A stretch of DNA of 63,032 nucleotides, the filler included, from Reclinomonas americana ATCC 50394 (taxonomy: Eukaryota), in NCBI GenBank assembly GCA_048213135.1. It is 21 parts of 21 records of this genome, joined end to end, with 100 filler letters (N's around TTAATTAATTAA, not from the genome) between each part and the next. Parts side by side here need not be neighbours in the genome. Positions count along the whole stretch, not along the records: positions 41,247 to 43,669 come from AFZH01021891.1; 20 more parts are not named here. The stretch is one strand, 5' to 3'. Numbering within the stretch: the stretch's first letter is position 1; each line of letters starts with the position of its first letter. Positions 1-63,032 of this stretch are shown here, piece by piece. The translations under genes were made by a program, and so were the position numbers. The notes under the pieces were generated by a model that was not told where the DNA came from, ran no database searches, and was given only the letters and a program-made list of their open reading frames with translations.

Positions 1-13139: not shown

Positions 13140-14470
13140 GGTACGGCAACTCTAGCTGTGATGCCGACGCGGTCGCCTGCGCCTCCAGTGACACCGCCTG
13201 ATCGTGTCGCTGTTGTCGTCGACTGACCAGTTCGCTGTCGCTAATGTGGTGGCGTCGCCGCCCACGACCGCCTCGCGCTGTGCGGCCTCGGTCTCCCTCG
13301 TCGTGTGCATGCCGTTGCCGCTTGTGTGGCGGCTCCAGTGGATCCAACTCGTCATCGTCCAAGTCGTCGCTTCCGTCGCCCTCCATGCTGTCGCTGGAGA
13401 GGCTGCCACTCCCGTCGCTCAAGTAGGCGTCGCCGCGACCGTCACCGCCGTCTACGCCATTGTCGCCAGTAACACGCGTGCCACCCATCCCATCACTGGC
13501 GTTCATGGAAGGCAACACAGAGGCGGCGGAGGGCGTGGTGGTGGTGGTGGCTCTGCCCGCACCAATGAGCCCATGCGATCTCTTGCGTCTACTTGCCCCG
13601 CCACTCTGACGGCGGCGTGCCTGCTCGTACAGCTGCTGCTGCTGCTGATGTTGCGAGGACGAAGAAGAGCGACTGGTGCCACTCGGTGACATCAGCGATG
13701 CGGCGGAGGGGAAAGGTGGCAAGGCGTTGCCCATGGACGGCAATCTCCGATCGGCCAACATTGGTGACGACAAGAAGCCAGCTCCGGCACCGGCAGCCAC
13801 AACCATAGGCGACAGCATATCACCGGGAGAGAGCGCGGTCAGCACCAACTGTCGCTCTGTGCCGAGTGGAGATTGGGTGGCGGCGGCGGCGGCGCTCATG
13901 TCGGCCACACGCACGGGCGAAGGTCCTCCCCATGTGCCCCGAGCCGGCAACGACGCCACTTGGTTCGCCCGCGGCACAGACACCATCGGTATGGCAGCGC
14001 CTTCGCCTCTGCCGCCGCCGCCACCACCACCGCCACTGCGGACACCGCTCGCGGCACTTCCGGCACCAGCTGACGACAGCGCAAATTGTGGCATGGGCAG
14101 CACACGCGACGGATCATTGACACGCGCATACGCTCGTGACGACGACGACGACGATGGTGAAAAGATGGACGACGCAGACTCGAGTGTCAACTTTTGTTGC
14201 TGCTGTTGTTGTTGGTGCAGTTGTTGCTGCTGACGGAGAAAGAGAAGCTGTTGCAGTTGCTGTTGGTACTGCAGATGTTGCTGTTGCAGCACCTGCTCTT
14301 GCTGTTGCTGTTGAAGCAGAAGGAGCTCGTGTTGTTGTTGCTGCTGTTGAGAGGCCAACCACGACTGAGCAGAGGGGTCCAAACGCGACGCAATTGACAA
14401 TTGCATCTGCGAAAAGCGCAGATCTGGTCTGAGCAGTTGATTCGCCGACACGCCCATGCCACCACTCATC
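13140..14470 (-). CDS. Gln/Ser/Gly-rich low-complexity protein, possibly a transcriptional regulator (3' truncated)
   Basis: Long open frame with poly-Q, SP motifs and NLS-like RRKR/PPHKRQR; no recognisable domain; start uncertain. Confidence 0.55.
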
Positions 14471-15081
14471 TCCACAGTCGATCTGCAAGAGGAGAAGAAG
14501 AAGGAGCGAGAGGGGGAAAACCAGCTTGAGAATCTACAAAACGCGTGGCGCACATGCATGCCAAGTTTGGCAACATGACGCCGCCGCCACCACCGCCACC
14601 ACAACCAAGCACAAACCTTCTCCTCGCCTCGGCGTGCGACTCCATGGCGGCAACACTCGGCAGACACGTATCACTCTGCTGCATACCCCCAACGGGAGAA
14701 GCAGCTGGCGCAAATGTGACCCCGCTGGGCGGTGATGCCACAAATCCGCTGTGACCACCACCGGTGTGCCGTGGTGGTTGNNNNNNNNNNNNNNNNNNNN
14801 NNNNNNNNNNNNNNNNNNNNNNNNTTAATTAATTAANNNNNNNNNNNNNNNNNNNNNNNNNNNNNNNNNNNNNNNNNNNNCGCACAGAGAGAGGGGGGGG
14901 GGAGAAAGGGAGGAGGAAGAGGAGAGATGCAGATTGTGTGCTCTGTTTTCGCGCGCGCACGTGTGTGCCACTCCAAATACAGACAAACTTCGATTGGTCG
15001 GCGAAATGACACACGCGAATCCTGTGGCCGCCCCGCCGACACAAAAACAGAGAACAGAGACACACACGCACACAAACCTCC

Positions 15082-15321
15082 ATTTGCTGAGTGGAGCAGT
15101 AGGAGAGAACGGCGGCGACAACGGCGTCTGAGGCCACGTGCATTACGTCGCGCAAGTGCGCGCTGGCAATGTCCTCGGCCTCCACGTCCAACTCCAGCCG
15201 TCGTCGCGACGAGGAAACGGAGGAGGAGGAGGAAGAGGTGGCGGACTCTGCTTGTTGTTGCTGTTGCTGTGGTGGAGTACGAGGTGCAGGAGGTGGTGGT
15301 GGTGGAGTCGATTGCGCCATG
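15082..15321 (-). CDS. First exon of a hypothetical protein (MAQSTPPPPPP...)
   Basis: Coding-like GC content ending at a GT donor that is followed by a (GT)n intron. Confidence 0.35.
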
Positions 15322-15766
15322 GATGCAAACCAGGACGACTGCGAAAAAAGGGAAAATACTGGCAAGTCAGCGACGAGTAATGGAACAAGGCAAATGTGGA
15401 TGGGATACTGCGTGCGCGATGGTACCCAGCTGCGACAGAGGGCGAGAGGGAGGGCGAGAGAGAAAGAGAGAGTGGAGGGAAGAGACAAGTTCGAGAGGGT
15501 TCTGCACAAAACGAATATCGATGTGTTCGCTCTTCGGGGTTCGAGGTCGGAAGGGAAGAAATAATCAAGGGCAAAGAGAGGAGTCGGGGAGGGACTGGCG
15601 CACACATGGGGCATCCATCAGTGCTCTTGTCGCAATGCTGACGCGTTTCGGAAGCGATGAAATAGGAAAACAGTGCCACGAACAATCAAAAATGTACACG
15701 CACACAGACTCGCTTCTACATAAGCACGTACACACGCGGCACTACGCCGTCTTCGTTCCTTGCTCG

Positions 15767-15810
<44 letters not shown>

Positions 15811-16587
15811 ATGTGACCGCGCAACCAGAAAGACGCATGACGAACAAGGAAAACTCCGCGCAATCAAAAACGCAACAGTCTTTTTCCTCTCTCACTCTTT
15901 GTCTCTTTCTCCGTTCTGCCACACATGCATTCACTCCGCGCGCAGGACTTCTCTATCTCACGGCTGTGACACAAGACAGGGACCGCAAGAAAACTCTTCG
16001 GCAATATACCCACAAACAAGGCAACAATGAGGATGTGTGAATAAACTTTGTGCACAAGAGAGAGTACTGTTGCAGACCTGCACAAGATCGCACAAATGAC
16101 GGGGAGGAGAGTGAGAGAGAGTGTGTGTGTGTGTGAGAGAGAGTGAGCGCGCGCAAATCAAGGTGCAGCAGGAAGGCAAGAGAAGAGGAGACTTAGTCCG
16201 TCGGTGACAAAGCAAGCAAGCACGCGAGAGAGACAAGAGTGAGAGATAAGAGTGAGTGAGAGACAGACAAGTCTGGTATCAGAGAGAGTGAGCAGCAAAT
16301 AACGAAGCGCACGAGTGTTGTGAAGACAGCGCACACTCAATAATATGCTCTCTCCCATCAATGAATTGCAGCCACTTCTGCGCCGCCATGCCACACACTC
16401 GCACTCACACACACTTTCTCTCTCACATATGCACACACACACACACACACACATAGACTAGTGAGTGTGTGTGAGGCGAGTGGAGTGATTGAGAGAGTGA
16501 GTGAGAGAACATTGAGTTTGCAACCCGTACACAGTCGATCTTTGTGTGAGTGTGAGTGAGTGAGTGATTGAGAGACAAGGAGTGGGT

Positions 16588-16630
<43 letters not shown>

Positions 16631-18239
16631 TGTATGGTGAAGCTTAACATAGCAAACACACATTATGACGAGAACGGAAAAGAGAGTGTTAAGTGTGCGT
16701 TTGGAGTGTGAGAGTGAGTGAGTATGAGAGAGAGAGAGAGACNNNNNNNNNNNNNNNNNNNNNNNNNNNNNNNNNNNNNNNNNNNNTTAATTAATTAANN
16801 NNNNNNNNNNNNNNNNNNNNNNNNNNNNNNNNNNNNNNNNNNTTCGATCGCTTGTCATGCACTGCACCTTGCTTCTCACTGTTTGCTCAATGCTGCTGCT
16901 ATCTCGGTATTCTGATGCCGAAAACGAACACTGCCAACACACACATTGCCACCACTCCTCACTCTCTGAGTGCGCACCTCCCTCCCCACTCCACCTCTCT
17001 CTCTCTCTCTCTCTTCCTGTTTCTATATTGCCTCATCAACACACACGCATGCACACGCTTTCTGCAACAGCAATGACAGCAGTGGTTTTAGCGTCGAACA
17101 CTCGCAATGTGTGTCCGGACGCACCGCCAAATCCGTATTCACAAACATTTCATCTCACTGTCGTGCGGGCACACATGCACACCGCATAATGCACAGATCT
17201 TGAGTGTGACAGAGAAAGAGGAGAGCGACGACAATGCATGCCCGTGCACGTACAGTCAACATGAGTGACAGTATGTTCAGTGTTTCTCCGCATTGTAGTG
17301 CATCAGGAGACGACAGCGAGGAGGAGGAGGACGAGTGCTGCAAAGCAGTCACATATTCTCTCAGTCACATATGCACGCGCACATGCACACACACAGAGAG
17401 AGAGACAAGTGAGGGGGGCACTGAAAGACGAGCGCCATGTGCACTCATACTCATACTTCACACAAGAGCAACAATCAGTGACTGCAGTGCTGCTGAGAGA
17501 CAGATACCAGGGTGGGGCAGTCGACAGTGCTCTCCACATGCGGGGGTACGTGCGCAAGAGGGAGAAACGTTTCGTGAAGTCATGGCAATGGTTGCACCAC
17601 ACACATCGCACACGCGCGCACACAGAAGACGAATGCATGTAAACGGCCACACCACGTGTGAAGCACGCATACACTGGTGTGCAAAAAGGAGCGAGAAAGA
17701 AAGAGAGAGAGGAGGAGAGGAGAAGAATGAGAACAAGGGAAAAGAGTGTTGCGTCGCACAATATGAGACATGTCGCACCCAAAAGTCATACAGAAACCAC
17801 AGACGACATCATGTACAAGCGATGGAGCGTGTCACCACCAGTGAGGAGAGCAGTGTACCAATCAGAGAGTGTGTGTGAGAGAGAGTGACAGAGGGCAGAC
17901 AGTGCACTGCATCAGTGGTGTGTTTGGGAAGGACATGTCCGCGATTTTGTAATCACGAGAATGAGAGAATGAGAATGAAGAAGACGCAGAGAAAGGCACA
18001 AACACACTAGGGTTGACATGCTGATGCATCGCATCCGTATGCTGACCCACCCCACACAAACCGTGCGCGAGGCAAAGAGAGAATCAGGCAATACGGCCGT
18101 GCAGGGGGTGAAAACCGGCTCGGGAACACAACCAGCGCGCAGACCAGCACAGCAGATACATGGTACGCAAGGAGACGAAGCGTACTTGAAAGGAGGACGC
18201 GCGAGAGAATGACAAAGAGAATGAGAATGCATACATGTC

Positions 18240-19633
18240 TAACATCCGAATGGAGCTGCAAAGCGCTCAGCACGACATTGAAAAGAATCTGCGCATCCGA
18301 GTGCAGCACTGGAGAGTGCCAACGACTGCAGCAAGGAAAACATCGAGCAGAGAGAGAGAGAGAGAGAAACACACACAGAGAGAGAGGGAGAGAGAGAGAA
18401 AGCTGAGTATCAAAGTCTTCAAGTGGCAATACAATACTGACAATGATTGGTGGCACAATCAGCGGCCGCCCATGGCCAGCACACACCAGCGCATACAAGG
18501 AGGAAGCAGAGGAGAAGGAAGCAAAGAAAGAATTGACGTTCGACGATGAGTGGTAACGCACTCACGACAGTGTGCACAGCGAGACCGACAGGCAAAGAGA
18601 GGACGCTGAGAAAGAGACATGTCCTCCCACCGCGGCGTGTACCGCAACAGCAGCACCAACAGCGCGACACAAACAAACAGTGACGGTAGTGACACATCAT
18701 GCCACCCACGCAGGGGAAAACGACACACAAGGAATCTAGCACTGTATGTGACTGAACAGTGTCGGTGGTGTGGTGGCGCCAACCATGGCTGCCTCCTCTC
18801 TCCCTCTCGCTCGCTCGCTGCCTCGAGCTCCCCCACCACTTGCACTATTCGTTGCACTGCTCTCTCTCGCACCCTCATGCAGCCAGCCATGAAGTACAAA
18901 CTCAACTGCGCGTTGCAATGCCGAAAACTCCACAGTCCAAGCTCGACCCGGGCCAAAACGAAGAACCACCACTGCTGCTGCGACACATAAACACACAGAG
19001 AGAAAGGTCGCATGAGACATCAGTGCCTGCTGCTGCGTGTGTTGCTGCTATCCACCAGTTGTACCTGTGTCGCCGTCATCCTCGACACTGGAACTCGTAA
19101 CCGGCGTGACGACAAGGGCAGCTTCCTGCGGCTGCTCGTGCCCGTTCTATTTGATGACTGCCAGTCAGTGCGGAAACCAGCAACCACAGAGGACACAAAG
19201 CCAGAAGAATGGAAGACACTGCCATATATCTCTGTCTCTCTCTCTCTCTCTCTGTTTCCCGCGCGCACAGCACCACTGGTGACGACGATGGTGGTGGTAC
19301 GCATACACAGCAGCAGCAGCAGTGGCATGCTTACACACGCACGCTTGCACACAAACACACACGCGAAGAGGAAGCATCAGTGAAAACCTTCTCATCAATG
19401 TCAATTGCAACATTGGTCTGCTGCTGCTGCTGCTGCTGCTGCTGCAGTTCCTCCGTGGCTGCCTCTTCTTGTTCTTCTTCTCCTCCATCTTCTCCTGCTG
19501 GAGGCGAAGGTGGAGGCGGTGGAGGAGGTGGAGGTGATAGGTGGGGAAGCCCTGGAATGATACTTGGTGGTGCAGTGGTGGTGGTGGAGGAGGAAGGCGA
19601 CTGATCGAGAGTGGACTCGTCGTCGCCGTCCAT
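18240..19633 (-). CDS. Hypothetical multi-exon protein with acidic, Pro- and Gln-rich N-terminus
   Basis: MDGDDESTLDQSP... exon followed by GT-AG-bounded coding-like segments; boundaries uncertain. Confidence 0.35.
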
Positions 19634-20923
19634 GCGTCACAGAGATCTCGCTCTCTCTTTTCGTCGGTTGCACGCACGCAGAGAGGGGGGGGGGAGGAGA
19701 GAGAGAGAGAGGTGCGCACTCTCTCGACACGCACTCAACAAAAGAGGAAGTGGACAATTGTCTGCCAGCGTCGCTGGCGCACACCGCCAATCGTGCAATG
19801 CAGTTTGCCCCGCTCCTTCTTTCACACACTCGCGTGCTAATTAGTGAGCACGTTTTTGTGTGTGTGTGACACAGGGCCCATCTGCATGTGCAAACAGCCC
19901 ATTCGCCTCTCTGTTCGAAGTCACACAAATGCGGCGACAGAGTTTTTTCGTTTACTGTATTGCAGATGCATACAAGAGCGCTGGGGAGGGGTGGAGGGAA
20001 GAGGAGTGCGGCGAGGACAGTGAGCTGAATCTGGCCGAACTTGCCAGCATGATTCATGCAAACTGTGTGCACAAAAGAAGATGGTGATTATGTTATCGAT
20101 TGCAGGCGGAGATAGAGGTACAGTTCCGGAAGATTCTGTACGCATGCAAACTTCTTTTTTGCGACCCGGACGTCCGCCGCGGGCCGGGCTCAGCATCCCT
20201 GATTTGGTGGCTGTTGCAGCAGCAGTGGAACTCTCACTGCATTCCTCGCGCCACGGCTGGTACTGCGTCGTGAGCAATGTGTGGTGGTTCTGGGCGTTCG
20301 CGCGCGCACATGTACACGAGGGAATTTGAGTGCTGTGAGTGTCAGGAGTACGCAAAAATGAAAAACAAGCTCGACATTGTGTGTGAGAACTAGCCAGAAA
20401 AAGCAGATACGGGAGGCACTGTTTCCTGCATTGTTCGCAGTCACTGTCAGCTGGATGAGGCGTGCGAGCAGAGGGCAACGAGAGCGAGAGGGAAGGGAAG
20501 AAGAGGGGGGAGGAAGGGGAAGCAGACAGAGATAGAGAGAGAGAGAGAGGCAGACAAATGGAGTTTGCGGGAAGCAAAGAAGCGAAAGAAGGAAGAAGAA
20601 CGGGCAAGGGCAATGCGTCGAAGACTGCACGCATGCAATGAGCGTCTTCTCTCTCCGTCTCCCTCGCTCACACGCATTGCAGGAGAACATGTCGTGGTGA
20701 ACAAGTGTTGCAACAAACTGCCGATCGTGATTTAATAATGCAAGCAGTCTGTCTACCATATCATAGATATACGTAGGTAGGCAACAAAGCACACGCACAC
20801 GCAGGTGGTGGTGGTGTGACACAAGAATGGATAAACAAATGTGCAGCAGCACAGACGAAAATGGAAAAACGAGAGAAACAGAAAGAAACACAAATGCAAT
20901 GACCCCCAGAGAATGCCAAACTC

Positions 20924-22115
20924 TTATTCGTCCCAGTCGACCACGGACACGTCGTCGCAGGTGGACGAGCCGGAGGAGCGCGGCGAGTCCGACTCCTCGG
21001 CTGCCGCACCCTCCTCACTGTCGTCCTCCTCCTCCTCCGATGACCGGTCGCAACAGGCCGACGACAAGTCGTCAGCGGCGGTGACGCCAGCACGCGAAGC
21101 CAAAATCGTGCGTCGCACCTCCTCGAAGCGCTCGGCACAGTCGGTGCATGAGCACGGCGAAATGTCGTTGGCGACAAAAAGCTCCGCGAACCGAGTGGGC
21201 TGTTTTTTTCACCATTTGATAAGCGGACAAATCTAATCACACACTCATGGGGCGACGACACATCAACACACACACACACACACCTTGTTCTCCGCGTCGA
21301 CGGCAAAGATGAAATCCTCAAGCATGGTAGCATGCAGAGTGAAATCCCACGGCGTCTCCAGCAGCGGCGTGTACAGGCCGGGCGGGAAGTCGTCCTCGGT
21401 ATCCGCCGTCGTGTACGAGAGCAGACCGTGCGAGTAGACCTCCTCGCAGTCGTCGAGGCCGTGCTCGGCCACCCAGTTGAAGTAGGGCGAGTCGGCGGCC
21501 GTCGGGTACAAGTGGCGCGACACGTACTGCCAGTACGAGCTCATAAACAGGCGCAGCATGGAGGTGCGGATGCTCGTCGGCTTCTCCGACAAGCGAGCCG
21601 CGCGGCACGGGCGCACAATGAGCAGATAGTCAAAGCACGGCGTGGCGCGACCCGGCAGGATCGGAGTAATGTACGGCACGTCCACCATCATGAAGCCGAG
21701 GTCGGCAAAGTACTTTTGGCGGTGCGCCGTCGGGTACACGCCGTCCTCGACCGACATGCCGTGCGTCTCGGCGAAAATCGCCTCCAACTCGGGGTGCGCC
21801 GCCTCGAGCATCTGCACGGCTGTGTCAAACAGCTTCTTGCCGATTCTGAGATGACGAGAGGGAGAACAAGTCAGCAACACACGATGAGGAGAGGCGGGGG
21901 AATATATAGACGCACCCCATTCCACGAGTCTTGGCCGAGACGACGACATAAGCCAGCAGAGCCGACTTGCAGTTCGGGTGGTACTCGAAATGAATACCTC
22001 CCAGCACCTCACTGTCGCCGCGGAGGCAGACAAAGAGGTGCGAGGCCGTCTCGTTGTCGTACGGCGCCTGCGACAGGAGCATGCGCTGGAACGACTCCAG
22101 TTGGTCAAACTGCAC
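20924..22115 (-). CDS. GNAT-family N-acetyltransferase-like protein (5' exons uncertain)
   Basis: VLGGIHFEY..ALLAYVVVSAKTRGMG|IGKKLF is acetyl-CoA-binding motif A split by an intron; AIFAET; YFADLGF; acidic C-terminal exon. Confidence 0.75.
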
Positions 22116-24009
22116 AGGCACAAAGACAAACTCGTGAGTGACATCTCGACACGCCAGCAAGCATCAGTGTGTGTGTGTGTGCGATTCCCTCAGCTCACTC
22201 CGCCCCCCTATTAGTCACGCACAAACAAAAAAAGTGCAAAACACCGTGCAAGGAACAAAACACAAAAAGTAATCGACCACTACCTTCTGCCGTGCTCACG
22301 CGCGTGTTGTGGGGGTTGTGCTATCATGTGTGGGGTGTGGATGTCACAAACCGCCCCAGGAGAGAGGAGGGGGGATATGGTCTCAAATCACCAACCGCCG
22401 CCGCCGCCACTCGTGCGGTGGAAAACACACACACACGAGTGGGGGCCGGGGAAGCACGTATGCAACATCAGGCAACAGCGCTTCCCCACTCTCACGTCTC
22501 CCTGCCAAGCACACCATGTTTTTCTCTCACACCATCGTGACATCTCCTCCTCCGCCTCCTCTCTCACTCACTCCTCTCCTCTCCTCCACTCGCTTTCTCA
22601 CGAGAAGTGAAAAATAGTGGAGTGAGAAGAGGAGAGCGAGATAGAGAGAAAGAGAGAGAGAGCCACGAGTGGGTGATTTCACACCATGGAAAGTCAAAAA
22701 AACATGGAACACCAGAGCAGGGGAGGAAGACGCAGTCTCCTCTCTCACCCTCACCAAAAAAGCACGCAAGTCATGGTTTTTCGGTCCGCGTCTCTTTCGA
22801 GAACACGGAAAAGCGAGGCCATTCCACCAACAACATGGTGGAATGGAGGGGGATAGAGAGAGCGCAGAAAGAAGAATAAGGAATCTAATCAGGTCGATGT
22901 CGACCTGACAGAATCACGGAATCAAAAAGTAGGGGAATTCACAGTGCGTGTGGTGGGTGCGGGCGCCAAATAACACACACAGAGTGTCAAAAAACCAGTG
23001 GAAAGGAAAAGGGGGGAAAAAGGGGGGGCATGTCATCGCCGCGCCGCCATCATGTTCTTCTCACAGCCGAACGAAACGAGCAACAATCACTCTGCTTGGT
23101 GGGGGGAGGGGAGGGGGGAGAGAAGAGAGGAGAGAGACACACCGCACCGACGCCCAAAAAGGCTGGGGAAAACATCGGGGTGATCGCGGAACAACACAAC
23201 ACAAACGAAGAAGCAAAAAAAAAACAGCACTAGATTCGATTCGCTCACTCTCACGCCGTGTCGCATGACAACGACGAAAGAGAGACATAAATCTCTTCTC
23301 GCACTGCCTCTTTTCTTCTTNNNNNNNNNNNNNNNNNNNNNNNNNNNNNNNNNNNNNNNNNNNNTTAATTAATTAANNNNNNNNNNNNNNNNNNNNNNNN
23401 NNNNNNNNNNNNNNNNNNNNGAAGAAAGCAAAAGCGGTGGTGGACAGAGCGAGCAATAACGGTTCGGGGTTGTTTTGTCCATTGTTCCGGAGACGGAGGA
23501 AACGGCACGTGGCGAGAGGAAAGAAACTGCCTGACGGGTTATGGGGAAGGAGTGACACGAAAGGGGAATGGAGGGGAAGAGGGTGGGGGAAGGAGATTTG
23601 ATGATTTCGAACAAATCGATCACGGACAAGTGCGGCGCGCGCGCTTTGCTTGCAGTTGCAACTGGCTTTGCTTTCTGGAAGCGAACTGTTATTTTGTTGT
23701 GTGCGACCAGCGAATGTATCATTATCTTGGCGTGGTTGCAATCGACAAGGAATTCGTCGAACTGTGGTGAACAAATTGTGAGCTTCCCACACTGCTGCTG
23801 GTCTGCGTACCTGCAAGCAACAATTCATCCACCACAACAGCAGTGTCGATGGCTTTGCTCAACCGTATCCAAAACATCAACACAAACGCCAGTCTTGAGG
23901 CAGCAGCAGACAAGGCAGCTGCAGACAAACAAGACATTGACACCTTTCGTGTGCATAACCTTTCACCTCACCCGGAGCCTTACATTTACGCGCGCGCCCT
24001 CTCTCCGTG

Positions 24010-25475
24010 TCACCATGTTGGTGACGAGTGCAAGAACAACGATTTCTCCTCGTTCTCCAACCACGTCTTGATGCGCTTGCACGACTCCATCGCCTCGGGT
24101 CGGTCCACGAACGGCGAAAAGGTGGCAAACATGGTGAAATCGCGCCGCCGCCAAATCACAATCGTCTCGCTCTCCGTCACGCGGCACATGAAGCGGTGCT
24201 CCGCGGCCTCCAGACTAAAGTACAGGTCGGCGTACTGGCGAAGCAGTCTACGTACATGCACAGTTGGAGAAAGGAGAAGAGAGAAGAGAGAGAGAGAGCA
24301 AGTTTGTCAACAAGTACCTCTTGGCCTCCGACGGGTCGCTGAATGGCGGGTCGAAGCGAGGGGCCGTGAACTGCAGCGTGTCCTCGTTCTTGTACACAAA
24401 GTGTCGCAGCTCGCGGATGCCCAGGTCGCCTGCAGAAGGGGGAAGGGAGGAAAGGAGGAAAGGGGGATGAGTGGAGGGAAGAGAGAGAGAGCAGAGAAGA
24501 GATGAAAAGCGAGTGACAGGGAAATGAGAGTACAGAGACCACAGGAAGTGGGTAATGTCGCTGGAAAGGAGAGAGAGAAGAGGTGGCTGAGAAGAGAGAA
24601 GAGATACGAGAAAATTACGAGCGAGGAGTGAGGAATGGAGATGAGAAAAGAAGTGGAAACAAGGAGAGGGGAAAGGGAGAGGGAATGAGAGGCACGAATG
24701 GAGAGAGCGAGAGAGAAAGGCAATAATAGGCGATGAAGAGGCGGAGAACTCAAGGACGACCGAACGCTGACACAAACAAGAGAGGGCGGGAGACAAATGG
24801 CGTTTCTAGTAGCACTCACTCATGTCGCCAAATATTCGAGCACAACGAGCACACCCAACACTCTGCTGACACACTTGCAACTACTAATTCATTTAGCTGG
24901 TACACTCCACGAGCTTATCGACGTCCTCTCTGTTCTCACTCGTGCTATTGTGTTGGCGTAGTCTTGCCCCTTAAGACGATGCAGTATGTTCACTCGGTGC
25001 TCTCAAGCGTATATTTGCTGCTCACAAATCGACCTTTCACGACGCACGCTGGCGGATGCATCTTTACGACTACAGTTGAGCACGCAAATCCTCTGTTCTC
25101 ACCATATACTCGCTCCTCTCAACCCAACACACTGAACGCCGTCACTCCATCTCCCTTTCCCTCCCAATCCCTCCCCCTGCACCACCACGCAACGAGCACT
25201 GTAGTCATCCTCATCCTTCGACTGCACAATCGCCTCAAAGAGTCCCGTGTCGTACAGACCGCTGACAATCTGCTCACGCGCCGCGCTAATGTGCTCGAAA
25301 TACTCGGGATCGCCCGACTTGGAGATCAGCATGAGGCACACTTCGGGGGCGATGAACTCGACAAACGCCCACAAGAAGCCGGTGGAGAAGACGTGCGGTA
25401 CACAGATGGGTGTCCATGTGACGGCGTGCTGCATCGACTGACTGCTGTTGATGAAGTTCATGATCAACAGGAAGT
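24010..25475 (-). CDS. MON1: Vacuolar fusion protein Mon1/SAND (Rab7 GEF subunit), 3' exons
   Basis: DFLLIMNFINSSQS..TWTPICVP..TGFLWAFV; ELRHFVYK..QFTAP; FATFSP..IKTWLENEEKSLF match Mon1 longin domains 2-3. Confidence 0.85.
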
Positions 25476-25850
25476 CTGTGAGGGGAAGGGGCGGAGGGGG
25501 AGTGAGTACATTGGACAAGGAGAGTGTGTATGTGAGGGGAGGGAGGGAGGGGGAGGGAGAGAGAGGGGAGAGAGAGAAAGAAAGAGAGTGAATCTCGCAG
25601 ATGCAATTGTTGTGTGCGGTTGAGAGACAGAAAGAATGTAGCGCGCGCGTTATCGTGCGTGAGTGAGCGTGTGTGCTGCTGTGTTAAGGGAAAGGGAGAG
25701 AGCGCGTGTGAGATAACTGAGCCACACTGTTGCGTGCAACCGCGAGTGAGACAGTGGATGATTCATGTGCGCGTCAGAGACAGAATGAAAACAGTGGGCG
25801 CATGGCGTAGATATGAGGGTGAGTGACAGAGCGTGCGCGAGTGGGCGTGG

Positions 25851-25952
<102 letters not shown>

Positions 25953-26199
25953 NNNNNNNNNNNNNNNNNNNNNNNNNNNNNNNNNNNNNNNNNNNNTTAA
26001 TTAATTAANNNNNNNNNNNNNNNNNNNNNNNNNNNNNNNNNNNNNNNNNNNNAATTGTGGAAGGCTTTGTTTTCAGCATGCAGCAGCTGCAACTTGCATT
26101 TCTGTGTGGTGATCGCGGTGGTGGAGTGGAAACCGTCGCTAACCTGCGCTTTCAATTTCGAAATCGCGGATCAACAGTGCCACCGCTCACGATGACCGC

Positions 26200-27033
26200 G
26201 TTCATTGTGTTTCTGATGATGCAGAGGGAGGAATGCACGCGGCAGTGGTGCTGCTAACCTGCTTACGGCAAGGGTGTGCAGTGAATACTGTCCTCGAGCT
26301 CGCGAAGGAACGGATTGAAGCCGAAACGGCGAGGCCTAGGGCAGCCAAAAAGAGGGTCGTCTTCGTCCATGTCTTCCAGATCGTCGCTGTCATCATCCTC
26401 GCGGGTTGGGCGCATCCGCTTTCGGCACTCACAAGCTAAACGGAGAACCTGAATTTGCAGCAGGCGAATCAGATTGGCAAACGGCGTGGCCGCGTCTTCA
26501 CCTTCGTCCTCCGGCGCCTCGCGCGGCTTAGCCATCTGCATGACCTCGTCGGCAGTCAGCTGCTCTTGGGAGCCTGGCCACAGATATCGCTCCAGTCGCT
26601 TCAACGAACCCATCAGGCGTTGCAGATATTCGAAATCGTCAAAGAAGCGCCTGCTGAAGGTTTCCGGTCGCATGAGCCACGAAGAGCTCGAGACAATGTC
26701 CTCCGCTCCTCTCGGTAGACAGGCGTCGCGCAGCACCTGCCTGATGGCCGCTACCATGCCACGGTAGTCGCCAGAGTGAAAGAGTGCGGCCTGTGCAGGT
26801 GTGTGAGAGAGCAGCGCTCTGTGCGTGCGCAGTGACCCAGCTCACTCACCACAGGTGAAAGTGGTGCATCGTCAGTGTGTGCTGCAGAAGAGGGCGCAGG
26901 AACTGGCTCGGAGCGCTCACCCATTCTTGGAAACCGCGTTATGTAAATTCTCGTCCTGCACACATCCCGAACTTCACAAGCGCAGGTTGCACTGGGAATG
27001 TCGCTGCAAAATGGGGAGCACCTTCTCCACCAT
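26200..27033 (-). CDS. Hypothetical multi-exon protein
   Basis: Coding-like exons (MVEKVLPILQRHSQCNLR; AALFHSGDYRGMVAAIRQVLRD...), divergent from the + strand gene starting at 27159. Confidence 0.4.
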
Positions 27034-27158
27034 TCACAATGTTTGCAGTCTGCAGCGAGGAGAAGGAGACAAAGCAGAACACTTTATTCTCCACATACCG
27101 AACAAACAACCAATACAACAGCGAAAATACACTCTCTCTCATTCTCTCTCTCTCATTC

Positions 27159-29116
27159 ATGCAACGGCGCCGCGCACACCCCCGCCAACAGCAACCCGAC
27201 CAACAACAACACCAGCGACGACGACGAGCACCACGCGGAGACGACTCAACTTCATCCCCACAACAACAGCAACAACAACAACAACAACAACGTCGACAAG
27301 CGCCACAGCTCTTTGGCCGCGACAACCCCTTCGGCGCCGCCTCCTCCTCCGGTAGCGTCGGCATGGGCGGCACGTCCTCGTCCTCCGCCTCCTCGCACGA
27401 TCAGGAGAGCGAGAAGGAAGGTGAGGAGGCGCGAAATGCATTGCACATCACGAATGATCACTCTCACCTTCTCACTCTGCTCACTCACTTCTCACTCTTC
27501 TCACTCTCTCATGCTCTCATTCATTCACTCTTACACTCAATCACTCACTCGCTGCACACATTCACTCTCTTTCTCACCCACATTTCTCACTGCAATCACT
27601 CACTCACTCACTCGCTGCTCACTCACTTTCACTCTTCTCACTCTCTCACGCACTCACTCACTCACTATCACACTCCTTCCCTCACTCACTGCACACATTC
27701 ACTCTCTTTCTCACTCACATTTCTCACTGCAATCACTCACTTCTCGCTCACTTCTCACTCTTCACTCTCTCACTCACTCACTCTCACGCTCAACCACTCA
27801 CTCACTCACTCACTCACTGCGCACTCTCACTTTTTCTCTCACTATCTTTTCTCACTCTTCTCACTCTCTTTCTCACTCTCTTTCTCTCCTTCCCTTCTCC
27901 TCACTCTCTCTCAGATGCTCCTCGCCCGATGCTCTCTGCCGAGTTCGAGGCACTGGTCTCGGCACTGGCACAGCTGCAGCACGTGGGAGCGGAAATGCAC
28001 ATGGTGAGTGTGTCTGTGCGGAAATACACTGATTGGTGTCGCCTGCAAGGTTCTCCCCGTTCTCATTGCTCCCCTTGGTGTCCTTTTACTCACCCTCCTC
28101 CTGCTTTCCTCCCTGTCTGTCGTTTCCATTGCTTCCTCCTCTCCTTGTCTTCTTAGTGACATTCGCTGCAATGCACAAACGCTCGTTTCACCCCTGTTTG
28201 TCGTCTGTTGCCATCCACCTTGTGTTGTTTTCATTGCCTTCCATTTTCCTGTCTCCATCGCCTCCCTTGTTGCCATTCCACTCGCCGTGCTTCATTCGCT
28301 GCCCCACCTCCCTATACCGTTTCCCACTGTCTTCCGTTTTTCCCTGTTCTCCATCCTGTTTGTCGCCTGCTGCCGTCGTCCTTGTGCTGTTTTCATTGCC
28401 TTCCACTTGCTTGTCTCCTTGGTTGCCATTCCATTCACCTCTCTTCCATATACCGTTTCCCATTGTCTTCCTGTTGCCATCCTCCTTGTGCTGCTTTCAT
28501 TGTCTTCCACTTTCTTGTCTCCTTGGTTGCCATTCCATTCACCTCTCTTCCATATACCGTTTCCCATTGTCTTCCTGTTGCCGTCCTCCGTGTGCTGCTT
28601 TCATTGTCTTCCACATGCTTGTCTCCATTACCTCCTCCTTGGTTGCCGTTCCATTCACCTCTCTCCCCTATACCGTTTCCCACTGTCTTCCACTCTTCCA
28701 TGTTCTCCGCCCTGTTTGTCGCCTGTTGCCATCCTCTGTGTGCTGTGTTCCGTTGCGTCTCCGTTCTCCTTTGCTGCCTCCCACTCGCTTCACATCCCCT
28801 CTTTCCCCTGCAGTCCTCTCTCTCTCTCTCTCTCTCTCTCGCTTCTTCTCTTCGTTCTTCTACTCGTCCCGTCTACGTCCGCTCGTTCGTCCTCCGTCTC
28901 TCGTCGCCGCCCGTCCCCTACCCCTCNNNNNNNNNNNNNNNNNNNNNNNNNNNNNNNNNNNNNNNNNNNNTTAATTAATTAANNNNNNNNNNNNNNNNNN
29001 NNNNNNNNNNNNNNNNNNNNNNNNNNCCTCTGTGTCGTCGTGTTCGTTCGTTCGTCGTCCGTTCCGTTCCTTTCTTTCTCTCGTCCCTCCTCCGTCTCAC
29101 TACCTCCCTTCCCTTC

Positions 29117-29152
<36 letters not shown>

Positions 29153-32100
29153 TTCTCTCTTGTTCCTTCATTGCAGTCCAGTCGCCTGTCCTTCCTCACT
29201 TGCTGCCCGCCCTCCCCTCCCCTCCCCTCCTTCTCCTCCCTCCCCCTCCCCTCCCCCTTCCCCCCTCTACCCCGCAGACCGAATCCGTCATCTCCGACGA
29301 CGCCCTCCGCCTGCTCACCCTCATGATGCGCATTTTCCGCTTCTTTGAGGAGATTGTCGGCGATGTTGCGTGCTGCACACCCACCCCTGACATTGCATTC
29401 GCTTCTCATATCTTGCCACCTCCAGGACGTCAACTACTCGCTGGCGGTGCACGCACTCGGTCAAGTCGGCCCCACCGTCTCCGACATTGAGAAACTAAAA
29501 GCCGACTACGACGCGTCTGTGGAATCGATCGACCTGGTGCTGAATGGCGAAGAAGAAGGAGTGGATGGGCATGACGACGACGACGACGATGCAGTGAGTT
29601 CACCGAGTCCCGCAATCGAGCTGGAGCAGCTGGTTGCCACGCGCGATGTCACGGCCAAGAAACTGGCGGCCTTGATCCACGGTCTGATGATGTCGCTGCC
29701 AGAGTTGGTGCGCGTGCACACCGATCGCGAGCATGAAGTGCGCACGCTGTGGGAGTCTTCGGGGTTGCGTCACCACCCGCCCGTCCGTCTCTGTCCGTGT
29801 CTGCGGTTGCTGACTGCCACCCTCGCAGACTTCTTACCGTGATTGGTGGCGACCTGACCGCGGCTGCTGAATTGGTGGCCGCCACCAAGGGACGCCAGAT
29901 CAGTGTTCCGCCGTCGCCTGGTGCGCTCCTGAACCGCTCTGTATTCATCCACGCTTTACAACCTCACCCTTCTGCTTCACTTCACCACAGACGTGGACAG
30001 CGATTCGATCCCCTCAGAGGAGGAAGGTCTGTCCGTCATTGTGACTCTCTCTACCCACAACTCGGACTCTCACCTTCTCCTCCTCCTCCTTCACAGACAT
30101 GGACGGTCTCGTGCAGCGCATGGGTTCGTGGTTGGAGGTCGCCAATGCACCAAGGCTCAGCCCGCTGCTCGACAGTACGCGTTCCTCGCTCGGTGAAGAT
30201 ATCCGGGTTCTGTTGGTATTTCTCCGTGCATTTCTCTTGCTGATATTCTGCTCTGTGCTGCAGATGAGTGTCTTGCCACGCCGCTCCTGGAAGCGCTGCA
30301 GAATTGCGTCAGCGTGGTGGAAAAAGGGGTTCGTGATTGTTTTACAAAAGGCGAAGGAGTTTTGCGTTTGCTCACCCGTGGAGCGCTTGCAGAACAAGCC
30401 AGGCGCCAGTGCCGATGCATTCCGGAAGCGAGTACGCATGGTGGCCGAGTCCATGGATGTGGTTCGTGTGTGTGAGGGAAGATGGAGCAAGGGAGTGTGT
30501 TCAGTGTTCTCTCTCTTTCCGCCCAACTCCGTCTCCCCCCACTGCGTCTCCCCCCCACTCCGTCTCCCCCCCACTCCGTCTCCCCCCCACTCCGTCTCCT
30601 CCCCACTCCGTCTCCTCCCCCCCCCCCACTTTTGTCTTCCCCTTCCTCATCCCCTCCCACTCTCCCTCTCCCTTTCCTTTCCCTATCCCTCCCTCTCCCT
30701 CGCCCTTTCCCTCGTCCTTTCCTCTCCCTCCCCCTTTCCCTCCCCCTCCCTCTTCCCCTCTCACCCCTTCCCCTTCCCACCTGTCCCCTTTCTGCAGATG
30801 TGGGACCATCTGATCGGCGTCATCCACACACTAAACGCAAGCCTGTCGACGCTGGTGGGAGTCGGCGCGCGTGTCATCTCCATGGTGCAGTACCGACGCC
30901 TCATGGCCAACAAAATGATGGACACGTACAGCCGACTGCAGTCGCAGTTTGCGCACGCCGTCGAGTGTAAGTTTTCGTCTTGTGCAGCCTTTCGAATTCG
31001 TTCTCACCCCTCTCTCTCCTCATCAATCAGGTGTGTCGCGCAAGGAGCGCTTCGTGTCACAACAGGCACAGCAGCGACTGGTGCAGGAGGCCTTCCAGGC
31101 GGGTGAGGCTGCCATGTGTCGTCGCCACGAGTTGGAGATATTGCAGGTAACAGCCTCCCACCGCTCGAGTTTAGATAAACACAATGGATCTCATCCCCTC
31201 TATGCTCGCAGTATCGTGGCGCGAGACGGCAGGTGTTTGGCGACTGATAATCTCTTCCCATTCTGCCTCTCGTTGGGGCTCACTCCGTTTGCCACCCCCA
31301 CAGGTGCTCCGACACGCCGAGCAACGAGCAGCCGATGCCGAAGAGCACTCTCGTTCGCTCCGCCAGCAGATTGTGGCAGAGTTTGCGGCCGCTCGTCTGG
31401 ATGAAATCGAGGTGCGCTGCCCACACGTCACTGCTGTCATCTCATTGCTGCCGTCTCACGCAGCCGGTGCGCGCAGTCGGTGTGTCCAGAGATTCGCCAG
31501 TTGTTGCGACTGGAGAGCAGCATTGGGCTGCGATTACCGCACGCGGCCGGTCTCAACTTGAGTGGACGGCTCCCCGCAGCTCTCCTCAATTCGCCGCTCT
31601 TTAGCACTCGTGGACTGGTGTGGTCGACGTCTTGTGCATTACCCCTCTTCTTCTCATTACTGATTGTCGCCGTGCAGGCCGAATACAACGACGTCAAGTT
31701 GATGGGCACGCGGACCTACCAGGCCACCTATCGTGGATATCCGTGCGTGCTCAAGTCGTTCTCGGTGCTGGGCGACCGCGAGTTGGAGGCGTTTACCAAC
31801 GAAGTCTGGTGAGTGCCAACTCTCTTGCGTTGTTTGCTTGTGTCTCGTTCCTCAACCAACTGTTCCACCCCCCGCAGGCTCCTCTCGCAACTCCATCACC
31901 ACGCCATCCAGCAGGTCACGTGCTTCTTTGTCGAAGGCCACAACCTCTTCTTCGAGTCGCCCTTGTACACTGGAGGCACCCTGCGCACGTGGTTGAAGGT
32001 TTGTATGTGCACGCGCCTTGTTGATTTTCGCCCCTCTTACCACCTGTCGCGCAGACCCCGCGCAAGAGCGATGAGATTCGCGCCGCATTCCGGCAGGTGG

Positions 32101-34548
32101 TGGAGGGCCTCGAGTTTTTGCACCAGAACGGCGTGGTACACGGCGGCCTCTCCCTCGACAATGTGGTGATGGAAGATGACGGGCGCGCCAAGATTGTCGA
32201 CTTTGACGTCAGTGTGCATCGCCATCACAGCCTGGTCATGGCCGGTCGACTGTCGGAGAAAGCTCGTGAGTCACCTTGTAATAGATTGGGCGTTCATTTG
32301 TCGCTCACTGTGCTCGTGCAGTGCGTACCAAGTACGCTGGCGACGACGTGCCGCCCGAGTTGATGACTGTCTCGTCGCCTGACGATTTTGAGCCGACTCC
32401 CGCCACCGATATGTGGTGCTGGGGCGTCATGCTGTACGCGGCTGTGACACAGAATCGCGGCCGACTGTTCCTCGACGCCGACGGCACGCTCAACATTCTC
32501 GCATCACCGCTGCAAAATGAGCACCTCGACCATGACGTGCGTACCTCCCATCTCCTTTCCATCGAATTTCACTTACCTCCTTCGTTGTTGTTGCAGGTGT
32601 TGTCGGTGCTCCGTCGCGTGCTAGTTCCCGATCCCGCGGCACGCGCTGACGCAGCATCGATCTCGGTGGCGCCGTATTTTTTGCGCTCAGTGGAGCGTCG
32701 CTTGGAGCAGGAGGGCGTGCTCACGCCGCAGGATGTCAAGATCGATCTGGCCAAGGTGAGTGAATACACTGTCGCGGACCGGACGATATCCGCTCGCTTA
32801 TTGCGCTCTGCTGTATGCAGGACGCGATTTTGCGTGGTGTTGCTCTCGTGATCTCGGAGACGTGGTCGGTCACCGTCGACCGGCAGCAGAGTTGCGACCG
32901 TCAGTGGGGAGGGATGATGATGTGACTTGCTCAGCTCTCGCTCACATGAACGCCTCAGTTGTAAACTCATTTGTGGCTGCCGCCGGAAGTGCTTGTTGCG
33001 CTCGAGTGGCTGTTGATTCTCGTGTTTCTTGTTGTATACTAATGGGACCTGGTGTTGCGACTCTGCAGCGGATCGTCAGTGGGCCAGCCGTCTCAGCGTC
33101 AGTTTTACGGGCGAGGAGGGTGTCGATGGAGGTTGGCATCTGTGTGCATGTGTCCTGATTCCGGTGTCTTACCTTTGCGTTGCGGCAGGCGCTCTCACCA
33201 CCTCGCTTTACATGTCGTTTTTCGAGAGCCTGACATCACATTCGGCGTTCTCTGCGCCGACCAACGCCTGCTGTGTGCCCATCACCAAGCCCAATCTGAG
33301 CGGGGCGGAGGTGACCTGCTACGAGGTGCGTGACGGGTGGCGCAGTTCGTATTGTCTCTGTGTTGGGACCATCTTGTTCAACTCGATGCTCCTTAGTGCG
33401 TTGGTCGCATGCTCGGCCGATCGCTTGTTGACCGGCGACTGGTTCCCGCGCATGTGTTCTCGCAAGGTTTGTGTGAATATGCCAGCGCATGCCTGCGTAG
33501 AGTCTCACTGACTCTCACCGACACAGTCGTGTTTCGGTACTTGTTGACGCCCGAGGGCCGCTCCACTCACGTCTCCTTTTCCGATCTGGAGGCACACGAT
33601 CCCGCCATGGCGCGTGCGCTCTCCGCCACGCTGGCCAACGATGTCACCGACTGGGCTCTCGATTTCTCCGATCTCGGTTTGCGCTCCTCGTGTGTCTTTT
33701 GTTTTTCTTCTCTTGCTCACTCCCGCTCAGGCGATGCCGAGCGGCCGGTCACGAATGCCAATAAGGCCGAGTACATTGAGCGCAAGACTCGCTGGGTGCT
33801 GATGGATGGTTGCCGTCCGGGACTCAATGCTATTCGTCGCGGCTTCTGGTGGATGGTCGACAAGTTCAGGTGTGGCGACGGAGAACCAATCCACCCCCCT
33901 CCCTTGTCTTCTTGTTCACCCTCTCTGTTTCTCGCGGCGAGCAGGCTCACCAACGACCTAAAAGTGCTCAATCCGCTCGACCTCCAACTGGTGCTGTGCG
34001 GCAGACGCACCGTGTCAGCCGAGGATTTCCTCTCGCACTGCCGCTTCCAGGGCTTCTCCAATGCCGCAGAGCGTGCGTTCCGCCAGGTGGTGACCGCGTG
34101 GGGTGTGGAGTCGCCGGACCGCATTGTCAAGCTGCTGACGTTTATCACTGGTCTGCCGTCGTTGCCGTCGTTTGGGCCGGTGACGGTGAGGGGTCTTGGG
34201 TATGAAGGGAGTTGCGTGGGAAGAGGGGAAGGGGGGATGGGGGGAAGAGAGGGGAGGGAGGGGAGGGAGGGACAGGGGGGAGTGTGGAAGAGAGGGGAGA
34301 GGAAGTACAGCAAGAGGAAGAGAGCGGAGGGAAAGGAAAAGTTCGTATGCGGGAGACATGGGCTCGTTCAGGAGAGCAAAGGAAGTGGGCGATACATATG
34401 TTGTGACCAGGGAAAGGGATTGCAGCACGCTATGTTGTTGTTGGTATCCTGCTGAGAGAGATAGTGCATGTGAGAGACCAGTGATTGTAGCACACGACAG
34501 AGACGATCAGAAGCACAGCTGTTTCTGAGAATCGCTCTCTCTGAAAGT

Positions 34549-34589
<41 letters not shown>

Positions 34590-35211
34590 CTCATTCCCCA
34601 CTTCCCTTTCCCCCTTTCACAAGAGAAGAGACTTCGGCTTTGCAGCCTCGTCTCTTCCGCAGTTGTAAGAGGGGCGGATGATCGCAGAGCACCAGAATCG
34701 TGCTCAAGATGCACGCGCGCACGCTCTCTCAGTCAATTGTGTGTGACATTTCGCTCTTGTCTCTGCGCTTTGTGTTTGTGCGCTGGTGGTGCTGTTGGGA
34801 GAGTGCGTGTGTGTCCGCGCCACTGCTGCGGACACTGAGACATACTATAATCGTTGTCGTGCACGAGCTCAGCTCACATTTTTCTACGAAGTTGCTGACG
34901 TCTTGCATTCCCACAGTCACCATTGCCGCTGGCGAACAACGCGATGCTTTGGCAGTGGCGCATGTGCGTTGCATTTCCTTGTTCTTCTCCTTCATTTCCT
35001 ACTCTCTCATATAGTCACTCGCGCAGGTGTGCGTCCTTCGCCTGGACTTGTATCCGCACACGGATGTGGCCGTCATGCGCCGAACGTGAGTGCAGCTCGC
35101 GTCGCTTACACAGTGCACGGCGTCAGTTGACTTACCGTACATCTCTGTCGGTGCAGACTGGACACGACGGTGGACCTCACCGCCGGCGACAGTAGCTTCT
35201 GGCTTCGCTAA
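27159..35211 (+). CDS. Large multi-exon protein: helical/coiled-coil N-terminus, protein-kinase-like (pseudokinase) domain, C-terminal HECT E3 ubiquitin ligase
   Basis: Kinase exons ~31678-32755: CVLKSF, HGGLSLDNVV, KIVDFD, VPPEL, TDMWCWGV. HECT exons ~33070-35211: VSFTGEEGVDGG, DLEAHDPAMA, VTNANKAEYI, DLQLVLCG, LLTFITG, AH|VCVLRLDL, ...SSFWLR*. Joining of the 27159-28005 exons across the linker is inferred. Confidence 0.8.
27460..27912 (+). repeat. Degenerate (CTCA)n intronic satellite
   Basis: About 450 bp of ctca/cactt variants between exons, ending at a tctcag acceptor. Confidence 0.85.
28190..28740 (+). repeat. Intronic minisatellite, ~104-140-bp unit, ~4-5 degenerate copies
   Basis: Recurrent ttgccattccattcacctctcttccatataccgtttcccattgtcttcc. 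Confidence 0.8.
30526..30620 (+). repeat. ~17-bp tandem repeat (ccactccgtctcccccc)n in an intron
   Basis: About 5 adjacent copies read directly. Confidence 0.8.
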
Positions 35212-36166
35212 CTTATCGCTTTTATTGTCAGGCAACTTGTTAAGACACACACAATGCAGTGATCGCCAAGAAGCTGTTGGGATCGTGCGAGTGGGAGAGA
35301 GGGAGGGAGTTGTCAGCTGAAGGTAGACGCGTGTGGCGCACATGGTGGCTTCCTTCTTCTTCCTTCTTGCTTCTTCCCTCTGCGCTCACTCTCCCCCCTC
35401 TCTCACTTCTCCCTATCTCTCTCCCACTTTTCTCTCTCCATCTGTGTGTCGCATGTTCCAAGCAAGCGATTGCAAAACATTGACTTCCAGATTTCGAATT
35501 GCAATCGATTTCTTTCCTTTCCTTTCCCTCTTTCTTCCTTCTTGCCTCCCCTCTCTGCACTTACACTCTCCCTCACCANNNNNNNNNNNNNNNNNNNNNN
35601 NNNNNNNNNNNNNNNNNNNNNNTTAATTAATTAANNNNNNNNNNNNNNNNNNNNNNNNNNNNNNNNNNNNNNNNNNNNAGAGAGAGAGAGAGAGGCAGAG
35701 GGAAGGAAGAGGATGAGAGGCGTGCGAGCGATCGCCCACCCTCCGATATCTCGCTGCTGGGTGTTTCACACACACACACACACACACACGCACACACACA
35801 CACACGCACGCACACACATACATACACTTGCACACAAAGTGAGAGAGAGAGAGACGAGAGGCAAGGAGAGTGGAGAGCCTTGAGATCGATGGCACTCTCC
35901 GATATCCCCTAACTGCTGAGACTCACACACTCGACTTTCAGTCTCAGTGTCGCAGCCCCACACACGCACAGGGAGAGAAAGAGAGACACGCGGAAGGAAG
36001 AGAAGCTTGAGCAGTCGAACATACTTGCCGATATGTCACGAGATTGTAAGCGGACATCTCTCTCCCTTCCTCTCCCTCACTTCATCCCTTTCTCTCTCCC
36101 TTCCGGCTCTCCGTCCGCTATTGTTACTGGTTGTGTGCCGGCATCTCATGCTGTTGCTTCTCACAG

Positions 36167-39100
36167 AAAACACTCGACGGCAAATCGAAGAGGGTCTCTT
36201 TGTCGACGAGCCGCCTCCGGCCTCGGTCAAGGAGCTCATGTGGACGCTGGAGGAGCAGGGCGTGTCGCTGAGTGTGCCGATGGACGCGTTTCGACCGATT
36301 GTGCCGCCGCCGTTGAGCACGCATCACGAGGAGGGTCGGTGGGGCAGTTCAGAACCGCCGCGACGCGATCGGCGATCGGCGGAGCGACTAAAGGCGATGA
36401 GGATGGAGGTGGAGGAGCTGCGTGCGTCGACGCTCAAGTGCTACATTATGGAGTTGGAGGACTGGGCGGCGCGACTGAAGCGAATCGCCGCGCCGTTGAA
36501 GCGCGCGCTCGCCGATGCAGGTCAGTGTGTGACTCAATGTGCGATGTGTCTGAGGCTCACAGGCTTGCTGATTCCCACTTGCAGAGCGCGACTATGAACT
36601 GGCTGTGCTGCACCGGCGACAGGAGCGCATTGCGCAACGCACGACTCGCATGCACATGATGTCGACGTCGGCATCGATGCTGTCGCGACCGCATCCTGTT
36701 GGTGGTTTCGCCACCAAGCTGCGCAGCGTGGTGCAGCAGTCGTCGGCACCCACCTCTGTGTCTCGACACGGCCGCAACTCGTCGCCTGTGTCGCGTGTGT
36801 CCTCGGCCGCCGGAGGAGGCCAGCGACCGTACAGTGCCGGCGACGCCATGCACGGTTTGTTTTCACGCAGCGGTGTCGCTCTGCACGTACTCGGCGCTTA
36901 TTCATTTTGTTTGCGTGCTTCCATCAGCTGCCGCGCCTGCATCGACAACAGTGACTGGTGTGTTATGCATTCTGTCATGCTTTCTTCAGCAGTGCTTTTC
37001 TCAACGCTTGTACAGGCACAGGAAAGCGATCTACGCGTGTCAAGTTGGGCCCGGGTGCACGACCGTGGAATCCGCAGACGCGTCTGCCCTCGGTATGTTC
37101 ACTGGGTGATAATCGCAGCCGCAGGATGTCCTTGCTCACGACGTTGTGCACAGGTGGACAGTGCAACCGCCAAGCCTGCACCTGCACCCGCTCCGGCAGC
37201 TCGACGACTGCCACCAACCAGATCCGCCGAGATAGACAACGGGCGGTCAACGTCTCAGCCACCGCCGTCACGTGGGCGCGTCAATTTTATCAGCGGCGGT
37301 GGTGGCAGCCATCAGGTGACTGCCGGCGGTCGGCCACCACTTGCACCAACAGCTGCACGCACTGCGCACAGTGCAGTGACGCGAGGCGAGTCGGAGGCAG
37401 ATGACGTGCTCATTCAACCGGACAGCGACGACACAATGGAGAAGAAGCACTTGTTTTCACCGGCAAGTCGATCGCCTTCGGAAGCGCTGTCGCCCTCGAT
37501 TGCGGCGTCGTCGCCAGCTGGCGCTCATGGTGGGTTGTTATCGCCGGCGGCAGAGAAGCCGTCGGCTGCTCCTCTGGCAGCACTGGCTTCCTCCGAAGTG
37601 GCCTCGCCTTCAGCCGCCTCACTAGCACAATCGGCTTTGATGTCGCCACCACCGCAGCACCCGCCGTCAGCGTCAGCTGGATCGATGCTGATGTCACCGA
37701 CGGCAGAGAGGCCATCAGCTGCTCCTCTGGCAGCTCTGGCTTCCTCTGAAGTGGCGTCGCCATCCGCTGCGTCGCCTGCTCAATCAGCACTTATGTCACC
37801 ACCACCGCAGCACCAACCATCAGCGTCCGCTGGATCAACACTGATGTCGCCGACGGCAGAGAGACCGTCAGTTGCTCCTCCGGCCGCTCTGGCTTCCTCT
37901 GAAGTGGCATCGCCCTCTGCTGCCTCGCCTGCCCAGTCGGCATTGATGTCACCTCCACCGCAGCACCCCACATCGGCTTCAGCAGGATCATTGATGTCAC
38001 CGACGGCAGAGAGACCGTCAGCTGCGCCACTTGCAGCTTTGGCTTCCTCCGAGGTGGCCTCGCCTTCAGCCGCGTCGCCAGCTCAGTCGGCTCTGATGTC
38101 GCCTCCACCACAGCACCCTACGTCAGCGTCAGCTGGATCGACGCTAATGTCGCCGACGGCAGAGAGGCCGTCGGCTGCTCCACTTACAGCACTGGCTTCC
38201 TCCGAGGTGGCATCGCCCTCTGCCGCCTCGCCTGCCCAGTCGGCATTGATGTCACCGCCACCGCAGCACCCACCGTCAGCGTCAGCTGGATCAGCGCTGA
38301 TGTCACCAATGGCAGAGAGACCATCAGCTGCTCCTCTCGCAGCTCTGGCCTCGTCGGAAGTGGCGTCGCCATCCGCTGCGTCGCCAGCACAATCGGCTTT
38401 GATGTCGCCACCACCGCAACATCCACCGTCAGCATCAGCAGGCTCGACGCTAATGTCGCCGACGGCAGAGAGACCGTCAGCTGCGCCACTTGCAGCTTTG
38501 GCTTCCTCCGAGGTGGCATCACCCTCTGCAGCCTCGCCGGCTCAATCAGCACTGATGTCGCCACCACCGCAGCACCCCACATCGGCTTCAGCAGGATCGT
38601 TGATGTCACCGACGGCAGAGAGACCATCAGCTGCGCCACTTGCAGCTTTGGCTTCCTCTGAAGTGGCCTCGCCTTCAGCAGCCTCGCCTGCTCAATCAGC
38701 ATTGATGTCACCACCACCGCAGCACCCGCCGTCAGCGTCAGCTGGATCGACGCTGATGTCACCGACGGCAGAGAGACCATCAGCTGCGCCACTGGCAGCA
38801 CTGGCTTCCTCAGAAGTGGCATCGCCCTCTGCCGCCTCGCCAGCCCAGTCGGCGATGATGTCACCTCCACCGCAGCACCCACCATCAGCGTTGGCGGGAT
38901 CATTGATGTCACCGACGGCAGAGAGGCCATCGGCTGCTCCACTCGCAGCACTGGCTTCCTCTGAAGTGGCGTCGCCATCTGCTGCGTCGCCAGCTCAATC
39001 TGCATTGCTGTCGCCACCACCGCAGCACCCACCATCAGCGTCAGCAGGATCATTGATGTCACCGACGGCAGAGAAACCATCAGCTGCTCCACTGGCAGCT

Positions 39101-39208
39101 TTGGCGTCTTCGGAGGTGGCTTCACCCTCTGCTGCCTCGCCAGCCCAGTCGGCATTGCTGTCGCCGCCACCCACTCAGCATCACGGCGAGCCAGTCTCGG
39201 CGACCTAA
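36167..39208 (+). CDS. Multi-exon protein with coiled-coil N-terminus and C-terminal Ser/Pro/Ala tandem repeats
   Basis: Exons bounded by ag|...|gt; long open terminal exon ending in TAA at 39206-39208; 5' end uncertain. Confidence 0.7.
37535..39175 (+). repeat. Coding tandem repeat, 11 x 150-153 bp (50-51 aa)
   Basis: Unit LMSPTAERPSAAPLAALASSEVASPSAASPAQSALMSPPPQHPPSASAGS(T). Confidence 0.97.
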
Positions 39209-39408
39209 ATTTGTGTCGCCGTCTGTTTGGACTGTTGGTCGCCAACGCGACAGTCGTCCATTGCCAAGGAACATATAGAGTCAGTCACCTAAAAGAAAGA
39301 GATGTCTACATTTTGTTTTGCTTTTCCTGCTGTTAAATGAAGGTAGCTGTGCGATTTGTTGACCACAGAGAGAGGGTACGCAGGAGAGGCGCGCGCACAC
39401 ACACCCGT

Positions 39409-41146
39409 CTACAGCTCGTCGAGAGGTGGGTACTTGCCGCCGTTCTCCTTCAGGTACTCCTCCAACTCGGCGAGAATGGCATCGATCCATGGACGCACCA
39501 GCAGACCGTCGCCCTTGTGCTTGGCCGAGAACGAAGCTGCACGTGGAGCGTGAGGCAACTGGAAGTACGGCAGCGTGCACTGCCCGACATGCAAACGCAC
39601 CTTCTCCGTTGACGACCTTGCCGGTGAACACCACGTAGGCCGGCAGCTTGGTGACCTGGCCCTTGAGGAAGCGCTCCATCAACTCGGTCCTGCACGCCAC
39701 GGAGTCAATCAAACGACATGAAGAGGATGAGAAGGAGAGGAAAGCCTCACCTCTTGGCGCGCACAATGGCAAAGTCGAGCTTCTTGTGGTGATCGAAGGC
39801 CACGACGCGGAACTCGGCCGGCGCACCCTTGTCCTCGTCGGTGAAATACACAATCTTGGGCGCGCGGCCCTTGAAGAACTCGTCGGCGTCCTCGTTCGTG
39901 CGCAGCGATCGGTAAAACTGCGGGATCTGCTCGGCGGCGAACTGCATAATATCGCGGATCATGTGCGGGCCCTTGAACTCCACGGGGTCCTGGGGAAGGG
40001 GAAAGGGAGGGGGGTGAGGGGTGGGAGGAGAAGGAGGAGAAGGGGGTAAGGAGGAGAAAGGGGGGAGGAGGAGAAGAGGGGGAAGGAGGAGAAGAGGGGG
40101 AAGGGGGTGATGTGCGGAAGTAAGAGAAGAGGGGGAAGGAGGAGAAGAGGGGGAAGGAGGTGATGTGCGGAAGAAAGAGAAGGGGAAAGTGTGCCTGTTC
40201 TCTAAGGGAACAAGAAAGTGTGTACGCGATCATCTCACTCCTCATCTTGTGAACTTATGATTCGTGGAGGAAAGAAAGGAAGCGCTGAAAGTCGATACGC
40301 AACACTGTTCAGCAGTGACGATGACACACACGCTGCATGATTGTCCGTCGCCGATGTGAATGTGAGAGGGTACAACTCTTTTGGTCTGCCGTTTCTCTCT
40401 CTCTTCGTTCAACTTGTCTTTCTGCGCTTATCATTTTCTCAGAAAATGGACGAAATGCTGCAATGATGTAAACGAGTTGTAAGATGGCGAAGCTCACTAG
40501 GTGCCTGTCTGCATGTCTGTCTGCCTCGTTTCTCTCTCTTGCAGTGTGCGCGTCTCATTATCACACATCCACGACGAGAGAAGGAAGGGAAGTGTTGGTG
40601 ATACGTTGCTACGAACAGCCAGGTATCTCTTGCGTGCACATCTGTTTGTCTGCATTTCTCGATGTCTCCTGCCTCTCTTACTCAGTGTGCATGCGCGTAT
40701 GTCTGCGTGTGTGCGTGTGCGTCTCATTCTCACACAAACATGACGAGAGAAGGGAAGAGTTGGTGACGAAAGCTTAGCAGTTGCAAACGGTGAAGGTCAC
40801 CAGATGGATGCTTGCACGACTGCGGCCTATCATTCTTTGTGCATCATTCTCACAAATCCATGACGAGAGATGGCGGAGATGAGTTGGCAACGAACGGCAA
40901 GGCTTGCTCACGTGGCTCTTTGCCTGCCTGCCTCTCTCCCTCTCCCTCCTTTCCCCACTCCTCACCTTCTTCGGCGACACGCCCAGGATCGTCGGCGTCG
41001 CCTCAATGCGATACTTGTCGCACAGATCACCATGCACGTCGCAGTTGACTGAGCCGAAGCGCACCGCCGACGACAGAGGCTCCGCACGCAGACTGGCCTT
41101 GCGGTACTTTTGCTCCAGCTTCTTGGCGTCAACTGGTGCGAAGGAG
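39409..41146 (-). CDS. ER-luminal thioredoxin/PDI-fold protein (3' exons; 5' cut by contig end)
   Basis: VRFGSVNCDVHGDLCDKYRIEATPTILG; EFKGPH..DIMQFA; second Trx-like domain PKIVYFTD; C-terminus ...PPLDEL*. Confidence 0.75.
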
Positions 41147-41246
41147 NNNNNNNNNNNNNNNNNNNNNNNNNNNNNNNNNNNNNNNNNNNNTTAATTAATT
41201 AANNNNNNNNNNNNNNNNNNNNNNNNNNNNNNNNNNNNNNNNNNNN

Positions 41247-41448
41247 CGGCGCCCCCAGCGATGAGAGCATCGGGAACGGCTTCGCCGACGCATCGGCCAC
41301 GACCTATGTCGCCGATTTCCTCGCCACCAGCGAGGGCGTGCAGCTGACCAAGGCTTTCGTGCGCATCAAGAGCCCGCGCGTGCGCCGGCGCATCGTCGAT
41401 CTCGTCGAATCGCTCGGCGAGACGCCGATCGAAACCATCGAGCAGTAA
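41247..41448 (+). CDS. C-terminal half of a PraR/PhrR-type XRE HTH repressor
   Basis: GAP...YVADFLATSEGVQLTKAFVRIKSPRVRRRIVDLVESL*, characteristic of the rhizobial PraR C-terminus. Confidence 0.88.
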
Positions 41449-41586
41449 CATCCTCGCGAGCTCGGGCCGCGTTCCCGCAAGCGGATCGAACGCCGTTCCG
41501 GACAAGCCGCCTGGGTGGTGCGACACCGGCGTCCATCGCAGCGCAGGAGCTCTGCATGGATGCCGGCGTTCTGTCTTGGCCTGGAT

Positions 41587-41874
41587 CTAGTGCAGGGACG
41601 GTGCCGCGTCCTGAGTCAGGACGAGGGTGTTCCGGTTGAGCCGCTGCAATTGCGGGCTGGGATTGACCAGCAGGAAATCCCTGAGCTTCACCTGGTCCGG
41701 CTCCGACATGGACAGGATCTGCACTGCAAGCCAGAGCTCGTCCGGCAGGTCCATCCGGTAGGCGACATCCACGAGTTCCTGATGCACCGGCTGATTGCGC
41801 AGCAGGGTGGTGAGCAAGCCGAGCGCATATTCGATCTTGTCGCGACTGCTGCCGGTATCATGCTGACTAGCCAT
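41587..41874 (-). CDS. 95-aa hypothetical protein translationally coupled to luxI
   Basis: ATG overlaps the end of luxI (ATGGCTAG) and is preceded by GGAGG; bacterial codon usage. Confidence 0.75.
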   Translation of the reverse strand: MASQHDTGSSRDKIEYALGLLTTLLRNQPVHQELVDVAYRMDLPDELWLAVQILSMSEPDQVKLRDFLLVNPSPQLQRLNRNTLVLTQDAAPSLH

Positions 41875-42508
41875 GCGAGATCCTCCGCTCGCCCGGAGCC
41901 CGCTTCGCGCGATGCGACAGGATCACCGGCGCGTCGATATCCTTGAAGGCGAGGGTGCGGCGATAGGCCTCCTCGCTCACCGTGATGATCGTGCCGACGC
42001 AGTTCATGCCGTCGATCATCGTCGGCAGTCCAAGCGGCCTGACCTCCCAGCCCAACTCCAGGAAGCGGGGCATCCACCAGGTCTCCATCACCACCGTGAT
42101 CGCCGCGATGTCGTTGGCGAGGCAATACTCGAACATGCCCGCGAGAACCGTGTGCAGGATCTTGCTGTCGGTGCCGCGCCGCTCGGGCACGACAAAAATT
42201 CGCGTCCATTCGACGATGTCGCTGCCGCGCTGGAGCCCGCGCACATCGGCCAGGAACGGGAAGACATCCGCCATCAGATGCGGACAGATCGTCGGAACGA
42301 GCCGCGTGCCGCCGACCACACGCCCGTTCTCGATCGCCAGCAGATAGGTCGCGTCGGCAGTGTCGAACTGGTCGATCTCGCGGCCATCGGGCCGTTCGAG
42401 CGCCATCCATTTGCGCTCGCCGACATAGATCTGGTGCCGGATCTTGTAGTGCTGCTCGAGCTCGGCACCGTAGAGGTGCCGGTTCCCGGCATCGATAACG
42501 TGGATCAT
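41867..42508 (-). CDS. Acyl-homoserine-lactone synthase, LuxI family, BjaI/RpaI-like acyl-CoA-using clade
   Basis: RHQIYV..W, EIDQFD, YLL, GGTRLVPT, EWTRIFV, METWW, PLGLP; RBS GGAGG. Confidence 0.95.
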   Translation of the reverse strand: MIHVIDAGNRHLYGAELEQHYKIRHQIYVGERKWMALERPDGREIDQFDTADATYLLAIENGRVVGGTRLVPTICPHLMADVFPFLADVRGLQRGSDIVEWTRIFVVPERRGTDSKILHTVLAGMFEYCLANDIAAITVVMETWWMPRFLELGWEVRPLGLPTMIDGMNCVGTIITVSEEAYRRTLAFKDIDAPVILSHRAKRAPGERRISHG

Positions 42509-42564
42509 CGCCGCCTCCCCTTCCTAGAGGGACGCAGGCTGGCTCCATTCAGGTTTCATGGGTA

Positions 42565-42580
42565 TTCCGGAATTCCGGAA
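42565..42580. promoter_or_regulatory. Perfect 16-bp palindrome upstream of luxI (candidate operator)
   Basis: TTCCGGAATTCCGGAA, 57-72 bp upstream of the luxI ATG. Confidence 0.45.
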
Positions 42581-42638
42581 GATGCGGCCGAAATCAGCGC
42601 GATTCGAACGGTTGTTCCTATCGCAAAAATGGTCCTGC

Positions 42639-42659
42639 CTCTATCGAACACGCATAGAG
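42639..42659. promoter_or_regulatory. Candidate lux-box-like inverted repeat
   Basis: CTCTAT-N9-ATAGAG in the luxR-luxI intergenic region. Confidence 0.4.
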
Positions 42660-42679
42660 ACTGTGGTCACTGACGGCCT

Positions 42680-43411
42680 CTAGATGCTGATCTCGCCGCG
42701 GCGATACGCTTCGATAACCGTGCGCGTGCGCCCCCTGACGCCGAGCTTGCGGGCCGCATTCTCGAAATGGGCCTCGGCCGTGCCGGCCGAAACGCCGAGG
42801 CGCTCCGCCACGCCTTCCGTCGTCTTGCCGATCGCGAACCAGGTCAGGACTTCGCGCTCGCGCACGGTCAGGACATGCTCACGGCGGGCCGGCCGCATGC
42901 AGTCGGCCGCCTTGCCATGGGCGTAGATCGACATCAGGTGGATCGCCGATCTGGCTTGGCGCGACAGGTCCGGCCGGTCGCCTGCCATGGTGACCACCGC
43001 CTGGAAGCCCGCCTCACCGTGAATGGGTACGCAGAAGCCCTCGATCATGTTGAAGTCGCGCGCCCGGTGCATGACCTCGCGCTGGCGCGGCAGTGCCACG
43101 CCTTCCTGATAGACGTCGTTCCAGGCGAAAGGATCGATCGTCGTCTTGCAATGGGCTGCGATCGGGTCCCAATCCGAGAACGACTTCTCCAGATAGAGCT
43201 CGAACCAGCCCGGCGGCCAGCCATTGAGGAGGACGAGCGGGTCGATCCGATCGCCGATTTCCGGCAGGCCGGTGATCAGGAAGGCGTGGAAGCCATAGCT
43301 CGCGAGCTTGTCGCGCAAGGCAGCAACGACCATCGTCGGATCGGCGAGGGTGCTCAGCCGATCGATGAAGTCGAGCGCGTCTCGTCCCGCGTTGAAATGT
43401 CGTCCCGACAT
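42680..43411 (-). CDS. LuxR-family AHL-binding transcriptional regulator
   Basis: GWPPGWFELY, WDPI, FAW, GFCVPIHG; C-terminal HTH LTVREREVLTWFAIGKT..LGVS..KLG. Confidence 0.95.
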   Translation of the reverse strand: MSGRHFNAGRDALDFIDRLSTLADPTMVVAALRDKLASYGFHAFLITGLPEIGDRIDPLVLLNGWPPGWFELYLEKSFSDWDPIAAHCKTTIDPFAWNDVYQEGVALPRQREVMHRARDFNMIEGFCVPIHGEAGFQAVVTMAGDRPDLSRQARSAIHLMSIYAHGKAADCMRPARREHVLTVREREVLTWFAIGKTTEGVAERLGVSAGTAEAHFENAARKLGVRGRTRTVIEAYRRGEISI

Positions 43412-43558
43412 GTCCCGTCTTTTTCCGACCTTAGCAGTTTCAACGCAGAACCGCCAAGAATCAACGCATACCAATGCATACCCATCCAATGCCTGCCAGA
43501 GCCGGCGGTAGACGCGAGGCCGGAAGTGCGGTTGAGTGGGACATGAGGTGAATGGTCC

Positions 43559-43669
43559 ATGCTCAAGAAACTCCCGAATCCGATCGACCGTCATGTCGGC
43601 AGCCGGGTACGCATGCAGCGCATGCTGGCTGGCATCAGCCAGGAGAAGCTCGGCGAGGCACTGGGCCTG
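43559..43669 (+). CDS. N-terminal part of a PraR/PhrR-type XRE HTH repressor (cut by contig end)
   Basis: MLKKLPNPIDRHVGSRVRMQRMLAGISQEKLGEALGL with RBS GAGGTG; missing from the supplied ORF track. Confidence 0.9.
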
Positions 43670-43971
43670 NNNNNNNNNNNNNNNNNNNNNNNNNNNNNNN
43701 NNNNNNNNNNNNNTTAATTAATTAANNNNNNNNNNNNNNNNNNNNNNNNNNNNNNNNNNNNNNNNNNNNGAGGATCAGGCAATGATCGCGGCGGATCGGT
43801 CTACCGCTCCCGGCTCGCTCCAATGCATTGTCCCGGCATACCGGCAGCGTCGTCGACCAACGGACCCAAGGGCGAAGCGCCCTGGCGCCCCGAGCCGGTT
43901 GCTACTGACATATTCCTGTCAAAGGCGGCGCTATCTGCACCGCCCAACAACCTGAACGAAAGGAGATCATC

Positions 43972-44358
43972 ATGCCCTTCAGCCAGGTCTTCCAGTCGCT
44001 CGGCGCGATCGCGTCCATCATTGTCCCGGCCAAGCCGTCGGTTCGCCCGCTCGAGATCGATCTCGAGCGTCCCGAGCCGCTGACCAAGGCCGAGCTCGCG
44101 GTGCTCGGCCGCTGGGTCAGCGAAGACGGCGCCATCCGGCTTGATCTTCGGCCCAATGGCCGCTTCGGCAAGCAGCGCGACCAGGCGCCGGGCCATGGCG
44201 GCCGCTACGAGGTCGATGCGTCGCAGCTCTATTTCGAGAGCGACGCCGGCCATGTCTGGAGCGGCGAACTGCGCCGCGGCCAGCTCGCCTTCGGCGAGAA
44301 GCGCTTCCGCCGGACCCTGCAGCTGGATCCGGCCAGACTGATACGGTCTGACCGGTAA
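43972..44358 (+). CDS. Atu4866-like domain protein
   Basis: LGRWVSEDGAIRLDLRPNGRF..GRYEV..YFESDAG pattern; RBS AGGAG. Confidence 0.65.
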   Translation: MPFSQVFQSLGAIASIIVPAKPSVRPLEIDLERPEPLTKAELAVLGRWVSEDGAIRLDLRPNGRFGKQRDQAPGHGGRYEVDASQLYFESDAGHVWSGELRRGQLAFGEKRFRRTLQLDPARLIRSDR

Positions 44359-44370
44359 GCTCACGCGACG

Positions 44371-44400
44371 CTGAGACGGGACGCTGGCATCCCGTCTCAG
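44371..44400. terminator. Hairpin between convergent genes (probable bidirectional terminator)
   Basis: CTGAGACGGGA-N8-TCCCGTCTCAG, perfect 11-bp stem. Confidence 0.7.
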
Positions 44401-45008
44401 TAGCCGACCGTGAAGCGCTGGCGCGAGTGTGCCGGCGTTTCCAGTTCGTCGCCCAGAGCAATGGCGTAGTCCTCGGCCGAAATCCGGCTCTGGCCCTTGC
44501 CGTCGACCAGCAGCTGATCCTTGCCGAGGCGGAACTTGCCGGTGCGCTCGCCCGGCTCGATCAGGGCGGAGGGCGAGAGGAAGGTCCAGTCGAGGCCGGC
44601 CTCGCCCTTCAGCAGATCGAGGAAAGCGCCGCCCTTCCTGGCTTCGTCGAGATAGAGCGCCGGGAATTCCGGCGTGTCGTACAGCTTCACGCCCGGCGCG
44701 ACCTCGAGGCTGCCGGCGCCGCCGACGACGAGATAGCGCTTCACGCCGGACTGCTTGACCGCCGCGAGCAAAACCGCCGGATCGCTGGCGGTGTAGTGCA
44801 CCGCGCTGATCACCGCATCGTGGCCGGCGAGCAAGGCGGCGAGCCCGTCCTTGTCATAGACATCGCCCTTCTTCGCAGTGATTCCGGCACCCTGCGGCAC
44901 CTTCTCGGGATTGCGAACGATGGCGGTGACCTGATGGCCGCGGCTGGTCAGTTCGGCGAGCAGGCGCGAGCCGATGAAGCCGGTGGCGCCGATGAGAGCA
45001 ATCTTCAT
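44397..45008 (-). CDS. NAD(P)-dependent oxidoreductase (YwnB/NADH-flavin reductase-like)
   Basis: MKIALIGATGFIG, VVGGAGSL, WTFLSP, SRISAEDYA, HSRQRFTVGY. Confidence 0.93.
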   Translation of the reverse strand: MKIALIGATGFIGSRLLAELTSRGHQVTAIVRNPEKVPQGAGITAKKGDVYDKDGLAALLAGHDAVISAVHYTASDPAVLLAAVKQSGVKRYLVVGGAGSLEVAPGVKLYDTPEFPALYLDEARKGGAFLDLLKGEAGLDWTFLSPSALIEPGERTGKFRLGKDQLLVDGKGQSRISAEDYAIALGDELETPAHSRQRFTVGY

Positions 45009-45126
45009 GGTGATCTTCCCTGGTATCTTATGGGAACCTACATCCCGATGGACACCAGATGGCGCATATGAGATCTTTGCTCAAGAAGGCACTTTAACGC
45101 CACAAGGTCACCTGCCGGAAACCGCC

Positions 45127-45498
45127 ATGCTCCACCGCCCCGACCCATTCAACGCCCAGTGCCCGACGCGGCAGGTGCTCGACCGCATCGGCGATAAATG
45201 GGCGGTGCTGGTGCTGATCCTGCTGGAGCAGGAGACCTTGCGCTTCAACGAATTGCGCCGTCGGATCGACAACATCTCGCAAAAGATGCTGTCGCAGACG
45301 CTGAAGAGCCTAGAGCGCGACGGGCTCATCTCCCGCCGTGCTTTCCCGACCGTTCCCGTCACGGTCGAATATTCGCTGACGCCGCTCGGGCGCACGCTCG
45401 CCAGCACGGTCGCGGCACTGACGCAATGGGCGGAAGCCCATATCGGCGAGGTCGAGGAAGCCCAGCGCCGCTACGATCGCGGCGAGATCGCCGCCTGA
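45127..45498 (+). CDS. HxlR-family winged-helix regulator
   Basis: CPTRQVLDRIGDKW, RFNELRR, ISQKMLSQTLKSLERDGL, VEYSLTPLG; divergent from the oxidoreductase. Confidence 0.93.
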   Translation: MLHRPDPFNAQCPTRQVLDRIGDKWAVLVLILLEQETLRFNELRRRIDNISQKMLSQTLKSLERDGLISRRAFPTVPVTVEYSLTPLGRTLASTVAALTQWAEAHIGEVEEAQRRYDRGEIAA

Positions 45499-48205
45499 TC
45501 AGCGCTTGAGGGAGCGCTTCGGCTTGAAGAAGGCGGCCAAGCATCGTCAGGTGCGCCCTTCTTCGTGACGTCCGGCGCCTTGAAGGCATCGGGCGCCAGA
45601 TCCTTCTCCAGCAGCTCCCAGGCGACCGGCATGGCGACCGCGGCGCCGGGCCGGGCCCGCGTCGAGAACGGCGCGATCGCGGTCGAGCCTCGACCATTGC
45701 GAAGATAGTCGATGAAGATGCGGCCCTTGCGCGCCTTCTTCGACAGGGTGGCGGTGTAGAGCTTCGGCTCGGCCTGTTCCATCGCCTTGGCGAAGTCGCG
45801 GGCAAAACCCTTGACCTCGTCCCACCCCGCCTTGGGCCGCAGCGGCAGCACGACATGGAAACCCTTGCCGCCGGAGGTCTTGAGGAAACTCTCGAAGCCG
45901 AGTTCCTCCAGCCGCTGGCGGACCGTCAGCGCCGCCTCGCGCACGCGTTCGACCGGCACGCCCGGATCAGGATCGAGATCGAAGATGACCTGATCAGGTG
46001 TCTCGATCGCGCCGACTTTGGCGCCCCAGACATGGACTTCGACCGTGCCCAGCTGGACGAGGGCGGCGAGCCCGTCGAAATCGCGGATGAAGAGCAGCTC
46101 CTCGCCGTCCCTGTCCCTCATCCGGGACACGGATTTGTGCAGGCCGGCGCCGGCATGCTTCTGGAAGAAGACCTGCCCGCCGACGCCGTCCGGCGCGCGC
46201 AGCAGGCTCAAGGGGCGTTCGACCACGAAGGGCGCCATGCGCTCCCAGACCCCGGCGTAATAGTCGAGCAGATCCTGCTTGGTGAAGCCGATATCGGGCC
46301 AGAGCGGCTTGTCGGGATTGCTGAGCGTCACGCTGGTCTCCGCTCCTGCCTTGCGCCCGGCCCTCGTCGCCGCCGACGGCTTGTTCGCCCTGGGCTTGAC
46401 CGACTTCTCCTCGACGACCTCATTGGCCGGCTTGTCCTCTCGCAGGCCGAGGAAGGACGCGTGCCGCAGCGTCTTCGAAGCCGTCCAGGAGCCGAAGGCG
46501 ATCTCGGCGACGAGTTCGGGCTTCACCCAAACAATACCACGCTCACGCCCGGCGTCGCCGGGGAAAGGCGAGGCCTTGGCGGCGATGGCGTCGAGCTTCT
46601 TCTTCAACGCGGCGGCAGAGCTGCGCGTGAAACCGGTGCCGACGCGGCCGGCCGGCTTCAGCTCATCGCCCTCGTGATAGCCCAGGACGAGCGAGCCGAG
46701 CTGGTTGCGCGAGGCTTTCGACGGGACATAGCCGGCGATGACGAATTCCTGGCGCTGCGTGCATTTCGTACTTGATCCAGTCGCGGCCGCGACCGCTGCG
46801 ATAGGGCGGCTTCGGCGACGCTTGGAGATCACGCCTNNNNNNNNNNNNNNNNNNNNNNNNNNNNNNNNNNNNNNNNNNNNTTAATTAATTAANNNNNNNN
46901 NNNNNNNNNNNNNNNNNNNNNNNNNNNNNNNNNNNNCTGCGTGCATTTCGACTTGATCCAGTCGCGGCCGCGACCGCTGCGATAGGGCGCTTCGGCACGC
47001 TTGGAGATCACGCCTTCCAGCCCCATGCGGCAGGCATGGCGCAGCATGGTCTGGCCTGGCTCGATGAAATGCTCGGAATAACGCAGAGGCGAATCCGCTT
47101 CGGCAGCCTTGAGCAACTCCTCCAGTCGCTCCTTGCGGGCGAGTAACGGCTCGCGCTGCAGATCCTCACCATCGAGATGAAGCAGATCGAAGGCGTAGAA
47201 GACGAGATTCTCGGCCTTCCCCTCCGACAGCGCGGCCTGGAGCGCGGAGAAGGAGGAGATGCCGCCCTCGCCCAGCGCCACGACCTCACCATCGATCAAG
47301 GCCGTTTCACAAGGCAGTGCAGTGAGTGCGGCGGCGATCCGCTTGCCGAAACGCTCGGTCCAGTCGAGCCCGGTCCGGGTGAGCAGCTTGACCTCGCCAC
47401 CGGAAATCCGGGCTTGCAGCCGGTAGCCATCGAACTTGACCTCATGCAGCCAGGCGTCGCCGGCCGGGGGCTTGTCCTGCAGAATCGCCAGGCAGGGCTC
47501 GACAAAGCGCGGCAGCGGCTCGGCTTCGGTCTTTTCCGAACGGCGGGCCGGCTGGGCAGGGTTGGACTTGGCTCTCGCGGGTTTGCGCCCCTTCGCGGGC
47601 TTTTTGTCGGTCGACCAGACGTCGCCTTTAGGATCTTCGCCAACCTCCTCGACGCTCCTGCCCGACTTCACCGAATCCGGCGCAGTCTCCAGGATATCCT
47701 CGTCATCGCGGGCGAAATCGTCGTCGACCTTGATCAGCAGCCAGTTGTCGCGCTTCTCGCCGCGGCGCGGCTTCAGCCTGACGAGATGCCAGCGGCCGCC
47801 GAGCTTGTGGCCTTCGAGCGTAAAGGCGATATGGCCCTTCTCCATGCCACGGACCGGATCGCTTTCAGGGATCCATTTGCCCTCGTCCCAGACGATCACC
47901 GAGCCGGCGCCATACTCGCCCTCGGGGATCGTGCCCTCGAAGGCGCCGTATTCGAGCGGGTGGTCCTCGACATGGACGGCAAGGCGCTTCTCGCCGGGAT
48001 CGAGGCTCGGGCCCCGCGTCACCGCCCAGGACCAGAGCACGCCGCCATGCTCCAGCCTAAGATCGTAGTGGAGACGACGCGCGGCATGCTTGTGGATGAC
48101 GAAGGCGCCGCTGCTCTGCGCTGCCTTGCGGCGGCTGGTGGCGCCTTTCGGCTCGCGGGTGCGGGAGAAGTCGCGTTTCGAGCGGTAGAGATCGAGATTG
48201 GCCAT
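45499..48205 (-). CDS. ligD: NHEJ DNA ligase D (phosphoesterase-ligase-polymerase), split across overlapping contig ends
   Basis: HAARRLHYDLRLE (PE); EVKFDGYR and EGVISKR (ligase); FDLDP, KTSGGKGFH, IFIDYLRN (polymerase). Likely true stop at 45499-45501 after a 1-nt error. Confidence 0.95.
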
Positions 48206-48223
48206 GGCGTCCTCCGACGCGCG

Positions 48224-49105
48224 TCAGGCGCTCTTTTTGGCCTTGCCGGCAGCAGGCTTCTTCGCCGGTTTGCCCGTACTCGCCGGCTTCTTGCCGCTGG
48301 AGGAGGAGGATTTGCCGGACGCCCCGCTCTCCTCGCCGAGGCTCTTCTTCAGGGCCTCGAACAGGTTGACGACGTTGGACGGGCGCTCGGCCGGTTTGGC
48401 GACCGGCGGCTTCTTGCCCTTGCGCTTGGCCGCGATCAGCTCGAGCAGCGCCTCTTCATAGCGATCCTCGAAGCCGCTGGGATCGAACTTCGCCTCTTTC
48501 TTCTCGATGATGTGCGTGGCGAGATCGACCAGTTCCGCGTCGAGCTTGCCCTTGCGCAGCCCGTCGAAGACCTCGTCCGGCTGGCGCACGGTCTTGTCGT
48601 AGCGCAGCGTCGTCAGCAGCAAGCCCTTGTCGAAGGGCTCGATCATCACCGGCCGCTCGCGGCGATAGAGCACGATGCGGGCAATGCCGGCCTTCTTCTG
48701 CTTCGCCATCGCCTCGCGGATCACGGCGAAGGCCTCTTCCGAGACTTCGTCGGAGGGGCTGAGATAATAGGGTTGGTCGAAATAGATCTGCGGGATCGCG
48801 GCGCGGTCGACGAACTGCTCGATCGAGAGCGTGTGCGAGCTCTCGATCTGGACCGCGTCGATCTCGTCCTCCTCGATCAGCAGGTATTCGTCGCCGCCGA
48901 TCTCGTAGCCCTTGACCTCGTCATCGGGATCGACCGGCTTGCCGCTGACGCTGTCGATGTACTGACGGCGCACGGTATTGCCGGTCTTGCGGTTGATCAC
49001 GCGGAAGGAGACCTTCTCGCTATGGTCGGTCGCCGAGGTCAGCTCGACGGCGCAGGAGACCAGCGAGAGCTTGAGATAGCCCTTCCAGGCCGGCCGGGGC
49101 GCCAT
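48224..49105 (-). CDS. ku: NHEJ Ku protein
   Basis: MAPRPAWKGYLKLSLVSCAV, VKGYE, FDPSGFEDRY, NVVNLFEALKKSL, basic tail. Confidence 0.97.
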   Translation of the reverse strand: MAPRPAWKGYLKLSLVSCAVELTSATDHSEKVSFRVINRKTGNTVRRQYIDSVSGKPVDPDDEVKGYEIGGDEYLLIEEDEIDAVQIESSHTLSIEQFVDRAAIPQIYFDQPYYLSPSDEVSEEAFAVIREAMAKQKKAGIARIVLYRRERPVMIEPFDKGLLLTTLRYDKTVRQPDEVFDGLRKGKLDAELVDLATHIIEKKEAKFDPSGFEDRYEEALLELIAAKRKGKKPPVAKPAERPSNVVNLFEALKKSLGEESGASGKSSSSSGKKPASTGKPAKKPAAGKAKKSA

Positions 49106-49347
49106 CAGGCCGCCCTCAGCTTGGGCCGGGCCGGAAGGGCCGGCGGCAGGCCGCGCAGCCAGGCTTCAGCGCGGACGATCTCGTCGCGGGTCACGACCGG
49201 CACGGGATCGCAGAGAATTGCCAGCAGCACCTCGCGATCGATCTGGCCGTTGGCGATGACGTCGGCAAGTGCATCGCGGGTCTCGCGCTCGGCCCTGAGC
49301 TGGGCGCCGAGCGCGGCGATGAGGCGGTCTTTCGGCATGGCGGACAT
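49105..49347 (-). CDS. 80-aa hypothetical protein coupled to ku
   Basis: Its TGA overlaps the ku ATG (TGATG); high-GC3 codon usage. Confidence 0.7.
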   Translation of the reverse strand: MSAMPKDRLIAALGAQLRAERETRDALADVIANGQIDREVLLAILCDPVPVVTRDEIVRAEAWLRGLPPALPARPKLRAA

Positions 49348-49619
49348 GATACGCGACCCCCGGGTTCGGAAACCTGCGGCGAGTCAACCGGCGGAGCCGT
49401 CAGAGGTTCCGACTCAGCAGTCGCTTAATGTGCGACCTCAGAGTGCCTGCATCGGCGTCCAGTGGCACATGATCGCGCACCTCGTTGGAGAGCTGAGTCA
49501 CTGTGTCGAGAGCAGTGCGNNNNNNNNNNNNNNNNNNNNNNNNNNNNNNNNNNNNNNNNNNNNTTAATTAATTAANNNNNNNNNNNNNNNNNNNNNNNNN
49601 NNNNNNNNNNNNNNNNNNN

Positions 49620-51133
49620 AGGCGTTCGATCTTGAGATCGTGGGTGGGGAGGTCGCCGGCGTCGTGTTGGCGGATGGTCGTCGATTCGCCTGCGGAACGG
49701 TGGTGCTGACCACCGGCACTTTCTTGCGTGGCCTGATCCATATCGGCGAGACCAAAATCCCGGCCGGCCGTGTCGGGGAGGCGCCCTCGCTTGGTCTGTC
49801 GGCAACGCTGGAGCGGCATGGCTTCCCGCTCGGGCGGCTGAAGACCGGAACACCGCCGCGGCTGGACGGCCGGACGATCGACTGGGCCAGCCTGGAGATG
49901 CAGCCGGGCGACGATCCGCCGGAGCCGTTCTCGGCGATGACTGAGGCGATCACCACGCCGCAGATCAGCTGCGGCGTGACCCGGACGACTTTGGCGACGC
50001 ATGAGCTGATCCGCGCCAATCTGCACCGGGCGCCGATGTTCTGCGGTCAGATCGAGGGGCGCGGGCCGCGCTATTGTCCCTCGATCGAGGACAAGGTGGG
50101 CCGTTTCGGCGATCGCGACGGCCATCAGATCTTCCTCGAGCCCGAGGGTCTCGACGATCGCACGGTCTATCCGAACGGGATCTCGACCTCGCTACCGGAG
50201 GATGTCCAGCTCGGTCTGCTCAAGACGATACCGGGCCTGGAACGCACCGTGATGCTGCGGCCGGGCTATGCGATCGAGTACGACTATGTCGATCCGCGCG
50301 CGCTGACGCCGACACTTGAGACGCGGGCGATTGCAGGCCTCTTCCTCGCCGGCCAGATCAACGGTACGACGGGCTATGAGGAAGCGGCGGCGCAGGGTCT
50401 GCTCGCAGGCCTCAATGCAGCACGCCGCGCCGGGGGCAGCAAGCCCGTCAGCCTCGACCGGACGCAATCCTATATCGGCGTGATGGTCGATGATCTGGTG
50501 ACCCGCGGCGTTACGGAGCCGTATCGGATGTTCACCTCGCGTGCCGAGTTCCGGTTGTCGCTGCGCGTCGACAACGCCGATGAACGCCTGACGCGCCTCG
50601 GCATCGCGCTTGGAGTCGTCTGCAGCGCTCGCCAAGAGCGTTTTGAGCGCCGGCAGTCAGAAATCGTTAAGCTTACCGAACTCTTGTGCGAACGGACGCT
50701 CTCACCGAATGAAGCAGCGGCGGCCGGGCTGGAGCTCAACCGCGATGGGATCCGGCGCCCAGCGTTCCAAATTCTATCTTATCCCGCTATCGATTTCGAA
50801 GCTCTGCTCCGAGTCTGGCCCGATCTGGCGGCGTTCTCCGAGCCGGTGCGGGCGCGGGTCGCAGCGGACGCGACCTATGCGGTTTATCTCGGCCGGCAGG
50901 CGGCCGAGATCGAATCCTATCAACGGGATCAGGCGCTGGCGCTGCCCGCCGATCTCGATCTCGACGGTATCTCAGGCCTATCGAACGAGTTGCGGCTGAA
51001 ACTGCGCGCGGCTTGGCCGAGCAACCTGGCGCAGGCGGGCCGGATCGAGGGAATGACGCCGGCGGCCTTGACCCTGTTGGCTGCTCATGCTCGCAAGCAT
51101 CAGGCCACGCGCTTGGCGGATGCAGAGGCATGA
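49620..51133 (+). CDS. mnmG: tRNA uridine-5-carboxymethylaminomethyl modification enzyme (5' truncated)
   Basis: [60 protein letters not shown]. Confidence 0.98.
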
Positions 51134-51791
51134 CCCTGTGACTTATGTTGATAAGGCGGATAACTCCGACCGCCTCCACGCTTTTCGCTTGACGCCTGTT
51201 TCACGTGAAACACAGGAGCGCCTCGCCATTCTGGTGGCGGAGCTCAAGCGCTGGCAGCAGGCGAAGAATCTGGTCTCGGGGGCGACGCTTGATGCGGTCT
51301 GGACCCGGCACGTTGCCGATTCCCTGCAGTTGCTCGACCATGCGCCACAGGCGCGGCGTTGGCTCGACCTCGGCTCGGGTGGCGGTTTTCCCGGCCTGGT
51401 GCTCGGCATTCGGTTGGCGGAACTGGGCGGGCATATCGACCTGGTTGAAAGCAACGCCCGCAAATGCGCCTTCCTGCGCCATGCTGCGCGGCTGACCGGC
51501 TCACCTGTCACCGTCCACAATGCCCGGATCGAGGATGTTGTCGACGGTTTCGTCGGCAAGGTGGAGGCCGTAACGGCACGAGCGCTGGCACCGCTGCCCT
51601 TGCTGCTCGACTGGTGTAAAGAGCTGTTGAGAACCGGGGTGACAGGAGTCTTTCCCAAGGGACAACATCTAGAGGCGGAATTGACCGCCGCGGCTAAATA
51701 TTGGAAGATTCAGGCCACAACGTTTCCATCCTTGACGGATTCGGCGGCCGCTATCCTGGTGATCGGTGGCGCCGAGAAACGGGCCGATTGA
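51120..51791 (+). CDS. rsmG: 16S rRNA m7G527 methyltransferase
   Basis: [32 protein letters not shown]; start could be GTG at 51138. Confidence 0.96.
51197..51212. promoter_or_regulatory. parS: parS centromere site
   Basis: Perfect TGTTTCACGTGAAACA palindrome within rsmG, upstream of parAB. Confidence 0.93.
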
Positions 51792-52618
51792 TGACCGATC
51801 CTCGTCCTATCTCCATTCCGGCGCGGCCGCGTGTGCTGGCGCTCGCCAATCAGAAGGGCGGGGTCGGCAAGACCACGACCGCGATCAACCTTGGTACCGC
51901 CCTCGCCGCCATCGGCGAGAAGGTGCTGATCATCGATCTCGACCCGCAAGGCAACGCTTCGACCGGGCTCGGCGTCGACCGGAAGAGCCGCAAGGCCTCG
52001 ACCTATGACGTGCTCTGCGGCGATATCGGCCTGGGCATGGCGATGCAGGCAACGGCCGTTCCCAATTTGTCCCTGGCGCCATCGACGCTCGATCTTCTGG
52101 GCGTCGAGCTCGAGATCGCCGGCGCCAAGGACCGCGCCTTAAGGCTGAAGAAGGCGATCGATGAGCTGGTCCACGACCAGCGTTGCAACGACCTGACCTA
52201 TATCCTGATCGATTGCCCGCCCTCGCTCAGCCTCATCACCATCAACGCGATGACCGCGGCCGACGCGGTGCTGGTGCCGCTGCAATGCGAGTTCTTCGCG
52301 CTGGAGGGTCTCAGCCAGCTGCTCAAGACGGTCGAGCAGGTCCGTGCTGGCCTCAATCCGCGCCTGATCATCCAGGGCGTGGTGCTGACCATGTACGACC
52401 CCCGTAATAACCTCTCCGGTCAGGTCATGGCCGATGTTCGCCATTTTCTCGGCGACAAGGTCTACGACACTGTGATTCCACGTAATGTGCGAATCTCGGA
52501 GGCGCCGTCCTATGGCAAGCCGGCACTGCTCTACGATCTGCGCTGCGCCGGTTCGCAGGCCTATCTCAAGCTGGCCTCGGAGGTGATCAAGCGCGAGCGC
52601 ACGCTGCGCGCCGCCTGA
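51791..52618 (+). CDS. parA: Chromosome partitioning ATPase ParA
   Basis: NQKGGVGKTTT, DLDPQGNAS, IDCPPSL, IPRNVRISEAPS. Confidence 0.98.
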   Translation: MTDPRPISIPARPRVLALANQKGGVGKTTTAINLGTALAAIGEKVLIIDLDPQGNASTGLGVDRKSRKASTYDVLCGDIGLGMAMQATAVPNLSLAPSTLDLLGVELEIAGAKDRALRLKKAIDELVHDQRCNDLTYILIDCPPSLSLITINAMTAADAVLVPLQCEFFALEGLSQLLKTVEQVRAGLNPRLIIQGVVLTMYDPRNNLSGQVMADVRHFLGDKVYDTVIPRNVRISEAPSYGKPALLYDLRCAGSQAYLKLASEVIKRERTLRAA

Positions 52619-52642
52619 TCGGTAGAAGAAGGTTCAAGAGGA

Positions 52643-53530
52643 ATGGCAATGGTCGAGGAACAGGGGCGCTCGCGTCTTGGCCGGGGTCTGGCTGCGCTGA
52701 TCGGCGATGTCGGCGAGGAGATCGGCGCGATCGAGCGGGCGCGCGGACAGCGCAAGGTGCCGGTCGAGTTCCTGCGTCCGAATGCGCGCAACCCGCGCAA
52801 GGCCTTCGCGGAAGCCGAGCTCGAAGACCTTGCCGCCTCGGTGCGCGAGCGCGGCATCCTGCAGCCGATCATCGTGCGCTCGATCCCCGGGATGATCGAT
52901 GCCTATGAGATCATCGCTGGCGAACGGCGCTGGCGGGCGGCGCAGCGGGCCGAGCTGCACGACGTCCCCGTCATCCTGGTCGAGGCCAATGATCGCGAGG
53001 CGCTCGAAATCGCCATCGTCGAGAACGTGCAGCGCGCCGATCTGAACGCGATGGAAGAGGCGGCCGGCTATGAGCGCCTGATCGCCGAGTTCGACTATAC
53101 CCAGAACGATCTCGCCAAGGTGATCGGCAAGAGCCGCTCGCATGTGGCGAACACCCTGCGCCTGAGCAAGCTGCCCGAGCCGGTCAAGCGCATGGTCGGC
53201 GAGGGCGCGGTTTCGGCTGGTCATGCGCGGGCGCTGCTTGCTGTTTCGGACCCGGAACAGGTCGCCAAACGCATTGTCGAGCAAGGGCTTACGGTCCGGG
53301 ATATCGAACGGCTCGGCCAGGACGAGGCGCGTAGCGAGAACAAGCCCGTCAGGGCGGCCGCGCCGAAGCCCGAGAAAGATCCTGATACGCGCGCGGTCGA
53401 GAAGGCGCTGGAGGAGGCGCTGGGCCTCAGCGTCGCGATCCAGCACCGTGCCAGCGGGGGCGGTGAATTGAAGATCAGCTACAAGACGCTGGAGCAACTC
53501 GACGCGCTCTGCCGTCGGCTAAAAGCTTGA
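52643..53530 (+). CDS. parB: Chromosome partitioning protein ParB
   Basis: LGRGLAALI, IIAGERRWRAA, ENVQRADL, GKSRSHVANTLRL. Confidence 0.98.
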   Translation: MAMVEEQGRSRLGRGLAALIGDVGEEIGAIERARGQRKVPVEFLRPNARNPRKAFAEAELEDLAASVRERGILQPIIVRSIPGMIDAYEIIAGERRWRAAQRAELHDVPVILVEANDREALEIAIVENVQRADLNAMEEAAGYERLIAEFDYTQNDLAKVIGKSRSHVANTLRLSKLPEPVKRMVGEGAVSAGHARALLAVSDPEQVAKRIVEQGLTVRDIERLGQDEARSENKPVRAAAPKPEKDPDTRAVEKALEEALGLSVAIQHRASGGGELKISYKTLEQLDALCRRLKA

Positions 53531-53643
53531 TCGTCTTCAGCTGCACTTGTACTCATCATTGCAAGCAGAACGGTCCAGAGCTTAGCCTTGGATTGCTTTG
53601 CCGTATTCGCTGGCAATGATTTAACCGCCAGATCTGGAAAAGC

Positions 53644-53844
53644 CTAACCGCGACTCCTGCCGCCCATCCGGCTGAGCGTCCAGAGCGCGCGGGCAGCGAT
53701 CGGCTTGGCCATGTCGCCGTCGCGGCGCACGGCCAGCATCGCTGTTCCCAGAATCGTCACGGCATCGCGCAGCTTCGCGGTCGGCCAGGCGTTGAGCGCG
53801 GCTTCGGCGGCGGCGATGCGCGGATAGGGCAGGCGCATGGCGCC
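53644..53844 (-). CDS. holA: DNA polymerase III delta subunit, C-terminal fragment
   Basis: Helical C-terminus with AALNAW..L; convergent on parB, matching conserved Hyphomicrobiales synteny. Confidence 0.65.
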   Translation of the reverse strand, partial: GAMRLPYPRIAAAEAALNAWPTAKLRDAVTILGTAMLAVRRDGDMAKPIAARALWTLSRMGGRSRG

Positions 53845-53944
53845 NNNNNNNNNNNNNNNNNNNNNNNNNNNNNNNNNNNNNNNNNNNNTTAATTAATTAA
53901 NNNNNNNNNNNNNNNNNNNNNNNNNNNNNNNNNNNNNNNNNNNN

Positions 53945-54571
53945 CGATCGCCCGCGCCGCACGCGATTTCGGCCGCGAGCCGGAAGCGGTGACGCTGGTC
54001 GCGGTCTCCAAGACCAAGCCGGCCGAGATGATCGTGCCAGGTCTTGGGCGCCGGCCAGGTCGATTTCGGCGAGAACTACGTCCAGGAGGCCAAGGAGAAG
54101 TGGCCGGTGCTGCGCGAGCGCTTCCCGAAGGCTCGGTTGCACATGATCGGACCGCTGCAGTCGAACAAGGCGCGCGACGCGGTGGCGCTGTTCGACGTGA
54201 TCCAGTCGCTCGACCGCGAGAGCCTCGCCAAGGAGCTGGCACGCGAGATCGAGCGCGCCGGCAAGGCGCCTGAGCTGATCGTCCAGGTCAATACCGGCGC
54301 CGAGCCGCAGAAGGGCGGCGTCCTGCCCGGCGAGGCCGACGCCTTCCTGGAGCTGTGCCGGAGCCGTTACAGCCTCACCATCGCGGGGCTGATGTGCATT
54401 CCCCCGGCCGAGGATCCGCCCTCGCCGCATTTCGCCCTGCTCGGCAAGATCGCCAAGCGCAACGGCCTGGCGATCCTGTCGATGGGGATGAGCGCCGATT
54501 ACGAGGCGGCGATCCAGCTCGGCGCCACCCATGTCCGGGTCGGCAGCGCGATTTTTGGCGCACGGGGCTGA
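53945..54571 (+). CDS. yggS: YggS/PLPBP pyridoxal-phosphate homeostasis protein (5' truncated, apparent frameshift near 54040)
   Basis: VTLVAVSKT in one frame; FGENYVQEA, HMIGPLQSNK, LSMGMS, GATHVRVGSAIFG in the next. Confidence 0.95.
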
Positions 54572-54592
54572 TCGCGCTGCTGCGCCGATGGC

Positions 54593-54970
54593 CTAGATCG
54601 GTTGGCCGACATCGATGCGGTTGCCATCCGGGTCCTCGAAGACGAAGGCGCGCAGGCCGTAGTCCTTGTCGCGCACGCCCTTGACGATGCGCATGCCATG
54701 GCGCTGGCAGAGCTCGTGGAAGGCGTCGACATCATCGACCATCATATGGGCGATGTTGAACGGCGCCGCCTTATGGTCCTTCTGCAGGGTCAGGTGGATT
54801 TCGGCCTTGCCCTTCTTGAGGATCATGAAGCCGACCGGTTGGCCGTTCTCGAAGGTCTTGGTGAAGCCGAGGGCATCGACATAGAAGGCGCAGGCGCGTT
54901 CCATGTCCTTGACGGGAAACATGGCTGCGACGCGGCCGAAGCCGATCTCGGTCATGGGCGAATCAGTCAT
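54593..54970 (-). CDS. VOC/glyoxalase family protein
   Basis: VKDMERACAFY..LGF; DKDYGLRAFVFEDPDGNRI. Confidence 0.9.
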   Translation of the reverse strand: MTDSPMTEIGFGRVAAMFPVKDMERACAFYVDALGFTKTFENGQPVGFMILKKGKAEIHLTLQKDHKAAPFNIAHMMVDDVDAFHELCQRHGMRIVKGVRDKDYGLRAFVFEDPDGNRIDVGQPI

Positions 54971-55101
54971 GGCACAGTCTCTTGCTGGGAGCTGGCCTGA
55001 GCTGAACGGGGCGGTGCCCGCTCACATCCGGCGCTCCTGATATCGATCGGCGAGACGGTGCTCCGCGCCAGTATCCCCGGCCTGGACCAGCTTGCAAGCC
55101 C

Positions 55102-55386
55102 TTAGCGCACGACGATCGCGCAGCGTCGCGCCAGCCTGGGCAGGACCTTGCCGAAAATGTCGCCGGTGACGGCGACGCAGCCGGCCGTCGGGGTGAAGCC
55201 CGGCCGGGCGAGGTGCCAGAAGATGGCGCTGCCGCGGCCGCGCCGGACGGGAGCATCGTTCCAGCCGAGCTCGACGATGACGTCATAGAGATTGTCGGCG
55301 CGGGCGAGCCGCTCCTCGGCTTCTCCGGGCGGGCGATCGATCAGGCGGTTGTAGCGCCGGTCGGTCTGGTCGTCGCACCAGGCATC
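55102..55386 (-). CDS. YkuD-type L,D-transpeptidase family protein (5' truncated)
   Basis: WCDD..YNR, LYDVIVELGWN, GSAIFWH..PTAGCVA; frame not shown in the ORF track. Confidence 0.85.
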   Translation of the reverse strand, partial: DAWCDDQTDRRYNRLIDRPPGEAEERLARADNLYDVIVELGWNDAPVRRGRGSAIFWHLARPGFTPTAGCVAVTGDIFGKVLPRLARRCAIVVR

Positions 55387-55486
55387 NNNNNNNNNNNNNN
55401 NNNNNNNNNNNNNNNNNNNNNNNNNNNNNNTTAATTAATTAANNNNNNNNNNNNNNNNNNNNNNNNNNNNNNNNNNNNNNNNNNNN

Positions 55487-56043
55487 GTCGAGGCCTGGCC
55501 GCCGGAGGTGTAGGGATATAGCGAACTTGTGCCGGCCACCTTCTCCATGGCGAAGACGATCAGGTTGTCCTCTCGCTTCGACGAGGTGCCGCCGATCTTC
55601 AGCGGGGTCGCTGCGCCCTTGGCTGCCGCGATGAGATCGCCGGCGCTCTTGTAGGGGGCCTTGGCGTTGACCCAGAGCAGGAAGGAATCCTGCGCCAGCA
55701 TCGCCACCGGCGTGTAGTCGGTCCAGTTCAGCGCCAGCTTGGTCGCCATCGGCGTCATGAAGATGCCGCTCGAGGTGGTGATCAATTTGTGGGGGTCGCC
55801 AGCCGACTTCTGGATGTCGAGCATGCCTTCGGCGCCGCCGGCGGCCGGCTTGTTGACGACGATGATCGGCTGGGTGGTGAACTGGTGCTTCTGGATGATG
55901 CCCTGGATCGTGCGCGCCATCTGGTCGGACGCCCCGCCCGCTGAGAACGGCACCACGATCTCGATCGGTTTCGTCGGTTCCCAGGCAAAAGCCGGCGCGA
56001 CGACTCCGAGCGGCAGGACTGCGGCAAGCCAATGGTGCTTCAT
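55487..56043 (-). CDS. Bug/TctC tripartite tricarboxylate transporter substrate-binding protein (3' truncated)
   Basis: Signal peptide; PIEIVVPFSAGGASDQMAR; VVNKPAAGG. Confidence 0.92.
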
Positions 56044-56104
56044 TGTGGCTCTCTCCCTAGAGCGCGCTCTGGTGGCGCTATGGGAGGGAGCCTAAGGCCA
56101 AAAA

Positions 56105-56116
56105 ATTTTGCATTCA
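56105..56116 (-). promoter_or_regulatory. Candidate GntR operator, copy 1
   Basis: TGAATGCAAAAT on the tctC coding strand, identical to the copy at 56977. Confidence 0.6.
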
Positions 56117-56174
56117 ATCTAAAAGTTGAGAGCGCTCAAACTGACGACCATATTTTTGCCAGCGCCCGATTTCC

Positions 56175-56891
56175 TCACTCGTCCGAGCTCGCACCAGGCG
56201 GCTGCGCTGCCTTCAGCTTGTTGCGCAGATGTACGAACAGGATGTCACTGAGCTCGGAGCCCGCACGCCGGCGCAAGGCGTCGAGAATCGCCTCGTGCTC
56301 GCGCATCGCCTCGCCCAGCCGGTCACGGTCCTTGGCGAGATTGGCGGAATAGCGCACGCGGCGAATTCGCCCCGCCAGGCCGGCATAGGTCGCGGTCAGC
56401 GTGGCATTGCCGGCAGCCGCGACGATCAACTGATGGATCGCCTGGTTGCAATGGAAATAGCCATGCATGTCGCGGCGCAGATAGAAATGATACATTTCGT
56501 GGTGAATCCGCTCGATTTCAGCGAATTCCGCGTCCGTTATCCGCTCGCAGGCCAGCCGGCCGGCCAGCGCCTCCAGCCCGCCCATGACGTCGAAAAGCTC
56601 GCGCAGATCGGCAGGGCTAAGCTCGCGCACACGCGCGCCGCGATTGGGCAGGAGCTCGATCAACCCCTCCGCCGCCAACACCTTCAGCGCCTCGCGCAGG
56701 GGCGTGCGCGAGATGTTGAAGCGCTCGCACAATGCCCGCTCGGGAACGCGCGCCCCATCCTCGAGATTGCCCTCGACGATGAAATCGCGCAGCGCGACCA
56801 GCAGCTCGCCATGCAGCGTCCCGGACGGCCGCACCGCCTCGGCCGACTCGCGAGCCGCCCCCTCATGTTCATCCAACGATATCTCGCTCAT
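56175..56891 (-). CDS. GntR/FadR-family (FCD) transcriptional regulator
   Basis: ERALCERFNISRTPLREALKVLAAEGLI..PNRGA; EHEAILDAL. Confidence 0.95.
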   Translation of the reverse strand: MSEISLDEHEGAARESAEAVRPSGTLHGELLVALRDFIVEGNLEDGARVPERALCERFNISRTPLREALKVLAAEGLIELLPNRGARVRELSPADLRELFDVMGGLEALAGRLACERITDAEFAEIERIHHEMYHFYLRRDMHGYFHCNQAIHQLIVAAAGNATLTATYAGLAGRIRRVRYSANLAKDRDRLGEAMREHEAILDALRRRAGSELSDILFVHLRNKLKAAQPPGASSDE

Positions 56892-56976
56892 ACTCACTCG
56901 CTAAGACGCGGCCAGCAGGCTGTCGAGCCCTCGTTTTCCAGAATGCATCCGACAATGAGATTGATCTTATAAAAAA

Positions 56977-56988
56977 TGAATGCAAAAT
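56977..56988 (+). promoter_or_regulatory. Candidate GntR operator, copy 2
   Basis: TGAATGCAAAAT upstream of the aminotransferase, in the divergent gntR promoter region. Confidence 0.6.
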
Positions 56989-57037
56989 AAAATCAGACGG
57001 CAGCACCACCGCGCACCGATGGGAGGATAACAACATC

Positions 57038-57173
57038 ATGCAGGGTCGTCACTTTCTGCACATTCCCGGCCCCAGCCCGATTCCGGACCGCATCCTGCGC
57101 GCCATCGCGATGCCGATCATCGACCATCGCAGCGCCGAGTTCGCAGCGCTCGGCAAGGAGGTCCTCGAAGGCA
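57038..57173 (+). CDS. Class V aminotransferase (serine-glyoxylate aminotransferase-like), 5' fragment
   Basis: MQGRHFLHIPGPSPIPDRILRA..IDHRS..F; RBS GGAGGA. Confidence 0.88.
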
Positions 57174-57273
57174 NNNNNNNNNNNNNNNNNNNNNNNNNNN
57201 NNNNNNNNNNNNNNNNNTTAATTAATTAANNNNNNNNNNNNNNNNNNNNNNNNNNNNNNNNNNNNNNNNNNNN

Positions 57274-60200
57274 GGAGGGGAGCCAGGAAGAAAGACAGGA
57301 GAGTGACGGGGGTGACGAAACCTCGGCCAGCAAACGATCCCGCTCCGCGCTCAGCTCGTTCACCTTGGCACGCAGCGCCTCGGCCTCGGATATCGACTCC
57401 TGGCGACTGCGCTGCAGCTCCTCCAAAGCGCGCTGTCGCTCGGACATCTGCGCGGCAACGACTGAGAGTCGGAAACGAGAAAGCAACGCAGGCGTCGCAC
57501 TCACCAGCACACCGCGATCGGCATCCAACTGGTGTCCCTGACTGCGCAGAGCCGCAATCGTCGATCGTGCCTCCACCAGCTCGGCGAGCAGTGAATCGCG
57601 ACGAGCACGCAGACGAGCCAACTCGTCCATCACACCGCGAAGTTCGGATTCCAGTCGCTCGCGCTCCGCTTGCGCCGTGGTGCGTTCCTTGGCTCGATCA
57701 TACTGCTCAGCCGCCAGACTGCGAGATGCACTCGTGAGAAACACAGAGGTGGTGGGCGGGACGCTGTCTGTCGCCAGCAAGGTAGCACACACCTGGCCTT
57801 CAGAGTCTCCACCAACTGCTTGAGCGAATCACGCTGTCGAGCCACCGTCTGGCAGTCCGCGAGCAACGCGGCCGTCTCCACATGCAGCTCCTCCAGCTCG
57901 CGGGCCAGCCGAGCACGATCAGCCGCCATGTTGTCGCGCTGTACGGCCGTGCTCGCCAGTCCGGCTTGTGCACGCTCGCACGCCAGTCCCAGCTTGTCGC
58001 GCTCCTCGCTGACTCTCGCCAGCTGGTCACGCAGTGCGCTAACGGTGCTCTCATTGACTCGACGCACTGTGAATCAGGCGTCAGCGCCAACAATACACAA
58101 GTAAAGTAAAGGGGGACATAAACAACCCCGAACCATGCTTGCCATCCTCTGCCAGGCGGTCACGCTCCGCAGTCATGTCCGCCAACTGCTGCTTCCAGTG
58201 CTCCGCATCCATGGCCGCCTTGGCCTGCAACGCCTGCAGCTCAGCCGCCAGTCGATCACGGTCACTCGTCACTCGGTCACGTGCCGCGGTGACGCCGGCC
58301 ACATCGCCCTGCAGCGACGCCACACGGTCCTCCAACGAGGCAATGCGCGTCGACAGTGTCGTGCGCTCCGTCGTCAGAGTCTCGATGCGTGTGGTGAGCA
58401 GGGTGATTTGCTCGCGCAGTCGATCGCGGTCCTTGTCGGCCGCACCCAGCAGCCCACGCACTCGCTCCAGCTCTTGCCGAGTCAGCGACAGTGCGGTTGC
58501 CGAGTTACTCGACTCCTCCATTTGCGAGCGCAGTGCCTCGTCGATGCGCGACTGCTCACGCTTGAGCTGTGCACTCAGCGCATCGCGCTCAGCCCCCAGA
58601 CTCTCGATCTCTGCGCGCAGCGACGCCAGCTGGGCCATGAGGTCGGCGATCTCGCTCTGGTGTGTCTGTTGTCGGGAGGGAGGGAGGGAAGAGGGAAGGA
58701 GGAAAGGGAGGGAGGAGAGTTCAGTCATCAGCACAATGGGTGGTTACGCTGAGCAGGGATGGCAGCCAAACCTCGTTCAGCATGTCCTTCTCACGCATCA
58801 GCTGCGCAATGGCCGAGGCGTGCGCCTCGCGGGCCTGCGCGCCCTCGTTGAGGAGGCGAGCGCGTTCGGTGGTGAGGTAGTCAACCTNNNNNNNNNNNNN
58901 NNNNNNNNNNNNNNNNNNNNNNNNNNNNNNNTTAATTAATTAANNNNNNNNNNNNNNNNNNNNNNNNNNNNNNNNNNNNNNNNNNNNAGCACGAGTTCGT
59001 CACGCGACATGCTGACATCGTGCAGTTGGGCGTACAGCTTGGCCAACGTGTTGGCCAAGTCGGCACGCTCCGAGTGTGCCACCGACGACAACTGGCGCGT
59101 TTTTTCCAGATCGTCTGCGAGAGGGGAGATGAGGTGAGGCACGGCAAGGGGGAAAATAGACATAAGATCGCACGCACCCAATAGCCGATTCCGCTCCGCA
59201 GACATTTCGTCGATTTCCTCACGATGGGCACGCACAGTGGCCTCTTGCACCGCACGCAGGCGCTGCAACAAACACACAAGAAAGTAAGCAACACACACAA
59301 ACGGTTGCTCAACAAAGAAGTGCATGCAACAGACCTGCAACTCGGAAGAAATGTCGGTGCGCTCGGCCGACGCACTCTGTCGTTGTACGCGCAAACTGTC
59401 CAGCTCCTCATCCAGCAATCGGATGCGACGGGCGTGCGACTCGAGCTGCGGAAAGCACGTTAGCAGCTGCGAAACACAATGCAGTCGAATTGCTGCTCGC
59501 ACGACACAAACCTTGGCCAGTGCACCGGCCTTGTCGGCCGACAAGTGCACATTCTCCTCCTTGAGGGCGGCCAGCTGGCTCTGACGGGTCTCCAGCTCCG
59601 CCGACAGGCGCACGACAGTGGCGTTGCGCTCGCTCAGCTCCGCCTGCACCTCCTCCAGCGTCTTCTCGCCACTCATGCGTGCGGCAGAGGCGTCGCTGTG
59701 CAGGCGATCGCGCTCGTCGTACATGGTGTGCAGACGATGCTCAAAATCGGCAATCTCGCGCGCGTGACGCTCCTGTGCCGCAATGCGCTCGCGCGCCTCG
59801 CTAGCGCACTGCTCCTCGGCGTCGCGATGACGACGACGCAGGTCATGGATGGTGTCTTCCAGGGCCGCCAGTGCCGCGCGGTGTTCCAGGCGGGATTTTT
59901 GCAGCACCTGGGAAGAGGGATTCAGGGGAAGGGATTTAGGGGAAGGGGTGAGGGGAAGGGGTGAGGGGAAGGGGTGAGGGGAAGGGGGGAAGGGAAGAGG
60001 GGATGGGGGAGGAGAGGGGGAAGGGAGGGGAATGGGGAAGGGAAGGGAGGGGCTAGAGGAAGGAGAGAGGAGAGAGAAGGACAGGGGAGAAGGAAGGAAG
60101 CAGAGAACATGAGATCACAGAGTGAAAGGGCATGTGAGAGTGCGGAGAGCGAAAAACCGAAATGAAACACGAGAGGAAGAGAAGGAGAGTCAAAGAGAAA

Positions 60201-62555
60201 TGAGGAAGAAGAATAAGAGAAGGGGTGTAAGAAGAGTGCATCGCAAGGGGAACAAGTGAGAGAAACGGGACGAGAGAGAGAAGGGGGTTGCAAAAATGGA
60301 GTCAAGCGAGATAAGAACGGGAGGAGAGTGCAAGAAGAGACCACAGAAGAGCGGGAGAGAGGAGAGATTAAGAAGTGTATGCAACAGGGAAAGTGAAGCG
60401 AAACAGAGCACAGGACAGCAGAACAATCGAAGCAGTGGGCAGAAAGGGNNNNNNNNNNNNNNNNNNNNNNNNNNNNNNNNNNNNNNNNNNNNTTAATTAA
60501 TTAANNNNNNNNNNNNNNNNNNNNNNNNNNNNNNNNNNNNNNNNNNNNCAGTGCGCGCGGCCAGTTCCTCGCGCACCGCCCGCAACTCGCCCTCGCGCAA
60601 CTGCAGCTGACGACTCGCATCCGACTGCTGTCGGCCAAGCCGCTCGCGCTCCAGTCGCGACGACTCCAGCAGCGACTGATGGTCGCGTGCCAGCTTGGCG
60701 CGTTCCTGCTCCGCCTGGTCGCGCTCGCGTGTGAGCCTCTGGTTGAGGATCATGGACTGCTCCAGTTGGTGCACGAGACTGAGACGCTCCGTCATGAGCG
60801 CCTCGTACTCCAGCCGACTGGCTTGCAGCTCGCGGGCCAACGCGTCCTGCTCGTGTGCCATGCTGAGCAGCTCCTCCGAGTCCGTCTCCTGCAGGAGGCG
60901 ATCTCGATGCTGGCGGGCGCGCGACAGCGCGTCGCCGACACTTGCCAGCGAGCGCTGCTGCACTTGCAATGCAGCGACATGCTCCTGCGCCGCCAACACC
61001 GCGCGACTGGCCACCTCGTCGATGCTCAACGAGGCGTCGCCACTCTGCTGCTGCTGTTGAGGAGACTGCACGGCAGTGAACGCCGACTGTGCAGTGGGTG
61101 TGCGGGCACGAGGCGCCGCCGCCGCCGCCGCCGGAGAGACCATGGAGGAGGCGGACTGCGAGGCGGGTGTCGGCACCTCCAACAGGGTGGCGATGCGCTG
61201 CAGCGCCGCGTACAGGGTGCTGCGCTCGCGGGTCGCCTGGTGGAGCTCGCGTTGTGTGGTTTCCAGGGAGTGGTTGGCCTGTGACGGCGAGAGGGGGGGA
61301 GAGGGTGGTGAGGAGAAAGGGGGGAAGGAGAAAGGGGAAAGGGGAAGAAAGGATTGTGCCAGGGAAGGAGAGAAAGTTCGGGGAAAGAAGAAAGGAGAAG
61401 GCGGAGGGCAGGAGGGAAAGCAAAGGGAGAAGAGAAGAGGGGAAGAGACAGGCGCACTCTTACCCTTGGCGATCTTCTCCACTTCCACTTTCATATCTCT
61501 CCTCTCATCACATTCTTATCTCGAGCACGCCACATTGCCCTCCTGTCCCTCGTCCATCTCCCTTCCTCTTCTCATTCTCGCTGCTTTCTCCCCTCTCTTC
61601 TCCTCTTCTCCTTGCCGCACCTTGCGCAATTCTTCCAAAATCTGCGCGCGCTCCTCCGTGTGCGCCTCGGCTTGCGACACCAGTCGCCGCCTCCACTCAT
61701 CGCTCAGATCGTGCGCAGGCAGGCCAGCAGTAAGTACCTCCAGCTGGCCCTGCAGTGCCGCCTTTTGTGAAGCGGCGTCCGCCAGTCGTGCTGCGGTCTG
61801 CTCCCGATCCTCCAGCAACTCTCGTTGCTTGGCGCGCGCATCGCTGAGGTCGGCCAGCGCCTGCTCGAGGCGCTTCTCAGCCGCCAGTCGCTCATCGCTG
61901 AGGCTCTCCAATCGTGCACCAGCATTACGATGTTGCGTTGTCGACTCTTCCATGCACTTGACGGCGCTGTCAACGGCCGACTGCAGGGCACTGCGCGCCT
62001 CATAATGCCGCGATCCCTTTGCAGCTATTGAAAGAGTGAGTGAGCGCCGGTAATGGTGGTCACACGGAGAGAGCATGTGGCACGCACCATCTCGCGCCAC
62101 CAGCACCTCGTCAACGACTGTGAAATACGCCGCCGAACTCTCAATCAAGCCTCGCGATACGGCACTCAGCTGTTACGAGTACGTGATGTGAGCACATGGA
62201 ATGCGCATGTACGATCACCAACAGCAGCACAGACCTCGCTCGCCACTGCGTCACCGCCGAATGCCGACACGCGGCTCGACAAGAGCATGGCACTGCGTGT
62301 GGCCAGCGGACTCGACGACAGCGCCACGTGCAAGTGTCGATTGTGGAGATGGCTGTCGGGACTGTTGTGCGGGCTGTTGCGCCACAGCAGCATGGACGAG
62401 AGCGACGAGGACGACGAGTGCGTGGACATGGGTGGGGAGGCGGGTAAGGCGGTCACTGCGGCGGAGGCGGTGGTCGCGGAGAGTGGAGTCGCGAGGGGTG
62501 TCTCCGGGTCGCCGAGGATGGAGTCGTCGTCGGCACCGGCTGGCGGGAGGGAAGG
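57274..62555 (-). CDS. Very long eukaryotic coiled-coil protein (cytoskeletal or centrosomal-like), multi-exon, spans linkers
   Basis: Successive exons rich in ERDRL/AERD heptads separated by GT-AG introns with C/T tracts on the - strand; both ends uncertain. Confidence 0.75.
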
Positions 62556-63032
62556 GAGGAATGAGTAAGGGAAAGGGAGAAGGGTGGGAAAAGAGGAAAG
62601 GGGGAGGGAGAAGAGAGAGGAAACGAGAGAGAGAAGAGAGGAAAGAAAGGAAGAGCGGAAACGGGCGATGGAGTCAACGAAATAGGGATGAGAGTGCTTG
62701 AGAGTGAGCGAGGGAGGGTGAGAGTAAGGGCAAGAGACAGAAGAGAATGAACGGGTGACAAGTGAGTGAATGAGCGGAAGACGATTGCATCACTCGGAAG
62801 TGCGGAGAATCTGAAATGCAACAATGCACACACAAGACCGCCAGTACACAACAAACACAAGGAGAGGGAGAGAAAGAGAGAGTGATGCAGAAAGAGAGTG
62901 AAGACAGAGAAGGGACAGTCACTCTCACAAAGAGTCATGACAACACTCTCTGTACATGATCTCTCTGAGTATGTGCATGTGTCAGTGTGAGAGACAGTGC
63001 GAGCGTCCTTCAGTGAGAGAGAGTGAGAGAGT

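Follow-up and report, generated by a model that had tools for sequence, protein, structure and literature searches.

A luxR-luxI cassette between two praR genes in Bosea carries a small gene of a new family, a candidate PraR antagonist

Does a small gene that is coupled to luxI and lies between two genes for PraR-like XRE repressors encode an antagonist of these repressors? Across Alphaproteobacteria, PraR governs genes for biofilms, swarming and symbiosis, and to our knowledge only two small-protein inputs to PraR have been described. CinS of Rhizobium leguminosarum (67 aa in the literature), the product of a small gene co-transcribed with luxI, is described as binding PraR and blocking its DNA binding (PMC4149787, PMC5977203). 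A second precedent, absent from the earlier note on this DNA, is MmaP (59 aa) of Methylobacterium fujisawaense, which is reported to be co-transcribed with mmaI and to co-purify with PraR in a pull-down (PMC10790750). A similar logic is described for SinI/SinR of Bacillus subtilis, where a small protein takes an XRE repressor off DNA (PMC4149787, PMC10688885), and the accessible part of the latter source states that distinct anti-repressors may await discovery.

The whole stretch of DNA analysed (the window; 63,032 nt) consists of 21 contigs with N-padded linkers, and positions 41247..43669 are one entire contig (G000:C6424; 2423 bp) of a eukaryote-like assembly of 108 Mb and 16,441 contigs. 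Since this contig is 99.4% identical to Bosea vestrisii (L002) across all 2423 nt, it represents bacterial DNA within that assembly. The earlier note had described the cassette as self-contained, but its limits are simply the contig ends, with an N-linker on each side, and this appearance results from them. Both termini lie inside praR genes, the breakpoint being the praR repeat, at which Logan contigs from runs X1 and X4 also end; the two XRE genes are thus incomplete because they were cut by assembly. In B. vestrisii they are distinct full-length genes, one encoding 139 aa and the other 137 aa. Because the contig is short, belongs to a mixed assembly and cuts both XRE genes, and because no lnt or metK flanks of the cassette were found elsewhere in G000, one might suspect that the arrangement arose artificially during assembly and that its small ORF is spurious. 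However, an identical gene order is present at 15 loci of named genomes and at 8 long loci from metagenomes, and the ORF has a dN/dS of 0.089 (over 19 loci); the complete loci refute this explanation, and we assign it a negligible probability.

On the minus strand, luxR (42680..43411; 243 aa, with the AHL-binding domain PF03472 and the GerE HTH domain PF00196), luxI (41867..42508; 213 aa, PF00765) and a 95-aa ORF, orf95 (41587..41874), share the orientation that the earlier note had reported. A Shine-Dalgarno-like GGAGGA is located within the luxI 3' end (41881..41886, minus strand), 6 nt before the orf95 ATG. The overlap of orf95 with luxI claimed previously is real and amounts to 8 nt (ATGGCTAG), but the ATG does not overlap the luxI stop codon itself. 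This overlap and a GGAGG at the junction recur in 20/20 loci, and the distant orf95 homologues described below have the same 8-nt overlap with luxI. A neighbourhood check placed orf95 directly behind luxI in all 16 genome loci, as the earlier note would lead one to expect, with 87–100% conservation. Thus, orf95 is a real gene under selection rather than a chance ORF; the corresponding dN/dS values are 0.11 for luxI and 0.07 for luxR.

The two XRE genes are encoded on the plus strand. The 3' part of praR-A (41247..41448; 139 aa in relatives), the lnt-side copy with the ancestral upstream motif, converges on orf95 and is 100% identical to L002:6430-6627. The 5' part of praR-B (43559..43669; 137 aa in relatives) is 100% identical to L002:4206-4316; it starts divergently, with exactly 147 bp between it and the luxR ATG, again in agreement with the earlier note, and is followed by metK-trmB. 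The gene order in relatives is corC-lnt-praR-A→ ←orf95←luxI←luxR praR-B→metK-trmB. The PraR-like character proposed for these genes can be made more precise: by the lnt-praR-metK-trmB synteny they are true praR orthologues, and praR is defined by its metK-trmB neighbours in the accessible part of PMC10790750 too. The XRE HTH profile (A6) matches the structures of C.BclI and the 434 repressor with E-values from 7.5e-9 to 1.6e-6, and praR-A and praR-B are identical at 67 of 73 HTH positions. Both copies flank the cassette in 14 of 16 genome loci; the other two loci are short and contain praR-A only. Among other Bosea, the single-copy state lnt-praR-metK-trmB was observed at 20 core loci, namely 19 of the 20 fetched, the twentieth being from a cassette genome, plus G028. 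The idea of a repressor and a cassette in one locus holds, with praR on both sides, whereas that of a free module does not: the cassette is inserted at the core locus of praR, which is now duplicated.

In the praR tree, built without six loci (near-duplicates and two distant XREs), the A and B copies each form one clade and are sisters (97/98). The praR-flanked layout is likely to have arisen once. The ancestral upstream motif was found in 19/20 A copies, 14/20 single core copies and 0/20 B copies (upstream motifs and PraR boxes were compared without four near-duplicate loci). Residue by residue, in a comparison that left out six loci, praR-A is nearer to the core protein at positions 2-30 and 93-115, and praR-B at 59-92 and 116-137. 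Either a tandem duplication of the core praR or the single-crossover integration of a praR-bearing module could have produced this state. It is conceivable that praR was duplicated as a by-product when the cassette integrated by recombination within this gene, with no functional tie between the two, and that Orf95 has another target. The direct-repeat geometry agrees with this scenario, as do residues 2-30 on the A side and 59-92 with 116-137 on the B side, a distribution that a single crossover predicts, but A becomes nearer to the core again at 93-115, so that the chimera signal is mixed. Moreover, both copies are intact and distinct, with copy-specific residues fixed in 20 loci, and a module integrating through praR would already have had to carry this gene. 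We regard a purely mechanical origin as unlikely; further evidence bearing on it comes from other genomes (see below).

The LuxI protein has its best solved relatives in 6wn0, a 4-coumaroyl-HSL synthase (E 2e-54), and 5w8c (E 2e-53), whereas its matches to 3p2f (E 1e-12) and LasI (E 9e-9) are far weaker. Its residues W144-W145 align with the WW of 5w8c and 6wn0; a two-Trp indole platform is reported to mark acyl-CoA use in LuxI synthases (PMC8188788). By sequence, the enzyme is therefore assigned to the acyl-CoA-using BjaI/RpaI type of AHL synthases, and likely produces an acyl-CoA-derived AHL. The BjaI/BjaR1 and RpaI/RpaR systems, which include these closest solved synthases (E about 1e-54) and share the WW platform, differ from the Bosea cassette in that the accessible parts of the literature report no small-ORF/PraR arm for them.

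A perfect 16-bp palindrome, TTCCGGAATTCCGGAA (42565..42580), lies 72 nt upstream of the luxI ATG and is a predicted LuxR site (lux-box). It is near-invariant in 20/20 close loci, and a related palindrome occurs at an equal distance from luxI in the eight distant-module loci examined. From this palindrome and the gene overlap, co-transcription of luxI and orf95 under LuxR-AHL control is predicted. The divergent luxR/praR-B promoter region (43412..43558; 147 bp) contains an 11-mer at 43458-43468 that is unchanged in 20/20 loci, and the gap measures 144–147 bp in 19 of the 20. The PraR box consensus is given as CAAC-N5-GTTG (PMC5527310); with at most one mismatch no such site was found in the contig, the luxR promoter included, although natural sites may carry two to three substitutions. 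A scan of the contig for sigma-70 promoters and terminators found none. RNA-labelled runs, available as contigs, had flat depth and covered genes and spacers alike, and are therefore not evidence of expression. One X1 contig is deeper over metK/praR-B, which is not readable as expression.

This promoter region bears on the main alternative, in which Orf95 acts on the quorum-sensing pair itself, as a LuxR anti-activator or a LuxI accessory, while the link to praR is transcriptional and reflects the shared divergent promoter, through either mutual regulation of PraR-B and LuxR or SAM supply by metK. Indeed, metK adjoins praR-B and SAM is a substrate of LuxI, and in R. leguminosarum PraR is reported to repress the luxR-type genes rhiR and raiR (PMC4149787). 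On the other hand, the luxR promoter has no full PraR box. We consider such an action on LuxR or LuxI possible but rather doubtful, in view of the observations on both sides that follow.

Neither orf95 nor its relatives matched any Pfam or NCBIfam family above cut-off, and the ESM Atlas gave no usable match for orf95. The family comprises 32 clusters (74–100% identity), with named members nearly all from Bosea. A search of 1.84 billion representatives returned seven matches, one of which (P0036) was rejected as a spurious repeat protein. Among 401 order-level genomes, the orf95 profile had a sole real match in G001; five weak matches were read as off-frame or antisense noise. The predicted Orf95 model (pLDDT 68.5) has four helices and a C-terminal beta-hairpin. 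Fold searches with both models gave best Z-scores at noise level (4.3 and 4.0) and no Foldseek match with E<=0.001; the CapH C-terminal domain (7t5w) scored Z 3.7 (rmsd 1.4, 33 aa) and Z 3.2 (rmsd 1.2, 35 aa) with the two models, also at noise level. Two further ideas were rejected: the by-eye suggestion that residues 46-70 mimic the PraR C-terminal hairpin gave scores within the shuffle range, and the N-terminal half as a degenerate XRE HTH (hhalign E 0.053) was not better than shuffles.

For comparison with the known PraR-binding proteins, MmaP was recovered as L176, which matches three primer-derived motifs, and the CinS-like query was a 63-aa ORF (L209, L210) that follows, and is coupled to, the gene of a 221-aa synthase which we take to be CinI. 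As a positive control, the CinS-like protein and MmaP aligned with an hhalign score of 23.3 (E 2e-4, 48 columns), which none of 60 column shuffles reached; by this test they are one family. In contrast, orf95 scored 9.8 against the CinS-like protein (E 0.3; 23/60 shuffles as high) and 8.2 against MmaP (E 0.38 with a 27-member alignment; 36/60 shuffles as high), with an E-value of 0.55 against the combined CinS-like/MmaP alignment. Nor was homology detected between orf95 and PraR (10/60 shuffles as high). Thus, by sequence orf95 is not a member of the CinS/MmaP family, which bears out the earlier impression of a protein without visible CinS homology that might found a new family. By analogy, it may nevertheless work like CinS and MmaP.

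The architectural parallels are closer. Both the CinR-CinI-CinS/PraR system and the Bosea cassette have a small gene directly behind luxI and an XRE that is a praR orthologue by lnt/metK/trmB synteny. They differ in the small protein, which in Bosea has 95 aa with helices and a beta-hairpin and no detectable homology to the 63-aa CinS-like protein, in the BjaI/RpaI-type synthase of Bosea, and in praR, which is duplicated around the cassette in Bosea and unlinked in Rhizobium. The MmaR-MmaI-MmaP system, from the same bacterial family sample (the family of G001), shares the co-oriented luxR-luxI-small ORF order, but MmaP is shorter, MmaI belongs to another LuxI clade, and the Methylobacterium praR, found by BLAST, is not beside the quorum-sensing genes according to the accessible part of that report. 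The resemblance to SinI concerns the proposed logic, and mimicry of the PraR C-terminus by Orf95 has no sequence or fold support. BCAM1871 of Burkholderia cenocepacia, like orf95 a genus-restricted gene behind a luxI homologue (here cepI, with which it is co-transcribed), encodes a 254-aa protein that is reported to modulate AHL activity, with no PraR involved (PMC3356288), and provides a precedent for an action on LuxR or LuxI. Conversely, both alphaproteobacterial luxI-coupled small proteins reported as tested bind PraR, and deletion of mmaP is described as leaving the signal unchanged (PMC10790750, Fig. S13 legend).

Among 111 Bosea genomes, praR is present in 109 and a close orf95 in 18, and in all 18 of the latter luxI lies within a praR pair (on a single contig in 17; split in G089). 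Six other genomes encode a distant 116-aa orf95 homologue; the luxI in front of it is 70% identical and has no praR beside it, but each of the six possesses an extra praR elsewhere (72–75% identity); in one of them, G063, the ORF is frameshifted and the extra praR is kept. In G032, a luxR-luxI-orf109 cassette converges on a praR copy of its own, which lies outside the core locus; the first profile missed this ORF, whose assignment to the family relies on an alignment (26%, with core residues conserved), the same 8-nt overlap and its position. Overall, a close extra praR occurs in 25/25 Bosea genomes with the orf95 family and in 3/86 others at E<=1e-53, a cut-off picked after seeing the data (5/86 at about 1e-49), and these counts represent three lineages, not 25 events. 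The ORF is always coupled to luxI but lies away from praR in 6 of the 25 genomes, as would be expected if it acted on the quorum-sensing pair, whereas the extra praR retained in these six split genomes speaks against that. For the by-product scenario, the G032 layout, a circular permutation of that in the window, is a supporting observation, and so is the existence of close extra praR copies without the module (G020, G036 and G075).

The module-linked extra praR copies occupy three separate spots in the tree, each beside the core gene of its own lineage (97/98, 93/79 and 88/87). The hexamer AACGCA is found upstream of every module-linked extra copy (27/27, made up of 20/20 B copies and 7/7 others), and of none of the A (0/20), core (0/20) or other praR copies (0/12; 0/52 in total), against a background of 2.3%; it was chosen post hoc and sits at differing distances (73, 83–96 and 147 nt). 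The match in this region is long for G032 and at the level of the hexamer only for the six distant-module genomes.

Beyond Bosea, the 301 family genomes gave 180 PF00765 matches; we examined 40 of these luxI loci, many of which have coupled small ORFs; 14 control genomes had zero PF00765 matches and hence offer no positive control for the searches there, and no luxI match was found in pMRAD01. A second small-protein family (175 clusters; named members Microvirga, in which the protein has 82 aa) was identified in 11/301 family genomes, a twelfth weak match (E 0.009) being ignored. At nine Microvirga-type loci, praR is divergent from luxR-luxI-ORF, as on the praR-B side of the Bosea cassette; among the others, one has a broken praR and two have no praR in the stretch examined. 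Microvirga-type and Bosea LuxI proteins group in a single clade that has the WW motif (97; FastTree), and 16 of its 22 rows are praR-adjacent. The models of orf95 and the Microvirga ORF both end helix-helix-strand-strand, and homology between the two was not detected (E 0.21–0.36; 39/60 shuffles as high). Across several LuxI clades and other genera, praR adjacency requires at least seven forced changes, weak XRE matches included, a recurrence that speaks against a by-product of integration. In G783 and G746, luxR and luxI are located at the core praR with no small ORF seen, so the linkage may concern LuxR or LuxI and not the ORF; the reverse case is L138, a locus of the second family, where a praR-like gene and the small ORF occur without luxRI.

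Taken together, we consider it about an even chance that the orf95 product antagonises PraR in the manner of CinS and MmaP, represents a new family and is packaged with a PraR copy of its own. In this proposed mechanism, LuxI would make an acyl-CoA-derived AHL, and LuxR, once bound to AHL, would occupy the palindrome at 42565-42580 and activate luxI and orf95 jointly. By precedent and linkage, Orf95 would then bind PraR-A and/or PraR-B and take it off DNA, as CinS and MmaP do, so that PraR control would be lifted at high cell density. The layout suggests that praR-B, sharing a promoter region with luxR, may determine the threshold or exert feedback on luxR. The evidence for an antagonist comprises the CinS and MmaP precedents, the praR linkage in 18/18 close-orf95 genomes, G032 and the six distant genomes, the three tree spots, the intact copies, AACGCA, the nine Microvirga-type loci and L138. 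Against it stand the missing homology to CinS/MmaP, G783 and G746, the extra praR in G020, G036 and G075, the restriction to three lineages, the lack of a full PraR box in the contig, and the G063 frameshift with praR retained.

Antirepressor logic as such is already known; the orf95 family and the praR-flanked layout are the new part. No published description of a praR-linked luxRI cassette was found in a search that left subscription journals largely outside, and figures S11/S14 of PMC10790750 might show neighbourhoods. Bosea massiliensis is reported to produce AHL (PMC4732077) and Microvirga to have LuxI homologues (PMC12919014), in both cases with the cassette locus unmentioned in the accessible text. 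That praR and luxRI are linked repeatedly, in Bosea as well as in Microvirga, suggests a circuit much wider than reported. The B. vestrisii locus offers a named, culturable source of a new-family candidate with both possible targets adjacent. More tentatively, and at somewhat less than an even chance, PraR may serve in Hyphomicrobiales as a general output hub for quorum sensing and may have been captured again and again; in that case orf95 and the 82-aa protein of Microvirga would each be an independent PraR antagonist, in addition to the CinS/MmaP family, and would travel in four-gene modules with a dedicated praR under its own promoter. If so, each such module would plug a new signal into the core PraR regulon of its host, and in the cassette-bearing Bosea lineage metK would stand behind a promoter shared with luxR.

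Homology between two groups of small ORFs behind LuxI-type synthases was detected outside the orf95 family. The 63-aa CinS-like ORFs (L209 and L210), located behind a synthase, are homologous to the family of MmaP, the PraR-binding small protein of Methylobacterium fujisawaense (L151-L180; hhalign E-value 2e-4 over 48 columns, 0 of 60 shuffles); no statement of this relationship was found in the accessible part of PMC10790750.

Within the orf95 family, the 116-aa homologue of the Bosea genome G063 (L023:5059-5420) is frameshifted, with no such damage in luxR, luxI or the extra praR copy of this genome, all of which are intact. Another variant, P0047, is a 203-aa protein from one Logan contig, in which a LuxR autoinducer-binding domain is joined to an orf109-type small ORF; this fusion represents either a deletion or a misassembly. 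In two other genomes, the luxR and luxI genes are located directly upstream of the core praR-metK genes (L150:1945-4141 and L144:3760-6330), and no small ORF was seen with them at either locus. The synthases of these two loci are sister to the MmaI clade in the LuxI tree.

The Microvirga-type module (L131-L137, L142 and L143) combines luxR-luxI and a 64–82-aa ORF with a divergent praR copy, and its luxI is preceded by a conserved lux-box-like motif particular to this module. The structure model of this ORF is confident (pLDDT 82), and a fold search with it returned no match. The G532 genome holds three copies of the ORF (L138:2992-4059 and L139:4495-5301), one of which has a praR-like gene as its sole partner, while another adjoins a frameshifted praR.

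Among the contigs neighbouring the Bosea cassette in the window, the preceding one is eukaryote-like and carries an 867-aa ORF (36605-39208) with many near-identical Ser/Ala/Pro-rich repeats of ~50 residues each. Genes on neighbouring bacterial contigs (45471-49105) are, judging from their translations, presumably ligD, split across two contigs, and ku. Contig C6425 is a 100% match to L002:513-1039 from Bosea vestrisii.

A further family of 70–73-aa ORFs was found behind two different LuxI types (L086-L088, L093, L094 and L101), with no homology detected to the other small-ORF families. Finally, ORFs with a WAWEFLRRN motif are located directly 3' of TraI-like synthases (L201-L204) and resemble ICE activator genes of the FseA/DUF2285 type.
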